Source: a bacterium
GTDB lineage: Bacteria > RBG-13-61-14 > DATKZS01
Length of the DNA: 64,000 bases
Direction: 5' to 3'
Assembly (NCBI GenBank): GCA_963674965.2
Contig: CAXXFL010000002.1
Location: 352,001-416,000 of the forward strand
Part shown: positions 1 to 64,000 of the stretch, in pieces
Numbering within the stretch: the stretch's first letter is position 1
Layout: every line of letters begins with the position of its first letter
Translations under genes and position numbers: made by a program
Notes under the pieces: model-generated
Databases searched by the model: none
Told to the model about the DNA's origin: nothing
Seen by the model: the letters and a program-made list of their open reading frames with translations, nothing else

Positions 1-1029
1 TTCGATCATCTCGGCCATGGCCTTGAGTCTCAGCTCGAGGCCGCTGGGGCACACGGAGCCGTTCTGGATCAGGGCCAGGGAACGGAGGGGATCGGACTCG
101 TCACAGACGAACCTGTCCACGCTACCCTCCCGGACGCCGATGGCGTTGGTGTAGGTGGCGTAGATGACGTTGGCGTCCATGCCCGCCAGCCTGGAGCTCA
201 TGCTCCGAAGCTGATGCCAGGGAGCGATGTTGTCCCATAACAGGCGATAGCGCTCGTTGGGCACGGGGAAGTCCCTGGCCGCGACCAGCTCGGCGGTCTC
301 CTCAGCCAGGAGGCGGCAGTGATCGACCAACTCGGGCGTGCCCCGGAAAGAGGTGATGTACGGGGCCATATGCACGAAGGAATCGAAGGCCGTAATGCCC
401 GCCGGGCGGTGGGAGGCGAAGTCCATGAACTCTTTCCACAGGCGGTTGGCCTCGTTCGAATAGGAGATGGCCTCGATGGTCCTGTCCATGTCGTGCTTCT
501 GGCCGGTCATCTCCTCGATGAGACCGATAAGCTCGCCGTACTGGTCCACGATATATTGCGTGTCCTTTTCCGCCTGCTCCTCATAGCAGAAGGGAACGTC
601 GAGCACGAAATGAGGAACGCCCAATTCCCGCCTGTACACGTCGAACCACTTGACTAAAAGGGAGCAGTTGTTGTTGTTCGAGATCATAAGGCCCGGCTTG
701 GGCATGCCCATGCTGGGTGAGCCTTTGCCGCCTTCCATCCAGGCGCCCAGGTCGATGCGGGCGTAGGAGCAGATGTCCGTCGAGTAGCCCCTCTCCTCGG
801 CCTTCTCGGCCAGGGACGATCCCGCGCCCCGGGCCGCGCACATGGCCGCGTGGTTCTCGGGCACGGCTATGACCAGGTCGAATCCTTTCAATAACTCGAT
901 GGGCACGATAATGGCGATCCAGGTTACCAGCTTGCCCTGGGCCGCTCCCGCGTGCATCTCGGTAAAATACCTGGCCACCATCTTCTTGAGGTTTTCCGCC
1001 GATCTCGAGAGTCTTCTTTTCGGTTTCAT
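1..1029 (-). CDS. 2-hydroxyacyl-CoA dehydratase / benzoyl-CoA reductase-like subunit (HgdA/FldB family), runs off the window edge
   Basis: Not in the ORF track because it is partial. Read by hand from ATG at 1029: MKPKRRLSRSAENLKKMVARYF...VPENHAAMCAARG...GYSTDICSYARIDLG...NNNCSLLVKWF...VLDVPF, motifs typical of the family; lies 13 bp downstream of a paralog. Confidence 0.85.
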   Translation of the reverse strand, partial: MKPKRRLSRSAENLKKMVARYFTEMHAGAAQGKLVTWIAIIVPIELLKGFDLVIAVPENHAAMCAARGAGSSLAEKAEERGYSTDICSYARIDLGAWMEGGKGSPSMGMPKPGLMISNNNNCSLLVKWFDVYRRELGVPHFVLDVPFCYEEQAEKDTQYIVDQYGELIGLIEEMTGQKHDMDRTIEAISYSNEANRLWKEFMDFASHRPAGITAFDSFVHMAPYITSFRGTPELVDHCRLLAEETAELVAARDFPVPNERYRLLWDNIAPWHQLRSMSSRLAGMDANVIYATYTNAIGVREGSVDRFVCDESDPLRSLALIQNGSVCPSGLELRLKAMAEMIE

Positions 1030-1042
1030 TTTCCGCCCCGTT

Positions 1043-2146
1043 TCAGGTTTGTTTTTTTAAAAGCTCGGCAAAGGCCTCGACCCTGGTATGGATAGGGCCG
1101 GCCCCCTCGTCGTCAATGGACAGCTCGATAAAAAGGCACTTAAGGCCCGCGTCGGTCAGGCGCTTCTCGATGTAGGGGTATTCAAGATACTCGTATTCGC
1201 AGAACTTCTCGCCAATAAAGACGAAGCCCCTGGCCTTGCTTTGCCTGGCCAGGCCCAGTATGGCCTCGGCCCGCTTGTCCGCCAGGCCGGCCAGGGTAGG
1301 GCAGGGGAAGTGATTTTTATAAAAGTCCAGGTAGTATTCCTCGGCCGAGTCGAACTCCGCCGGCGTGTAGGCGTTGGCCCGGCGCAGGCCGGCCACGTCG
1401 TTGGCCGCCACCACGAGTCCGGCCTCCTGGAAAAGGGGAGTCAGAAAGGGTCTGGCCGCCGAGATGCCGCTGATGAGGATGGGTATTCCCGAATGATCGG
1501 CGGGGTTTTTCCTGGCCGCCACGATCCTTTGCCCGAGGGTCGCGGTAAGCCCCTCGATGGAGGTGGACGCCTCGTATAGTGACATGCCGCCAAGCTGGTC
1601 GAACGCCATTCGGCCGTCGGCCACCAACTCTTGAGCCTCGGAAATAAGGGACCTATACCGGCGATAGACCTCGACGCTGGCCCTGAAGTCCGTGATGGAA
1701 AAGGCACGGCCCATGAATTTCTCGAGGCTCGAAATAAGACCGGTAATCTCGTTTTTAAGGTAGTTCGAGGCATAGGCCGCGCAAAGGTCTTTAGCTGGAA
1801 GATGCATCCGGAAATACTCGAGGCTCCTTCCTCGGCTGTCCATGCCTTTTTGTAAAGGTTCCGGAAGGTTGCGCAAGGTGTCGCAGGCGTTGTATGAGAA
1901 GACGGCCGCCATGTCCGAGGAAAGAGGGCCAAGGGCAAACTGCATGAGACGCCTGGCCACGGCACATGAAAAAGCCTGCACGTGCAAATCGGACAGGTCC
2001 GTACCGTCGATGGTCTCCTCGAGTCCCCATAATACCCTCGGGTCCATGCCCATGGAGTGGAAAAGCTCGAGGGGAGGATATAAAGGAAAACAGCCGATCA
2101 GGGGGCGTGAATTGCCAGGTTGGGACTCGCTCAATTTTTTCTCCAT
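1043..2146 (-). CDS. 2-hydroxyacyl-CoA dehydratase family subunit (HgdB/FldC-like)
   Basis: PPLELFHSMG, FSCAVAR, NACDTLR, KFCEYEYLEYP and C-terminal TRVEAFAE motifs. Confidence 0.85.
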   Translation of the reverse strand: MEKKLSESQPGNSRPLIGCFPLYPPLELFHSMGMDPRVLWGLEETIDGTDLSDLHVQAFSCAVARRLMQFALGPLSSDMAAVFSYNACDTLRNLPEPLQKGMDSRGRSLEYFRMHLPAKDLCAAYASNYLKNEITGLISSLEKFMGRAFSITDFRASVEVYRRYRSLISEAQELVADGRMAFDQLGGMSLYEASTSIEGLTATLGQRIVAARKNPADHSGIPILISGISAARPFLTPLFQEAGLVVAANDVAGLRRANAYTPAEFDSAEEYYLDFYKNHFPCPTLAGLADKRAEAILGLARQSKARGFVFIGEKFCEYEYLEYPYIEKRLTDAGLKCLFIELSIDDEGAGPIHTRVEAFAELLKKQT

Positions 2147-2283
2147 GAATCTCTAATTTTCCCGACGTGGAAAAAGTCTATTGCATGATCTTGAGTATGT
2201 CAAGAAATAGCGAGGTGGACTTCCCCCATTTTGGAAAACTCGGGATATACGGCTCGCGGCGGTCTGCAAACAAATCGAAGGCC

Positions 2284-2499
2284 AAGCCCGAAGGGCTTGA
2301 ACATGAATAGCCGTAGGCGCCAGCCTACGGTAGGCGCAGCCGGAAATTTCTTCGGCGCCCCTAAAAGGGGCGAACCTTGCCTGGCGTCTGCAATCCACGT
2401 CGCCGCTGGTCCGGCCCTTTCAGGGCCGAAGATTATTTTTTAAGCCATCCTTTCCGTAGGCTGGCGCCTACGGCTATGCGAAGTTCCCCCTTTCAGGGG
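2284..2499. repeat. REPIN-like inverted-repeat element (paired REP palindromes)
   Basis: ATAGCCGTAGGCGCCAGCCTACGG (2307-2330) is the exact reverse complement of CCGTAGGCTGGCGCCTACGGCTAT (2454-2477); short hairpins GCCCGAAGGGC, CGCCCCTAAAAGGGGCG, CGGCCCTTTCAGGGCCG and CCCCTTTCAGGGG are arranged symmetrically. Confidence 0.8.
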
Positions 2500-2781
2500 G
2501 AGGCGGCCGCGTACGTTTCAGCGGCGTCCCAGGCCATCCGCGCGAGGAGGCGACGGTTGATTTTCACCTCGAGCGGTGGACAACCTGTCGAATGAAAAAA
2601 GGAACCAAGAACGAAACGGTCAAAATTGGGGAAAGTTCTGATAGCGAGGTGGTCAAGACATGACGCGTTCCTTAATTGATAATTGATAGAAAGCCCGGAT
2701 TTGGAGCGGGGCGGCTCTACGCGAGGCAAGGCTTTGCAATGGCGGGCAGTGTTAGAATTATGTTAGGTTGTATAAATGCCG

Positions 2782-2810
2782 TTGACATACTCGCTTAATT
2801 TAATTATAAT
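2782..2810 (+). promoter_or_regulatory. Consensus sigma70 promoter upstream of the GAK-type operon
   Basis: TTGACA (2782-2787), 17-bp spacer, TATAAT (2805-2810). Confidence 0.8.
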
Positions 2811-2909
2811 TTTTATTTGGCAAGGTTGAATGATGTATAATATTCTCTCGCCTTTGAAGTTGTAATGAAAGTTGTGGAACCAGTTGGCGGCCGCGGAGTC
2901 GAGCCGATT

Positions 2910-4028
2910 ATGCCCGAAAGCCTCTCCCCCGAGATAACCGGGGCGGATGAGGAGGCTTTTCTCCGGATCATCTCGACCGACCTGAGCGAGGAGCAGGAGG
3001 AAAGAATAATCGAGCCTCCTCGTTCATTCCCCGAGAAAAGGGCCGTCCTTGGCGTGCACTGGCACCCCGAGTTCATTCCCATGAATCTGATTCGGAAACG
3101 AATCGACGCCTTTTTTCCCTGCAAGGAGGATGAACTCCTCATCCCCACCCAGCATAATGATATATTATCCTTCGACTCGGTTTATTCCGGTATCGAGATC
3201 GACTGCTATGACCAAGGCTTCAACCAGAAAGTGCAGCTTCTTATCCACGCGAGATCGGAAAAACTCGAGCGGGCTAACGTTTTAAGGAAGATGGCCGCTT
3301 ACACCGCGAGGTACCGCTCGTCCCAGCTTGTCGAGTTCATGGACTCGATCATAAGGCCCATGGATGACAGGATAAACGAGGCCGCCCAGGCCACGGGAGC
3401 GGGCGAGGCGCTTATCGAGTTCGTTACTATTAACGTTCAAAAGGTCCATGATCTTATCGTAAAGCATGAAAAGCGGATCGTGCCCATCATGGTTAAGAAC
3501 AAGCTTCTTCGCGACTTCTTCAACGAGATGAGGCCGGTTTACGGCAATTCCATTATAAATCGCTCGCAGACCTTCTTGCAGGCGGTGAAGGGGATAGTCA
3601 AGCGCGAGTTTCCTCTCCATTATTTTTATCGCGCCTCCGAGGTGATCGAGGAGGCCCGGGGAGCGGGGGCGTGTATAGTCATTCCTCACCCCGAGCAGTT
3701 CTGGCCCATACTCCTGGCCGATTACGACGTTGACGGCATCGAGGTCTGGAACCCCCAATCGAGAAAATACACGGATTTTCTTATCTCAGTGATCGTTCGC
3801 AAAAACGGCGAGATGGGCAAGTCGGAAAAAAAGCTTTTGGTTTTCATGGGTGACGACACTCATATGGGCGAGAAGATTAAAGACCCGGCGATCCAGGACC
3901 AGGAGAAGGCCGCCCGCGAGATAGGTCTCCAGCCTCCCTGGGACGATCTGGCCATCAAGAAGGGCCTCATCCTGGCGGGGATGAGTCTTTCCGAGGTAAT
4001 GGCCGAATACAGGTCTCGTCTGGACTGA
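2910..4028 (+). CDS. PHP-fold metal-dependent phosphoesterase-like protein
   Basis: HWH near the N-terminus, plus IPHP, DGIEVWN and GDDTH, in PHP motif order. ATG 2910 has an upstream GGAG; alternative start at 2865. Confidence 0.6.
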   Translation: MPESLSPEITGADEEAFLRIISTDLSEEQEERIIEPPRSFPEKRAVLGVHWHPEFIPMNLIRKRIDAFFPCKEDELLIPTQHNDILSFDSVYSGIEIDCYDQGFNQKVQLLIHARSEKLERANVLRKMAAYTARYRSSQLVEFMDSIIRPMDDRINEAAQATGAGEALIEFVTINVQKVHDLIVKHEKRIVPIMVKNKLLRDFFNEMRPVYGNSIINRSQTFLQAVKGIVKREFPLHYFYRASEVIEEARGAGACIVIPHPEQFWPILLADYDVDGIEVWNPQSRKYTDFLISVIVRKNGEMGKSEKKLLVFMGDDTHMGEKIKDPAIQDQEKAAREIGLQPPWDDLAIKKGLILAGMSLSEVMAEYRSRLD

Positions 4029-4071
4029 AAAGAGCGCCGCCATATGAAGTTTTTTACATGGAGAATTTAAC

Positions 4072-4350
4072 ATGACGGACAACGACACCTTCGATTACGA
4101 ATCCATCCAGGACTCGATCACGGTCAAGAATTTTATCCAGTCCCTGATCGACGGCATCGAGAAGGGAAGGATACAGCTCAATTCCAACGGCGAAGAGATA
4201 GTGCTGAACCCCGCCCAGATGTTCAAGTTCACGGTCAAGGCGAGGAGAAAAGGGGGCACGGGCAAGATAAGCCTTAAGATTTCCTGGAAGGAACAAAACG
4301 CCATGAAGATACTCTCGGAGGGACCCCTGGAGATTTCCACTGAAAAATGA
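4072..4350 (+). CDS. amphi-Trp domain protein (GAK system)
   Basis: 92 aa; FDYESIQD...IQSLIDGIEKGRIQL...KISLKISW pattern; GGAG RBS; operon context. Confidence 0.8.
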   Translation: MTDNDTFDYESIQDSITVKNFIQSLIDGIEKGRIQLNSNGEEIVLNPAQMFKFTVKARRKGGTGKISLKISWKEQNAMKILSEGPLEISTEK

Positions 4351-5996
4351 TTACCTTCGAAGGCATCGAGGAAAATCTTAAATTCCTCGTTCTGGAGACC
4401 GAAAAACTTGTGACCTCGACTCGCGAGTTTCTCGACGCGCCCGACCCCAGCGAATACGAGCGGATAATCGCCAGCGACGATTATATCGACAATCTCAAGA
4501 ACATCGTGGAAAATCAGTGCTATTCCCGGATCAACTCGGAAAGGGGCATTTCCAAGCGAGACGTGAACGTGGTCCGGGCCATGCATATAATCGGTATCAA
4601 CCTCGAGCGCATAGCCGATAACTGCATCAACATCATCGAGCAGACCCAGTATCTTGACGACCACGATTACATCCACAAATTCAATTACAAAGCTCTTTTC
4701 GACGAGCTTCTCACGGCCCTTTCAAAAATCATCGACGTCATGAGGCAGGGCAGCCTGGCCGGGGCCCTGGCCGTATGCAGGTCCGAGCACGAGATAGACG
4801 TGCTTTATAAAAAGGACTTCGACCGGATAATGAACAAGCTTCGGTCGGGCCGTAACGTTCAAAACCTTATCACCGTGCTTTTCATATATCGCTACCTGGA
4901 GCGCATGGGCGACTCCATGCTCAACGTAGGAGAAGCGTTAATATTTTCGATAATCGGCGAGAAGATAAAGATACATCAGTTCCAGTCTCTGCAACAGAAC
5001 CTGTCCAAGACCGGGATGTCCGGACATATGTCGGACCTGGATTTCCAGTCCTTTTGGGGTACCAGGTCGGGCTGCCGGATAAGCCGGGTCGAGCACCGGA
5101 GCGAGTCGGAAAACCCCGCCCAGGAGAGTATCTTCAAAGAAGGCGCGGTACAAAAGATCGAAAAAGAAAAGGAAAGCCTGGAAAGGTGGAACAAAGTCGC
5201 GCCCGGCCTGACGCCCAAGGTGCTAAGCTACACGCGGGAAAAGGACAAAGCCTCGATGCTGGTTCAGTTCCTGCCTGGATGCACCTTTGACGAAGCCCTG
5301 CTTAACATGAACGAATATCCAATGTTAGACGCTTTCGAGGGACTGAAAAAAGTTGTGCGCCAGGTATGGGATAAAACAATGGAACAAAGTCCCGTGCCCA
5401 TTGACTATATTAGCCAGCTAAGAGAAAGGCTGGACCAGATACGGGAAATCCATCCCAATTTCATCCGCTTCGAGCAGAAGATGGGCTCGGCTAAAATAGA
5501 CTCTTCCAACAAGCTCTTCGAGGCCTGCTCCAAAGTGGAAAAAAACGTACTCGCTCCTTTTACCGTCATGATCCACGGAGATTTCAACGTAAGCAACGTT
5601 ATTTACGATCACGTGGATAACAGGGTGTATTATATCGACTTACACAGGTCGCTTCAGTCCGATTACGTCCAGGACGTCTCGGTTTTCCTTATCTCCAATT
5701 TCAGGATTCCCGTTTTTAACGATAACCTGCGCGACAGGATAAACCTGGTCATCGAGCATTTTTACGATTTCGCCGAAGGATACGCGGAAGAGATGGAAGA
5801 TAAAACTTTTTATCTCAGGATGGCACTCGCACTGGCCAGGTCGTTATATACATCGACGCGGTTCGAGCTGAACTTCAAGTTCGCCAAGGAAATGTTTTTA
5901 AGGTCGCATTATCTAATGGAAAAAATCGCCACACACGACGGCCGGGGCGGACTTCCCGAGGACTTCTCGCTTCCCGAAGCCGTCCTTTATTACTAA
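4347..5996 (+). CDS. PhoU-domain / aminoglycoside-phosphotransferase-like kinase fusion
   Basis: Two PhoU repeats (DDYIDNL...LERIADNC; EIDVLY...LERMGD) then kinase motifs HGDFNVSNV and IDLHRS; ATGA overlap with the previous gene. Confidence 0.8.
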   Translation: MITFEGIEENLKFLVLETEKLVTSTREFLDAPDPSEYERIIASDDYIDNLKNIVENQCYSRINSERGISKRDVNVVRAMHIIGINLERIADNCINIIEQTQYLDDHDYIHKFNYKALFDELLTALSKIIDVMRQGSLAGALAVCRSEHEIDVLYKKDFDRIMNKLRSGRNVQNLITVLFIYRYLERMGDSMLNVGEALIFSIIGEKIKIHQFQSLQQNLSKTGMSGHMSDLDFQSFWGTRSGCRISRVEHRSESENPAQESIFKEGAVQKIEKEKESLERWNKVAPGLTPKVLSYTREKDKASMLVQFLPGCTFDEALLNMNEYPMLDAFEGLKKVVRQVWDKTMEQSPVPIDYISQLRERLDQIREIHPNFIRFEQKMGSAKIDSSNKLFEACSKVEKNVLAPFTVMIHGDFNVSNVIYDHVDNRVYYIDLHRSLQSDYVQDVSVFLISNFRIPVFNDNLRDRINLVIEHFYDFAEGYAEEMEDKTFYLRMALALARSLYTSTRFELNFKFAKEMFLRSHYLMEKIATHDGRGGLPEDFSLPEAVLYY

Positions 5997-6009
5997 TGGA
6001 GCATTATTT

Positions 6010-6891
6010 ATGAGGATTGGCGTTGTTGGTACCGCAGCCGGCTGGTCAACGGAAAAACTGGCCGACGCGGTCGAGAAGCTCACGGGTTTCAGACTAATAG
6101 TAGACATGAAAAAAATCCGTCTCGATCTTGTCTCCGGCAAGGTATGGCACGATGGAGAGGATCTGGCCGAGCTTGACGGTCTTATCATTAAAAAGATCGG
6201 AGGCAGATATTCGCAGAATTTGCTTGACCGGCTCGAGATACTAAGGATGCTGTATGACGAGGGAATGCCGATATTTTCGTCTCCTATCAAAATAATGCGG
6301 GTGCTTGACCGACTTAGCTGTACCCTGACGCTTTACGAAAACAATATTCCCCTTCCTCCCACCACGATTACAGAGGACGTGGACGAGGCGATGGCGGCGA
6401 TAGAAGAATATGGAGAATCCATACTTAAACCTCTTTATTCCTCGAAGGCCAGGGGCATGGTCAAGCTGTCCAGGTCCGAAGAAGCCAGGGGCATACTGCT
6501 CGACTTTAAACGGGAAAACCAGATCATCTACATTCAGAAAAAGATCGACCTTCCCGGCAAAGACCTGGGCGTGGTCTTCCTGGGTGGAGAATATCTAACC
6601 ACCTATGCCCGCTGCCAAAATGGTGATTCATGGACTACCAGTACCGCTTTTGGAGGGACCTACGAGCCGTATGAGCCTTCCCCTGGAATCATCGAGCTGG
6701 CCAGGAAGGCCCAGGCGCCTTTCGGCCTTGACTTCACCTGCGTCGACGTGGCCGAAACAAGCGCCGGTCCCGTTATTTTCGAGGTGTCCGCTTTCGGAGG
6801 GTTCCGGGGCATCTACCGTACTAGCACAATCGAAGCGGCGGAAGAATACGCCAGGTACGTCATCGACAAGATCGAAAAACAAGGCGGCTGA
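6010..6891 (+). CDS. GAK system ATP-grasp enzyme (RimK-like)
   Basis: LKPLYSSKARGM, YIQKKI, FGLDFTCVDV and FEVSAFGGF ATP-grasp motifs. Confidence 0.85.
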   Translation: MRIGVVGTAAGWSTEKLADAVEKLTGFRLIVDMKKIRLDLVSGKVWHDGEDLAELDGLIIKKIGGRYSQNLLDRLEILRMLYDEGMPIFSSPIKIMRVLDRLSCTLTLYENNIPLPPTTITEDVDEAMAAIEEYGESILKPLYSSKARGMVKLSRSEEARGILLDFKRENQIIYIQKKIDLPGKDLGVVFLGGEYLTTYARCQNGDSWTTSTAFGGTYEPYEPSPGIIELARKAQAPFGLDFTCVDVAETSAGPVIFEVSAFGGFRGIYRTSTIEAAEEYARYVIDKIEKQGG

Positions 6892-7958
6892 TGTTAACGG
6901 TAAGTCAAATCATCAGGGAACTGAGGGGAAAATATCCAGCCGACCATGTACTTTTTCTGAAATTTCATGACCTTGCCATACAGTTCAGGACCAATGAAAC
7001 AAGGCTCATCCGGGCGCTCCAATACTATTTCAATCCCTTCATATCGGAAAAAGAAGAGAACGCCCTATTAATCACGGCACACCAGGCGGAACCGCCCGAG
7101 TTCGAGTCGGAATTTCTCACCAAGCCGCCCGATCCCGGTAAGAACAGGATCAAAGAAGAGTATTTCGATCTGCCCGATGGAAGGGTCGTCAGAAAAAGGC
7201 TCACCTCCATGATCTTCATCTTCGGGGGAGACGAGCATTTAGCCATCGGGCCGTGCCTTGCAAACGATAACCAGGTTATTAACTTTATCAACAATCGCCT
7301 TATCGCGCATATGCTTGAAAAAGGATGCCTTTTGGGACACGCCGCCGGAATTTTGCTGGGCAAAAAAGGCATGGCCATAGCCGGCGTGGCGGGCGCGGGA
7401 AAATCCACCCTGGCCTTGAAATGCGTAAGTCTCGGCGCGTCATTCGTTTCCAACGATAGACTATTGCTTGAGAGGTCGGACGGCGGCCCCCTTGTCATGC
7501 GCGGCGTGCCCAAGCTTCCGCGCGTCAACCCCGGCACCGTTCTCAACAACCCGGACCTGGAGTCGGTCGTTCCGCTCGAGGAACGGCGTCGGTTTCTAGA
7601 ACTCCCGGCGTCTAAGTTGTGGGACCTAGAGCATAAATACGACGTGCCCATAGGAGAAGTATTCGGCCCCGACCGTTTCGTGCTCAAGGCCCCCGTGGAC
7701 GCCATTGTCATACTCAACTGGAGACGAGAAAAAGCCACCCCGGTTATCGGCCGGGTAGACCTCTCCCAAAGGCTGGAACTTCTCGAGGCCCTTATAAAAT
7801 CTGAAGGCCTTTTCTATATCCACAGCGACGCCTCGGCCCCCCGAGACAACACCCACCAGGGATACCTGGACCTCCTCCGGGGGACCGAAACCATCGAGAT
7901 ATCCGGCGGAGTTGACTTCGACGTGGCCGCGTCTAAGTGCCTTGAAATATTGAAATAG
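6891..7958 (+). CDS. HprK-related kinase B (GAK system)
   Basis: GHAAG, Walker A GVAGAGKST, FVSNDR, PRVNPGT and EHKYDV; TGATG coupling to the ATP-grasp gene. Confidence 0.85.
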   Translation: MLTVSQIIRELRGKYPADHVLFLKFHDLAIQFRTNETRLIRALQYYFNPFISEKEENALLITAHQAEPPEFESEFLTKPPDPGKNRIKEEYFDLPDGRVVRKRLTSMIFIFGGDEHLAIGPCLANDNQVINFINNRLIAHMLEKGCLLGHAAGILLGKKGMAIAGVAGAGKSTLALKCVSLGASFVSNDRLLLERSDGGPLVMRGVPKLPRVNPGTVLNNPDLESVVPLEERRRFLELPASKLWDLEHKYDVPIGEVFGPDRFVLKAPVDAIVILNWRREKATPVIGRVDLSQRLELLEALIKSEGLFYIHSDASAPRDNTHQGYLDLLRGTETIEISGGVDFDVAASKCLEILK

Positions 7959-8299
7959 TAATATCATATTGCAAAGTCCCGCTTTGGACTGCGGCGGCTC
8001 GACGCCGCTTTTCTTCCGAGCGGCTTGACGCGAGGCAAACCGCTGTATTGATAGGCCTTGTCAACCCAAGGCCATCGAAAGCGGCTATGACGCCAGGAAA
8101 AGGACTTTTGCAAGAATCTCAGAAATTGACCTGTCTCGCTGGATGACCGCAGTGTCCAAAAATCATGAAGATAATGGCGGGCTATTTTCTTCTTGACAAT
8201 CCCTAAAAGCCGTGCTTGATTGGCAAGTGGGACCGCTGTCCTGGATAATGCCACACTTAATATACATGGAGATAGTAGACAACAATAATAGGAGAAAAC

Positions 8300-9166
8300 A
8301 TGAGCGTTCAGATACCGTCATATGATTCCCTCATGAACCCAATTTTAGAGGCACTTTTCTCTTTAGGCGGCTCTGGGTCTATAGATGAAATTTATGAAAA
8401 AGTACTTGAACTTCAGCATATTGGGGATGATATTTCATCGATATTACACAATCCCGACAGGAGCAACCAAACCGAAATAGCTTATCGACTTGCTTGGGCA
8501 AGGACTTACTTGAAAAAATATGGCTTCTTGGAAAATTCCAGCCGCGGAGTGTGGGCTCTAACCAAACTGGCTAAAGAGAAAAAACATGTTGTTCCCCAGG
8601 AAGTTGTGAAAAAAATCAGAACCGAATGGAAGGAGAAGGTTGAAAAGTTAAACAAGGATATAAATGAAGAAGGAGACTATGAAGTAGAAGAGATTGAAGT
8701 CCAGGACTGGCGGGAGGATTTGTTTAATATTCTTACAAAAGAGATATCTCCGGATGTTTTCGAAAGACTTGCCCAGCGACTTTTAAGAGAATCAGGTTTT
8801 GTTCAAGTGGAGGTCACCGGACGTACGGGTGACGGTGGGATCGACGGCAAAGGGATAGCCAGGATTCATGGGTTTATGAGTTTTCATGTGATATTCCAGT
8901 GCAAAAAATATCAGGGGAGTGTCTCCGCCGGAGACATAAGAGATTTTCGAGGAGCCATGGTTGGCCGAGCCGACAAGGGATTGTTTATTACAACGGGGAC
9001 CTTTACCCCTGCGGCAATTAAAGAAGCCACGCGTGATGGAGCACCTCCAATCGATCTCGTGGATGGGGAGCAGCTAGCCAATAAGTTGAAGGAATTTGAA
9101 TTGGGAATTAAGACTCAGATGATCGAGAAAGTGACCGTTGATAAAGAGTGGTTCTTGAATATATAG
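8300..9166 (+). CDS. mrr: Mrr-family type IV restriction endonuclease
   Basis: Mrr N-terminal domain (YRLAWARTYLKKYG) and catalytic GDGGIDG...QCKKY...GLFITTGTFT...IDLVDG; AGGAG RBS; much more AT-rich than the core genes. Confidence 0.92.
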   Translation: MSVQIPSYDSLMNPILEALFSLGGSGSIDEIYEKVLELQHIGDDISSILHNPDRSNQTEIAYRLAWARTYLKKYGFLENSSRGVWALTKLAKEKKHVVPQEVVKKIRTEWKEKVEKLNKDINEEGDYEVEEIEVQDWREDLFNILTKEISPDVFERLAQRLLRESGFVQVEVTGRTGDGGIDGKGIARIHGFMSFHVIFQCKKYQGSVSAGDIRDFRGAMVGRADKGLFITTGTFTPAAIKEATRDGAPPIDLVDGEQLANKLKEFELGIKTQMIEKVTVDKEWFLNI

Positions 9167-9170
9167 AAAA

Positions 9171-10622
9171 CGGCGTAAGCCGCGGGCTGAGTTCCCCTTG
9201 CCGCGTGGAATCCTGCCGCTCCGTTCGATCGCGATTAGAACCTCGTCAGACTCTTTTGCTTCCTAGACCCCCAGCCCGTTCGCTTCGCTCACCCACGCAA
9301 GATGCGTGGGCGACCCTGATTTGTGCCGTGGTTGGAAATCAGGCAATGAGCTTCAAGCCGGGGTCGCCCATGCATTCTGCATGGGCGGCGTAAGCCGCGG
9401 GCTGAGTTCCCCTCGCCGCGTGGAATTCTCCCGCTCCGTTCGATCACGATTAAAACCTCGTTAAACTCTTTTACTTCCTAGACCCCCAGCCCGTTCGCTT
9501 CGCTCACCCACGCAAGATGCGTGGGCGACCCTGATTTGTGCCGTGGTTGGAAATCAGGCAATGAGCTTCAAGCCGGGGTCGCCCATGCATTCTGCATGGG
9601 CGGCGTAAGCCGCGGGCTGAGTTTCCCTGGCCGCGTGGAATTCTCCCGCTCCGTTCGATCACGATTAAAACCTCGACAAATTCTTTTACTTCCTAGCCCC
9701 CCAGCCCGTTCGCTTCGCTCACCCACGCAAGATGCGTGGGCGACCCTGATTGAATATAGGAGTATCTGATTTCTGGTAAGGCGACAATTTTTAACATAAT
9801 ATGCTAGATTAAAGACCGTATTGAAGGAGGGGATATGAAATATATTTTATTGTTATTTTTACTTTTAATCACAACTAATTGTACATCATCATACAACAAT
9901 AGAGGAAATGACATGTTGAAAGATCAAATAAGCAAAGAGAAAATCGACAATCTAATAGAAGATGTACTTAAGGAAGATAAATTAGGCGGACAAATTAGTA
10001 ATCTTTACATAAGATATAATTATCTAAATGATGACATTCTGAGACTAAAGCCTGATGGCCGTATAAATGGCGTGGGACCCTGGAAATACGGATATTGGAT
10101 TATTACAGAAAAAACCAATAAAGAGTTTTCAATGCGGTATAGCTATGATATAAATAGGGCGGAAATATTGCACATATCCGTTGACTTCATGATTGATGGC
10201 GACTATAAGCCAATTAATTGGAGCATGATAATTTTAGCCCGAGAGAATCCATTATAATTATGGGTCGGGGTCGCCCATGCATTCTGCATGGGCGGCGTAA
10301 GCCTCGGGCTGAGTTCCCCTGGCCGCGTGGAATCCTTCCGCTCCGTTCGATCACGATAGAAACCTCGTCAAACTCTTTTACTTCCTAGCCCCCCAGCCCG
10401 TTCGCTTCGCTCACCCACGCAAGATGCGTGGGCGACCCTGATTTGTGCCGTGGTTGGAAATAAGTCAATGAGCTTCAAGCCGGGGTCGCCCATGCATTCT
10501 GCATGGGCGGCGTAAGCCGCGGGCTGAGTTTCCCTGGCCGCGTGGAATCCTGCCGCTCCGTTCGATCACGATAAAAACCTCGACAAATTCTTTTACTTCC
10601 GAGACCCCCAGCCCGTTCGCTT
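9171..10622. repeat. Tandem array of five 215-bp-period REPIN-like palindromic units interrupted by a cargo gene
   Basis: GGCGTAAGCC recurs at 9172, 9387, 9602, 10294 and 10509. Full 171-bp inverted-repeat units GGGTCGCCC...GGGCGACCC lie at 9361-9531, 9576-9746 and 10268-10438; the first and last units are truncated; 44-bp spacers at 9317-9360, 9532-9575 and 10439-10482. Confidence 0.95.
9835..10257 (+). CDS. Orphan AT-rich putative lipoprotein inside the repeat array
   Basis: GAAGGAGG RBS; MKYILLLFLLLITTNC signal peptide ending in Cys; 140 aa; no recognised family. Confidence 0.8.
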   Translation: MKYILLLFLLLITTNCTSSYNNRGNDMLKDQISKEKIDNLIEDVLKEDKLGGQISNLYIRYNYLNDDILRLKPDGRINGVGPWKYGYWIITEKTNKEFSMRYSYDINRAEILHISVDFMIDGDYKPINWSMIILARENPL

Positions 10623-10639
10623 TTCCGACCCTCCCGATA

Positions 10640-11803
10640 TTATCCGGCGACCGTTCTTACCAGCCGGCCTTCGGCCTTTCCTTTTTTCCTTTGAATTTTG
10701 ACGTAGGTCCTGCTAGGCTTGCCGCCCGTGTCCAGGGACTCGGCGGCGAAGGCGCCGTGGTTCAGGTAGGCGCCGGCCCGATGTCTCATTTCCTCGGCGC
10801 GGTGGACGTGTCCCATGACCACGATCTTCTGGCCGGTCTGGAAAATCCTCGAGGCGGCCCGGTGGCATGAGCGCCGGTGCCGGTCCCTGTATTCCTTCCT
10901 CCTGCCCGCGGGTTTGATCACTATGGCGGCGAAGGGAAGGCCGATCAGGAGCCAGGCGAGGGGCATGCCCAAAAGAGCGAACAGGAAAAGGGCCGCCACG
11001 GCAGCGGTTGACAGGTAGCGATCGATATACATGCGCCGGATGGCTTCACCCGCGCCGTGCATGGGCGACGCTTTGCCTTCTTCCTCAGGGGGGGGCGCGT
11101 CTTTTCGCCGGGCCGCCAGGCTTGCCTGGCAGGCGATCTTGAGCCCGGCCACCGGGTAGAGGGCTATCATCTTGAGCGCGTGCAGGCGATATTGCAAAAG
11201 CACTCGCGAGAGCACCTGGATGGGCGTTTTCTGCGAGTCCGTAAATGCCTCGTACCTTGGTATCCTGGAGAGGAGGTACTTGTTGACCAGGGTGCTGATG
11301 GGCAGGGCGCTGTCCCTTTTCTTTTGAAGCGCCGTCATTTCGTCAGGCCAGAAAAGGCAGTCCGGGTCATGGGCGTGTCCGTGCTCGACGTGTATTTCGT
11401 CGTCGATGAGGGACTCTCCGAACTTGAGGCTGGACTCGTCCGCTTGAAGCCTTTCGCGAATGGCTTGTCTTACCTCGGGCAAAGAGGTTTCCACGTCGTG
11501 GTTGCCGTGAATCCAGGTGACCGTTCCTCCCCGGACGAGATGCCGGGCAAGGGCCCGGGTGAAATCCGGATGCGAGTCAAGAATCTCGATCGCCCTTGCC
11601 GCGGCCGCCCTCGGGTCGAAACCGTCTCCCCGGCTTCCCTCGAACACCTCCAACTCGATCACGTCGCCGTTCAGCACCAGGTGAGGGACCGGGCCGGGAC
11701 CGGACGCCTCGTCCAGCAGCCTCGCGAAGTCCCTCGAGGCCCGGGCGTCCGATCCCGTCCGCAGATGAAGGTCACCCACGATAATATAGCTATCGGCCTT
11801 CAT
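10640..11803 (-). CDS. Calcineurin-like metallophosphoesterase with a hydrophobic membrane segment
   Basis: GDLH, NGDV, GNHD, HGH and GHVH motifs. Start trimmed to MKADSY (11803), which has a GAGGT RBS. Confidence 0.85.
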   Translation of the reverse strand: MKADSYIIVGDLHLRTGSDARASRDFARLLDEASGPGPVPHLVLNGDVIELEVFEGSRGDGFDPRAAAARAIEILDSHPDFTRALARHLVRGGTVTWIHGNHDVETSLPEVRQAIRERLQADESSLKFGESLIDDEIHVEHGHAHDPDCLFWPDEMTALQKKRDSALPISTLVNKYLLSRIPRYEAFTDSQKTPIQVLSRVLLQYRLHALKMIALYPVAGLKIACQASLAARRKDAPPPEEEGKASPMHGAGEAIRRMYIDRYLSTAAVAALFLFALLGMPLAWLLIGLPFAAIVIKPAGRRKEYRDRHRRSCHRAASRIFQTGQKIVVMGHVHRAEEMRHRAGAYLNHGAFAAESLDTGGKPSRTYVKIQRKKGKAEGRLVRTVAG

Positions 11804-11814
11804 GACGCCGGCGA

Positions 11815-13329
11815 TTACCTCGATACGGGGGCCCGGTCGTGGCCGTGCCTTTTTTGCTCGGGGCCATCCACCTTGGCCGCCTTGGAGTCCTTGCCTTCCT
11901 CCTCGAAGAACTTGCCCATCCTGTCGGAGAAAAACTCGTTCACGTCCAGATAGCCTAAAAAGGGAACGAACACCTTTCTGCCCGACTCGTAATCGGGCCC
12001 CTCCCAAACCGGATCGGACACCTTTTTGTAAGCCTGGGAATAGCGGTCTAAATGTGCCGTGACCACCGGGTCCTCGATGACCGACTCGCCGCCGTCATAA
12101 GTGGCGACCGCCCCGTGCTCCTTGGCCAGGGACCTCAGCACCTCGGGATGGTCGATGATCATGCAGCAGCGAAGCAGGTTCTGTGAGTAGGGCTGGGCCT
12201 TCCGAATGGCCTTGAAAAAGGGCGAGCGGAAAATCTCGGCCAGACTGTGGTCCTTGATGTTGTGGGTGGCGAACTGGGCGAAGGTGCAGGGCTGGACCAT
12301 GCCGTCGGGAGAAATGAAGCAATAACGGCTGGCGGCCATGCAGCCGGCTATGCAGGGACCGTCGTTCCAGAAGTCGCCGAAGAAGAAGGGCTTGGTTTTC
12401 CTCCACTCGACGATCTTTCCCCGCAGCTTGTCGCGCTGCTCGGGAGTGGGCATCATGGTCACGTCAGGGTCGCGGCCGATGGGGATATAGTTGAACATCC
12501 AGGCGAACAAGGCACCCTTGCCGATGCACATGTCGAGGAAATCGTCCGTGCAGATGGTGTCGCTGTTCTGCAGGGTGGGGGTGATGCTCACGCCGAACAT
12601 GACGCCGTGCTCGCGCAGGTTGTCCATGGCCCGCATGGTCTTGTCGAACACGCCCTCGCCCCGGCGGTCGTCGGTCAGTTCCCTGTAGCCCTCGATCGAG
12701 ATGGCGGGGAAAACGTTGCCAAGCTCGGCCAGGCGGGCCGCCGCCTTCTCGTCTATAAGCGTGCCGTTGGTATAGGTTAAAAAGGTCAGGTCGTTGAACT
12801 CCTCGAAGATTTCCATGATGCGCTTGTAGATGAAGGGCTCGCCGCCGGTAAGGGTGATGAAGCGCATGCCCAGATCGCGTCCCTCGGAAAGGGCGCGGCG
12901 GAGAAGGTCGTGGTCCATGGTTTCCCGGTTGTATTTATAGGCCCAGCAACCCTTGCAGCGAAGGTTGCAGGCCATGGTGGGATTGAGGACCATGGTGAAA
13001 GGAGGAAGGAACCCCTCGTCGAAAAGAGGGTTGAACACGATCTCTTTCCTCTTGGCCACCACGGAGATGATGAGGTTCTCGACGAACTTTTTCCACGGCG
13101 TCTCGCCCAGGCTCGAGGCCGTCCTCAGCGCCCAGCCGATGAACATGGGGTTGTCGTTTAATAACTTTTCCAGGTACGCCTCGACCCGGCCGGAAAGTTG
13201 CGAGTCCCCCGAGCCGTTCCCCTTTATTTCGCCCGCGCTGCCCGCGACCCTCGCGATGGCGCCGTTTATCTCTTCCTGAGTAAGTCCGGCCATCCTGCCG
13301 GCCTCCATAATCTTTTCCAATGTCCGCAT
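11815..13329 (-). CDS. Radical SAM protein with SPASM/twitch-like C-terminus
   Basis: CNLRCKGC, TGGEP, TNGT, GCMA...QPC...CCMII; AGGAGG RBS. Confidence 0.9.
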   Translation of the reverse strand: MRTLEKIMEAGRMAGLTQEEINGAIARVAGSAGEIKGNGSGDSQLSGRVEAYLEKLLNDNPMFIGWALRTASSLGETPWKKFVENLIISVVAKRKEIVFNPLFDEGFLPPFTMVLNPTMACNLRCKGCWAYKYNRETMDHDLLRRALSEGRDLGMRFITLTGGEPFIYKRIMEIFEEFNDLTFLTYTNGTLIDEKAAARLAELGNVFPAISIEGYRELTDDRRGEGVFDKTMRAMDNLREHGVMFGVSITPTLQNSDTICTDDFLDMCIGKGALFAWMFNYIPIGRDPDVTMMPTPEQRDKLRGKIVEWRKTKPFFFGDFWNDGPCIAGCMAASRYCFISPDGMVQPCTFAQFATHNIKDHSLAEIFRSPFFKAIRKAQPYSQNLLRCCMIIDHPEVLRSLAKEHGAVATYDGGESVIEDPVVTAHLDRYSQAYKKVSDPVWEGPDYESGRKVFVPFLGYLDVNEFFSDRMGKFFEEEGKDSKAAKVDGPEQKRHGHDRAPVSR

Positions 13330-13437
13330 AATTCCTCCTGAAAGCGAAAAAGCGCGTCAAGTCGCGCGCTTGCCCGTCTTCTCCTTTTTTTCTTCGCCGA
13401 GCCAAATTTCACTCGGCTCTCTTTTTGTCCCGCTTGA

Positions 13438-13766
13438 TTTAACCCCTGGTAAAACCCTGTTCTATGGAGCCATAAGTAAATGATAAATATATTAAACCGC
13501 CTTCTAGCGGGTCGTCTTCGTCGTTTTTTCGACCTCTTTTTATCCTACAAGTTTCAAAAATATGATTGAATTTGCAATCGGCTAAATCCCCATTAAACCC
13601 TTTTACCTAAGGGTAAAGATATTTTACCAACCAGTAAGTAAATTATAAAATATTCTGAAAACAAGTTTAACCGGGTGGTAATAAACCCCGACATATTTTT
13701 TTTATGGTGGTAGTCTAGACCCTCAAGAAGCGTTTGTCAAGTAACTTATGCTTACCGTATGGTTAA
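13438..13766. promoter_or_regulatory. Five copies of the palindrome TTTACC-N4-GGTAAA (putative transcription-factor operators)
   Basis: TTTAAC-CCCT-GGTAAA (13438), TTTACC-TAAG-GGTAAA (13602), TTTACC-AACC-AGTAAG (13623), TTAACC-GGGT-GGTAAT (13667), CTTACC-GTAT-GGTTAA (13751), in an AT-rich divergent intergenic region. Confidence 0.65.
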
Positions 13767-14119
13767 ATAACAAATTGAAAATAAATGAATATTCCAGAAT
13801 AATGTTTGTTCGGCGAGCGGTTGCAGAATATGCAAAACATAGAATTGGCCGGGATTAAAATATTATGATAAATCGGAGGCAATACGCCGAATAAAAAAAG
13901 AGACAACGATAATCGACTTGAAAAAAATACTATATAATTATAATCAGACGTGACGGTAATCAACTTGGTCGCGCGACTCATTTGATAAGGCCCCTCAATA
14001 CAAGATTTTTCAATTTTCCTCGGATAACCTTCGTTCCCAACCATGCGTCTATTGACCGCGCAAAAAATATGCATGGCGCACCGGCCTGTGTTATACAAGG
14101 AGAAAAGGAGGAACGGACA

Positions 14120-15847
14120 ATGGCCAAAAGGGCAGGATCGCGGTTCGCCATCGGCGTTGATTACGGGACCAACAGTGTAAGGGCGCTTATAGTCGATTTG
14201 AATGCCGGCGCGGACGTCTCGAGCCGCTTTTACAATTACCCCTCCGGCAAGAGCGGAATCTTGCTGGACCCCAAGGACCCCAATCTGGCGCGACAAAACC
14301 CGGCCGATTATATCAAGGGTTTTTTCGCCGCCGTCGGGGGCGCCGTAAAGGAGGCGGGCAAAAAGAAAGGTTTCGATCCTTCCCGGGTGGTGGGCATAGG
14401 CGTCGACTGCACCGGCTCGACGCCGCTTCCAGTGGACGAGCGTTGCGTGCCCCTGGCCATGAACAAGCGCTTTGCCAATAACATGGCGGCCCACGCCTGG
14501 CTGTGGAAGGACCATACTTCTCATGAAGAAGCGGCTATGATTACGGACAAGGCGGCCAGATCGGGAGCGCCGTATCTGAACAAGTGCGGCGGCGTCTATT
14601 CCTCCGAGTGGTTCTGGTCGAAGATTTTCCACTGCCAAAGGACGGCGCCGGCCGTGTTCAAGGCGGCTTATTCCTGGGTCGAGTGCTGCGACTTCGTGCC
14701 CGCCTATCTGACGGGATGTGAGGACCCGCTCAAGATCAAGCGGAGCGTCTGCGCCGCCGGCCATAAGGCCATGTTCAACCAGGAATGGGGCGGACTGCCG
14801 TCCAAGGCGTTCCTTAAAAAGCTCTCGCCCGAGATGGCGGACCTGCGTGACAGGCTCTACTCCGAGGCCCTGCCGTCGGACCGGATAGCCGGAGTGCTTG
14901 CCGACAAGATAGCCGCCAAAGTGGGTCTGGGCCCAGGAATACCCGTGGCCGTGGGCGCTCTTGACGCGCACATGGGGGCCGTGGGCTCGGGCATAAAGCC
15001 CGGAACCCTGGTCAAGATCATCGGGACCTCGACCTGCGACATGATGGTGGCGCCCATGGACAAGGAGTTGGCCGACATTCCCGGTCTTTGCGGCGTGGCC
15101 CCCGGCTCGATCGTCCCTTCCATGTACGGCATCGAGGCCGGGCAGTCGGCGGTGGGAGACGTTTTCAACTGGTTCGTCGAGGAGCTTTGTCCTCCCAGCT
15201 ACCTGAAGGGAGACCCTCACGCCCAGTTGACCAGGGCCGCTGAAAAACTGGCGCCCGGCGAAAGCGGACTTTTGGCCCTGGACTGGAATAACGGCAACCG
15301 CACGGTGTTGGTCGATCCACTTTTAACCGGGCTTCTGGTGGGCCATACCCTCCACACCACCGCCCCCGAGATATATCGCGCCCTTATCGAGGCCACCGCC
15401 TTTGGCGCGCTGACCATAGTAAAAAGGATCGAGGAGTACGGGGTTAAGGTAAAGGAGATCGTCAACTGCGGCGGCATAGCCGAAAAAAATCCTTTCCTTA
15501 TGCAGATATACGCCGACGTGCTCGACGGGCCCATGAAGGTCAGCGCCCACGGCCAGACCTGCGCCCTCGGCGCCGCCATCTTCGGTTCGGTGGTGGGCGG
15601 CCATTTCAAGACGGTCATGGAGGCGGAAAAACGTTTAACCAAAACCAAGCCCGATTACTATAAACCCAATAAAAAGAGCGTCCAGGTATATAAAAAGCTC
15701 TATCCTCTTTATTTAATGTTGCACGACGCCATGGGTACGCCATCTCACCAGGGTGAATTAAAAAGCGTTATGAAGGACCTTATAAAGATTCGTGACGAGG
15801 CAAGGGTAGGAGCGGGGAAGACCGATCGTAAGCGAAAGTCCAAATAA
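14120..15847 (+). CDS. araB: L-ribulokinase (FGGY family)
   Basis: IGVDYGTNSVRA, ARQNPADY, LWKDHT, YSSEWFWSK, ALDWNNGNRTVLVD; AAGGAGG RBS before ATG 14120. Confidence 0.9.
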   Translation: MAKRAGSRFAIGVDYGTNSVRALIVDLNAGADVSSRFYNYPSGKSGILLDPKDPNLARQNPADYIKGFFAAVGGAVKEAGKKKGFDPSRVVGIGVDCTGSTPLPVDERCVPLAMNKRFANNMAAHAWLWKDHTSHEEAAMITDKAARSGAPYLNKCGGVYSSEWFWSKIFHCQRTAPAVFKAAYSWVECCDFVPAYLTGCEDPLKIKRSVCAAGHKAMFNQEWGGLPSKAFLKKLSPEMADLRDRLYSEALPSDRIAGVLADKIAAKVGLGPGIPVAVGALDAHMGAVGSGIKPGTLVKIIGTSTCDMMVAPMDKELADIPGLCGVAPGSIVPSMYGIEAGQSAVGDVFNWFVEELCPPSYLKGDPHAQLTRAAEKLAPGESGLLALDWNNGNRTVLVDPLLTGLLVGHTLHTTAPEIYRALIEATAFGALTIVKRIEEYGVKVKEIVNCGGIAEKNPFLMQIYADVLDGPMKVSAHGQTCALGAAIFGSVVGGHFKTVMEAEKRLTKTKPDYYKPNKKSVQVYKKLYPLYLMLHDAMGTPSHQGELKSVMKDLIKIRDEARVGAGKTDRKRKSK

Positions 15848-15923
15848 CGGCGTTTTACTAAATAATACAAAGGGTATCGCTTGACGCCCGCCTCGTTTTC
15901 CCCGGCGCGTTTTAGTTAAATAC

Positions 15924-15952
15924 TTGTAATAACCGCTTATTTATGCTAAAAA
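15924..15952 (+). promoter_or_regulatory. Putative sigma70 promoter with extended -10 for the kor-hdr operon
   Basis: TTGTAA, 17-bp spacer ending in TGC, then TAAAAT. Confidence 0.5.
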
Positions 15953-16053
15953 TCTTAAGGGGACGGGCCCGGCTTGTCCGATCTACATGGTTTAACCGCG
16001 AGATTTTCCCGATACTGAAAATTAACTTCGCGCGATTTAAGGGGAGAGTGTGC

Positions 16054-16326
16054 ATGAAATATTGGAGGACTCCGCTTGACGTTAACCAGATAAACGCCAC
16101 CCGGGGCAAAGTCGTCATCATCGTCGATCGCTGCAAGGGTTGCGAATTCTGCGTGGAATTCTGTCCAAGGGGCGTGTTGAGGATGTCCTCCGATTTCAAC
16201 GCCAAGGGGTATCATCCTCCCGAGGTCGCCGACGAGTCGCGGTGCGTCAATTGTCATTTCTGCGAGATTCTCTGCCCGGAATTCGCGATCTTCTCGATCG
16301 AGTCGTCGGGTACGGAAGCCGCCTAG
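16054..16326 (+). CDS. korD: 2-oxoacid:ferredoxin oxidoreductase delta subunit (2x[4Fe-4S] ferredoxin)
   Basis: CKGCEFCVEFCP and CVNCHFCEILCP with NAKGYHPP; start trimmed to MKYWR. Confidence 0.85.
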   Translation: MKYWRTPLDVNQINATRGKVVIIVDRCKGCEFCVEFCPRGVLRMSSDFNAKGYHPPEVADESRCVNCHFCEILCPEFAIFSIESSGTEAA

Positions 16327-16484
16327 CGTCCTGGCTCGTCCCGGTACGGGGCGATGGGGCGCGGCCGACTTCTTTCCCGCGCGGACCGGAGTAATTAAGG
16401 CACAAAAATCACAGCGTTCGAATTGCCGGTCCCGATAAAAACGATCTTCTCCGCCTTGGCGGGGATGGAATTGGAGGAGCCAAA

Positions 16485-17654
16485 TTGGCCGGAAAAGCGG
16501 TACTGACTGGAGTGCATTTCCTTAACGGAGACTACGCCTGCTCGGAGGGCGCGCTTGCCGCCGGTTGCCTTTTTTTCGGCGGGTATCCCATAACGCCCGC
16601 CACCGAGGTAGCCGAGCGCATGGCCCGCCGACTTCCCCAGGTGGGCGGAGTGTACATCCAGATGGAGGATGAGATCGCCTCGATGGCCTCGATCCTGGGG
16701 GCCAGTTGGGGTGGGAAAAAATCCATGACCAGCACCTCCGGTCCGGGGTTCTCGCTTATGATGGAAAACATCGGGCTCGGCCTGTGTACCGAGACGCCCT
16801 GCGTGGTCTGCAACGTGCAAAGGGCAGGACCCAGCACCGGCCTTCCCACCCTGGTGGGGCAGGGAGACATGATGCAGGCCAGGTGGGGTTCCCACGGCCC
16901 TTACGAGACGATCGCCGTGGCCCCCTCCAGCCCCCAGGAGATGTTCGACTTCACCGTCTGGGCCTTCAACCTGTCCGAGAAATACCGCACCCCGGTCATG
17001 ATCATGGCTGACGAGGTGGTGGGCCACATGACGGAGAAGGTGGTCATTCCTCCCGAGGACGAGATCGAGATAGTAAACCGGAAAAAACCCGAGCATCCGC
17101 CGGAGAAATACGAGCCCTATTTTTATCCCTATAAGGCCGGCCCCGACGGCATAGCGCCCATGGCCAACTTCGGCGAGGGCTACAACGTGCACATCACCGG
17201 CCTTACTCACGACGAGCGGGGATACCCGGGCATGGACCCGGTGACCCAGGTCCACATGGTCGAGAGGATAGTCAATAAGATCAGGAACAACGTGGACGAT
17301 ATTATCGACTACGATCTTTTCATGATGGACGGGGCCGAGGCGGCCGTGGTGGCCTACGGCATAAGCGCCCGGAGCGCCAAGCGGGCGGTCAAGGACCTTC
17401 GCGCCGAGGGAAAAAAGGTGGGCCTTATCAAGCTCAACTCGGTCTGGCCCTTCCCGGAGAGTTTCTTTCGGGGACTGGCCAAGGACGTGAAGGCCATGGT
17501 CATGCCCGAGATCAACCTGGGCCAGATGGTCCTCGAGCTGGAAAGGTGCGCCGCCGGCAATTGCCTGGTAAAACTGGTCGGTCACGCCGGCGGGGCCATT
17601 ATCAGCCCCAAGACCATCAAGCTGGCCGTGGAGCGGGCGTTAAAGGAGGCGTGA
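16485..17654 (+). CDS. korA: 2-oxoacid:ferredoxin oxidoreductase alpha subunit
   Basis: GYPITPATE, QMEDEIAS, TSGPGFSLM, QRAGPSTGLPT; TTG start after GGAGG. Substrate not determinable from sequence. Confidence 0.92.
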   Translation: MAGKAVLTGVHFLNGDYACSEGALAAGCLFFGGYPITPATEVAERMARRLPQVGGVYIQMEDEIASMASILGASWGGKKSMTSTSGPGFSLMMENIGLGLCTETPCVVCNVQRAGPSTGLPTLVGQGDMMQARWGSHGPYETIAVAPSSPQEMFDFTVWAFNLSEKYRTPVMIMADEVVGHMTEKVVIPPEDEIEIVNRKKPEHPPEKYEPYFYPYKAGPDGIAPMANFGEGYNVHITGLTHDERGYPGMDPVTQVHMVERIVNKIRNNVDDIIDYDLFMMDGAEAAVVAYGISARSAKRAVKDLRAEGKKVGLIKLNSVWPFPESFFRGLAKDVKAMVMPEINLGQMVLELERCAAGNCLVKLVGHAGGAIISPKTIKLAVERALKEA

Positions 17655-18547
17655 TGAGCGTCAAGACGAAAGGCAACGTTCCCTCCCATCCTCAGGACGA
17701 GCTCCTGCGGACGGACAGGATTCCCCATATCTGGTGCTCGGGCTGCGGGATTGGAACCGTATTCAGCTCACTTATGTCGGGCATAAAAAAGTCGGAGGTC
17801 CCTCTTAACGAGGTCGCCGTCGTGTCCGGAATCGGATGCACGGGCAGGATGGCGGGCTATATCAGGCTCGACTCCTTTCATACCACCCACGGCCGGGCCA
17901 TACCCTTCGCCACCGGGCTCAAGCTCGCGAGGCCAGACTCGAAGGTCATCGTGGCCAGCGGGGACGGAGACCTGCTCGCCATAGGCGGCAACCATTTCAT
18001 CCACGCCGCCAGACGGAACCTGGACCTGACGGTCATCTGCGTCAACAACTTCAACTACGGCATGACCGGAGGCCAGATGGCGCCCAGCACTCCCTTTGGC
18101 GCCAAGACCACCACCAGCGCCATGGGCAACCCTGAGGAACCCTTTAATTTCTGTCAGCTCGCCGCCGCCTGCGGGGCGACCTACGTGGCCAGATGGACCT
18201 CGCTTCACCTTCGCAGGCTCACGGACTCGATCAGGGAGGCCATGGATAAAAGAGGCTTTTCCTTTATCGAGGTGCTCGCGCCTTGTCCCACCTCATTCGG
18301 AAGAAGGAATAAGATGCGCAAAGCCCTGGATATCGCCAGGTTCTATCATGAAAAGTCCGTCATCAAAAACGATATCGACCCCAGCGGGGCCGATCTCGAC
18401 TTCGGGAAAAACATTGTCTGCGGAAGGTTCGTCGATTCTCTAAGACCGACCTTCCTCGATAATTACGGGGCCATAAACAGAAAAGAAATCGGAGACTGGC
18501 CCAACCTGGATAACCAGAAAAAACCCTCGGAAAGGAAAACCGGATGA
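17654..18547 (+). CDS. korB: 2-oxoacid:ferredoxin oxidoreductase beta subunit
   Basis: WCSGCG, SGIGC, HGRA, GDGD, YGMTGGQ TPP-binding motifs; start trimmed to ATG 17654. Confidence 0.92.
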   Translation: MSVKTKGNVPSHPQDELLRTDRIPHIWCSGCGIGTVFSSLMSGIKKSEVPLNEVAVVSGIGCTGRMAGYIRLDSFHTTHGRAIPFATGLKLARPDSKVIVASGDGDLLAIGGNHFIHAARRNLDLTVICVNNFNYGMTGGQMAPSTPFGAKTTTSAMGNPEEPFNFCQLAAACGATYVARWTSLHLRRLTDSIREAMDKRGFSFIEVLAPCPTSFGRRNKMRKALDIARFYHEKSVIKNDIDPSGADLDFGKNIVCGRFVDSLRPTFLDNYGAINRKEIGDWPNLDNQKKPSERKTG

Positions 18548-19173
18548 AAGAGAAAGCCAAGGCCCCGGAAAAAAACGGTCCCGGCGAAGATAGCAAGTCC
18601 GGTGAAAGGGAAATTCTCATTACGGGGTTCGGCGGACAGGGCATAGTCCTGACCGGAAAAATCCTGGGACAGGCCGCCGCCTTGAAGGACAACCTTCACG
18701 CGTCCCTTACCCAGTCCTATGGGCCCGAGGCCAGGGGCGGGTCTTGCTCGGCCCAGGTCATGCTGAGCGAGGAGGAAATCCTCTTTCCCTACGTCGAGTC
18801 GCCCGAGGTGCTCATCGCCATGAGCCAGGAGGGCTACGATAAAAACGTGGGCAACTTGAGAAAAAACGGACTCCTTATCTGGGACACGGACCTGGTTAAA
18901 ACCGGCGCGCATAACTCGAGCTGGACGACTTACGACGTGCCGGCCACCCGCTTCGCCGAGGAACTGGGCAACAAGATGATGGCCAACATCGTCATGCTCG
19001 GGTTCGTCTGCGCCGTCAGCGACCTGGTCAATCCCGAGTCCTTGCGGGAGACCGTGCTCTCGACCGTCCCTCCCCAAACCGTCGAGAAAAACTCCGCGGC
19101 CTTCGACCGGGGAAGGGAATACGGCGGAGAGATATTGAAAAGCAGGGCCAAACGGGAGAGGAACCAGGATTGA
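18544..19173 (+). CDS. korC: 2-oxoacid:ferredoxin oxidoreductase gamma subunit
   Basis: GFGGQG, SYGPEARGG, ANIVMLG. Confidence 0.92.
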   Translation: MKEKAKAPEKNGPGEDSKSGEREILITGFGGQGIVLTGKILGQAAALKDNLHASLTQSYGPEARGGSCSAQVMLSEEEILFPYVESPEVLIAMSQEGYDKNVGNLRKNGLLIWDTDLVKTGAHNSSWTTYDVPATRFAEELGNKMMANIVMLGFVCAVSDLVNPESLRETVLSTVPPQTVEKNSAAFDRGREYGGEILKSRAKRERNQD

Positions 19174-22100
19174 CCATGACCGGAAGCGCGAAAAAAGATG
19201 CGCCCCCCAAGGCCGTGCTCATAGCCGGCGCGGGCTACGGCGCCCTCAAGGCGGCCCAGGACCTGGCCGAGGCCGGCATACCCGTGGCCTGGGTTACCAG
19301 GTCGAGACACTTCCTCGAGCTGCCCGGCGGCGTCATGGACTTCGTCGAGCTTCCCATAGACCTAAACTTCCAGTTCCGCCCCCTTTACCTCCGCGTGACC
19401 CGGCACCCACTCGTGACTCCTCTTCCCCGGTCCCGCGTCGAGAAGATCGAGAAAACCTCCAAGGGCTTCCGCGTGGACGTCTACCAGGAGCCACAATACA
19501 TCGATTACGACCTCTGCACCGGGTGCGGAAAGTGCATCGAGGTATGCCCCCTTAACGAGAGCGGGCGCCCGCCCCTGACCAGGAGCCCCGCCTATTGCCC
19601 GTCCCGCGCCCTCGAGATGGACAAGCGCGTCGTCAGCCAGTGCCGCGTAACCTGTCCCCTGGGCCTTAACGTCCAGGCTTACATGGCGCTGACCGCGGCG
19701 GGTCGGTTCGACGAGGCCCTGGCGGTCATCAAGGCGGACAACCCTCTTCCTGGCATTTGCGGCCGCGTTTGCCACCACCCTTGCGAGGAGGCCTGCAGGA
19801 GGAGCGAGTTGGACCAGCCCCTCGCCATTCGGGACGTGAAGAGGTTCCTCGCCGACCGCGAGGCCGAAAAGGGCGACCCCACTTTCGCCGGGTCGGAAAA
19901 TCCGAGAAGAGGAAAAAGCGTGGCCGTTATCGGGTCGGGTCCGTCCGGACTTTCGGCGGCCCACTTCCTCAACCGGGAGGGCTTCGACGTCACGGTCTTT
20001 GAGGCCCTGCCCCAGGCGGGAGGTATGCTGCGGGCCGGCATCAACGCCTTCCGTCTTCCCAGGAAGGTTCTGGACGCGGAGATCAGGGCCATCGAGGCCT
20101 CGGGAGTAAGGATCAAGGTCAACAACCGGATCGCGGACGTTAACGACCTCTTCGAGCGCGGGTTCGACGCCGTCCTGGTCGCGACCGGGACCCACCGCGA
20201 CCGCTCCCTTGCCATACCCGGAGAGGACCTCCGGGGCATTGTCCATTGCGTCAAGTTCCTCTCCCGCGTCAACCTGGCCGGGGAAGGAGAAGTCGGAAAA
20301 AAGACCGTCGTTATCGGCGCGGGCAACTCGGCCATGGACGCGGCCAGGACCGCGCTCCGCCTGGGCGCCGGGGAAGTGACCGTGCTCGCCATCGAGCGCG
20401 AGCACGAGATGCCGGCCAACCCCCGCGAGGTAAGGGAGGCCTCGGAGGAGGGAGTGGAATTCAGGCTCGGCGCCGCCCCCATCGCCTTCGAGGGCGAGGG
20501 ATCGGTCAAGCGGATCGTCTGCCGGCCGGCCCATTGGGAGCATGACGAGGGCTGCGGCCTCCGGATAGTCCACGACTCGGAGGAAACCTTCGTCCTCGAG
20601 GCGGACACCGTCATCGTGGCCATCGGACAGGCCCCTCATTTGTCCGAGTGCGGCCTTGACCAGTCCTTCGAGACCGACCGGGGCGGAAGGGTCGTGGTCG
20701 ACCAGTCGTGCAGGACCACTCGTGAAAAGGTCTTCGCCGCCGGAGACGTGGTAACCGGGCCGTCCACCGTGGTGGGTTCCATGGCCGCGGGCAGAAGAGC
20801 GGCCGGCCGGATAATCGAGTGCCTCACGGGCGAGCCTTCTCCCTTTATCGAGATCGACGCTCCCGAGTGCCGGGGCGTGGGCCAGGCGGAGGACATCTCC
20901 GAGGACCTGGCCAGGAAATACAGGCCCGAGATGGCCCAGCGGCAGCCCAAGGTCCGGCGGCGCGACTTCGAGGAGGTGGACTTCGGCTATACCGAGGACC
21001 AGGCTGTGGCCGAGGCTTCGCGTTGCCTTCAGTGCGGGGTCTGCTGCGAGTGCAGGTCCTGTGAGGACGCCTGCCGCGATATAGGGGCCATCGACCATTT
21101 CAGGCCGCCCAGACGACTCGAGTTCCTTTGTCCATCCATAGTGGTGGCGGACAAAAATGAAATACCCGACCTGGGAATAATGAAGGATGAGGACGTCTTC
21201 GAGGCCGGAGGGTTCAAGAAAAAAACCGACGTCCTGGACGTGATGGTCGCGGGAAGCGCGGTGGCCGGTCAGGCCATGACCAGGGCCGTCGGAGCCAGGG
21301 TGACCGGGACTTACGAAAAGTCCCAAGCGGTCATGTTCGAGGACTCGGACAAGCTGGGCTTCTTCCTTTGTTCCTGCAACGGCTCCATGGCCCCTCCCGG
21401 CGTCATCGACAAGATCGTCGAGAGGGTCAAAAGAATCCCCGACGTTTTCCATAGCGACAAGGTATTGTCCATCTGCCATCCCGATGGGGCGACCCGCATA
21501 GCCGAGGCGGTCAGGGAACACGGGCTGTCCCGGGTGATCATCGCCTCGTGCATGTGCTGTCCCCTCGAGTTCAACTGCATATCCTGCAACGACCAGAAGA
21601 CAAGGGCCAGGATAAACCTCTTCGATAAGATGGGCATGGAGCGCGGCCGCTTCGAGATGATCAATCTTCGCGACCTTCTCGTTCGCGGCGAGATGACCGA
21701 GGACGAGACGGTCGACCGGGGCATGCAGCTCCTTCGAGGGTCTTTCATCCGGGCCAAGCTGATAGGGCCTCTCAGGAGCGGAGTCACCGAGATCGGCAAG
21801 AACATCGTAATCCTTGGCGGGTCGGACGTGGGTCTTGGCTGCGCCCTTAACCTCGATATCCAGGGCTTTAAAGTAAGATTGGCCCATCGGTGCCGCCTGG
21901 ACGGAAAGGATCTTCCCACCGCCGTCGCGGAAAGAAAGGTTGACGTAGGCCTGGGCAAGTCTATAAAACACGTCGTGGACGCGACGATCAAGGAAATCCG
22001 TGGACAACTGGGCGACTATACGGTCTTGGCCGAGGTGGACGGGGTCAAAAAACGCTGGAAAGCCGACGTGGTCTGCCTTACCGACGAGCACCTTATTCCA

Positions 22101-22550
22101 CTGGCCATCAAGGAGGACATGGAGGGATTGAGGAAGGTCTACCGCTACGACTTCTCCTTTTTCCATACCCCTCAGGCCGGACTTTTCAGGGTCATGCCCC
22201 GCACGCTGAACCGCGTGAGCGCCTTCGAGGCGGGCGCGGCCCTGGCCGCCCAGGTGGCACGGACCGCCGCCGAGGCCTTCCTTCGCGACCATCAGCTAAG
22301 CCCCAGGGTCGACCCGGAAATATGCCGGGGATGCGGAAGGTGCGTCGAGATTTGCCCCTTCAACGCCATCGAGCTCCTTCCCAACGCCGACGAGACCTAC
22401 ACGGCCAGGGTGATAAGGCACAACTGCGTGGGCTGCGGCGGGTGCGTGGGCCGTTGTCCGGTGACGGCCATGGACATGCCCTATTACTCGAACGACATCC
22501 TGGACCAGATCGTGTGGGGAACCATTACCGAGGAGCGGCTTGATGGATAA
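19170..22550 (+). CDS. HdrL-like flavo-FeS protein: HdrA-like segments enclosing a GltD/NfnB-like NAD(P)H module, with ferredoxin domains
   Basis: CTGCGKCIEVCP; CPLG...CGRVCHHPCEEAC; GSGPSG; GAGNSAMD; FAAGD; RCLQCGVCCECRSC; FFLCSCNG; C-terminal CRGCGRC and CVGCGGC. Confidence 0.8.
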   Translation: MTMTGSAKKDAPPKAVLIAGAGYGALKAAQDLAEAGIPVAWVTRSRHFLELPGGVMDFVELPIDLNFQFRPLYLRVTRHPLVTPLPRSRVEKIEKTSKGFRVDVYQEPQYIDYDLCTGCGKCIEVCPLNESGRPPLTRSPAYCPSRALEMDKRVVSQCRVTCPLGLNVQAYMALTAAGRFDEALAVIKADNPLPGICGRVCHHPCEEACRRSELDQPLAIRDVKRFLADREAEKGDPTFAGSENPRRGKSVAVIGSGPSGLSAAHFLNREGFDVTVFEALPQAGGMLRAGINAFRLPRKVLDAEIRAIEASGVRIKVNNRIADVNDLFERGFDAVLVATGTHRDRSLAIPGEDLRGIVHCVKFLSRVNLAGEGEVGKKTVVIGAGNSAMDAARTALRLGAGEVTVLAIEREHEMPANPREVREASEEGVEFRLGAAPIAFEGEGSVKRIVCRPAHWEHDEGCGLRIVHDSEETFVLEADTVIVAIGQAPHLSECGLDQSFETDRGGRVVVDQSCRTTREKVFAAGDVVTGPSTVVGSMAAGRRAAGRIIECLTGEPSPFIEIDAPECRGVGQAEDISEDLARKYRPEMAQRQPKVRRRDFEEVDFGYTEDQAVAEASRCLQCGVCCECRSCEDACRDIGAIDHFRPPRRLEFLCPSIVVADKNEIPDLGIMKDEDVFEAGGFKKKTDVLDVMVAGSAVAGQAMTRAVGARVTGTYEKSQAVMFEDSDKLGFFLCSCNGSMAPPGVIDKIVERVKRIPDVFHSDKVLSICHPDGATRIAEAVREHGLSRVIIASCMCCPLEFNCISCNDQKTRARINLFDKMGMERGRFEMINLRDLLVRGEMTEDETVDRGMQLLRGSFIRAKLIGPLRSGVTEIGKNIVILGGSDVGLGCALNLDIQGFKVRLAHRCRLDGKDLPTAVAERKVDVGLGKSIKHVVDATIKEIRGQLGDYTVLAEVDGVKKRWKADVVCLTDEHLIPLAIKEDMEGLRKVYRYDFSFFHTPQAGLFRVMPRTLNRVSAFEAGAALAAQVARTAAEAFLRDHQLSPRVDPEICRGCGRCVEICPFNAIELLPNADETYTARVIRHNCVGCGGCVGRCPVTAMDMPYYSNDILDQIVWGTITEERLDG

Positions 22551-22995
22551 AGATTTAAACCTGCTTGGAATCTGCTGCAACTGGAACCCCTACGCCTGTT
22601 ACAGCGCGGCCAGCCGGGCCAACCTTCCCATGCCCCGGAACTTCAGGCTCATGCGCGTCATGTGCATAGGAAGGATCAACCAGGCCCTTATCCTGCGGGC
22701 CTTCGAGATGGGGGCCGACGGCGTGATCCTGCTCGAGTGCAAGGACGAGGACTGCCGTTACGGTCCGGGTCCGGAGATGGGTCATACCAACGTAAGGCGC
22801 GTTAGAAAAATCCTCGAGCTTTTGGGTATCGGCCAGGAGCGCCTGGTCGAGCGGCAGTTCTCGGCCCATGAAAAGGAGGAACTGGCGAGCTCTCTTTGGT
22901 CCTTCGCCGAGGAAATCGCGCGGCTGGGGCCCAATCCGGCCAAGCCCAGGCAGGAACGGGAAAGACAACAAGCCATCAAGCGGGAAGCCGTATGA
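22543..22995 (+). CDS. mvhD: MvhD/FlpD-like [2Fe-2S] subunit (divergent)
   Basis: CCNW, RVMCIGRI, AFEMGADGV, C....DCRY, LGIGQERL. Confidence 0.8.
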   Translation: MDKDLNLLGICCNWNPYACYSAASRANLPMPRNFRLMRVMCIGRINQALILRAFEMGADGVILLECKDEDCRYGPGPEMGHTNVRRVRKILELLGIGQERLVERQFSAHEKEELASSLWSFAEEIARLGPNPAKPRQERERQQAIKREAV

Positions 22996-24161
22996 GTTTA
23001 AAAGACCCCAGAATAGACAAGATGATCGGGGACAACTCCCTGTACATGTGCCTCGAGTGCGGCAAGTGCTCGGCCTCGTGCCCCAGGATGCTCACGGGCA
23101 AGGAATACTCGCCCCGCCTCCTGGCCCACAAGCTGATCGCCGAGAGGAACGACGAGGCCTTTATCGAGAACTCCGTCTGGGAGTGCCTCACCTGCGGCCT
23201 TTGCGAGGAAAGGTGCCCCTCCGGCGTGGCGGTCAGTAACTTTATCCTCGAGATGAGGACCCTTTTGGCCGGGTCCAAGGGCCTCAAGGGCTACAGGGCC
23301 CACGACGGCGCGCTCCATAGCTGGATGCGCATGATGACCTCGCCGGAAATGGAACAGGACAGGCTCGGATGGCTGACGCCAGAGCTCAAGACGCGGGAAA
23401 AAGGTCCCGTCGCCTACTTCGTCGGGTGCGCCCCCTATTTCGACGTGTTCTTCGCCGGCATTCAAGTGGACACCCTGTCGATCGCCAGATCGAGCGTGAA
23501 GCTCCTTAACTTTTTCGATATCGAGCCGGTGCTTCTTAAAAACGAGCGCTGCTGCGGTCACGACCTTTTATGGACGGGCGACCGGGACAATTTCGAGACC
23601 CTTTGCCGCCTCAACTACGCGGAGCTTAAGTCCGCGGGGGTGGAGGAGGTCATACTCAGCTGTCCCGAGGGGTATCTGGTATTTTCCAAGTACATGCCCA
23701 AGGTTATCCCCGAGTTCGACCTCAAGGTCACCTTCCTTTTGAACATGGTGGCGGAGGAAATGTATCGGGGCGGCAAGGCCTTCAAACCCCTGAGGCGCAA
23801 GGTAACCTATCACGACCCGTGCCGCCTGAGCAGGAAGGCCGGCATCGTCGAGGAGCCGAGGAAACTCCTCGGCATGGTGCCCGAGTTAAGCCTTAGGGAA
23901 ATGGAAAGCTGGGGAAAAAGCTCCCTTTGCTGCGGCAACAACGGGTTCATCAACTGCGACGCCTACTCGAAGAAAATCCAGGTGGAAAGGATCAAGCAGG
24001 CCCGGGCCACGCGGGCGGAGGCCATGGTGACGGCCTGTCCCAAGTGCATGATCCACCTGACCTGCGCCATGCGCGACCCGGTGAGAAGAGGAAGCGACCG
24101 CAAACTGGAAATAGTTGACCTCATCACGCTCCTGGCCGAGCGGATCGAGTATAAAGGATAG
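22992..24161 (+). CDS. HdrD-like Fe-S protein (4Fe-4S dicluster plus two CCG domains)
   Basis: [45 protein letters not shown]; start trimmed to MSLKD. Confidence 0.88.
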
Positions 24162-24183
24162 ATTTAAAATAAAAGGAGACGCC

Positions 24184-26655
24184 ATGCAAGGGCAAAGATC
24201 GAACGACGAAATCCGCGTTGGCGTGTACGTATGCCATTGCGGATTGAACATCGCCGGCACGGTGGACTGCCAGGCCGTGGCCGAATACGGTGAGGGTCTG
24301 CCCAACGTCGTATTGTCGCGCCACAACGCCTACACCTGCTCGGAGACGGGCCAGGCCCTGATCAAGCAGGACATAGCCGAGCACGGCCTTAACCGGGTGG
24401 TCGTGGCCGCCTGCTCTCCGCGTCTGCACGAGCCGACCTTTCGGCAGTGCGTGGCCGAGGCCGGCCTCAACCCCTACCTGTTCGAGATGGCCAACATCCG
24501 GGAGCAGTGCTCCTGGGTCCATCACCACGACAAGGAGGGGGCCACCGAGAAGGCCAAGGACCTCCTGCGTTCCGCCGTGGCCAAGGTCTCGAGACTGAGG
24601 GCGCGTCAGGACCTCGAGGTCCCCATTACCAGGTCCACCCTGGTCATCGGGGGAGGAATTGCCGGAATACAGGCCGCGCTCGATCTGGCGGACTCGGGCT
24701 ACAAGGTGATACTGGTGGAAAAACAGCCGAGCATAGGAGGAATCATGGCCAGGTTGGATAAGACGTTTCCAACTCTGGACTGCTCGATATGAATTTTGGG
24801 TCCAAAAATGACCGATGCCGGTCGGCATCCAAACATCACTCTGTTGACGCTTAGCGAGGTCAAATCCATCACCGGGTACGTGGGCAATTTCCACGTCCGC
24901 GTGATCAAGAAGGCGAGGTACGTAAAGGAAAAGGACTGCACCGCCTGCGGCGACTGCGTGGCCGAGTGCCCCGTGGTCGTGCCCGACGAGTTCGACATGG
25001 GACTCGCCTCGAGGAAGGCCATTTACCAGGCCTTTCCCCAGGCCGTTCCCTCGGCCTACCTGATCGACATCGAGCACTGCCTGGGCAACAACCCCATCAT
25101 CTGCGGCAAGTGCGTGCAAAGGTGCGAGAAGAACTGCATCGACTTCGACATGAACGACGAGGAGTTGACCTTCGAGGTCGGGTCCGTCATCGTGGCCACC
25201 GGGCTCGAGACCTACGACCCCACCCAACTCGACGAGTACGGCTACACCCGTTACGACAACGTTCTGACCAGCATGGAGCTCGAGCGGCTCATCAACGCCG
25301 GCGGCCCCACCCAGGGCGAGGTCATCCGCCTGAGCGACCGCGAGGTACCCGGGTCGGTGGGCTTCATCCAGTGCGTGGGGTCCCGCTCGACCCGGCGCGG
25401 CGCTCCCTATTGCTCGAACGTGTGCTGCATGAACACCATCAAGTGCACGATCATGCTCAAGGAGCATTATCCCGATATCGAGGTCAAGGTTTTCTATATC
25501 GACGTCCGGGCCTTCGGCAAGGGCTTCGAGGACCTTTTCCGCCGGAGCAAGGCCCTGGGGGTCCAGTACATCCGCGGTCTTCCCGGCTCGATCCACGAGG
25601 ACAAGAAGAGCCGGAATCTGGTCCTCACGGTCGAGAACACGGCCACCAACAAGCTCGAGAAACACGAGGTCGAGATGGCGGTGCTGGCCGTGGGCGTGAA
25701 GCCCCCCGAGGACATGAAAAGCATCCAGGAAATGCTGGCCCTGCAAAAAAGCTCGGACGGCTTCTACCTGGAGGCCCACCCCAAACTCCAGCCGGTGGAC
25801 GCGGCCACGCGGGGAATTTTCTTCGCCGGCTGCGCCGAGGGCCCCAAGGACATCAAGGACTCGGTTACCCAGGCCTCGGCCTCGGCGGCCCGGGCCATGC
25901 GGATGATGAACCCGGGCAGGCTCAAGGTCGAGGCCATCACCGCCGAGGTCGATCCCAACGAGTGCACCTCATGCGGCATATGCGCCAGGGTCTGCCCCTA
26001 CAACGCCATCGAGGTGGATACCAGGAACAAGAGGCCGGCCCACGTGACCAGCGCCGCCTGCGCCGGATGCGGCACCTGCGCCGCCGCCTGCCCCCAGGAC
26101 GCCATCGAGATGCACCACTTTACCAACGACCAGATTCACGCGCAGATCGACTCGATCCTCGAGGAAAAACCCCTCGAGAGGATTTTGACCTTCGCCTGCA
26201 ACTGGTGCAGCTACGCCGGCGCCGACTTCGCCGGGGTCTCGAGACTTCAGTACCCGGCCAACGCCAGGCTGATAAGGACCATGTGCTCGGGCCGGGTCTC
26301 GGAGGACTTCATCTGGAGGGCCTTCGGAAAGGGCGCCCCCGTCGTCCTCGTCAGCGGATGCCACATAGGAGACTGCCACTATATCGACGCCAACCACTGG
26401 ACCGAGAAGCGGGTGAACAAGGTCTGGAAGAAAATGGAAAAGCTGGGCATAAGGCCCGAGCGGCTCCAGCTCGAGTGGGTCAGCGCCGCCGAGGGCGTAA
26501 GGTGGCAGGAGGTCATGAAGCGGGTCGAGGAAATAAGACAAAGCGTGACGCCCGAGGAGGTGGCCGAGACCAAGAGGATACTCGAGGAGCAAAAGGAAAA
26601 AAGGGAAAAACAGGGCGACGAGAGCATCGAGGATCAGCCCTCCGCCGGGGCGTGA
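24184..26655 (+). CDS. hdrA: Selenocysteine-containing HdrA fused to C-terminal MvhD (UGA at 24790-24792)
   Basis: Two track ORFs are in the same frame, separated by one TGA in [15 protein letters not shown], a Cys position in HdrA. VYVCHCG, GGGIAG, CVGSR...CSNVCC and EAHPKL present; MvhD motifs [27 protein letters not shown] at the C-terminus. Confidence 0.9.
24793..24833 (+). promoter_or_regulatory. Putative bacterial SECIS element
   Basis: GATGCC-GGTC-GGCATC hairpin (24814-24829) with G in the apical loop, 28 nt after UGA; possible lower stem TTTGGG/TCCAAA. Confidence 0.75.
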
Positions 26656-26674
26656 TCCGACCCGTTGACAAACG

Positions 26675-26711
26675 GGCCGCGGGAGGCGTTAAAGTCCCCC
26701 GCGGCCTTTTT
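26675..26711 (+). terminator. Rho-independent terminator of the kor-hdr operon
   Basis: GGCCGCGGG...CCCGCGGCC stem followed by TTTTT, between convergent genes. Confidence 0.7.
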
Positions 26712-26723
26712 CATGGGACCAGA

Positions 26724-27737
26724 TTATATTCTTACCGGGACCTCGTCGTAGGTCTTTCTTTCCACGAACTCGGCGGCGCAAGCATTTGCGCTCGTCAAGG
26801 TCCCCAGCTCGGACCCGCCCGGACCCATCAGCTTAAGCTTGATACCCGCCACCTTGCCGTTATTGCACCAGAGCTTTGCCCCGTCGGGGTCGGTATAGGT
26901 CACGGCCACCATGTCCCGGGGCTCGATCGAAACCTGACCTACCATTTTCATGCCGCCGGTCTCGGCCTCGAAAGTCCAGTCGCCCAGTCTCCACGAGCTA
27001 TTATTGGCCGCGATCCGGCCTATCGAGTTGAAGTAATAATCCCGGCCTTCATGTCGCAGGTAAAAAAGGGCCAAGCGCGGGCTTTTAAAAGGGCCGACTT
27101 TTATCTGGCTGTCCAGCCCCTCCCATATGGCGCCTTCATCCTCCTCGAAGGCGTTGCAATGTCCCCAGGCCCAGTTCAGGGCGTGCTTCGTGCCCCAGAT
27201 ATGGGTCTGCTGGCCCGGCGCGTTTTTGAACTCGATCGTCCTGCCGCTGGCCATGACCCGGCCCGTGAAGCGGCCATCCTCGTGGGGAGAGAGCACCTTG
27301 GTCTTGGGAAAAGCCGCCTTGTACATCCAGGGATATGGGAAATGTTTGAAGGTCGGACCGCTCGAGTCGAAACGAAAATCCCACTCGAGCGCGAGGCCCC
27401 TGGATTCGTCCTTTAACTCTCCCCGGCAGGAGCGCGCGTCCAGATGGGCCCCTCCAATCCTCATGTTAAAAGCGTCCCGGCCGGCTTCCAACTCGGAGAT
27501 GGGAAACCTGTTCTTTAAGGCGAAGTTTCTTTCCGGGTCGGCGGCGTCGAAGAAGATGCCCCACAGCTCACAATAAGGATCGCCTTGCCCGGGGACCGGA
27601 CTGGTCATGGTGTAGCGTATCCAATAGGCCGTGTCCGACGCCAGGTCGTTCCATTTAAGATAATAGACCTCGTACCAGCCCCGTCTCGATCCGTCCCATT
27701 TTAGGACGTTGTCCATCTCCTTCTCGGATATGACCAT
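26724..27737 (-). CDS. Hypothetical protein, tocopherol cyclase/lipocalin-like beta-rich fold
   Basis: WYEVYY, HIWG...WAWGHCNAF and YTDPDG pattern; AGGAGG RBS. The fold call is inference. Confidence 0.55.
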   Translation of the reverse strand: MVISEKEMDNVLKWDGSRRGWYEVYYLKWNDLASDTAYWIRYTMTSPVPGQGDPYCELWGIFFDAADPERNFALKNRFPISELEAGRDAFNMRIGGAHLDARSCRGELKDESRGLALEWDFRFDSSGPTFKHFPYPWMYKAAFPKTKVLSPHEDGRFTGRVMASGRTIEFKNAPGQQTHIWGTKHALNWAWGHCNAFEEDEGAIWEGLDSQIKVGPFKSPRLALFYLRHEGRDYYFNSIGRIAANNSSWRLGDWTFEAETGGMKMVGQVSIEPRDMVAVTYTDPDGAKLWCNNGKVAGIKLKLMGPGGSELGTLTSANACAAEFVERKTYDEVPVRI

Positions 27738-27929
27738 GATTCCTCCTGAAAAGCCGTCGCGCTCGCTTGAAATTATAACAACGGGACGGACGGCGCGTAA
27801 AGCATATAAAGCGAGGGCCTATCTAAATTCGACGGGAGGCCGTGGCGGGACAGGCCTCGCGAATGCATGGACCTCGCTATATATGGTAGGATAAAAGACA
27901 ATGGATTGTGTCAGAAAAAGGGGGACCGG

Positions 27930-28337
27930 ATGATAACGGTGACGGTAAAAACCTCGAGGCGTCGTGAAATGGTTGACGTGACCGGCCATTTCAAGAAGGC
28001 GCTGGCGGACGCGGGAATGAAGAGCGGCCTGGCCCTGGCCTTCGTTCCTCACACCACCGCGGGTATCACCATAAACGAGAACGCGGACCCCGACGTGACC
28101 CGCGACGTCCTGGCCCATCTGGCCAAACTGGTACCGGCGAACGACGGCTTTCGCCACGCGGAGGGCAACTCGGACTCCCACATCCAGGCGAGCCTGGTGG
28201 GCAGCTCGGTGACGGTTATCGTGGAGGATGGCCGCCTGGTGCTGGGAACCTGGCAGTCGGTTTTTTTCTGCGAGTTCGACGGCCCCAGATCGAGGAACCT
28301 CCATATCGAGTTTGTCCCGCGGGGGGTGACGGCGTGA
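27930..28337 (+). CDS. yjbQ: YjbQ/UPF0047 family protein
   Basis: PHTTAGITINENADPDV, HAEGNSDSHI, LGTWQSVFFCEFDGPR. Confidence 0.92.
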   Translation: MITVTVKTSRRREMVDVTGHFKKALADAGMKSGLALAFVPHTTAGITINENADPDVTRDVLAHLAKLVPANDGFRHAEGNSDSHIQASLVGSSVTVIVEDGRLVLGTWQSVFFCEFDGPRSRNLHIEFVPRGVTA

Positions 28338-28750
28338 AGGACCGCCACGAGATAACCTACATGGTTTGCAGGCCTCATTGCAGGTTCTATCGGCCGGACG
28401 AAAAGGAGGAGTTGTCCTGCCAGGGATATAATTTCCTTCGCGAGCGCCTGCCCGAGGCCCTGGCCGTCGAGGTCGCCCGCGAGCAAAGCGGCATGGTCGC
28501 GCCTGGCCCGAGGATGAGCGAGGCGCTCAAGGAACTTGACTCGTCGCGTCCGCCCGACCATCTGGAGCACGATCCGAGGATCGAGGCCGTCATCTGCGCC
28601 CAGTGCGAGTTCAGGGCCGAGGACTGCGATTTCATGGGAGGCGAGGACATGCCCGACGCGGTACCCTGCGGCGGATACGTGCTGCTTGCCCGGCTGATCG
28701 AGGCCGGCGTGGAGGAAGTGGAGGCTTGGCTTAATGTCCCAGGAAGATAA
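28334..28750 (+). CDS. Cys-rich hypothetical protein coupled to a radical SAM gene
   Basis: CRPHCRFY, SCQG, CAQCEF, DCDF, PCGGY; overlaps both neighbours. Confidence 0.7.
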   Translation: MKDRHEITYMVCRPHCRFYRPDEKEELSCQGYNFLRERLPEALAVEVAREQSGMVAPGPRMSEALKELDSSRPPDHLEHDPRIEAVICAQCEFRAEDCDFMGGEDMPDAVPCGGYVLLARLIEAGVEEVEAWLNVPGR

Positions 28751-29894
28751 GTACGTGAGGTTCAAAAAGGAGGTCGTTTACAGGGGACTCGAGAAGCCTC
28801 ATTTGTTCAACGTCCTGACCGACGAGCTATACGAGCTTGAGGAGGACGGGCTCGGGTATTTAGGCGAGGTTGACGGGACCAGGCAAAAGAGGGACGTTAA
28901 AAATACCGAGCTTCTCGAATACTCGGAGTCGGAGGGACTGCTGGAATTTTCCGATAGGCCCGCGGAGAGGAAACTGGAAAAGGGCCAGTCCCCCGTTCCG
29001 TCCCTGCGATACCTCGAGTTGATCCTGACGCGCAGGTGTTCCCTCAAGTGTCGGCACTGCTACCTTGGTGAGGCCAAAAAGGAAGACTTGAGCCCCGAGC
29101 TGCTGACGGATATCCTCGATCAGTTCGACCGCGTGCAGGGTCTTCGGCTACTGCTCTCGGGAGGCGAGCCTCTCATGTACCCCCATCTGGATGAACTGGC
29201 CCGGGCCATCGAGGGCAGGGGATTCCGTACGGTCCTGCTTACCAACGGACAGTCACTGGACGATAAGACCCTCTCGTCCCTTCCCGTGCATGAGGTCCAG
29301 GTTTCGCTTGACGGCATGGAGAGAGGACACGATATCATAAGAGGGCAAGGCGCGTTCCGCAAGGCCCTCGAGGCGGCCAAGCTGGTGGCCCAGAGCGATA
29401 AAGACCTTTCCATCGCCACCATGATCCATTCCGAGAACTTCGGGGAAGTGGACGTGCTGGAAAAAATGGTACACGCCCTCAAGGCCAGGGAATGGAGCCT
29501 CGAGTTCCCGACCTTCGAGGGAAGGTGGAAAGACGCCGGCAATCTGGCCATCGACCCGAAATTCGCGGCGGATATCATGGATAAGTCCTTTGGCGGCAGC
29601 TACCACGGCGGCTCGGAGGGCAGGGCCTGCGGGCTTCACCTGGCGGCGGTAACTCCGGAGGGAGGGCTTTGCTATTGCGGTTTCCACGCGGACGACCCGC
29701 TGGGTGATTTGCATGAAGTAAGCCTGGCCGAGGCCTGGTCGAGAAAGGAGGTCATGAAGACCTCGGATCTCGAGTTCTGCGCCGATTGCCGGGTGGTGGA
29801 CGAGTGCGGGGGCGGGTGCCGCTACCGGGCCGGCGGGACCGGGCCGGACCTCGTCATGTGCGCCGCCCATGGATGGCCCAAGGGGCGGCCTTGA
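28734..29894 (+). CDS. Radical SAM/SPASM protein
   Basis: CSLKCRHC, SGGEP, SLDG; SPASM cysteines CGL...CYC...CADC..VDECGGGC...C. Confidence 0.9.
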   Translation: MSQEDKYVRFKKEVVYRGLEKPHLFNVLTDELYELEEDGLGYLGEVDGTRQKRDVKNTELLEYSESEGLLEFSDRPAERKLEKGQSPVPSLRYLELILTRRCSLKCRHCYLGEAKKEDLSPELLTDILDQFDRVQGLRLLLSGGEPLMYPHLDELARAIEGRGFRTVLLTNGQSLDDKTLSSLPVHEVQVSLDGMERGHDIIRGQGAFRKALEAAKLVAQSDKDLSIATMIHSENFGEVDVLEKMVHALKAREWSLEFPTFEGRWKDAGNLAIDPKFAADIMDKSFGGSYHGGSEGRACGLHLAAVTPEGGLCYCGFHADDPLGDLHEVSLAEAWSRKEVMKTSDLEFCADCRVVDECGGGCRYRAGGTGPDLVMCAAHGWPKGRP

Positions 29895-30020
29895 AAAATC
29901 GGACATAAAAGGATATTAAATGTCCAGTCTTTACTTTGGCCCAATCTCTTCAGGGCAATTTTGCATCTATAAAACATGGGGTATCCTGGGGAATACAGGA
30001 AATAAAAAAGAGGTGTTGGC

Positions 30021-30350
30021 ATGAGCGACGCGAAAGACCTTTTTGACAGGAAAGAGAAGAAGGTTTCCTTTTTCAAGAAGCAGGACTGGTTTTTATCCGC
30101 TGTCCTGGTTATTGTCCTTTACGTAATCATGCTGATTTACATATATGGTTTCAAGCAGGAGGAATCCTTTATCGAGCACGTCATCCATGTTTTGCCCGCC
30201 ATATCCGTGTTCCTTGTCATATTCGGGTTCGTGGATAAAAGGAAAAAGGAAGCGGCCGACGCCGCGTTGAAAAGGAAGCGTTACGAGACCCGGATGGCCC
30301 TTTTAAAATATCAGCGCGAGATAGCGGAAAAGGAGGCAAAAGGAAAATAG
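30021..30350 (+). CDS. Small two-TM membrane protein
   Basis: Two hydrophobic segments, basic tail, GAGGT RBS. Confidence 0.7.
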   Translation: MSDAKDLFDRKEKKVSFFKKQDWFLSAVLVIVLYVIMLIYIYGFKQEESFIEHVIHVLPAISVFLVIFGFVDKRKKEAADAALKRKRYETRMALLKYQREIAEKEAKGK

Positions 30351-30473
30351 ATTTTTGCTTTCGATTTTTCCGCTTCGGCTTTTTCCGCTCTAAACTTCGA
30401 TTTTTCTTTGCTACTCGCCCAAATGCGCGCTATATTAATCTGGCGTTTACCAACCGCTAAACAACCCGGGAGG

Positions 30474-32291
30474 ATGGTTTCCATGAAAAAGGACCGATCG
30501 ATCGCCAAGCTTATTACATCTCTGGCCATTGCCTTCATTATCTCACTACTATTGACGGGTTGCGCCCGGACCATCGCCACTTTCCTGGGCACGGACCCAG
30601 GCGAGCGGGTGGGCATGAAGGTTGGCCTTAACAGGATTATGACCACCAGGGACGGCGTCGAGCTGGCCACGGACGTTTACGAGCCGGCGGGGGAGGGGCC
30701 ATGGCCCGTGGTGGTAACCCGTCTTCCTTACGGGTCGGACAACGCGCTTTTCAAGAACCTGGGCAAGCTATTCGTCCGCAACGGTTACGTGTTTGTAGTT
30801 CAGGACACCAGGGGCTCGAAGGACTCGGATGGAGCTTGGTTCCCCCTCATCTGGGAATACGAGGACGGACACGACACCATCGAATGGGTGAGCGAGCAAT
30901 CCTGGTGCAACGGAAAGATCGGGATGTGGGGAGGAAGCTACTTCGGCTACACCCAATTGGCGGCCGCGCCCGACAACCCCAAGATAACCTGCATGACCCC
31001 CTTCGTGACCTCGGGCAACATGCACAAGGTCATCTTCCGGGGAGGGGCCAGGGAACTGTTGACCACCGAGGGCTGGATAACGGGAGAGAGGAACGCCCAA
31101 CTCGAGAAGACGGGGGAAAAGGAAAAGCTGAAAACGGACTTCTCCGGCGGTTTTTACAACGACCCGATCAGGGACGCGAAAGCCCTGGACTACGACGCGC
31201 TAAGGAGCGACCCGGACATGATCAACGCCGGTCCCGAGGAATTTTTGATACATCCCGGCGACGTCGAGGACATGCCCCCCCTCAATTACTCGCGGTACTA
31301 CGACAAGGTCAGCGCTCCCTCATTGCTGATCGCCGGCTGGTACGACATGTTCCTGGGGCCCCAGCTCGATGACTTCGTCAAGTTCAGGAGCGAGGGCAGG
31401 GGCGACGCCCGGAAGACCAGGCTTATCGTGGGGCCCTGGGTCCACGGCCTTTTCCTCTCCAAGTTCGAGGAATCGCCCTTCGCGGGTTTCCAGGTCTTCG
31501 GTTCTTCCTTTATGGACTGGCTTGACTACTGGCTGAAGGGGGTCGAGAACGGGGCCGCCGACGAGGCCCCGGTAAAGATATTCGTGATGGGCGAGAACGT
31601 TTGGCGCGACGAGAACGAGTGGCCCCTGGCCAGGACTCGCTTTACCAGGTATTACCTGCACGGCCAGGGCGACGCGCATCTTCCGAACGGCTCGGGTTCG
31701 CTCGGCAAGGAGGCCCCCACCGGCCACGAGCCGGAGGACAGGTATTTTTACGATCCCATGGACCCGGTCGAGACGGCGGGGGGAAACTTCCTGGGCGCGG
31801 GCGGTTACCAGCCCGGCGTCAAGGACCAGACCGGGCTGGCCAAGCGGCCGGACGTGCTGGTATATCGCACGCCTCCTCTGCTTAAGAACCTCGAGGTCAC
31901 CGGTCCCATTACCCTCCATCTGTTCGCCTCGTCCAGCGCCAGGGACACGGACTTTACGGCCAAGCTCCTGGACCTGGGGCCGACGGGCAAGGCGCGGCTG
32001 CTTCAAACGGGTATTGTCAGGGCGAGGTATCGGGAAAGTCTTAAAAATCCCTCGGCCATCGAGCCCGATGAAATCTACGAGTACACCATAGACATGTGGG
32101 CCACGTCCAACCTGTTTAAAAAGGGTCATCGCGTGGCCCTGTGGGTTTCGTCCTCCGACTTCCCACAGTTCGACCGCAACACTAACGCGGCGGGGGAGGG
32201 AGGACCCGACAACGTGGTTATCGCGCGGCAAAAGATATTCCATGACGCCGATCATCCATCGGCGCTGGTTTTGCCGGTTATTCCAAGGTAG
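30474..32291 (+). CDS. CocE/NonD family hydrolase, probable lipoprotein
   Basis: LLTGC lipobox; TRLPY, QDTRG, GGSY nucleophile, GWYD, GPWVH, SSSDFPQFDRN. Confidence 0.9.
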   Translation: MVSMKKDRSIAKLITSLAIAFIISLLLTGCARTIATFLGTDPGERVGMKVGLNRIMTTRDGVELATDVYEPAGEGPWPVVVTRLPYGSDNALFKNLGKLFVRNGYVFVVQDTRGSKDSDGAWFPLIWEYEDGHDTIEWVSEQSWCNGKIGMWGGSYFGYTQLAAAPDNPKITCMTPFVTSGNMHKVIFRGGARELLTTEGWITGERNAQLEKTGEKEKLKTDFSGGFYNDPIRDAKALDYDALRSDPDMINAGPEEFLIHPGDVEDMPPLNYSRYYDKVSAPSLLIAGWYDMFLGPQLDDFVKFRSEGRGDARKTRLIVGPWVHGLFLSKFEESPFAGFQVFGSSFMDWLDYWLKGVENGAADEAPVKIFVMGENVWRDENEWPLARTRFTRYYLHGQGDAHLPNGSGSLGKEAPTGHEPEDRYFYDPMDPVETAGGNFLGAGGYQPGVKDQTGLAKRPDVLVYRTPPLLKNLEVTGPITLHLFASSSARDTDFTAKLLDLGPTGKARLLQTGIVRARYRESLKNPSAIEPDEIYEYTIDMWATSNLFKKGHRVALWVSSSDFPQFDRNTNAAGEGGPDNVVIARQKIFHDADHPSALVLPVIPR

Positions 32292-32336
32292 ATAAAAGCC
32301 GAAAAAACAGGACGTCGGTGGGGGGAAGGTTTTTTC

Positions 32337-33881
32337 CTACCCGCCGGCGGTGGGAAGATGATTGTAGTTTTGCTCTTTCTTCGATCTTATTTTTATGGCC
32401 CTTATGGTCCTTAAAAGCATGAACTTGAGGAATGAGGGCCTGTATCTCAGGAAATTGAAGTAACGTCTTCCCACCAGGTATGGCCTTCGAAAAATGGCCA
32501 GATACGAATAAATCCATTCCCATCTGATAATCGACTCGAGTTGTTCCGCCGTCCATTCGTCGGAATCGATTACCGAAGAAAAATATAAATTGCCCTGCTC
32601 GAAAAAACTTTCCTCGGTTATAAAACCCCTTCGCAGGCACTCCTGAAACAGCTCCGATCCCGGCAAAGGGTTATAGATAAAGATGGCCCACAAGTCCAAT
32701 TTCAATTCCCTGGCGAAGCTGGTCGAGTCCTTGATCTGGGACATGGTCTCGCCGGGAAAGCCAATGATGAAGTAAGCGTTTCGAGATATGCCCAGGTCCC
32801 TGGCCGCCTGGTTTACTTCCCGTACTTTATCCAGCTTCAGGGGCTTTTTAATCAGTTTGGACAATACCTCCTGGTTGCCGCTCTCGACCGCCATGGTTAT
32901 CTGGAAACAACCGGAAGCCTTCATGAGCCTCAGCATCTCCTTGTCCAGGGTCCAGGTAGCGATGCCGTTGGGAGTGTTCCAGTGAAGTCGCCAGGGACGC
33001 CGGGCCATTTCCTCGAAGATCGTCCTGGCCCTTTTGCGGTCGATCGTCAGGTTATCGTCCTGAATTTTCAATTCCCTGATTTTAAAGCGCTCGACCAGCC
33101 AGTCCATCTCGGCCAGCACGTTTTCGGCCGATCTTACGCGGTATCGGTTTCCCCACAGGTGGGTGCTGGAGCAAAAGGTGCATTTGCAGGGGCATCCTCT
33201 CGAGGTCACGATGGGGACGTGCCGGGGATGGATGAACTCGTATCCCATGGGAAGGGCCGCCTTCTCGTACTTGTCCGGATTCAACAGGTCGTGAGCCGGA
33301 AAGGGAATCGAGTCCAGGTCTTGTATATAACCGGTTTTTGGGTTGGACCTGACCGCCTCGCCATCCCTCCATGCCAGTCCGTCGATCTCCTTGTAGGACG
33401 ATCCGGTTTTTAACGCGTTCAGTAGCTCGACGAAGGTCACCTCGGACTCGCCTTTCAAAATGAAATCGACGGGAGCGTCGTTCATGCACATCTCGGGCAG
33501 GAAGGTGGGATGGGCGCCCCCGCAAATCACGGGAAGGTCCGGGTCCAGAGATTTAACGCGCCGTGAAATCTCCCTTATGGAAGGCCACTGGTTCGAGAAG
33601 ATACAGGACAGTCCCACCAGATCGGGCTTCTCCTTTTCGACTCGGGCCATTATCTCCTCGAAGGTCAGGCCGAAACGAGATATCTGGTCGTTAACCATGG
33701 TCTCCTGGTAATGGGCCTCGGCCACGGCGTCCAGGCAGGCCACCTCGTAGCCCGCCTCCCTGACTGAGGAAGCGAGATAGGCTATTCCCATGGGGGTCGT
33801 CACCATGGGTTCCCAACTGGCCAGGGAAGTGCTGGGAGGAAAGATCAGCAGGATTTTTCGAATATTACGTTCCGTCGCCAT
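32337..33881 (-). CDS. B12-binding radical SAM protein
   Basis: PMGIAYLAS, GGAHPT, TSRGCPCKCTFC, DDNL, FIIGFPGET. Confidence 0.92.
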   Translation of the reverse strand: MATERNIRKILLIFPPSTSLASWEPMVTTPMGIAYLASSVREAGYEVACLDAVAEAHYQETMVNDQISRFGLTFEEIMARVEKEKPDLVGLSCIFSNQWPSIREISRRVKSLDPDLPVICGGAHPTFLPEMCMNDAPVDFILKGESEVTFVELLNALKTGSSYKEIDGLAWRDGEAVRSNPKTGYIQDLDSIPFPAHDLLNPDKYEKAALPMGYEFIHPRHVPIVTSRGCPCKCTFCSSTHLWGNRYRVRSAENVLAEMDWLVERFKIRELKIQDDNLTIDRKRARTIFEEMARRPWRLHWNTPNGIATWTLDKEMLRLMKASGCFQITMAVESGNQEVLSKLIKKPLKLDKVREVNQAARDLGISRNAYFIIGFPGETMSQIKDSTSFARELKLDLWAIFIYNPLPGSELFQECLRRGFITEESFFEQGNLYFSSVIDSDEWTAEQLESIIRWEWIYSYLAIFRRPYLVGRRYFNFLRYRPSFLKFMLLRTIRAIKIRSKKEQNYNHLPTAGG

Positions 33882-33969
33882 TTAACGCTCTTGAGATAAA
33901 GGAATATCACTCTTTGGGCCGGCGATCAAATAATCGCTTCAAGGATAATGGCCCCCCGGACTTTTTCCT

Positions 33970-34689
33970 CTATCTTTTTCTTTTCGACTGGAACTCGATC
34001 AGTTCGGCCATGCTCGTCATGCCCTCGTCCTCGAGTTTTCTCAGCATCTTTACGAGGGCCCGGGCCGTCAGCCTCGCGTCGCCCAGGGCCCGGTGTCTCG
34101 AGCGGGCCCCGCATTTTTCCGGCCTGATGTGAAGGTTGGCGGCAAGGCTGTCCAGGTTGTGCGAATCGAGCTCCGGGTACACGCGGCGGGAAAGCTTCAC
34201 GGTGCAAAGCCCGGGCGCCCGTATCTTTTCGTCAAAGGCTTCTTTCCAGGCCCGGGTCAGAAAGGCCAGGTCGAACTTCAGATTGTGGGCCACCAGCACG
34301 CGTCCCCTCATCATGCAGCGCAGGGTGGGCAGGACTTCCTCGATGGCGGGAGCGGTGGGCAGCATCCAGTCCTCGATCCCGGTAAGGGCCGAAATGAAGC
34401 GGGGCAGGCTCTCGCCGGGGTTGACCAGGGTTGACAGCTCCCGCCCCAGCTTGAAGCCGTCCACCTCGACCGCGCCCACCTCGATGATCCGGGACTCGGC
34501 CGCCTTCATGCCGCTCGTCTCCAGGTCCACCACCAGGAACCTGGCCTTGGCCAGCGGAAGTTCCATGAGCTGTTCCCGGTTCATGGGGGGAGATACCTCC
34601 ATGAGCTTCTTGGCCACGTCGCCCCGGGCGTTTTTGATGCCAAGCTCCCAGAGGCAGTAAAGCTCCCCGAAGTCCTTGATCGTCTTCAT
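33970..34689 (-). CDS. DEDDh 3'-5' exonuclease (DnaQ/epsilon-like)
   Basis: VDLETSG, AHNLKFD, HRALGDA. Confidence 0.9.
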   Translation of the reverse strand: MKTIKDFGELYCLWELGIKNARGDVAKKLMEVSPPMNREQLMELPLAKARFLVVDLETSGMKAAESRIIEVGAVEVDGFKLGRELSTLVNPGESLPRFISALTGIEDWMLPTAPAIEEVLPTLRCMMRGRVLVAHNLKFDLAFLTRAWKEAFDEKIRAPGLCTVKLSRRVYPELDSHNLDSLAANLHIRPEKCGARSRHRALGDARLTARALVKMLRKLEDEGMTSMAELIEFQSKRKR

Positions 34690-34723
34690 GGTCCGACCCA
34701 GCGGCTTTCTCCAGTCCCTATCC

Positions 34724-35308
34724 TCAGGACTGGACGGTTTCCTTATAGAGGTCCTGGAGTTTTTCCCTTAAGAAAAGCCGGGCGCGATGGAGCCTGGACT
34801 TTACCGCCGGCGGGCTGAGGTTCATGATCTCGGCCGTTTCGTCGGTCGAGAAGTTCTCGACGTCGCGCAGGATAAGGACGGTCTTGAAGTCGGCCGGCAT
34901 TCCATCCATGGCCTTCTCGATGACCACCATGGACTCCTCGGTGGTCAGGCGATCGAACGGGCCCGGTCCGGTCTCGGTCTCGTCCAGCGGCAACTCCTCG
35001 TGGAGGTCCTCGATGGACACGATCTCGGCGTTGTCGTTTTTTCTGAGTCTCATGAGGGCCGAGTTGACGGCCACCCGGTACAGCCAGGTGGAGAAGCTCG
35101 ATTTTCCCTGGAACTGCCCCAGCTTTTGGTAGACGGTCAGGAAGACCTCCTGCAGGACCTCCTCGGCGTCCTCCTTGTCCCTGGTGAACCTCATGGCCAG
35201 GCGATGGACGCGAGTCCGATAGCGCTCCATTAGAGACTGGAAGGCCTCGTCGTCCCCGGACAGCACGCGTCCGATGAGCTCGTCGTCCAGCTCGGCCGGT
35301 TCGTTCAT
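34724..35308 (-). CDS. ECF sigma-70 factor
   Basis: DAEEVLQEVF, FSTWLYRVAVN, VKSRLHRAR; start trimmed to MNEPAE. Confidence 0.92.
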   Translation of the reverse strand: MNEPAELDDELIGRVLSGDDEAFQSLMERYRTRVHRLAMRFTRDKEDAEEVLQEVFLTVYQKLGQFQGKSSFSTWLYRVAVNSALMRLRKNDNAEIVSIEDLHEELPLDETETGPGPFDRLTTEESMVVIEKAMDGMPADFKTVLILRDVENFSTDETAEIMNLSPPAVKSRLHRARLFLREKLQDLYKETVQS

Positions 35309-36246
35309 TGGGCGAGACTCGACCTCAAGGCCGCTCGCTCGGGCCAGAGGTATCTTTCGGCCATCCATCCCTTCACGCCGGCGCGGGGGTCCTCCACGTA
35401 ATAAAAGGTCTTCTGCCGGCTGAACATCATGGAATTGAGAAAAATCACCGGAAAGCCCACGGGCACGCGGTTAACTCGAGTCTCGAGATAGCCGTTGGGC
35501 GTTATCTTCTCGTACATGATCGGGTCGCCGTATTGACGCACGAACTCCGGCGTCGCCGTCACCGTGAACTCCCGTTTTTGAGTGATGGTCTGGGCCTTGG
35601 CCTTGTTGATGTAGGCCCATAACCGGTCCACTTTCGGCTGGACCCGAGAGCAGTCCTTCATGGGAAGCTCGTCAAGGGCTTCCCAGTAAAGAAGCTCCAT
35701 CTCATGCGCCGGGCGGTACATGTACTCGAGCTCGCCCTTGATCTTCCTAAGTTCCTCCCGAGCGACCTCGATGCAGCCGGCCTGGACCTCGATGGCGTGG
35801 CTTGCCTGATCCTGCGCCTCGGCCGCGAAACGAATGGCCCCGTCCAGGTCTCCCGCCTTTCTCGCCTCCTCGGACTTGAGCATGTTCTGGCGGTAATAAT
35901 AAGTCAGGGTAGGGGGAGGATTATATCCGGCCAGCTCTTCATTGGTACGCCTCGCCCAGGCCAGGGTTATCTCGAGTTGCGCGGTCTTGGCCATCGCGAG
36001 CGCCTTTTCGTAGTCGCCCGTCTCCATCAATTGCCTGGCCCGCCCGATGTTCTCGCGATAGGGCGCGGCCTGCTGGTCCGTCAGGGCGTACTTGCCGGAA
36101 ACCTTCGCGAACAAGGCCTCAGCCTCGGATATGGCGCTTGTAAGCTCAGCCGGAGGCCCCTGGGGCTTCTTCTCCGCGCATGAGAATATTGTTAGGACCG
36201 CGATGAATATTATAAATGGCGGGGCGCTTTTCCTGATCATTTTCAT
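35305..36246 (-). CDS. Hypothetical helical lipoprotein
   Basis: IFSC lipobox, GGAGG RBS, stop overlaps the sigma factor start. Confidence 0.7.
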   Translation of the reverse strand: MKMIRKSAPPFIIFIAVLTIFSCAEKKPQGPPAELTSAISEAEALFAKVSGKYALTDQQAAPYRENIGRARQLMETGDYEKALAMAKTAQLEITLAWARRTNEELAGYNPPPTLTYYYRQNMLKSEEARKAGDLDGAIRFAAEAQDQASHAIEVQAGCIEVAREELRKIKGELEYMYRPAHEMELLYWEALDELPMKDCSRVQPKVDRLWAYINKAKAQTITQKREFTVTATPEFVRQYGDPIMYEKITPNGYLETRVNRVPVGFPVIFLNSMMFSRQKTFYYVEDPRAGVKGWMAERYLWPERAALRSSLAQ

Positions 36247-36296
36247 TGGCCTCCTTCCTGCGATTGAAAAAATTATACACGCGCCCCGCTCGATGG

Positions 36297-37256
36297 TCAA
36301 TGACCTTTTACATCCTGGCGGCAAAGAGCGTAATAGAGCCTTCCATCCGTCCTTTGGGTCTCGATCTTGCCCTTGGCCATGAGCTTTTCCAGGTACTTGA
36401 CCGCCTCGTTGCGGTGGACGCCAAGACCCGAGGCCACGTCCTCGAGGGTACAGGGACGGCGCGAGACGGTCTCGAGCACGTCCTCCTCCCGAGCCGCCGA
36501 CCCCTTGCCCCCTTGGCCCTTTTCATGATAATCCGCGATGACCTCAGCCGGCGGAGAAAAAGTCCTCGCGAAACCATCAAGCAAATCCCTCGGGGTTTTC
36601 CTCGCGCTTTCCTCCGCCGGGGGCCGGGTTACGGTGTTGAGTTGGACCACGGCCCCCTCTATCTTGCCCGCCAGATCGGATATCCTCCTCATCTCCGCTT
36701 CCCCGTCGTTGACGCCGCCCACCATGAAAACCTCGAGCAGAAGCTTGCCTTGATATGTCTTCCCGAACTCGATAAGTCCCTGGACCATGGACTCGAAAAC
36801 TACGCCCGGATGAGGACGGTTGATCGCTCGGAAAACCTCGTCCGATCCAGCGTCCAGGTTCGGGACAACCACGTCGGCCGCCATCAGTTCCTCTCTCACC
36901 TCGGGAAGATGAAGAAGCGAGCCGTTGGTCAATACCGTCACCGGGACGTCGGTGAAGGATTTAACGGACCTTATTATATCGCCCAGGTCCAGGCTGAGAG
37001 TCGGTTCGCCCGAGCCGGCGAAGGTTATGACGTCGGGCGGAGCGGGGCCGCCGCAGCCGGTCTTTATCTGCTCGATGACCAGGTCCTTGGGCGCCCACGA
37101 GCCGCGCTCGACGCGCTTGTCCGTGGTCCTGCCAATCTGGCAGTATACGCAGTCGTAGGTGCAGGTTTTATATGGTACCAGGTCCACTCCCAGGGAGCGT
37201 CCCAGCCGTCTGGACGGGACCGGGCCGAAAACGTATCGCTTTTGCGCCTGATTCAT
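36297..37256 (-). CDS. Radical SAM Fe-S oxidoreductase (TYW1-like family)
   Basis: FGPVPSRRLGRSLGVD, CTYDCVYC, GSGEPTL. Confidence 0.88.
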   Translation of the reverse strand: MNQAQKRYVFGPVPSRRLGRSLGVDLVPYKTCTYDCVYCQIGRTTDKRVERGSWAPKDLVIEQIKTGCGGPAPPDVITFAGSGEPTLSLDLGDIIRSVKSFTDVPVTVLTNGSLLHLPEVREELMAADVVVPNLDAGSDEVFRAINRPHPGVVFESMVQGLIEFGKTYQGKLLLEVFMVGGVNDGEAEMRRISDLAGKIEGAVVQLNTVTRPPAEESARKTPRDLLDGFARTFSPPAEVIADYHEKGQGGKGSAAREEDVLETVSRRPCTLEDVASGLGVHRNEAVKYLEKLMAKGKIETQRTDGRLYYALCRQDVKGH

Positions 37257-37321
37257 GGGGGCCTCACCTATTATCTTACAATGGATCGTCTTGGAATGCT
37301 TCCCCCCGTCTTTCGCGATAC

Positions 37322-37945
37322 CTAAATCCAGCCTAAAACGCCCGCGAACAGGGCCAGCATGATCGCGTTAAGGAGGCCAAGGCCGCCGATGAAGCGCCTT
37401 TGCGTTTTAGGGGGCCAGTCGTAACAGTAGACGGAGGCCAGGAAGAAGGGGATATAAACGGTAATGAAAACCGGGAGGGCCCCCCACCATGGATATACCC
37501 AGGCAAAGGCCGGCGTCTTGACCAGGAATATCTCGAAAACGGAAAAGAAAGCCGCGTTAACCACCGCGATCAAGACGCGGTTATTGACGCCCATGATCTT
37601 CATCTTCGGGTCTTCGGGAAGCAGCTTGGAAAAAATCAGGCCCGCCACGCTGAACATGAGACTAAGCTCCGCCCCCACCCCGATCAGGAGAAGAAAGGCC
37701 GTTCCCTCCGGCACGGTCCACAAGGCGTGACCCGTAAAATGCTGGATGAGGCCGTTTACTATCTCGACGAACCAATGGACCATGTAAAGAGCCATGCCCG
37801 CCGCTATGCCTTTCCAGTTCCTCTTTTGTATCTCGTTAAAATAAACGTAAGCCACCAGCGCCAGAAGCGTAATCAGATGCCACTGGAAAGGCTCGCCGCT
37901 CCTGAGCAGCTTCAGGGCCTGCTCGGTTACTTCAGGGTGATTCAT
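37322..37945 (-). CDS. Hypothetical multi-pass membrane protein
   Basis: About six hydrophobic segments; AAGGAG RBS. Confidence 0.75.
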   Translation of the reverse strand: MNHPEVTEQALKLLRSGEPFQWHLITLLALVAYVYFNEIQKRNWKGIAAGMALYMVHWFVEIVNGLIQHFTGHALWTVPEGTAFLLLIGVGAELSLMFSVAGLIFSKLLPEDPKMKIMGVNNRVLIAVVNAAFFSVFEIFLVKTPAFAWVYPWWGALPVFITVYIPFFLASVYCYDWPPKTQRRFIGGLGLLNAIMLALFAGVLGWI

Positions 37946-38215
37946 GCTCTCTCCTTGCTTTTTCGGCTTACGAGGCGATAACTACTTCGGCGCTATTGTC
38001 GGGTCCTATCCCGGCGCCTCCGTCCACGGGAAAGTTATTACAGGCTAACCCGAATGCCTGAAAAATAAAAGTAATAAAACGGCTTGGCCAAGGCCGCTCT
38101 TTGCCATATTGCGCGCGAGCGCCGCGATGAAAGGAGGGGCCGCGCTGGACGTTTCGCGAGTCCGGCCTAAGCCCGGCCGTTGAACCCTCCCGCGTTTGCC
38201 GTTATATTCGGGTTC

Positions 38216-39627
38216 ATGCAAAGATTTTTCCTTTTCTGCGCCGGCGCTATTTTTTTAGCCTGCCTGACGAGTTGCTTGGATTTTTCCAGGTGCTCCCAAC
38301 ACGGGACCGCTATCAAACCGCCGCGTATTGTGATGCTGATAGTGATCGATACTTTAAGGAGGGACCACGTGGGCGCCTACGGATATGAAAAGCCGACGAC
38401 GCCCAATATTGACAACTGGCGCGAGAGGGCGTCCTGTTTAAAAACTCCTACTCCACCTGTAGTTGGACCCAACCCGCCATGGCCAGTCTTTTCACCTCCA
38501 CCTATCCCCTCGTTCATCACGTGATGGGAGCGCCCGACGCGCCTAAAATCGAAATGTCCGTCCTGTCCCCGGACTTCGTGACCATGGCCGAGTTCCTGCA
38601 AGGCCGGGGCATGGAGACCATGGCCGTGAGTTCTCAGCCCTGGTGCAACTCATTATCCGGTTTTGACCAGGGATTTGACGGGTTCGAGACCGTAAGCAAG
38701 GTGCTCGACGAGAGGGAGGCGGAAAAGGTGGTTGACCGAGCCCTCGAGTGGCTGAACCAAAATGGGGGTCAGGGTGATTTCTTCCTCTACGTTCACATGA
38801 TGGGGCCGCATTATCCATACATTCCGCCGCCCGGCTTCAAAGGCAGGCTTGGAGGAGACCGCGCCGGGAAGGTGGAGGGCCTGCTCGGCGGCATGGAGTA
38901 TCTCGATCAGATCATGTATCTGAACGGTGACGGCAAGATTCTTTTCAAGAACGATCCCGGCCTGCTCGACGAGTTGACCGCCCTTTACGACGAGGAGGTT
39001 TTATACGCGGACGCCCAGGTGGGAAGACTGGTTTCCTGGCTGGAGGATCGCGACCTGCTTGACGAGGCCATGGTTATCGTATTATCCGACCACGGAGAGC
39101 AGTTTCTAGAACATGACGGTTTCACTCATGGCATAGCTCTTTTCCCCGAGGAAATCGAGGTCCCCCTCGTGATCCATTACCCTCCATTGGGTGAAAGGCT
39201 GGAGGTGGGGCAACTTGTTTCCCTTATCGATCTTTATCCCGCCTTATTGGACATTTTCGCGCGGGAGGTGGAATCTCCAATTCAGGGAGTAAGTCTTTTA
39301 AAGGCGATCAAGGGGGAGAAAAGGGCGCCCATCCTGACCGAGAACGCCGCGCCCGGCCTGATGAAGCTTACCGACCATACCCATTCTCTTCTGTACAGGG
39401 TCAAACCGGGCGAGGAAGAAGGAGATTACTGGCTTTACGACCTCCGGACGGACGCGCGTGAAATTAAGGACGTTAAGGATGACCAACCTGACGTGGCCCG
39501 GAAGATGGTGGACAGGCTTGGCCAACTCGAGTACGAGAACTCCCGGATCAAGGTCAGGCCCGCGACTTCCCGCGAGCTTTCCCAAGATGAAGTGAACAAG
39601 CTCAAGGCCATCGGCTACCTTCACTGA
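38216..39627 (+). pseudogene. Sulfatase-family protein with a 1-bp frameshift at about 38415 (pseudogene or sequencing error)
   Basis: [19 protein letters not shown] in one frame continues as [27 protein letters not shown] in the other (GAC AA CTG); later HYPY, YDEEV and SDHGE motifs. Confidence 0.8.
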
Positions 39628-39771
39628 GTCCCGCGCCAAAGACCCCCCGGGTCTTTAACGGCCGTCTTATTTTCCTCGTCTTTGAATGCGTGATAAAAAT
39701 AATAAGGTATTGTCTTCAAAGCGCGGCACGGTCTTGTTTCCAAGAAGTATACAGGATGAAAGGAGTATAAA

Positions 39772-41508
39772 ATGGGTAAGATTAAAATGACGCCTTCCGA
39801 GGCCCTGGTCGAGACCCTCGCGGCCGAGGGAGTAAAGGACGTGTTCGGAATCGTGGGATCGGCTTATATGGACGCTCTCGATCTTTTTCCCGCCGCTGGA
39901 ATCAGGTTTATCTCCGTGGCCCACGAACAGGCGGCCTGCCACGCGGCCGACGGCCTGGCGCGGGTGAGCGGAAGGCCGGCGGTTTGCGTGGCCCAGAACG
40001 GGCCGGGCGCGGCCAATTTCGTGTCGGCGCTTACGGCCGCCTTTTGGGCGCACTCGCCGGTGGTGGCCATCACGCCCGAGACGGGCTCGAAGGGCATCGG
40101 CACGGGCGGCTTTCAGGAGCTTGACCAGATGCCCATGTTCGAGAGGAGCGTCAAGTACCAGGTGCGAGTGAACCGGCCCGACCGCATGGCCGAGTTGGCC
40201 CGCCGCTGTTTTTACATGGCTAAGGCCGAGTGCGGTCCCACCCAGCTTAATATTCCTCGGGACTATTTCTACGGCGTTTGTGAGGATGAGATATACGAGA
40301 CCCCCGCGGTAAAGCGCGGTCCCGGCGCTCGCGACCAGCTCGAGGCGGCGGCCCGGCTGCTGGCCGAGGCCAAGTATCCGGTCATCCTGGCCGGCGGCGG
40401 CGTGTCCATGGGCGACGCCCTCGAGGAAACCAAGGCCCTGGCCGAGTACCTGACCGCGCCCGTGGCCAACAGCTACCTCCATAACGACTCTTTCCCACAG
40501 GCCCACGAGCTCGGGCTCGGTCCCATCGGCTACTGCGGCTCGAAGGCCGCCATGCGGACCATCGCCAAGGCCGACGTGATCCTGGCCCTCGGGTGCCGGC
40601 TCGGGCCCTTCGGCACGCTGCCCCAGTACGATATCAAGTACTGGCCGGAACGGGCCAAGGTCATCCAGGTGGACATTGACCACAAGGTCCTCGGACTCTC
40701 CCAGCGGGTCGAGCTGGGCATACTGGCCGACGCCAAGGAATTCGCACGCGAGGTCCTGCTCGCCCTCAAGGCCGTCATGCCCGAGCCGGCCAATGACTCG
40801 GCTCGCCTGGCCGACGCGCAAAAGGAAAAGGACGCCTGGAAAAACGAACTCGACGCCTGGTCCACCTCGGAGATGAAGCCCATGCACCCGAGGCGACTCC
40901 TCATGGAAATGGCCAAGGCCATACCGGAGGGGGCCATAGTGGCCACCGACATTGGAAACACCTCGTCCATGTGCAACGCCTATCTCAGCTTCACCGGGGT
41001 GAGACAACATATTTCGGCCCTGTCCTGGGGAAACTGCGGCTTCGCCTACGGCGCGGCCATGGGCGCCAAGATAGGAAGGCCCGACGCCCCGGTCTTCGCG
41101 CTGCAGGGAGACGGGGCCTACGGCATAAGCGGCGTGGCCGAGGTCATGACCGCCGTTCGGGAGAAGATACCCATAGTGGCCGTGGTTTTCCAGAACTACG
41201 AGTGGGGCGCGGAGAAGAAGAACCAGATCGACTACTACGCCGACAGGTTCGTGGGGACCAACTTGCGCGAGAACCCGAGTTACGCTCGCCTGGCCGAGGA
41301 CATGGGCGCCAAGGGCTACATGGTCGAGCACTGGGAGGACGTGGGAGACGCGATCAGGGAGTCGGTGAAAAGCGACGTTCCCAGCGTGATCGAGGCGGTC
41401 ATCCAGGGTGGCGAGGAAGTCCTGGCCGAGCCTTTCAGGCGGGACGCCCTCAACATGCCCGAGAGATACCTGGACAAGTACAAGCACCTTGTCGGAAAGA
41501 AACAATAG
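39772..41508 (+). CDS. xsc: Sulfoacetaldehyde acetyltransferase (TPP enzyme)
   Basis: MTPSEALVETL, FGIVGSAYMDALDLFP, PTQLNIPRD, GYCGSKAA, WGAEKKNQ, AEPFRRDAL. Confidence 0.88.
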   Translation: MGKIKMTPSEALVETLAAEGVKDVFGIVGSAYMDALDLFPAAGIRFISVAHEQAACHAADGLARVSGRPAVCVAQNGPGAANFVSALTAAFWAHSPVVAITPETGSKGIGTGGFQELDQMPMFERSVKYQVRVNRPDRMAELARRCFYMAKAECGPTQLNIPRDYFYGVCEDEIYETPAVKRGPGARDQLEAAARLLAEAKYPVILAGGGVSMGDALEETKALAEYLTAPVANSYLHNDSFPQAHELGLGPIGYCGSKAAMRTIAKADVILALGCRLGPFGTLPQYDIKYWPERAKVIQVDIDHKVLGLSQRVELGILADAKEFAREVLLALKAVMPEPANDSARLADAQKEKDAWKNELDAWSTSEMKPMHPRRLLMEMAKAIPEGAIVATDIGNTSSMCNAYLSFTGVRQHISALSWGNCGFAYGAAMGAKIGRPDAPVFALQGDGAYGISGVAEVMTAVREKIPIVAVVFQNYEWGAEKKNQIDYYADRFVGTNLRENPSYARLAEDMGAKGYMVEHWEDVGDAIRESVKSDVPSVIEAVIQGGEEVLAEPFRRDALNMPERYLDKYKHLVGKKQ

Positions 41509-41677
41509 ACGCAAATTCGGGAGCGCCTGGCCGCGGAATAAAGCCGAGAGCTAAGCCGCAAAAGGCGCTCCATTCTTTCCCGCGCTCGAAAAAAGTTCCT
41601 CCTTGACAACCACGCTCCGGGTGGGCCAAGATTGAGTACCGCGCCGGGCGCGAAAAAACCGCGGGGAGAGTGAAGGT

Positions 41678-42823
41678 ATGGATCAAAAAAAGCTTTGGCG
41701 GCTGGGTGCGTTCGCTGGGGCCATCGTTTTGTTCGTGCTCCTTTTGGACCTTTTCAGCGCGGCCCTTACTCCCGTGTTCATCGCCGTTTTCCTGGCCTAT
41801 CTTCTCGATCCGGTCATAGACAGGCTCGAGGCCCGAAAAATCAACCGATCGGTGGCCATTTTTATTCTAGCCGGGATCGTGGTCGTGACCATCGGCTTCG
41901 TGGGCGTCTTTTTGCTCATCCAGGCGCAGAGGGAGCTGGTTGACCTCTATCACGAGCTACCCACTTATCTGGGAAGGGTGCAGAAGTCGGTCTCTCCCCT
42001 CCTCAGCGAGCACCTGGGCGTCGAGATACCCGAGAGCTTCCATGACGCGGTCGAGGAGATTAAAAAACAGCTGCTGAGCATGGACGACGAACAGGCGGGC
42101 GAGCTGAGCGATCAGGTCAAGAGCATCGCGCCCACGGCCCTGAAGCCGGTCACCTATATCGTAACCAAGGCCACCTCGAGCACCCTGGCCTTCGTGGGCT
42201 GGGTGGTGGGCCTGGCCATTATTCCCGTCTACCTTTTTTATTTCCTTCGCGACTGGGACCTTATGAAGGAAAAGGCCGCGGAATACCTTCCCCTCCAGTA
42301 TCGCGACTACGTGGTGGAAAAGGCTAAAAAGATAGACGAGATACTGGGCGCCTTCATCCGGGGACAGCTCACCATTTGCGTGGTTCTGGGCGTTCTGTAC
42401 AGCCTGGGTCTCATGATCGCGGGCGTGGACATGGCCGTGGTCATCGGCATGTTCGCGGGCCTGGCCTTTATCGTCCCTTACCTGGGCACGGTAATAGGCG
42501 TGGTGGCGGCCACGGTCATGGCCCTGCTCGAGTCGGGCGTGTCTTTTCAGCTCCTGGGAGTATGGGCCGTTTTTATCGTGGTCCAGCTTTTCGAGGGGAC
42601 CCTGTTAACGCCCAAGGTCATGGGCGACAAGGTCGGACTTTCGCCCGTGGTGGTGATTTTCGCCCTCATGGCCGGCGCGGGCCTCTTCGGGCTGCTCGGC
42701 ATGCTGGTGGCCGTGCCTGCGGCGGCCGTGATCAAGGTCTTCGTGGACGAGGGCCTGGAGAAATACAAGAAGTCGGAGATTTACCTCGGCCTTTCCGATA
42801 AGGAAGGGGAGGGCGGTCCCTAA
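41678..42823 (+). CDS. AI-2E family transporter
   Basis: AYLLDP, FIRGQL, VPYLG, EGTLLTPKVMGDKVGLSP, AVPAAA. Confidence 0.9.
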   Translation: MDQKKLWRLGAFAGAIVLFVLLLDLFSAALTPVFIAVFLAYLLDPVIDRLEARKINRSVAIFILAGIVVVTIGFVGVFLLIQAQRELVDLYHELPTYLGRVQKSVSPLLSEHLGVEIPESFHDAVEEIKKQLLSMDDEQAGELSDQVKSIAPTALKPVTYIVTKATSSTLAFVGWVVGLAIIPVYLFYFLRDWDLMKEKAAEYLPLQYRDYVVEKAKKIDEILGAFIRGQLTICVVLGVLYSLGLMIAGVDMAVVIGMFAGLAFIVPYLGTVIGVVAATVMALLESGVSFQLLGVWAVFIVVQLFEGTLLTPKVMGDKVGLSPVVVIFALMAGAGLFGLLGMLVAVPAAAVIKVFVDEGLEKYKKSEIYLGLSDKEGEGGP

Positions 42824-42932
42824 AAAGGACCGGCGGCCTGAGCCGGCGCCAAAGTCGGCGAGATAAATTATAAGAGCGGAGTTATTCCAACTATAGCGCC
42901 GCGCCGTCCGCCTTATAAACAACCGGGAGGAC

Positions 42933-43670
42933 ATGATGGAACAGTTTGACAGAAGAGGACTGATAGGAATTTTAGGCGCCTCGGCGGCGGGGCTGGTGGC
43001 GGTCTCTTCCTCGGCCTCGGCCAAATCGAGGGACAAGGATGAAAAGGGGACTGAAGAGGGCGAGTTAAAGCCCATTACCGCCTACGAGCTTCCGGACCTT
43101 CCATATCCGGCCGACGCGCTCGAGCCTCATCTTGACGCCGAGACCTTGGCCATCCACCACGGCAAGCACCACGCGTCCTACGTGAAGGGACTTAACGACG
43201 CGCTCGAGAAAATGGCCGTGGCCCAGAAGAGCGGGAACTTCGATTCCATTCAGGCCATCTCGAGGGCCATCGCCTTTCACGGCGCCGGCCACGAGCTTCA
43301 TACGCTGTACTTCGCCAACCTCGGGCCTCACTCCGAGCCGCCCAAGGGAGTGCTGGCCGAGGCGCTAACCCTCCAGTTCGGGAGCCTCGAGACCATGAAG
43401 GCCCACCTGGCCGCGGCCACCAACAAGGTCGCCGGCAGCGGATGGGGAATGCTGGCCTACGAGCCCCTCGGCTCGAGGCTCCTCGTCCTCCAGATCGAAA
43501 AGCACGAGAACCAGATCATTCCCGGCGCCGTGCCCCTCCTGGTCATCGACGCCTGGGAACACGCCTACTATCTCAAGTACCAGAACAAAAGGGCCGATTA
43601 CGTCTCCGCCGTCATGAACGTAATCGACTGGGCCAGGGTGGAGGAAAGGTTCGAGAGGGCGCTCGCGTGA
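42933..43670 (+). CDS. Fe/Mn superoxide dismutase with twin-arginine signal peptide
   Basis: DRRGLIG...ASA leader; HHGKHHASYV, HELHTLYF, DAWEHAYYLKYQN. Confidence 0.92.
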   Translation: MMEQFDRRGLIGILGASAAGLVAVSSSASAKSRDKDEKGTEEGELKPITAYELPDLPYPADALEPHLDAETLAIHHGKHHASYVKGLNDALEKMAVAQKSGNFDSIQAISRAIAFHGAGHELHTLYFANLGPHSEPPKGVLAEALTLQFGSLETMKAHLAAATNKVAGSGWGMLAYEPLGSRLLVLQIEKHENQIIPGAVPLLVIDAWEHAYYLKYQNKRADYVSAVMNVIDWARVEERFERALA

Positions 43671-43877
43671 ATGTCGCCTCGGCAACTTGAGCCAAGGCAA
43701 TTCATTCTTCTTCTCCCGCCGCGGCCGTCTTCATTTACTTTTGGAGTGGTGAGAAAATTGTTAACGGCGGATAGCCGACGGCTTTCGGCTTGTGGAGCCT
43801 GATCGTTCGTTCGCTTTGCCGGTATTGTGAAAAAATGTTATCTTTGTTAGTGACGTCTTTGATGGAGGGGTTATAAA

Positions 43878-44078
43878 ATGTCCAAAGTCGAGAAACTTGA
43901 GCGTGAAGTCAGCGATCTCAGCCGCTCCGAGTTGGCGGCTTTCAGGGAATGGTTCATGGAGTATGACGCGGCTGAGTGGGACCGTCAGATAGAAATAGAT
44001 TGCCGTTCGGGCAAGCTGGATAAATTGGCTGAAAAGGCCCTTGCCGATCATCGGACGGGCGGGACCGAAAAGATTTGA
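43878..44078 (+). CDS. Putative type II antitoxin
   Basis: 66 aa, WDRQIEID..SGKLDKLAEKAL pattern; stop overlaps the toxin TTG. Confidence 0.7.
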   Translation: MSKVEKLEREVSDLSRSELAAFREWFMEYDAAEWDRQIEIDCRSGKLDKLAEKALADHRTGGTEKI

Positions 44079-44328
44079 ATCATTTCGTGGGCCGAGTTTC
44101 TGGGATTGCTACCATAAACTGCCGACAAAAGTGCAAAAACTCGCCGACAAAAACTTCGAGCTTCTGAAAAGAGACCCCAGTCATCCGTCGCTTCATTTTA
44201 AAAAGATTGGACAATACCGGTCGGCGCGGGTGGGCGTTCATTACCGGGCGTTGGCGATCGAAGTCCATGATGGACTTTTATGGTTTTGGATAGGGAGTCA
44301 TGCGGACTACGATAAAATTAACGAGTGA
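44075..44328 (+). pseudogene. ParE/RelE-like toxin, apparently frameshifted at about 44092
   Basis: FWDCYHKLP..FELLKRDPSHPSLHFKKI..SARVGVHYRAL..WFWIGSHADYD. The coupled TTG AAT CAT TTC start is one base out of frame with the body. Confidence 0.65.
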
Positions 44329-44427
44329 AAAGATTAGCCTTGATGGACCGTAACGCGTCAATCCTGGCTTAATAAAACATGGAACTATGCCGGACGTCCG
44401 CTTGATACGCGGCGAAGTGGGAGATTG

Positions 44428-45249
44428 ATGAACGATTTCAGGGAAAAGGTAGTGATCGTGACCGGGGCGTCGGAGGGCATCGGGCGGGCGTTTTGCCTGG
44501 CCTTGGCGCCGATGGGAGCGCGGTTGGCGCTGGCGGCGAGGAACGAGGAGAGGCTGAGGGAGCTTAAAAGGGAGGTCGAGGAAAAGGGGGGAGAGGCCAT
44601 AGTGGTTCCCACCGACGTGACCGACGAGTCGGCCTGCCGGGCGCTTGTCGAGAGGACGGTCGAGGAATGGGGACGCTTGGACGTGCTGGTCAACAACGCG
44701 GGCCAGACCATGTGGACGCGGATGGACGAGATGAAGGACGTCTCGATCTACGAGCGGCTCATGCGTCTCAATTACCTGGGAAGCGTGTACTGCACCTTTC
44801 ACGCCCTCGAGCATTTGAAGAAGACGAGGGGAAGGATCGTGGCCGTCTCGAGCATAGCCGGCTATATGGCCGTTCCCTGCCGCACGGCCTACTCGGCCAC
44901 CAAGCACGCCATGGCCGGCTTCTTCGATTCCCTCCGCGTCGAGCTGAGGGAGTTCGGCGTGTCCGTTACCATCGTGGCGCCGGACTTCGTGGTTTCCCAC
45001 ATCCACGACCGCGCCCTTGACGGGCAAGGCAACGAGCTGGGCAAAAGCCCCATGGCGGGGGAGGGCATCATGACCGCCGAGCGCTGCGCCGAGATGATGG
45101 CCCAGGCCGTAGCGAAAAGGAAGCGTCTTCTCATCACGACGCCCCGCGCCCGTCTGGGCCGTCTGCTCCGCGTTCTGGCTCCGGCCCTGGCCGAGGACCT
45201 GGCGGCCCGCGAGATCGCCAAGGGCACGAGGAGACTGAAGGAAGATTGA
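44428..45249 (+). CDS. SDR family oxidoreductase
   Basis: TGASEGIG, NNAG, YSATK. Confidence 0.92.
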   Translation: MNDFREKVVIVTGASEGIGRAFCLALAPMGARLALAARNEERLRELKREVEEKGGEAIVVPTDVTDESACRALVERTVEEWGRLDVLVNNAGQTMWTRMDEMKDVSIYERLMRLNYLGSVYCTFHALEHLKKTRGRIVAVSSIAGYMAVPCRTAYSATKHAMAGFFDSLRVELREFGVSVTIVAPDFVVSHIHDRALDGQGNELGKSPMAGEGIMTAERCAEMMAQAVAKRKRLLITTPRARLGRLLRVLAPALAEDLAAREIAKGTRRLKED

Positions 45250-45291
45250 GGCGCCGGCGGGACCGGGCCGGATGAAGGGACGATATTACTT

Positions 45292-46389
45292 ATGACCGGA
45301 CAAGGCCAGGGCGGCAGGGAAAAATGCCGGGCCGAGGGTTGCAACCGCTGGCCTCTGGGAGGGTCGCGTTATTGCGCTGTCCATCTGGTGGCCGAGGGAC
45401 AGGCGGGCGTGGTGGCCTGGCGGCAAAAGATCGCGGCCAATAAGGGGTCCCTGGCGGGAGTGTTCCTCGAGCGGGCGCCTCTCCAGGAGCTTAAACTGGA
45501 CCAGGCCAACTTGCAGGGGGCCTACCTCATGGGCGCGGACCTGTCCGGGTCCGACCTTCGCTGGGCCAACTTCGGGCCCGAGCCGGGCAGGGTAACGGAC
45601 CTTCGCGGGGCGCTCCTGAAAAACGCGAGGCTGGAGGGGGCCAATTTCAAGGGCGCCGAGCTTACGGGCGCCGACCTGGCCGGGTCCAGCCTGGAGGGGG
45701 CCAAGTTCATGAACGCGTCCATGGAGGGGGCGGCTCTCGCGGGATGCGCGGCCATGGGCGCGAAGTTCGTGGAGGCCAATTGCCGGTCCGTCAATTTCGG
45801 CTCCTCCAACCTGGGGGGGGCCGACTTCTATTTCGCCGATTTAATGAGCGCCAACCTGGCCGACTGCAACCTGGCGGGAGCGGACCTTCGGGGGGTCCGC
45901 CTTTGGGGCGCGGACCTTTCCCACTCGAGGCTGGCCCACTCGAACCTGACGGGCGCGAGATATAACGAGCTGTTGGCGCTTCCCGATTTCCTGCAGGGTC
46001 CCTACGTCAAGCTCTGGCTGATGATAAAGGGCAAGGACCACGACCTTTCGCTCGGCGCCGTCCGCCGCGTCTGCGAGGAGATCAACCGGGAGGCCAAAGG
46101 CCACGAGGAATTATACTCGTCGCCTCCCTGCCGCATGCTATACCCAACTCGCTTCAAGGGCATAAGCGAGATCGAGACCGCCTCGGGCGACTCCGCCCTT
46201 TACTATTACATGAAAAAGATAGGGCCCATCGAGCTTCGGCTTGAAAGAAGCGAGTTGGGCGGCGCGGACCGCCTCATAAACCTCGTTTGGGGGTTGACCG
46301 CGGGCTACGGAAGAAATCCGTGGCTCATGGCCTTCTGGACCCTGGTCGGAGCGGGTATTTTCGCGTCCCTTATCGCGCTGGCCCGATAG
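45292..46389 (+). CDS. Pentapeptide repeat protein with N-terminal Cys/His finger and C-terminal TM
   Basis: A(D/N)LxX repeats; CRAEGC...YCAVH; ends WGLTAGYGRNPW plus a hydrophobic helix. Confidence 0.85.
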   Translation: MTGQGQGGREKCRAEGCNRWPLGGSRYCAVHLVAEGQAGVVAWRQKIAANKGSLAGVFLERAPLQELKLDQANLQGAYLMGADLSGSDLRWANFGPEPGRVTDLRGALLKNARLEGANFKGAELTGADLAGSSLEGAKFMNASMEGAALAGCAAMGAKFVEANCRSVNFGSSNLGGADFYFADLMSANLADCNLAGADLRGVRLWGADLSHSRLAHSNLTGARYNELLALPDFLQGPYVKLWLMIKGKDHDLSLGAVRRVCEEINREAKGHEELYSSPPCRMLYPTRFKGISEIETASGDSALYYYMKKIGPIELRLERSELGGADRLINLVWGLTAGYGRNPWLMAFWTLVGAGIFASLIALAR

Positions 46390-46420
46390 AGTCCGACTTG
46401 GCGGCCAGGCGGGATTGAGG

Positions 46421-48255
46421 TCAAGGCGCCAGGTCGTCGAGCGCCTTCGCGAGCTCGTCTATCCGGAAGGGCTTTTTAACGAACCCCTTGAAGCCGTGCT
46501 CCTTGAACTGGGCCATGACCGGGTCGTTGGAATAACCGCTGGCGATGATGATCTTTGCCGACGGGTCGATCTCCCTCAGATTTTTCGCCACCTCGAGTCC
46601 TCCCATGCCGCCGGGTATGGTCAGGTCGGTAATTACCGCGTTGAAAGGCTCGCCTTTTTCCATGGCTTTCCGGTAGAGGGCCACGCCCCGGGCCCCGTCC
46701 TGGGCGGTCCTCGATCCGTAGCCGAGGGACTCGAGCATCCTTGAAATTATGGCAAGCAATATTTCCTCGTCGTCGATCACGAGCACGCGCCCTTTTCCTC
46801 GTCCGGCCTTGGGGGTTGGCGCTTCCGGCGGCGGGATTTTTTTGCCGGGCACGGCGGGGAGGTAGAAGGTAAAGGTGGTTCCTTTTCCCAGTTCCGACTC
46901 GACCGAGACGTCTCCATCGTGTTGTTTGACGATCGAGTAGGAGGTGGCCAGTCCCAATCCGCTTCCCTTGGCCTTGGTGGTGAAATAGGGGTCGAAAATC
47001 CTGGGGAGGTATTCCTCGGGTATCCCCTGCCCGGAGTCGGACACCATGACCTTGATATAATCTCCGGGCCTCAGGGACGCGGACTCTTCTCGGCCGACGC
47101 GGACGTTTTCGGCCTTTACGCTTACCACGCCCCCGTAAGGCATGGCGTGATCGGCGTTAATAAGCAGGTTGTTGAGCACCTGGCCGATCTGACTCTCGTC
47201 GATGTCGACCATCCACAGGTCCTCGGGGAATGAAGCGACGCATTTGACGTTCGAGCCTCGAAGCACGAACCCGGCCGACTCGCGGACGAGGCCCGAGAAG
47301 GACGCGGTCTTCCTGATGGGTTCTCCTCCCTTGGAGAAAGTAAGCAGCTGGTTGGTAAGGTCCCTCGCCCTGAGCGCAGCTTGCTCGGCCTCCTCCAAGA
47401 GATATATAACGTCCTCTCCCCTCTCGTCCTCGAGCTTGGCCAGAGAAATGTTGCCCAGCACTCCCGAAAGAATATTGTTAAAGTCGTGCGCGATGCCGCC
47501 GGCCAGGACCCCTATCGACTCGAGCCTCTCGGACTTTTGCATCTCCGCCTCGGCCCTTTTGCGCTCCGTGACGTCGCGGACGAACCCCTGTATCTGGCCC
47601 TCGCCCTGCCTGTGAACCACCCTGGCGCTGACCTCGACGGGAACGGCGGTCCCGTCCTTCCCGATATGCTCGCCCTCGAAAATCAGGCTGTCCCGGGATA
47701 AGAGGACCTCCATGCGCTCAGGAAGAAACTCGGCGTTCTCCGGGGAGTCGATAATCGAGAGGTTCGAGCCTATAAGTTCCTCCCGGCCGTACCCCACCAT
47801 CTTGCAGGCGTTCTCGTTGACGTCTATTATATTGCCCTTGAAATCGTGAATATAGATGGCCTCGTTCACGTTCTCGATCATGGTCCGATACTTTTGCTCG
47901 CTCTCTTTCAGGGCTTTTTGAGATATCTTGATCTCGGTGATGTCCATGCGGAGGGGCTGACGTAGGTGAAGGTACCCTCCAGGGTCATGCCCACGAAGCG
48001 GCCGGGGTCGATCCCTTGCCTTGAGAATTCCCGCCCGGCCGTGTAGCCGACCGTCATGTCGCTCTCGATTATGGACGGATAAGAGTCGGGGTAATTCTCC
48101 GTGATGGCCCTTAGCAGGCCTTCGTCCTCGCCGGACGCTTCCCGCCCGCCTCCGACGGGGGAGGGCTCGCGGATTTCCTCCAGTTCCGCCAGTTTTTCGC
48201 GAAGCTCTTTTAGTTCACGAACAAGCTCGGACTTGTTCTTTTTCATGTCGTGCAT
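46421..48255 (-). pseudogene. PAS hybrid histidine kinase/receiver with disrupted 5' part (intact PAS-HK-REC at 46421-47947)
   Basis: GGIAHDFNNIL, NLLINA, DSGQG, PYFTTK, GLGL, REC TDL. The upstream fragment is out of frame and has truncated PAS pieces joined at about 47945-47980. Confidence 0.7.
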
Positions 48256-48413
48256 TGCGTGGTCCCTCGCGGTTGTATTTTTGTTCATGGATAAAATAGC
48301 ATATAAATCTATGAGGGCGCGGAAAAAACGCTTCGTCCGTGACCGGTCGCTATAAGGCTCGGAATAAATAGCGCGGCGTCGGCTTGTAACATTATGAAAC
48401 GCGGGAGAGATAA

Positions 48414-49538
48414 ATGGGACCTTTCGATCTTGTGTTCCCCGGGAAGGTAATATTCGGCGCGGGCCGCATAAGGGAGCTTCCCGAGGTCCTTAAGAGTATC
48501 GGCTCGAGAAGGCCGCTTCTGGTCACGGGCATATCTTCCATGGAGAAGAGCGGGGCCCTGTCCCGGGTAGTGGATTCTCTTTCGGGTCTTGAGCCCGGGG
48601 TACACGGGGGGGTAAGACCTAACCTTCCCGCGGAGGACGTTGACGCGATTATCGACTCGATAAGAAGCCTCGAGGCGGACGCCGTGATCGGGATGGGCGG
48701 CGGCTCGGCCCTGGACGGGGCCAAAGCCGCGGCCTGGATGGCCCCCACCGGCAAGGGCGTATGGGACTATGTCAATGGTTTCAGGTCGGGTCGTGGCCTT
48801 CCTTTTTTCTCGGTCCCCACCACCTCGGGCACGGGCAGCGAGGTCACGCCCTTTATCATCCTTCTCGACCGGGGGTGCGAGCGAAAAATCTCCCTTGGCT
48901 CGGAGGCGGCCTTCGCCAGGGCGGCCATCGTTGATCCCGATCTCACGGTTTCCCTTTCCCCCTATCAGACGGCCTCGACGGGCCTGGACGCGCTCAGCCA
49001 TTGCCTGGACAGCTACTGGTCCCGGTTCGCCACGCCTTTCAGCGACGCCGTGAGCCTGGCCTTTGTCCCGATGATCCTGGAGAATCTGGTCCGAGCTTAC
49101 AAGCGTCCGGACGACCTCGAGGCCAGGGCCGCCATGAGCCACGCCTCGATGGCGGCCGGCCTCGCCCTTGCCCAGACGGCCACCTCCGCGGTGCATGGGT
49201 TGACATACCCTCTTTCGGCTATCTATGGCGTTCCTCACGGCATGGCCTGCGCCTTCCTCATGAGGGAGGTCTTCAGCGTCAATTTCCATCACCTGGAGAC
49301 GGAAAAGCAAAAAGCGCTTCTCTACCGAGTGAACGCCAACACCAAGGGAGCGGCCATCGACCTTTTAAGCGACTTATACGCGATCCTCGGCGTTCCCGAC
49401 AAGCTGGAGGACCTGAAAATTTCCTCCTCCGCCATTCCCCGTCTCGCTAACGAGGCCGCCGCTAAAAACATGGAGAGGAATATAACCCGATTCGATGACG
49501 ACAAGATCATGGAAATCTGGAAATCCAAGGTCGGCTGA
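48414..49538 (+). CDS. Iron-containing alcohol dehydrogenase
   Basis: GGGSALD, PTTSGTGSEVT, DALSHC, HGLTY, HGMAC. Confidence 0.9.
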   Translation: MGPFDLVFPGKVIFGAGRIRELPEVLKSIGSRRPLLVTGISSMEKSGALSRVVDSLSGLEPGVHGGVRPNLPAEDVDAIIDSIRSLEADAVIGMGGGSALDGAKAAAWMAPTGKGVWDYVNGFRSGRGLPFFSVPTTSGTGSEVTPFIILLDRGCERKISLGSEAAFARAAIVDPDLTVSLSPYQTASTGLDALSHCLDSYWSRFATPFSDAVSLAFVPMILENLVRAYKRPDDLEARAAMSHASMAAGLALAQTATSAVHGLTYPLSAIYGVPHGMACAFLMREVFSVNFHHLETEKQKALLYRVNANTKGAAIDLLSDLYAILGVPDKLEDLKISSSAIPRLANEAAAKNMERNITRFDDDKIMEIWKSKVG

Positions 49539-49845
49539 GTAAATTTTTTTAAAATTTTACATGGCGAATCATAGAATCAGGCCGTCTGGTTTGTCGAATA
49601 CGGGAATTCGAATTGGTCCTTCTCGACAAGCGCAATCCCACCAATGAGGATTGTCCATCCTAAGCTGTCTTTATTAAATGACAATTTCCTGTTATTGCCG
49701 CGTGGCATTATTTTTTCTCTTTGGCGGCCAGCGGCTTTAAAATTGCAAAAGAAACCCTTGGTAAAAGCACATGGCCTGCAAATTGGCTTTTTTCCATTTG
49801 TATTGCACCAGACGCTTATTGCGCGCCTGAGGGAGGCCGGAAGAA

Positions 49846-52800
49846 ATGGAAGACATGGGATTGGACCTTTTTGGGGCATGTTCCCGCTACGTTGATTTCA
49901 TCGGGTCCGAAAGATATTTCGAAAAGGTGATCGAAAATATCCCGCTGGGAGTTTTCATTCTCGACGAATCCGGGCGTTGTTTATATAAAAATGAGGCCTA
50001 CCAGCATCTATTGGGGTTCGAGAACGGAGACTGGTCTGGAACTCCCGCCGGCTCGAGGTCCCATCCAGACGACCTGGACAAGGCGGCCCAGGCTTTCCGG
50101 AGCGTATTATCGGGCGAGGCGGCCCGGTTTTCGGCTCGATCCAAAAAAAGGAATGGCAAGCCGGGCCATATTGATATAAAATTATCTCAACTTAAGGTCA
50201 GGGGCCAAGGCCTCGTGCTGGGCCTCGCCAGAGAGATCAAAGAGGAATCCGAAACCATGACGTCAACAAACACCAAAGAAGATTCCCCCAGCGACTCGAG
50301 TCGGGACGCGGCAAACGGTCACGGCCTTGCCGATTGCCTGATAAAGGCCATGGACGCGGTCTCGGACCTGGTGTGCGTCATCGATAAAGACTACAAGATC
50401 GTTCGAATAAACTCCGCCATGTCCAAGTCGATAGGTCTCGCGAGCGGGGACGCCGCGGGACGTCGTTGTACTGACGTGCTTTGTCACGCTCAGGACCCTC
50501 CTTCCTACTGCCCCCACCGCCTGGTGTTGAATGACGGGTCCGGGCACGGCGGCGAGGTCGAATTGTTCGGCAAGGGCGCAAAATTCGGCGTGAACGCCTA
50601 TCCGGTCCGCGACGGTTCCGGCCGCCTGGCGGGCAGCGTGGTGGTGGCCAAGGACGAGAGCAAGGCCTTGAAGGCCCTGGAAGAGATGATGAAAAAGGAC
50701 GCCTCGTACAAGTTTTACTTCGAGAACGTGAGCGACGTTATTTTCACTATGACGAGAGACGGGACCTTTACCAGCGTCTCTCCCTCGGTCGAGCGCTACC
50801 TCGGCTATAAGCCCGAGGAACTTCTAGGCAAGAAGATGCCCGAGATGGGCATAGTCGCTCCGGTACATCACGCCAAGAGCGGCCGGGAAGTTGACGCGGT
50901 TTTCGAAGGGCTGTCCTTCAGGATTTCCGAGTACGAGTTTATGGCCAGGGACGGGACCACGAGAGTGGGCGAGGTGAGCGGCTCTCCCCTTTTCGAGGAC
51001 GGAGAGGTCACCGCCTTCCTGGGCGTGGCCCGGGACATTACCGAGCGCAGGGTCGCCGAGGAAAGCAGAAGACAAGCCGAGGCCAGGTATTCAGCTCTTA
51101 TGGCGGACTCGCTTGACGCGGTTTTCGTGCACAACATAAAAGACGGGTCCCTGGAGGACTTGAACCAGGCGGCGCTCAAGCTGACCGGATACTCGAGGGA
51201 TGAAATTGAAAAAGTGGGCAACGAGGCCTTTTTTCCCGACGAGTCCCAGTACCGGCAAACGGCTGAACTTTATGCCGAACTGCTAAAACGGGGAGCACAT
51301 AGCCGGGTTGGCGAATTGACCATCAGGAAAAAGGACGGGGCGCTGGCTCGTATCGAGGTCACGACCTCGGTCCTAAGGGACAAGGACGGAGGTCCCGCCT
51401 ATTTCCAGAGCGTCGCTCGGGACAGGACGGATACGGCCAGGGTGGCGGCCGAGCGCGAGCGCCTGCTCAAGACCTATAAGCTGGAAAAGGGGCTCATGGA
51501 AAGCATGCTCGAGGCCGGCGGCATCAGGGAAGTGGCGAGGTCCATCGCCCCTGAGCTTAAGGACCTGATCGATTATGACTGTCTTTGCCTGTTTTTAGGG
51601 GATGGAAAAGTAGAGGAGGGATTCACCGTCGGCGAGAGAGTGGATTGCGGGGGAGACAATTGTTTAATGGCCGGCCTCGAAGAGCGGGTCATGTCCGCCG
51701 TCAAGAAGGCCGCGGACGAGATAATCACCGTTCATCTTGACGATTCGGCCCAGACGGGCGGCGTCTCGAGCGTTCTCGTGGCCCCACTGATCATTGACGG
51801 GAAAAAGTTTGGGACTTTGAACCTTGGGTCCTCCCATCAAATGGAGATCGGGGAACTGGAAAAATCGATCCTGGATGGTCTTCGCGCCAAGATGGCCCTG
51901 GTGGCCTCGCGTGAAAGTTACATCCACGAGCTTAAGGAACTTCGGCGACAAAAGGAGTTCGAGCACCTGAAACTTCGCTCCATGATCGACAATATAGACC
52001 AGGCCCTTCTGATGATCGACGACAAGGACTTGGTTATCGACTTGAACCTGGGAGCGGCCAGGCTCCTCGGCATGGACAGGGAAGACATGCTTGGCCGGGG
52101 CCTCGCCGAGGTCGTTTCCCCGGAGGTTATCCGGCGTTTCGCCGTCGTTCTCGAAGAAGTTAAATCGGGACGGGTCAAGACGGGCTCCGTGAATACGCGC
52201 CTTGGCAAGGAATGGATGGACGTGAGTCTGGTGGCCATAGGAGAAGGTCTTCCCGCCTACAACGGCTGCATATTGAGCTTCGTTAACGTGACCGGCCTGG
52301 TCGAGGCCCAGGCCCGGGCGGAGGAGGCCTCGCGCTCGAAGAGCAACTTCCTGGCCAACATGTCCCATGAGATCAGGACGCCAATGAACGGCATACTGGG
52401 GTTCGCCGAACTTCTGGCCGGCTCGTCCCTGACCGACAAGCAGGCCCATTACGTCGAGACCATCACCAAGAGCGGCCACCATCTGCTCCACCTTATCAAC
52501 CAGATACTCGATCTTTCCAGGATCGAGGCGGGCCGGGAGAGCCTCGACGAGGAGCCCTTCAACCCGGCGCGCCTGGCCCTCGAGGTGGCCGAGATGGTAC
52601 GGCCCCAGGCGGAAAAGAAGGGACTCACGCTTCGGGTACTTCATTCCCCCTTCCTCCCCGACCTGGTGGTGGGAGACGGGGCCAAGATAAGACAGGTACT
52701 GCTTAACCTGGCCGGCAACGCGGTCAAGTTCACCGAGGAGGGAGAGGTCTCGATCGATATCGGGCTAAGTGACGACCACGTACTGGTAGCGAGCGTCACC

Positions 52801-53895
52801 GACACTGGTCCCGGTATTCCCAAGAGACAGCAGGACAGGATTTTCAAGGCCTTCGAGCAGTCGGAGGGGGGATTGAACAGGAGATATGAAGGCACCGGCC
52901 TGGGCCTGGCCATTTCCTCGAAGCTGGTGGAACTCCTTGGCGGGACCATCCAACTCGACAGCGATCATGGAAAGGGGGCCAGGTTCCTGATCGGCGTGCC
53001 CGTGCGCGCCATGAGCGACGAGTCGGGATTGAAAGGCGGCGCTCTTCTCGATAGTCTCGAGGAAGAGGAGAGGGCCGAAGTCCCTAAAATAGTCCTCGTT
53101 ATCGACGACGACCCCCAGGTGCGGGAGGTGCTCAAGGCCATGCTGGCCAAGTTCGGTTTCAATCCCATGCTGGTGGCCAACGGGGAGGACGGCATAACCA
53201 GGGCCCAGTTCTACGAGCCGGCCGCTATAATACTGGACGTTCGCCTTCCGGACAGGACGGGCTGGGATGTCCTTGACGTCTTGAAGAAGGACCCGATAAC
53301 CAAGGACATTCCGGTTATCATGGGAACGGTCCAGGATAAAAGCCGGGACGTCAAGGCGGAGGGCGCCGACGGCTGGCTCACCAAGCCCTTTTCCATGCTC
53401 GAGCTCGAGAAGGCCCTGCACGGATGCGGGCTAAAATGCAAGCCGGTCAAGCGAAGGCGCAAATCGAGACCGGCGGCCGAGAAGGGTCCTGGCGCCGGGC
53501 GATCGGGCGGTCCTAAAAAGATACTAATAGTAGAGGACAACTTGACCAATCGTGAGGTCATGCGGGAGGTCCTGAAAGAACGGGGGTTCGCGGTGGTCGA
53601 GGCGGAGGACGGGTCCGAGGGAATCCGCCTGGTGGAAAAGATAAATCCCGACCTCGTGATCATGGACGTCATGATGCCGGTCATGGACGGGCTCGAGGCC
53701 ACCAGGATCATCAGGGCGAGTGAAAGACACGCGGACCTTCCCATTATCGCGGTCACGGCCTCGGCCATGGACGTGGACAGGGAAAAATGCGTCGAGGCCG
53801 GCGTGACCGAGTTCATCGCCAAGCCCATAGTTTGCGATGAGCTTCTTAAAGTGGTCGAGGACCTTCTTGACTCGGACGACAAGGAAAATAAATGA
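49846..53895 (+). CDS. Multi-PAS/GAF hybrid histidine kinase with two receiver domains
   Basis: Several PAS repeats, GAF-like segment, FLANMSHEIRTP, NAVKFT, GTGLGL, two REC domains. Confidence 0.92.
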   Translation: MEDMGLDLFGACSRYVDFIGSERYFEKVIENIPLGVFILDESGRCLYKNEAYQHLLGFENGDWSGTPAGSRSHPDDLDKAAQAFRSVLSGEAARFSARSKKRNGKPGHIDIKLSQLKVRGQGLVLGLAREIKEESETMTSTNTKEDSPSDSSRDAANGHGLADCLIKAMDAVSDLVCVIDKDYKIVRINSAMSKSIGLASGDAAGRRCTDVLCHAQDPPSYCPHRLVLNDGSGHGGEVELFGKGAKFGVNAYPVRDGSGRLAGSVVVAKDESKALKALEEMMKKDASYKFYFENVSDVIFTMTRDGTFTSVSPSVERYLGYKPEELLGKKMPEMGIVAPVHHAKSGREVDAVFEGLSFRISEYEFMARDGTTRVGEVSGSPLFEDGEVTAFLGVARDITERRVAEESRRQAEARYSALMADSLDAVFVHNIKDGSLEDLNQAALKLTGYSRDEIEKVGNEAFFPDESQYRQTAELYAELLKRGAHSRVGELTIRKKDGALARIEVTTSVLRDKDGGPAYFQSVARDRTDTARVAAERERLLKTYKLEKGLMESMLEAGGIREVARSIAPELKDLIDYDCLCLFLGDGKVEEGFTVGERVDCGGDNCLMAGLEERVMSAVKKAADEIITVHLDDSAQTGGVSSVLVAPLIIDGKKFGTLNLGSSHQMEIGELEKSILDGLRAKMALVASRESYIHELKELRRQKEFEHLKLRSMIDNIDQALLMIDDKDLVIDLNLGAARLLGMDREDMLGRGLAEVVSPEVIRRFAVVLEEVKSGRVKTGSVNTRLGKEWMDVSLVAIGEGLPAYNGCILSFVNVTGLVEAQARAEEASRSKSNFLANMSHEIRTPMNGILGFAELLAGSSLTDKQAHYVETITKSGHHLLHLINQILDLSRIEAGRESLDEEPFNPARLALEVAEMVRPQAEKKGLTLRVLHSPFLPDLVVGDGAKIRQVLLNLAGNAVKFTEEGEVSIDIGLSDDHVLVASVTDTGPGIPKRQQDRIFKAFEQSEGGLNRRYEGTGLGLAISSKLVELLGGTIQLDSDHGKGARFLIGVPVRAMSDESGLKGGALLDSLEEEERAEVPKIVLVIDDDPQVREVLKAMLAKFGFNPMLVANGEDGITRAQFYEPAAIILDVRLPDRTGWDVLDVLKKDPITKDIPVIMGTVQDKSRDVKAEGADGWLTKPFSMLELEKALHGCGLKCKPVKRRRKSRPAAEKGPGAGRSGGPKKILIVEDNLTNREVMREVLKERGFAVVEAEDGSEGIRLVEKINPDLVIMDVMMPVMDGLEATRIIRASERHADLPIIAVTASAMDVDREKCVEAGVTEFIAKPIVCDELLKVVEDLLDSDDKENK

Positions 53896-55034
53896 TAGGA
53901 AACCAGGCGGCGAGATCAGGGATATCCGGTGAACGGCCCGCCAAGACGGGTCTCATACTGGTGGTGGACGACAACGCTCCCAATCGGCAGCTTGTAAGGG
54001 AGGCCCTCCAGTCGAGAGGATATGGGGTCATCGAGGCCGAGGAGGGAATCAGTGGGTTCCGAATGGCCATCGAGAAGTCTCCCGACCTCGTCTTGCTCGA
54101 CATAATGATGCCGGAGGTGGACGGGTTCCAGGTGTGCGCCCAGCTCAAGAAACATCCTTCCACTCAAGGCATACCCGTAATATTCATTACCGGCCTGGAC
54201 AAGATGCAGGACGTTCTGAAGGGCTTTAAAATGGGGGCCGCCGATTACGTGGTGAAACCTCTCAAGGTGGCCGAGCTGCTTGCCCGGGTGGAAACGCACC
54301 TGAAAATAAGAAGACTGGAAAAAGAGAGGCTGTCCTCCCTCGAGGCCAGGATGAACGCCGGCCATTGGGAGTCCATTCAGGAAATCTCGGAGGGGCTCTC
54401 CCATAACTTCAACAATATCCTGGCGGCCGCCATCGGAAACCTCCAGTATCTGCGCTCCGCCCTCTCCGACGAGGAGTTGATCGAGGCCGCCGACGACTGC
54501 ATGGCGTCTCTTATGAGGGCCAAGGGATTAGTCGAGCTTTTGCAAACCTACCAGAGACTCGAGCCCGATTTCGACGCCCGAGGCGTGGCCGACGTTATCG
54601 CTCACGCCGCGGAAAAGGCCAAAGAGGAAGTGGGCGGGCAAACCCAGGTGGAATTCGACCGCGACTCTTGTTCCCTCGATATGACCTCGGGATGCGCTCC
54701 CTACGTGGGACAGGCCCTTCGGGAAATCTTTAAAAACGCCCTCGAGGCGGCCATGAAAACGGGAGGAAAAGTAAAAGTCGAGACCTGCGCCCTCGAGTAC
54801 GCGGACGAGGGAACAAAAAGAGTCAAGGTGATTGTAAAGGACGAGGGCCCGGGCTTGGAGGATGAGGTTAAAAGCAGAGTGTTCCTTCCCTTCTTCAGCA
54901 CGAAAAACACGGTGGGAGTGGGGCTGGGACTGTTTTCAGCCAAGATAGCCCTCGAGCAGATCGGCGGAAAAATCGAGGTCCGGCCCGGCAAGGAGGGAGG
55001 GGCCGAGGCGGAAATCGAGTTCCCGCTCAATTAA
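53892..55034 (+). CDS. Receiver-histidine kinase hybrid
   Basis: VVDD...LLDIMMP REC; SHNFNN; NALEA, DEGPG, PFFSTK, GLGL. Confidence 0.9.
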   Translation: MIGNQAARSGISGERPAKTGLILVVDDNAPNRQLVREALQSRGYGVIEAEEGISGFRMAIEKSPDLVLLDIMMPEVDGFQVCAQLKKHPSTQGIPVIFITGLDKMQDVLKGFKMGAADYVVKPLKVAELLARVETHLKIRRLEKERLSSLEARMNAGHWESIQEISEGLSHNFNNILAAAIGNLQYLRSALSDEELIEAADDCMASLMRAKGLVELLQTYQRLEPDFDARGVADVIAHAAEKAKEEVGGQTQVEFDRDSCSLDMTSGCAPYVGQALREIFKNALEAAMKTGGKVKVETCALEYADEGTKRVKVIVKDEGPGLEDEVKSRVFLPFFSTKNTVGVGLGLFSAKIALEQIGGKIEVRPGKEGGAEAEIEFPLN

Positions 55035-55354
55035 TACTTAAGAATTCGCGCCGACTGCTCGGAAAAATGCTGGATATAACGCTCCAGATGATGGTTGTTT
55101 AGCCAAAGGCTAACGGGCTCGACCCGGCGAAAGGAAGATGAGTCCTCTTTCCGGGATTGCTGAAGGTGAAGCTTGCGGCTGATCATGAGCTGCTCCCGAA
55201 GGTCGTCGTCATATATCATCTCGCGAGTCATGCGCTCGGGAAAAACGTACTCCTCCTCGCAACCGCAACTGAATATTCCACGATGCTCCAGCGTAACCGG
55301 GTCCACGTCGAACTTTACGAACGAGTATTCCTCCAGGCACTTGTTGCAAATCAT
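55031..55354 (-). CDS. Small hypothetical protein with CxxC...CxC motif
   Basis: MICNKC...FSCGC; AGGAGG RBS. Confidence 0.6.
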   Translation of the reverse strand: MICNKCLEEYSFVKFDVDPVTLEHRGIFSCGCEEEYVFPERMTREMIYDDDLREQLMISRKLHLQQSRKEDSSSFRRVEPVSLWLNNHHLERYIQHFSEQSARILKY

Positions 55355-55673
55355 CTCGCGGCTTTCCTCCTGCTTGGTCCAAACCGATAAATAAATCGCC
55401 CGCTTATCTTGATCCCCACTGTTTTACATATACTAAATATAGTGGAATGTCAAGTTAAAAGTGCATTTTTATATTATATCGCCGCCCGAGCCGGATGTAA
55501 TGAAATAACGAGCATAATATACCCGGTAGCGAGCGAACCAATTGGCAATATAAGCCCTACAAAAGTTAATGAAATTAACGGCGATCTTTTTTTGCAAGAA
55601 CGAAACAAATAAGTTATTTGCCTGGAAAAGAATATGTTGTATTATTAGAAAAAGCGCCGAAAGGGAGGGGAAT

Positions 55674-56249
55674 ATGGACCTAACCGCGAAAAAGCACGTC
55701 GGAATCATTCCGCCCAGGCAAACCAAAAATAAAGTTTATCTGGATGATTTCAAAAACGTTATCACGGGCAGTTGGAACCTGGTGCCCAACGTTCTTTTCT
55801 ATCATCTTACTTATAAAAGGCTCCTTGAGGTCTTTTCCACGGGCGCCACCTACGACGTCGTCATCGCCGCCAGGATGAGAGACGACGCCGCACCCGAGGA
55901 AAACAATATTTTCAAGGCATTGACCAAGGCGAGGCTGGATATGGGCCTCAAGACGGTCTTCCTTATTTCCTACAACACATTTATGGCCAAGATGTCGGGC
56001 ATGGACGCAAACGCCGAGCAGGCCCTGATCGACGAGATATTCAAGCGACAGTACGAGGTGGCCGACCCTCCCCTGGGCGGAGTGGTACAGACGACCTCGA
56101 CCGAGCCCGTCTTCCTCCTTAGCGTGGTGGCCGATATAATCGAGGGACCTAACCGATACCTGGGAAGAAGCACTATCCATACCATTGAAAACCAGTCCCA
56201 TTTCCTCAACCATCCACCGGGAGAAACCATGGTGGGAATAAGGCAGTGA
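55674..56249 (+). CDS. Hypothetical protein
   Basis: GGAGGG RBS before ATG 55674; coding-like composition; no family recognised. Confidence 0.6.
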   Translation: MDLTAKKHVGIIPPRQTKNKVYLDDFKNVITGSWNLVPNVLFYHLTYKRLLEVFSTGATYDVVIAARMRDDAAPEENNIFKALTKARLDMGLKTVFLISYNTFMAKMSGMDANAEQALIDEIFKRQYEVADPPLGGVVQTTSTEPVFLLSVVADIIEGPNRYLGRSTIHTIENQSHFLNHPPGETMVGIRQ

Positions 56250-56501
56250 GCCGCCCTTAATAAGGGACCCGTCAAACGGTTTTCGACTTTTACTTTGCCG
56301 CGATTGGAAATCTTCCCCTTTCGCCTTATATAATATCACCCGAACTTTGCGCGGCTGACATCGCGGGTAGATCGCGCCTCTTCCGTCCCACCCGGGAACC
56401 GGGAGAGCGCGGCTTATGTCCGAATATTATTCAGGAACGAGGCGTATTCGCGAAGACCCGCGGATTTGGATCACCTTAACGGAACATGGAGGCATTGCGG
56501 C

Positions 56502-59066
56502 ATGAAGAAAGGACGCCAAGTCGATGGCATAAAAGTTTTGGGAAACCCCGCGCGGATCATCGGGCTTCTGGCCCTGGTCCTCTTGCTGGCGGGAAGCTGC
56601 ACGGGCAAGGGATGCTCCTGCAAGGGATGCGGGAAAGACGGCGCGGACTCGGGAAAATCCGGACCCGGCGCCGACGGAGGCAAAGTCGTCAAGTCCGGCT
56701 CGACCGCCGACAAGGCGCCGGGAGGCGACGCGGCCAAACCAGGCGGGACCTCTCCCGATTCCGGCGGGGATAAGACGGCGACGGGCGGCCCCGGCCAGGA
56801 CAAGACCAAGTCCGGCCCGACCACTCTTCCCGGCGCGGACAAGCCGCGGCCCGGCGACCCGGCCGATCCAAAACAGAAAGAGAAACTCAAGGACATGATA
56901 CTGGAGGGAGACGGGGCCAATCCGCCCGCGGCCCCCACCGGCCTGGCCGCCATGGCGGTGGACGGAGTAAACGTGGCCTTGACCTGGAACGACGTCTCCA
57001 ACGAGGAGTACGAGTACCAGGTGGACAGGGCCAACGAGTCCATGGCCTTCTCCGTGGCCCATCGTCTGGGAGCCAACTCCCAGACCGTGGTCGACGGTCC
57101 CCTCGATCCCGGGACCTACGAGTACAGGGTGAGGGCCATCGGAGCGGGAGGGGCCTCGCCCTTCTCGGGGCCCGTGTCCGTCACCCTCGAGGGAGCGGGC
57201 GACCCGCCCGAGGCCCCCACCGGCCTGTCGGCCGCGCCCGACCCGTCCATGCGCGTCTACCTGGCCTGGAAGGACAACGCCGACGACGAGACCTATTTCC
57301 GGATCGAGCGGGAGGACGAGCAGGGGGAATATATCGACCTGGCCATGCTGGGCCCGAACGTCGAGACCTATGAGGACAATATCGTCGAGGGAGGAAAGAC
57401 TTACTCCTATAAACTATACGCCGGAAACGAGGCGGGAGAGTCCGGTCCCGCCGGACCGGTCTCGGCCGACCTCGAGGAAGTGGAAGAGCCGCCCGCGGCC
57501 CCCACCGGCCTTGCCTTCGACGTCATCAGCCCCATGAAGGCCGAGCTCCGCTGGAAGGACGAGTCGGACAACGAGACCTCTTTCATCGTCCAGGAGAAAA
57601 AGTCGGGCTTCGCCGGCTTCGTGCCCATCGATGAAACCGAGGCGGACGAGGACTCGATTACCCTGACCGCCCTGACCCCGGGCAAGTCTTATACCATGAG
57701 GGTCATCGCCAGGAACGCCGCGGGTGACAGCGAGCCCTCCAACGAGGTGACCTTCCAGACCCAGGGGTCCGGGTCACTGGCCAACGCCGTGATTACCGTC
57801 TCGCCCGACGGGACATTGACCATCGACAACCAGGTGGGGCAGGGCGCCCCGGCCCTCGAGCTTATCGAGTCCTCCGCCTCCGGCGGCGGAGTCACGGCCC
57901 GCATAGCCGTTACCAACGCCGATCCGACGGTCCAGCTCGAGAACGTTTACGTCGTGATCGAGGACTCGAGCGAGGAGGGCGTCACCCTGCAAGGCTGCGA
58001 CCGCGGCCCGGACTCCTGCTCGGTCGGCGAGGGCGCGAGCAACAACGACCCGGTCGGTTACCAGTACGTCGAGGGCGGCGAGAAGGGCCAGGCGCCCCTG
58101 GGCGGGGAAATGCTGGACTTCGGAAAAATGACCAACGCCACCTGGGCCGTTCGCGATATCTGGCCCACCTGCGGCCAGGTCGGGGTCGAGTGGAATATCC
58201 AGGGCCTGGGAGGACAGACCGAACTGGCGGCCGCCATCTTCGGGGAAAAGGTACCCGCCGACTTCAGGCTGGACGCCAGGTACAACAAGGACAACTCCCT
58301 TTTCCTGGTCGAGGCCTATACGATAGGAGTAGACGCGGGAGACGGCTATCATGAACCGGGATCGAGAAACAATCCCACCGCCCGGCCCGTGACCTCCCTA
58401 AATAAGGGCGACCTCTTCGCGGTCAACGTCTCCATCGAGGCCGGCGACTGGATGGAAAGGCAGGGGAACATGGGAAGGTACCTGCCCGCGCCCAACGCCG
58501 ACTACAAGTACTGGAAGCGCATTCCATTCGCCGTGACCTACGACCCGGCCGTGGTAAGGCCCATCTCGAGCAATAAAACAACGCCGGAGGGAGTGAAGGT
58601 AACCCCGGGCATACTCGATCCCATCAAGGCGCCCAACCAGCTTGACGACGGGTTCCTTATAACCTGGCAGAACAAGCACGACGACCTGGGGTACATGGGC
58701 GTGTTCACGGAGTATACCAAATTCACCTTTGATGAGGGAGAAGACGGCAATACCGTCTGTGGGCACTGCGGGCAGGAGGGATTCGTCAACGCGGCCGGCG
58801 TCAGCCAGGGACCGGACGCCGACGTCGAGACCACCCTGGCGGTCATCTATTTCGAGGTGATCGGCGAGGCGGGAACGGGAACGGCCATTCGGATAGCGCC
58901 CCGGCCCCATACGGGGTTCCAGCTTTACAAGACGAACGGGACCATTAAAGACGGGGACGACCAGGAGGTGAACGACGTCTACCTCGAGGTCAATCCCAGC
59001 CTCCCTCCCACCATATCCCTCGAGGGAGACCAGCAGGTGAATGAAACGTATATATGCGTTCAGTAA
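56502..59066 (+). CDS. Surface lipoprotein with low-complexity linker and three fibronectin type III repeats
   Basis: LAGSC lipobox-like; G/P/D/K linker; three PxAPTGL..W.D....E...Y repeats; beta-rich C-terminus. Confidence 0.85.
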   Translation: MKKGRQVDGIKVLGNPARIIGLLALVLLLAGSCTGKGCSCKGCGKDGADSGKSGPGADGGKVVKSGSTADKAPGGDAAKPGGTSPDSGGDKTATGGPGQDKTKSGPTTLPGADKPRPGDPADPKQKEKLKDMILEGDGANPPAAPTGLAAMAVDGVNVALTWNDVSNEEYEYQVDRANESMAFSVAHRLGANSQTVVDGPLDPGTYEYRVRAIGAGGASPFSGPVSVTLEGAGDPPEAPTGLSAAPDPSMRVYLAWKDNADDETYFRIEREDEQGEYIDLAMLGPNVETYEDNIVEGGKTYSYKLYAGNEAGESGPAGPVSADLEEVEEPPAAPTGLAFDVISPMKAELRWKDESDNETSFIVQEKKSGFAGFVPIDETEADEDSITLTALTPGKSYTMRVIARNAAGDSEPSNEVTFQTQGSGSLANAVITVSPDGTLTIDNQVGQGAPALELIESSASGGGVTARIAVTNADPTVQLENVYVVIEDSSEEGVTLQGCDRGPDSCSVGEGASNNDPVGYQYVEGGEKGQAPLGGEMLDFGKMTNATWAVRDIWPTCGQVGVEWNIQGLGGQTELAAAIFGEKVPADFRLDARYNKDNSLFLVEAYTIGVDAGDGYHEPGSRNNPTARPVTSLNKGDLFAVNVSIEAGDWMERQGNMGRYLPAPNADYKYWKRIPFAVTYDPAVVRPISSNKTTPEGVKVTPGILDPIKAPNQLDDGFLITWQNKHDDLGYMGVFTEYTKFTFDEGEDGNTVCGHCGQEGFVNAAGVSQGPDADVETTLAVIYFEVIGEAGTGTAIRIAPRPHTGFQLYKTNGTIKDGDDQEVNDVYLEVNPSLPPTISLEGDQQVNETYICVQ

Positions 59067-59086
59067 CGGGTAAAGAAAATTCAGCC

Positions 59087-60325
59087 ATGGCGCCGGAGGC
59101 GTTGAAGAAAATAAAGTCGCCTTTTTTGCCGGCGGTCCTTGCCGTTTCGCTTCTGGCGTGCCTGATGGCAGCGGCCGGCGCGGCGGGGCCCTCCTCGTCA
59201 GGCGGCAAGGGTAAACTCCGCCCACCCACTCATCCGATTAGGGCCGTCCAGGTGATGACCCTCGAGTGCGACGACTGGGATGAAGTAAGCCAAAGGCTCG
59301 ACCGGTTCAAGGCCGCCGGGGTCAACGCCATTATTCTTCGCGTGTTCCACAACCCCGGCGACGGCTATTACAAGTTCGCCGCGCAAGGGGCCCCGGCCGG
59401 GGTGTATTTCAAGACCTCGAGGCTGCCGGTGGTGGCCGACGTCCTCGGGCCCTTTTGCGAGCTGGCTCAGAAGAAAGGCCTGGTTACCATCGCCTGGATG
59501 ACCAGCCGCTACGCCATTTACGGCCACGAGGAGGAAATGTCGCTTCGGTGCATGGCCTGGGAATTCGGGTCGAAAAAGGCCGTCGCGACTCGGGGTTTCT
59601 CTCCCATATTGCCCGAGGCCCGGGAAAGGACCGCCGAGGTCTTCCGCGACCTGGCCGCGTATCCCATCCAGGGCGTGCTCATCCAGGACGACCTCATGCT
59701 TAAACATACGGAGGGCATGAATCCCATCGCCAGGAAAATATACAAGGCGGAGACGGGTAGGGAGGCCGACCCGGACAAGTTTTTCCTCGAGGTCGAGAAA
59801 AGGGGAAGCGGTTATATCGTGACCAAATACTCGGACGAGTTCGACCACTGGCGCAGGTGGAAGAACTCCAAGATAATCGAGTTCGCCGAGCGAATGAGAA
59901 AAGAGGTCCAGTCGGCAAGGCCGGGCGTGCCCGTGGGCGTGAACATGTATTACGAGACGCTCACCTCGCCGGACGACGCCTTGACCTGGTTCTCCCAGGA
60001 CGTGGACGCGGCCATGGCGTCCAACCTGGACTTCTACGCCTTTATGTTCTATCACCGGCAGATGGCAAAGGAGCTTAATTTGTCCACCGCCGAGACCTTC
60101 GATCTTATCGGCCGGTCATTGGCCTCGATTATGCCAAGGGTCGACTTTCCCCAGCGGGTGTGGGTAAAGGCTCAAACCGTGGACTGGGACACCGGGGCCA
60201 GGGTACCCAGCTCCGAGCTGACCCGGATGCTGAACCTGGCCAAGAAATCGGGTAACGTCGGACTGGCCGTGATACCGGCGAAAAAATCCCTGGACCTTGA
60301 AGCGTTGAAGGAGGCGTATCGTTGA
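59087..60325 (+). CDS. Secreted PgaB C-terminal-like TIM-barrel glycoside hydrolase
   Basis: Signal peptide; GVYF...LPVVADV, AWM, FRDLA, GVLIQDD, WFSQD pattern resembling the PgaB GH domain. Confidence 0.65.
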   Translation: MAPEALKKIKSPFLPAVLAVSLLACLMAAAGAAGPSSSGGKGKLRPPTHPIRAVQVMTLECDDWDEVSQRLDRFKAAGVNAIILRVFHNPGDGYYKFAAQGAPAGVYFKTSRLPVVADVLGPFCELAQKKGLVTIAWMTSRYAIYGHEEEMSLRCMAWEFGSKKAVATRGFSPILPEARERTAEVFRDLAAYPIQGVLIQDDLMLKHTEGMNPIARKIYKAETGREADPDKFFLEVEKRGSGYIVTKYSDEFDHWRRWKNSKIIEFAERMRKEVQSARPGVPVGVNMYYETLTSPDDALTWFSQDVDAAMASNLDFYAFMFYHRQMAKELNLSTAETFDLIGRSLASIMPRVDFPQRVWVKAQTVDWDTGARVPSSELTRMLNLAKKSGNVGLAVIPAKKSLDLEALKEAYR

Positions 60326-61644
60326 GAGAATTTACGCGATCGAATGATGGAAAGACAAAACGAGAGTCACTCGGCCTCGCGATAGCGGCGGCTCTAACCT
60401 TAGCGGCGCTTTTCTTTTACGCCTGCGGCGGCCCTTCCAAATTGGATCGAGCGAGCAAGGAGGGCGAGGCGTCCGGCGAGAACGCGGGCAAAGTCGAGGA
60501 AAAAAACGCGCCGCTCGGCAAGAGCGGGGAGGATGCCCCCTCCGTGCCGCCGGTCCCGGCCTCCGCCGGGATCGACAAGGAGACGAGCTTTACCCTCGTT
60601 TATTCCACGGGACTGGGCGGAGAGCTGGTTGACTGCGGCTGTCCCGGCCATCCGAGGGGAGGAATGGCCAGGAGGGCCCAGTTCGTGAAAGATATCGCCC
60701 ACGCCCGGCCCGTTCTCCAGGTGGACGGAGGCGGAGCGTTCTTCAGCCCGAACAAGATAAACATGAAACCGGCGCCCAAGGATCTGGACGGCGCGAGAGT
60801 GATCGCCCGTTCCTACGCAAGGATGGGAATCTCCGCGGTTAACGTGAGCAAGTTCGACCTGGCCGGAGGGATCGACTTCCTGAAGAACGACGTCCTGGCC
60901 AAGGAGGGCAAGGGCAAACTTCCCCTGGTGTCGGCCAACCTGGTAAAGGACGGACAACTGGTGTTCCCTCCCTTCTCCATGGTCAAAAGCGGCGAGGCTT
61001 CCATCGGCGTGTTCGGCGTGTCGGACTCGGCCATGTCCCTGCCGGGGGGACGGCCAGACCTCGAGCCCGCTTATGAGCCGGGGGTCCGTTTTCTCGACCC
61101 GAAGGAATCGGCCGCCCGCATGGTGGCGGCGCTGAAGGGCAAGTGCGACCTTATAGTGGGACTTTACGGCATGGACCTGCGGACCGCCTCGACCATAGCC
61201 AAGGAAGTCCCGGGAGTCGATATAATAGTCGTCAGCGACAGGGGAGGGGCCAAGAAGCAAAGGCCCCTGGTGATCGGCGACACGCTTTTGCTTCAGGCCG
61301 GCGATCGGGGCATGTTCCTTGGCCGCATGGAGGTCACCCTGTTTCCCGGCGGCGTCAAGGAGGAGATATCCGAGACCCTTCGCCGGGATATGAAGGATGA
61401 ACTCGAGCGCATAACCGCCCAGAAAGCGGCCTTTGCCGGCTCCATTGGCCGCGACCCCGAGGTCAGGTCGAGGCTGAGGACGATCGAAAAGGAGGAGGAA
61501 AGGATTCTGGAGCGGCTCCGCGGTTCCAAGTCCAGGTTCGACTACGACAACGCGCTGGTCTCGGTGGACCTGGACTTCCCCGAGGACCCGGAAGTGGCGG
61601 CCTGGGTCCAGGCGATCGGGGTCGAGGCAAGGACCACGCATTAA
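60322..61644 (+). CDS. UshA/5'-nucleotidase-like lipoprotein (CGC motif)
   Basis: FYAC lipobox-like; GELVDCGC...GGMARR, VDGG, VSANL, GVDIIV, LGRMEV. Confidence 0.7.
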   Translation: MREFTRSNDGKTKRESLGLAIAAALTLAALFFYACGGPSKLDRASKEGEASGENAGKVEEKNAPLGKSGEDAPSVPPVPASAGIDKETSFTLVYSTGLGGELVDCGCPGHPRGGMARRAQFVKDIAHARPVLQVDGGGAFFSPNKINMKPAPKDLDGARVIARSYARMGISAVNVSKFDLAGGIDFLKNDVLAKEGKGKLPLVSANLVKDGQLVFPPFSMVKSGEASIGVFGVSDSAMSLPGGRPDLEPAYEPGVRFLDPKESAARMVAALKGKCDLIVGLYGMDLRTASTIAKEVPGVDIIVVSDRGGAKKQRPLVIGDTLLLQAGDRGMFLGRMEVTLFPGGVKEEISETLRRDMKDELERITAQKAAFAGSIGRDPEVRSRLRTIEKEEERILERLRGSKSRFDYDNALVSVDLDFPEDPEVAAWVQAIGVEARTTH

Positions 61645-61775
61645 GGTCGGGACGACGGCCGGCCGGGCCTGTCCGGTTGTCGCGGCCGTCGGATTGATGC
61701 ATAATTATATTTACCGCCCTCCGGTTTCCGGGCGAGCCCGCGCGAAGCCGGTCGGGACGATTTAGGACACACGCC

Positions 61776-62762
61776 ATGCCGGCAAACCTTACACCCGAGT
61801 ATCTCGAGGCGGAGAAGGCCTACCGCGAGGCCAAGACGAGCGAGGAAAAGCTCCACTGCCTCGAGTACATGCTCTCGGTCATACCCAAGCACAAGGGAAC
61901 GGACAAGATGCAGGGCGAGCTTCGCCGGAAGATCGCCAAGCTGAACAAAGAGGAAACCAAAAAAAGCGGAAGCCGCAAGAGCTCGATGTTCAACGTGCCC
62001 AAGGAGGGCGCCGGCCAGGTCGTTCTGGCGGGCGCGCCCAACTCCGGCAAGAGCACCGTGCTCGCCTCCCTTACCAACGCCGAGCCGGAAATAGCCGATT
62101 ACCCCTACACCACCGCCATGCCCCAACCCGGCATGATCCCCTACGAGAACATCAAGATACAGCTCGTGGACCTGCCCGGCATCGGCAAGGATTACACCGA
62201 GTCGTGGGTGCCCGGCATCGTGCGCAACGCGGACCTGGCGCTTTTGGTGGTCAACCTGGCCAGCGACGAGGTCCTCGAGGAGACGGAGTACGTTCTCGAG
62301 CGCCTGACCATGGGCAAGGTCGAGCTGGTGGAAAAGGTCACCCAGAGGTTCAAGCCCGACGGCTCCGCCCAGGTCAAGGCCAGGATGCTGCTGACCGGCT
62401 CCGACCACCCCGACGCGCCCGAGGTGATCGAGCTGATCGAGGAGGTCTTCGGCCGTAACTTTACCATGTGGCGCATGGGCAGGGGTATGGACGATCTGGC
62501 GGAGAAGGTCAAGATAAATATTTTTCAAGCGCTGGAAATAGTAAGAGTGTATACTAAGGGAAGAGGGAAGAAGCCCGAGTTCCAGGACCCGGTGGTCCTT
62601 CCCCTTGGCTCGACGGTGACGGACTTCGCTTTTCAGATTCACAAGGACCTTGCCCGCAACATGAAGTTCGCCAAAATCTGGGGCAAGGACAAGTACGACG
62701 GCCAAAAAGTGCAGCGCGATTACGAGCTGGTGGACGGAGACGTGATCGAGCTTCACGCCTGA
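61776..62762 (+). CDS. DRG/OBG-family GTPase with TGS domain
   Basis: MPANL, PKHKGT, GAPNSGKS, YPYTT, DLPG, IHKDL, DGDVIELH. Confidence 0.92.
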   Translation: MPANLTPEYLEAEKAYREAKTSEEKLHCLEYMLSVIPKHKGTDKMQGELRRKIAKLNKEETKKSGSRKSSMFNVPKEGAGQVVLAGAPNSGKSTVLASLTNAEPEIADYPYTTAMPQPGMIPYENIKIQLVDLPGIGKDYTESWVPGIVRNADLALLVVNLASDEVLEETEYVLERLTMGKVELVEKVTQRFKPDGSAQVKARMLLTGSDHPDAPEVIELIEEVFGRNFTMWRMGRGMDDLAEKVKINIFQALEIVRVYTKGRGKKPEFQDPVVLPLGSTVTDFAFQIHKDLARNMKFAKIWGKDKYDGQKVQRDYELVDGDVIELHA

Positions 62763-62793
62763 CGCCGCGGGAAAATCTTTCAGGAGAGTTTTT

Positions 62794-63216
62794 ATGCTTT
62801 TACCGGACCAGGGGCCTGCTCGCGAGTTCTCGCCTAAAAAGGGCGACCAGTACATAACCACGCTGGGCGACGACGCTAGGGCCAAGGACGTGCCCGAGGG
62901 CATAGTCGTCATGCTTCGCGTGGTGGAGGGCGAGGAGCCGGGCAAGGGATACCCGATCGACAAGACCCCCGCCACCATCGGCAGGGACGACATGTGCGAT
63001 ATCACCATTGTCGACAAGAGGATGAGCCGCCAGCACGCCATGCTCTTTTACTACTCCCCCAACTTCTACGTCAAGGACCTGGGAAGCACCAACGGCACCT
63101 TTGTCAACGACAAGAAAATCACCCAGGCCGCGGTCAAAAATGGGGACCGCGTCAAGACCGGGAACACGCTGCTCGAGCTCATCGTGAGCCCGGCCGTTCC
63201 CCGGACCATCGAATGA
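62794..63216 (+). CDS. FHA domain protein
   Basis: IGR, SRQHA, DLGSTNGTFVN. Confidence 0.9.
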   Translation: MLLPDQGPAREFSPKKGDQYITTLGDDARAKDVPEGIVVMLRVVEGEEPGKGYPIDKTPATIGRDDMCDITIVDKRMSRQHAMLFYYSPNFYVKDLGSTNGTFVNDKKITQAAVKNGDRVKTGNTLLELIVSPAVPRTIE

Positions 63217-63232
63217 AACCCGGGAGGAAAAC

Positions 63233-63994
63233 ATGCGCCTGGTAACCGCTTCCATGCGCCATCAAGGCCGATACAGGGACCACAATGAGGACCACGTGCT
63301 GGCGGCCGACGACGTCCGACTTTACGCCGTGGCCGACGGCGTCGAGGGCGAGCCCTTTGGAGAGATAGCGTCCCAGCTCGCGATCGAGACCCTTCACCAG
63401 ACCATTAAGTCTATAAACCTGGACGAGGACGCCACCCCTCCCTTCGACTACGCCCAGGGCATTCCCCTGCCGGCCAGGGCGCTAAAGTTCGCCTTCCGCG
63501 AGGCCAACCGCCGCATAATCGAGAAGGGCGGGAAGGAAGAGAAATTCAAGGGCATGGCCACAACCCTGTGCGCGGCCTGGTTTATCGAGAACAAGCTTTT
63601 CGTGGCCAACGTGGGAGACTCGAGGGCCTACCTTACCAGGAAGGGAAAAATCCTCCAGCTATCCAAGGACCACACCACCCTGGCGCAGGGAAACTCGGAC
63701 GAGAAGCTCGACTCCGCCTTTATGGAGGACTACAGCCCCAGCCTCGAGCACGAGCTGTCAAGGGCCATGGGGATAAACGACGACGTCGAGGTCCAGTTGA
63801 CGGGTGGGGCCATCGAGGCCGGAGACGTGCTCATACTATGCACCGACGGGCTCTACGGCGACCTCCGGGAGTGGGAGATAATGGAAAAGGTGAAGGAAAC
63901 CACGCCCAAGCTGGCCGCCAAGGCCCTGGTGGACCTGGCCATTAAAAAAGGCGGCATGGACAACGTGGCCGTCGTGATCGTCCAGGCGGCCTGA
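63233..63994 (+). CDS. PP2C-family Ser/Thr phosphatase
   Basis: RDHNED, VADG, NVGDSRAY, LSRAMG, CTDGL, GGMDN. Confidence 0.92.
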   Translation: MRLVTASMRHQGRYRDHNEDHVLAADDVRLYAVADGVEGEPFGEIASQLAIETLHQTIKSINLDEDATPPFDYAQGIPLPARALKFAFREANRRIIEKGGKEEKFKGMATTLCAAWFIENKLFVANVGDSRAYLTRKGKILQLSKDHTTLAQGNSDEKLDSAFMEDYSPSLEHELSRAMGINDDVEVQLTGGAIEAGDVLILCTDGLYGDLREWEIMEKVKETTPKLAAKALVDLAIKKGGMDNVAVVIVQAA

Positions 63995-64000
63995 CGGACG

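What the first reader, a model, noticed from the sequence alone, without database searches (positions are those of the whole stretch)
9171..10622. Palindromic repeat array in which one spacer is swapped for a whole gene: a candidate cassette-capture system
Seen: five units with an exact 215-bp period. Each full unit has inverted arms (GGGTCGCCCATGCATTCTGCATGGGCGGCGTAAGCCGCGGGCTG versus the reverse complement of CAGCCCGTTCGCTTCGCTCACCCACGCAAGATGCGTGGGCGACCC). Each arm carries its own hairpin (CCCATGCA-TTC-TGCATGGG and CCCACGCA-AGA-TGCGTGGG). The arms are almost invariant while the loop between them accumulates substitutions. Three gaps between units hold a near-identical 44-bp filler, itself a CCTGATTT...AAATCAGG hairpin in two copies. 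The fourth gap (9747-10267, 521 bp) keeps the filler's first TGATT and last CG but holds an AT-rich gene with its own RBS. Both array ends have lost just the outermost hairpin. Established: REP/REPIN hairpins are substrates of HUH-family RAYT (TnpA-REP) enzymes. Inference: the outward-facing hairpin pair acts as a slot that can be empty or loaded with foreign DNA, an integron-like gene-capture array without attC sites, with the enzyme encoded elsewhere.
Basis: partly seen in the sequence, partly recalled or inferred. Interest (0 to 1): 0.85.

Follow-up and report, generated by a model that had tools for sequence, protein, structure and literature searches.

The report
Palindromic repeat array holding one gene
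This is a tandem cluster of a genome-wide family of small palindromic repeats of the REP/REPIN kind, and the one foreign-looking gene sitting between two of its units appears to be a single accident rather than part of a gene-capture system.

Summary
Five units with a 215-bp period lie at 9171-10653, and a 521-bp low-GC segment carrying a 140-aa lipoprotein-like ORF sits where the fourth 44-bp filler should be. Short-read contigs confirm both gene/arm junctions at single-copy depth.

The array is not a special locus. It is one of 37 clusters (113 arm sites, 37 complete units) of a dispersed family. The two ~46-nt hairpin arms are conserved (0.89/0.91 mean identity) and the centres are unrelated (0.44). 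Several recurrent linker modules give a BIME-like mosaic.

In sister genera, bona fide REP-associated tyrosine transposase genes are bracketed by arms built the same way. This genome has no such gene above the model's cut-off, and none flanked by these arms.

The cassette-capture idea lacks support:
- Only 1 of 32 outward-facing end pairs holds a low-GC gene.
- No integron integrase was found.
- No empty allele or circular form was seen.

Best reading: an ordinary REPIN/BIME-type array with one linker replaced, once, by foreign DNA. Interest is modest.

The parts
8300..9166 (+). Mrr-type restriction endonuclease gene (288 aa), low GC (0.38-0.50). Its stop codon lies 4 nt before the first repeat base.
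   Evidence: Pfam Mrr_cat 9.4e-31 and Mrr_N 5.2e-17. GC profile.
9171..9316 (+). Unit 1, lacking the outer 25 nt of its L arm (register start 9146).
   Evidence: In-register identity of columns 1-25 is 9/25, P = 0.18.
9317..9360 (+). Filler 1 (44 nt, contains the CCTGATTT/AAATCAGG hairpin).
   Evidence: The same filler type also lies at C2:208857-208902 outside the window.
9361..9531 (+). Unit 2: complete 171-nt unit (L arm, centre, R arm).
9532..9575 (+). Filler 2, identical to filler 1.
9576..9746 (+). Unit 3: complete.
9747..10267 (+). 521-bp low-GC segment (GC 0.32) in place of a filler. It shares only TGATT (5') and CG (3') with the filler. There is no other copy in the genome.
   Evidence: no filler remnant: shuffle control 0.41. 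A 574-nt read contig spans 9722-10295 at depth 33 against 30 and 27.6 in the flanks.
9835..10257 (+). ORF of 140 aa with a signal peptide and a Cys16 lipobox-like site. Function unknown.
   Evidence: No Pfam or NCBIfam family. One credible homolog, P0002 (26% identity, E = 4e-15 pairwise; E = 1.9e-6 library-wide).
10268..10438 (+). Unit 4: complete.
10439..10482 (+). Filler 3 (2 differences from fillers 1 and 2).
10483..10653 (+). Unit 5: L arm and centre as in the other units. From 10612 it carries an alternative right terminus without the hairpin.
   Evidence: 20/36 in-register matches, P = 1e-4. The same terminal variant is present at 3 other loci.
10640..12007 (-). Metallophosphoesterase-like ORF (455 aa, host-like GC). 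Its last codons overlap the terminal repeat module.
   Evidence: Pfam Metallophos 1.5e-6. Coordinates.

Best explanation
The 215-bp array is an ordered tandem cluster of a lineage-specific, non-autonomous palindromic repeat family of the REP/REPIN/BIME kind.

Anatomy. The conserved modules are two inverted arms of about 46 nt. Each arm begins with GGGTCGCCC and overlaps a 9-bp hairpin. The arms alternate in orientation along the DNA and are joined by two kinds of linker. One is a centre of about 80 nt that differs between subfamilies. The other is a short filler of 34-44 nt taken from a small set of recurrent modules.

Enzyme. By analogy with sister genera, such arms are the recognition structures of a REP-associated tyrosine (HUH/Y1) transposase acting on single-stranded DNA. 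Ordered arrays arise by tandem amplification of a unit together with its flank. This genome's assembly holds no cognate enzyme, so the population may be orphaned.

The ORF. The low-GC 140-aa ORF is not part of the repeat system. It is a compositionally foreign single-gene islet.

History (inferred, not shown). Most probably an already existing array of five or more units was split once. At one R-filler-L junction, 514 bp of foreign DNA replaced 37 bp of filler. That junction is itself a strong palindrome with the filler as its loop. The likely route is illegitimate recombination after breakage or stalling at the palindrome, not a dedicated capture enzyme.
For: A dispersed family:
- 81 matches to one 215-bp period in the genome.
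- 113 arm sites in 37 clusters and 37 complete units of 161-174 bp.
- Other ordered arrays at C5:348120-350168 (10 units), C7:767215-767801 (3 units) and C5:570488-571431.

Conserved arms, unrelated centres: mean pairwise identity is 0.89 and 0.91 for the arms against 0.44 for the centre, over 14 loci with one representative each (alignment).

BIME-like mosaic:
- Both isolated L-centre-R units and isolated R-filler-L doublets occur.
- Filler modules recur at unrelated loci.
- A recurrent alternative right terminus exists.

Link to RAYT:
- The G001 protein scores 107.3 bits on NF047646 against a cut-off of 80.
- It is bracketed by inverted arms with the GGGTGGCCC...GGGCCACCC layout.
- G004 shows the same, and 4 of 4 family relatives have a RAYT over the cut-off.
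- G003 carries repeat units with co-varying termini.

One-off nature of the gene:
- 1 of 32 outward-facing pairs is loaded.
- The ORF is single-copy, and the insert has no other similarity in the genome.

Array first:
- Divergence across the gene (u3-u4, 8/176) resembles that of neighbours within each side (6/176, 8/190, 8/140).
- u3 is closest to u5 (5/140), so the two sides are not separate lineages.
- The filler right of the gene matches those on the left at 42 of 44 positions.

Published parallels:
- Ordered tandem REPIN clusters that include flanking sequence are described in PMC3116915 (passages).
- Tandem BIME-2 copies with variable linkers are described in PMC3333891 (passages).
Against: - No cognate RAYT was found in this genome. 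The best NF047646 match is 75.3 bits, below the cut-off, and it is flanked by a different inverted repeat. Yet the arms are well conserved, which is unexpected for a long-orphaned population.
- The insert is exactly flush with the element ends on both sides. A random break-and-join event does not predict this.
- A GGGTCG hexamer is duplicated at the 3' junction and is unexplained.
- Ku was not found, so classical end-joining is unlikely. Any joining would have to go by another route.
- The order of events rests on about 5-12 substitutions per comparison, which is weak.
- The only homolog of the ORF is also a single-gene low-GC islet at a different locus in a sister genus. This hints that the gene family moves by some means I did not identify.
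Confidence: 0.6

Rival explanations
1. Gene first. The low-GC ORF, perhaps together with the low-GC mrr gene as one acquired island, was resident. Repeat units then colonised the intergenic space on both of its sides and were amplified there. On this view the 'interrupted array' is really two adjacent clusters.
For: - REP-type elements typically lie just downstream of coding regions, according to the abstract of PMC3733652. Here the L arm begins 10 nt after the stop codon, and 88 nt with a ribosome-binding site are left upstream.
- Flush boundaries follow naturally if whole elements were inserted beside the gene.
- Both sub-arrays begin and end with a unit, and fillers occur only between units.
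- mrr next door is also low GC.
- A second small low-GC ORF lies beside a cluster at C3:521950.
Against: - The units on the two sides are no more alike within a side than across the gene. Within-side differences are 8/190, 11/151, 6/176 and 8/140. Across the gene they are 12/190, 10/115, 10/215, 9/140, 8/176 and 5/140.
- Both sides carry the same filler and the same alternation of unit variants: u2/u4 against u3/u5 share states at columns 49, 101 and 106.
- This reading needs the same unit-filler-unit block to have arrived twice.
Confidence: 0.25
2. The R-filler-L doublet is an exchange site at which a RAYT-type HUH enzyme cuts at or near the feet of the two hairpins and joins in foreign single-stranded DNA. 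Repeat arrays could then acquire genes.
For: - E. coli TnpA-REP cleaves at CC|T beside the inverted REP and at C|T in linkers, and it carries out strand transfer that creates new linkers (PMC3333891, passages).
- The R end here reads ...GACCC|TGATT.
- The insert replaces just the linker and is flush with both ends.
- The ORF's only homolog is likewise a single-gene low-GC islet elsewhere in a sister genus. A 14-nt match to a filler module lies 125 bp from it.
Against: - Only 1 of 32 sites is loaded.
- No RAYT over the cut-off exists in this genome, and none lies beside these arms.
- TGATT is retained 3' of the putative C|T cut, which is not what a join at that cut predicts.
- The G003 filler-like match is weak. 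Its local alignment scores 44 against a null 95th percentile of 43, and the reversed-pattern control also hits once.
- In G003 the gene is not enclosed by arms.
- No excised or empty forms were seen.
Confidence: 0.08
3. Assembly artefact: the ORF belongs elsewhere, or to another organism, and was threaded into a collapsed repeat.
For: - The source runs look like a metagenome.
- The repeats break short-read contigs, and no listed contig spans the whole stretch.
Against: - A 574-nt contig joins the ORF to 25 nt of R arm and 28 nt of L arm. Depth is 33 and 18.6 against flanks of 30/27.6 and 15.9/15.9 in two runs of one sample.
- Those arm variants (AAGA and TTC loops) are 100% matched only in this array and at C6:469346.
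- The arm family was found in no other collection: 0 hits in two metagenome scans and 1 stray hit in the genome scan.
Confidence: 0.03

Closest known systems
REPINs and their RAYTs (REP doublets forming hairpins; Bertels and Rainey 2011, PMC3116915)
   Same: - Two inverted hairpin-bearing repeats are separated by a spacer and fold into one long hairpin.
- There are tens of dispersed copies.
- Ordered tandem clusters of nearly identical units include their flanking sequence.
- In sister genera a single RAYT gene is flanked by the same kind of arms.
   Different: - The units are longer (171 nt, arms about 46 nt with an outer and an inner hairpin).
- The centres are unrelated between subfamilies.
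- No cognate RAYT was found in this genome.
- One inter-unit linker is a whole gene, which the passages I read do not describe.
E. coli BIME-2 and atypical BIMEs, with TnpA-REP (Ton-Hoang et al. 2012, PMC3333891)
   Same: - REP-like palindromes alternate in orientation and are joined by two alternating linker classes.
- Tandem copies at a locus are nearly identical.
- Linkers vary between loci and are drawn from a few motifs.
- A CC|T sequence lies at the foot of one arm.
   Different: - Sequence and size are unrelated to the E. coli y/z REPs, and there is no GTAG tag at the hairpin foot.
- Binding and cleavage are untested here.
TIRtrons and TIR repeat families (RAYT-like genes flanked by long terminal inverted repeats; Di Nocera et al. 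2013, PMC3733652)
   Same: - In G001 and G004 the RAYT gene is flanked by long inverted arms rather than by short GTAG REPs.
- A moderately abundant family of such arms populates the genome.
   Different: In the window's genome the repeat family is present without its transposase gene.
Integron cassette arrays
   Same: Only the picture is shared: repeated structured sites with a gene between two of them.
   Different: - There is no IntI.
- There is no GTTRRRY-type core at the boundaries.
- Only one gene is present, and the gaps otherwise hold a constant filler.
Insertion sequences that target REPs (Tobes and Pareja 2006, PMC1525189; ISPpu9, PMC8450116; both seen only as search listings and abstracts)
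   Same: Foreign DNA is inserted within or between REP palindromes.
   Different: The insert here encodes no transposase and has no terminal repeats of its own.

Membership tests
REPIN/RAYT system | [quoted passage not shown] | tested here: met
   Arms as. DNA folds have z = -5.1 (unit) and -6.0/-6.2 (doublet).
REPIN/RAYT system | Many dispersed copies in the genome, as singlets, doublets and ordered clusters. | tested here: met
   113 arm sites, 37 clusters and 37 complete units. Whether every copy is extragenic was not systematically tested.
REPIN/RAYT system | A cognate RAYT gene in the same genome, flanked by the same repeats. | tested here: not met
   NF047646: 4 matches, 0 over the cut-off, best 75.3 bits. 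0 of 5 Y1_Tnp loci have the arms within 3 kb. The feature is met in relatives G001 and G004 for related arms. The assembly is 97.6% complete, so absence is not proven.
REPIN/RAYT system | Conserved GTAG (or CGTC) tag at one foot of the REP hairpin. | tested here: not met
   Read directly from the alignment. The termini are GGGTCGCCC/GGGCGACCC. GTAG appears only inside the inner loop of one subfamily.
REPIN/RAYT system | Evidence of mobility (excision, insertion polymorphism). | not testable with these tools
   Only contigs of two runs from one sample hold the locus. No close relative is held.
BIME-type mosaic element | Palindromic units in alternating orientation at regular spacing, with two alternating linker classes, tandemly repeated. 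| tested here: met
   The L> R< L> R< architecture appears. Centres are about 80 nt and fillers 34-44 nt.
BIME-type mosaic element | Binding by host proteins (IHF, gyrase, Pol I). | not testable with these tools
Integron | An IntI-type tyrosine recombinase with attI next to the array. | tested here: not met
   TIGR02249: 15 matches, 0 over the 265-bit cut-off, best 84 bits, none in the window.
Integron | attC sites with inverse core and core (RYYYAAC / GTTRRRY) at cassette boundaries. The motif is recalled, not taken from a call. | tested here: not met
   Boundaries read directly...GGGCGACCCTGATT| and |CGGGGTCGCCC. No covariance model for attC was available, so this is a motif check only.
Integron | Several different cassettes in series. 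| tested here: not met
   1 gene in 4 gaps of this array, and 1 in 32 outward-facing pairs genome-wide.
MITE of a DDE-type insertion sequence | Target-site duplication, and a full-length element with the same terminal inverted repeats. | tested here: not met
   No duplication is visible in the flanks of 37 units. No inward-facing arm pair encloses a gene-sized segment.

The most novel reading that the evidence does not exclude
The R-filler-L doublet of this repeat family could be an exchange site for a RAYT-type single-strand transposase, at which the linker can be swapped for foreign DNA. REPIN/BIME arrays would then occasionally acquire whole genes. On this reading, the small low-GC lipoprotein gene family is cargo that moves in this way. 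That family is known from only two genomes of one bacterial family, and in each it is a single-gene islet at a different locus.
Probability: 0.08. Interest if true: 0.8.

Novelty: new member of a known kind. Interest (0 to 1): 0.35.

Why it matters
REP/REPIN/BIME elements are known mainly from Proteobacteria. This is a well-resolved family in a sparsely sampled lineage whose family holds only four other genomes in the collection searched. It has long double-hairpin arms, interchangeable linker modules and a defined alternative terminus. Its transposase appears to be present in sister genera and missing here, which makes it a useful case for studying how such repeat populations persist or decay. 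The gene-sized linker shows that foreign DNA can end up exactly between two such palindromes. If that recurred in other genomes it would point to a new route of gene acquisition. On present evidence it is a single event.

Tried and rejected
- **Rfam** on 8000-12000 gave only three sub-threshold mir-504 look-alikes on the R-filler-L palindromes (26.7 bits against a gathering score of 57). I rejected these as chance.
- **Public collections** gave almost nothing for the repeat:
  - The genome-contig scan with the arm pattern gave 1 stray hit in an unrelated organism.
  - Two metagenome-contig scans, with the outer and the inner arm pattern, gave 0 hits each.
  - 40 relatives searched with the 215-bp unit gave one 29-nt match.
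- **Filler remnant inside the insert:** the local alignment is no better than shuffles (0.41).
- **Function of the ORF** stayed unresolved:
  - Pfam and NCBIfam gave nothing.
  - The word-indexed search found only the protein itself.
  - The exhaustive search found 4 further hits. P0003-P0005 are wHTH-repeat proteins that match one short motif, so I set them aside as spurious.
  - The best Atlas score was 0.80, which is lead level only.
  - The AlphaFold2 model, built on a 2-sequence alignment, has mean pLDDT 47.6. That is too poor, so no fold search was run.
- **RNA evidence:** no RNA holder was listed.
- **Empty allele or circular junction:** the laid contigs showed none. The 'skips' and the 'goes back 1276' joint carry the centre of the paralogous locus C6:1137563, so I did not count them as excision products. 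Contigs cannot show rare forms.
- **Association of repeat clusters with low-GC DNA:** a 300-bp window below 0.40 GC lies within 1 kb of 8 of 37 clusters, against 11% of random sites. This is a modest excess that I do not lean on.
the flanking metallophosphoesterase has no match at E <= 1e-10 in the 4 family relatives, so the ancestral state of the locus could not be read.
- **G003 locus:** the genes downstream of the LolA-like gene in this genome are not found in the 7.6 kb fetched, so the insertion there could not be delimited.
- **Ku** was not found in an assembly that is 97.6% complete.
- **Earlier findings** of this scan: the look-up returned nothing.
- **Supplementary figures** of the papers, such as the REPIN cluster schemes and BIME linker tables, were not seen. 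They might show long or unusual linkers.
Full report
**1. The observation**

- The repeat finder places five copies in register with spacings of 215, 215, 692 and 215.
- Tandem Repeats Finder reports 9171-9751 (period 215, 2.7 copies, 96% matches) and 10266-10652 (period 215, 1.8 copies, 87%).
- Each full unit is 171 nt, from GGGTCGCCC to GGGCGACCC. It has two imperfectly inverted arms, and each arm holds a perfect short hairpin.
- Three gaps hold a 44-nt filler. The fourth gap, 9747-10267, is 521 bp at GC 0.32 and holds ORF 9835-10257 behind a GGAGG site.
- Among the five units, 15 of the 18 variable columns lie in the centre, 1 in the arms and 2 in the filler.
- The folds of the unit and of the R-filler-L doublet beat all 200 shuffles (z = -5.1, -6.0 and -6.2).

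Independent short-read contigs from two runs of one sample support the anatomy.
- A 574-nt contig spans 9722-10295, covering both gene/arm junctions. Its depth is 33 and 18.6, against 30/27.6 and 15.9/15.9 in the unique flanks.
- Other contigs cross both outer ends of the array.
- The number of units could not be verified from contigs.

One correction concerns the array ends.
- The left end is a plain truncation (9 of 25 in-register matches, P = 0.18).
- The right end keeps register (20 of 36, P = 1e-4). It is a terminal variant that also closes units at C2:735454, C2:134017 and C6:1137563.

**2. What the repeats are**

The array is one locus of a genome-wide family.
- One period finds 81 matches in the 6.5-Mb genome.
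- A census with the two arms gives 113 arm sites in 37 clusters and 37 complete L...R units of 161-174 bp.
- The census includes a 10-unit array at C5:348120-350168, a second copy of that locus at C5:570488, and a 3-unit array at C7:767215.
- Element ends are sharp and the flanks differ from locus to locus.
- Over 14 loci, the arms keep 0.89 and 0.91 mean pairwise identity while the centres fall to 0.44. There are at least six unrelated centre types.

The organisation is a mosaic.
- The short fillers between units are not locus-specific. The window's filler recurs at C2:208857-208902 between units with a different centre.
- Other filler types recur at several loci.
- Both isolated L-centre-R units and isolated R-filler-L doublets exist.
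- This matches the organisation of BIMEs: palindromic units in alternating orientation, joined by two alternating linker classes and tandemly amplified (PMC3333891, passages).

**3. The enzyme question**

The genome has five Y1_Tnp matches. None has an arm motif within 3 kb. No inward-facing arm pair encloses a gene.

The family is nearly confined to this genome among what could be searched.
- The 215-bp unit gave 1 weak match in 40 relatives.
- The genome collection gave 1 stray hit.
- Two metagenome scans gave 0 hits each.
- The inner-arm motif does occur in two of four same-family genomes: G003 four times and G001 once, against 35 times here.
- G003 has full units whose two termini have changed together, GGGTGGCCC...GGGCCACCC.

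The relatives carry a RAYT with matching arms.
- In G001 a 180-aa protein scores 107.3 bits on the NCBIfam model for REP-associated tyrosine transposase, against a cut-off of 80.
- That gene is bracketed by inverted arms with the same layout: the terminus followed at once by a hairpin.
- G004 shows the same.
- All 4 of 4 family relatives have a RAYT over the cut-off.
- Of the five best relatives' loci inspected, two have GGGTGGCCC/GGGCCACCC termini, one has a near variant, and two are flanked by other repeats.

The window's genome lacks this enzyme in the assembly.
- It has no match over the cut-off (best 75.3 bits).
- That gene is flanked by an unrelated 24-nt inverted repeat.
- The G001 enzyme finds only this weak match (E = 0.0018).

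The repeats are therefore of the RAYT-associated kind. In this assembly, which is 97.6% complete, their own enzyme is missing.

**4. The enclosed gene**

- The ORF has a signal peptide with a cysteine at position 16 and no family assignment.
- It is single-copy in the genome.
- Searches of 5.8 billion and 1.84 billion proteins gave one credible homolog, P0002 (26% identity over 137 residues).
- The same 133-aa sequence is encoded in relative G003.
- There too it is a low-GC islet (0.30-0.36 in surroundings of 0.6-0.65).
- In G003 it lies 38 bp downstream of a LolA-like gene and is not enclosed by arms.
- In the window's genome the LolA-like ortholog lies elsewhere (C6:147550-148329) and is followed directly by another gene.
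- So the two known members of this small family sit at different loci in two genera, each as a single-gene islet.
- A 14-nt match to a filler module lies 125 bp from the G003 gene. The reversed control pattern also hits once, and the extended alignment is at the null's 95th percentile. I treat this as a weak lead only.

**5. Is there a capture system?**

- Of 32 neighbouring outward-facing end pairs in the genome, 28 enclose 18-190 bp of linker. Three enclose 781-2236 bp of ordinary-GC DNA. One, the reported site, encloses a low-GC gene.
- Of 86 intact termini, the two lowest-GC flanks are the two sides of this ORF (0.27 and 0.36). The next lowest is 0.41, at C3:521950, where a 66-aa low-GC ORF lies beside a cluster but is not enclosed by one.
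- No integron integrase is present.
- The insert has no terminal repeats, no filler remnant and no relative in the genome.
- The laid contigs show no empty site and no circle. The odd joints carry the centre of the paralogous locus C6:1137563.

**6. How the gene got there**

Two histories compete.

*Array first.*
- Units across the gene are as alike as neighbours within a side: u3-u4 differ at 8/176, against 6/176, 8/190 and 8/140.
- u3 is closest to u5 (5/140).
- The unit variants alternate in the same way on both sides, and the filler on the right matches those on the left at 42 of 44 positions.
- This points to one array that was later split. The counts are small.

*Gene first.*
- Flush boundaries are then expected.
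- The position of the L arm 10 nt after the stop codon is typical of REP elements.

I favour array first, at about 2:1. I infer a single illegitimate replacement of the loop of the R-filler-L palindrome. This mechanism is not shown. Ku was not found, and the duplicated GGGTCG at the 3' junction remains unexplained.

A RAYT-mediated exchange cannot be excluded. TnpA-REP cuts at CC|T beside inverted REPs and within linkers and performs strand transfer, and the R end here reads ...CCC|TGATT. However, the retained TGATT lies on the wrong side of that putative cut, and no enzyme is at hand in this genome.

**7. Verdict**

It is best filed as a new family within a known kind, REPIN/BIME-type repeats tied to RAYTs, carrying one unusual gene-sized linker. 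The integron-like capture reading is not supported, and I give it about 8%. Interest is moderate to low: the lineage-specific family and its apparently missing transposase are worth a note, and the loaded junction is worth rechecking when more genomes of this lineage appear.

Noticed in passing
window 10612-10660; also G000 C2:735454(-), C2:134017(-), C6:1137563(+): A recurrent alternative right terminus of the repeat unit. After CCCGTTCGC the sequence continues into a hairpin-less module. Two of the loci share a further ~35 nt beyond it. In the window the 3' end of the phosphoesterase ORF runs into this module.
   Followed up: partly
L086:1489-1890 (G003:C140, minus strand): The only homolog of the enclosed ORF is also a single-gene low-GC islet (GC 0.30-0.36), 38 bp downstream of a LolA-like gene. 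A 14-nt exact match to the filler of this genome's C5 arrays lies 125 bp beyond its stop codon, but its significance is marginal.
   Followed up: partly
G000 C3:521693-521893 (L085:2194-2394): A 66-aa hydrophobic low-GC ORF lies directly beside a repeat unit and a degenerate R-end remnant. This is a second small foreign-looking ORF next to this repeat family, though not enclosed by it.
   Followed up: partly
G000 C7:626039-626719 (L069:1477-2157): A 226-aa RAYT-like gene (73.9-75.3 bits on NF047646, just under the cut-off) is flanked by a 24-nt inverted repeat (GAAATCTGGGGACAGCATACTTAA) unrelated to the arms studied. A strongly AT-rich 372-aa ORF follows it.
   Followed up: partly
G000 C5:348120-350168 and C5:570488-571431: Two arrays of the same subfamily share the same 40-nt left flank. 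The whole locus therefore seems to have been duplicated about 220 kb apart.
   Followed up: no
G000 C2:133985-134168: A hybrid hairpin is formed by the 5' half of an R-arm stem and the 3' half of an L-arm stem, with the filler missing. It looks like a deletion between the two hairpins of an R-filler-L doublet.
   Followed up: no
window 8100-9166: The Mrr-type restriction endonuclease gene next to the array is itself low GC (0.38-0.50 against 0.58 genome mean). It ends 4 nt before the truncated first unit, so it may be a second foreign insertion that cut the array.
   Followed up: no
L070:2678-2850 (G000 C7, about 509.5 kb): Another palindromic element has 26-nt arms containing GTAG (GAGTAGCCGTAGGCC...). 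It lies near a 308-aa RAYT-like/DnaA-C-like gene and may be a second repeat family.
   Followed up: no
L086:960-1149 (G003): A 190-bp palindromic element with 34-nt arms (94% complementary) of a different sequence family lies 340 bp from the ORF homolog.
   Followed up: no
window 11815-13329 and 13001-14000: A radical SAM/SPASM-domain gene lies next to the locus, followed by a 1-kb stretch of GC 0.445. It may be a peptide-maturase neighbourhood.
   Followed up: no
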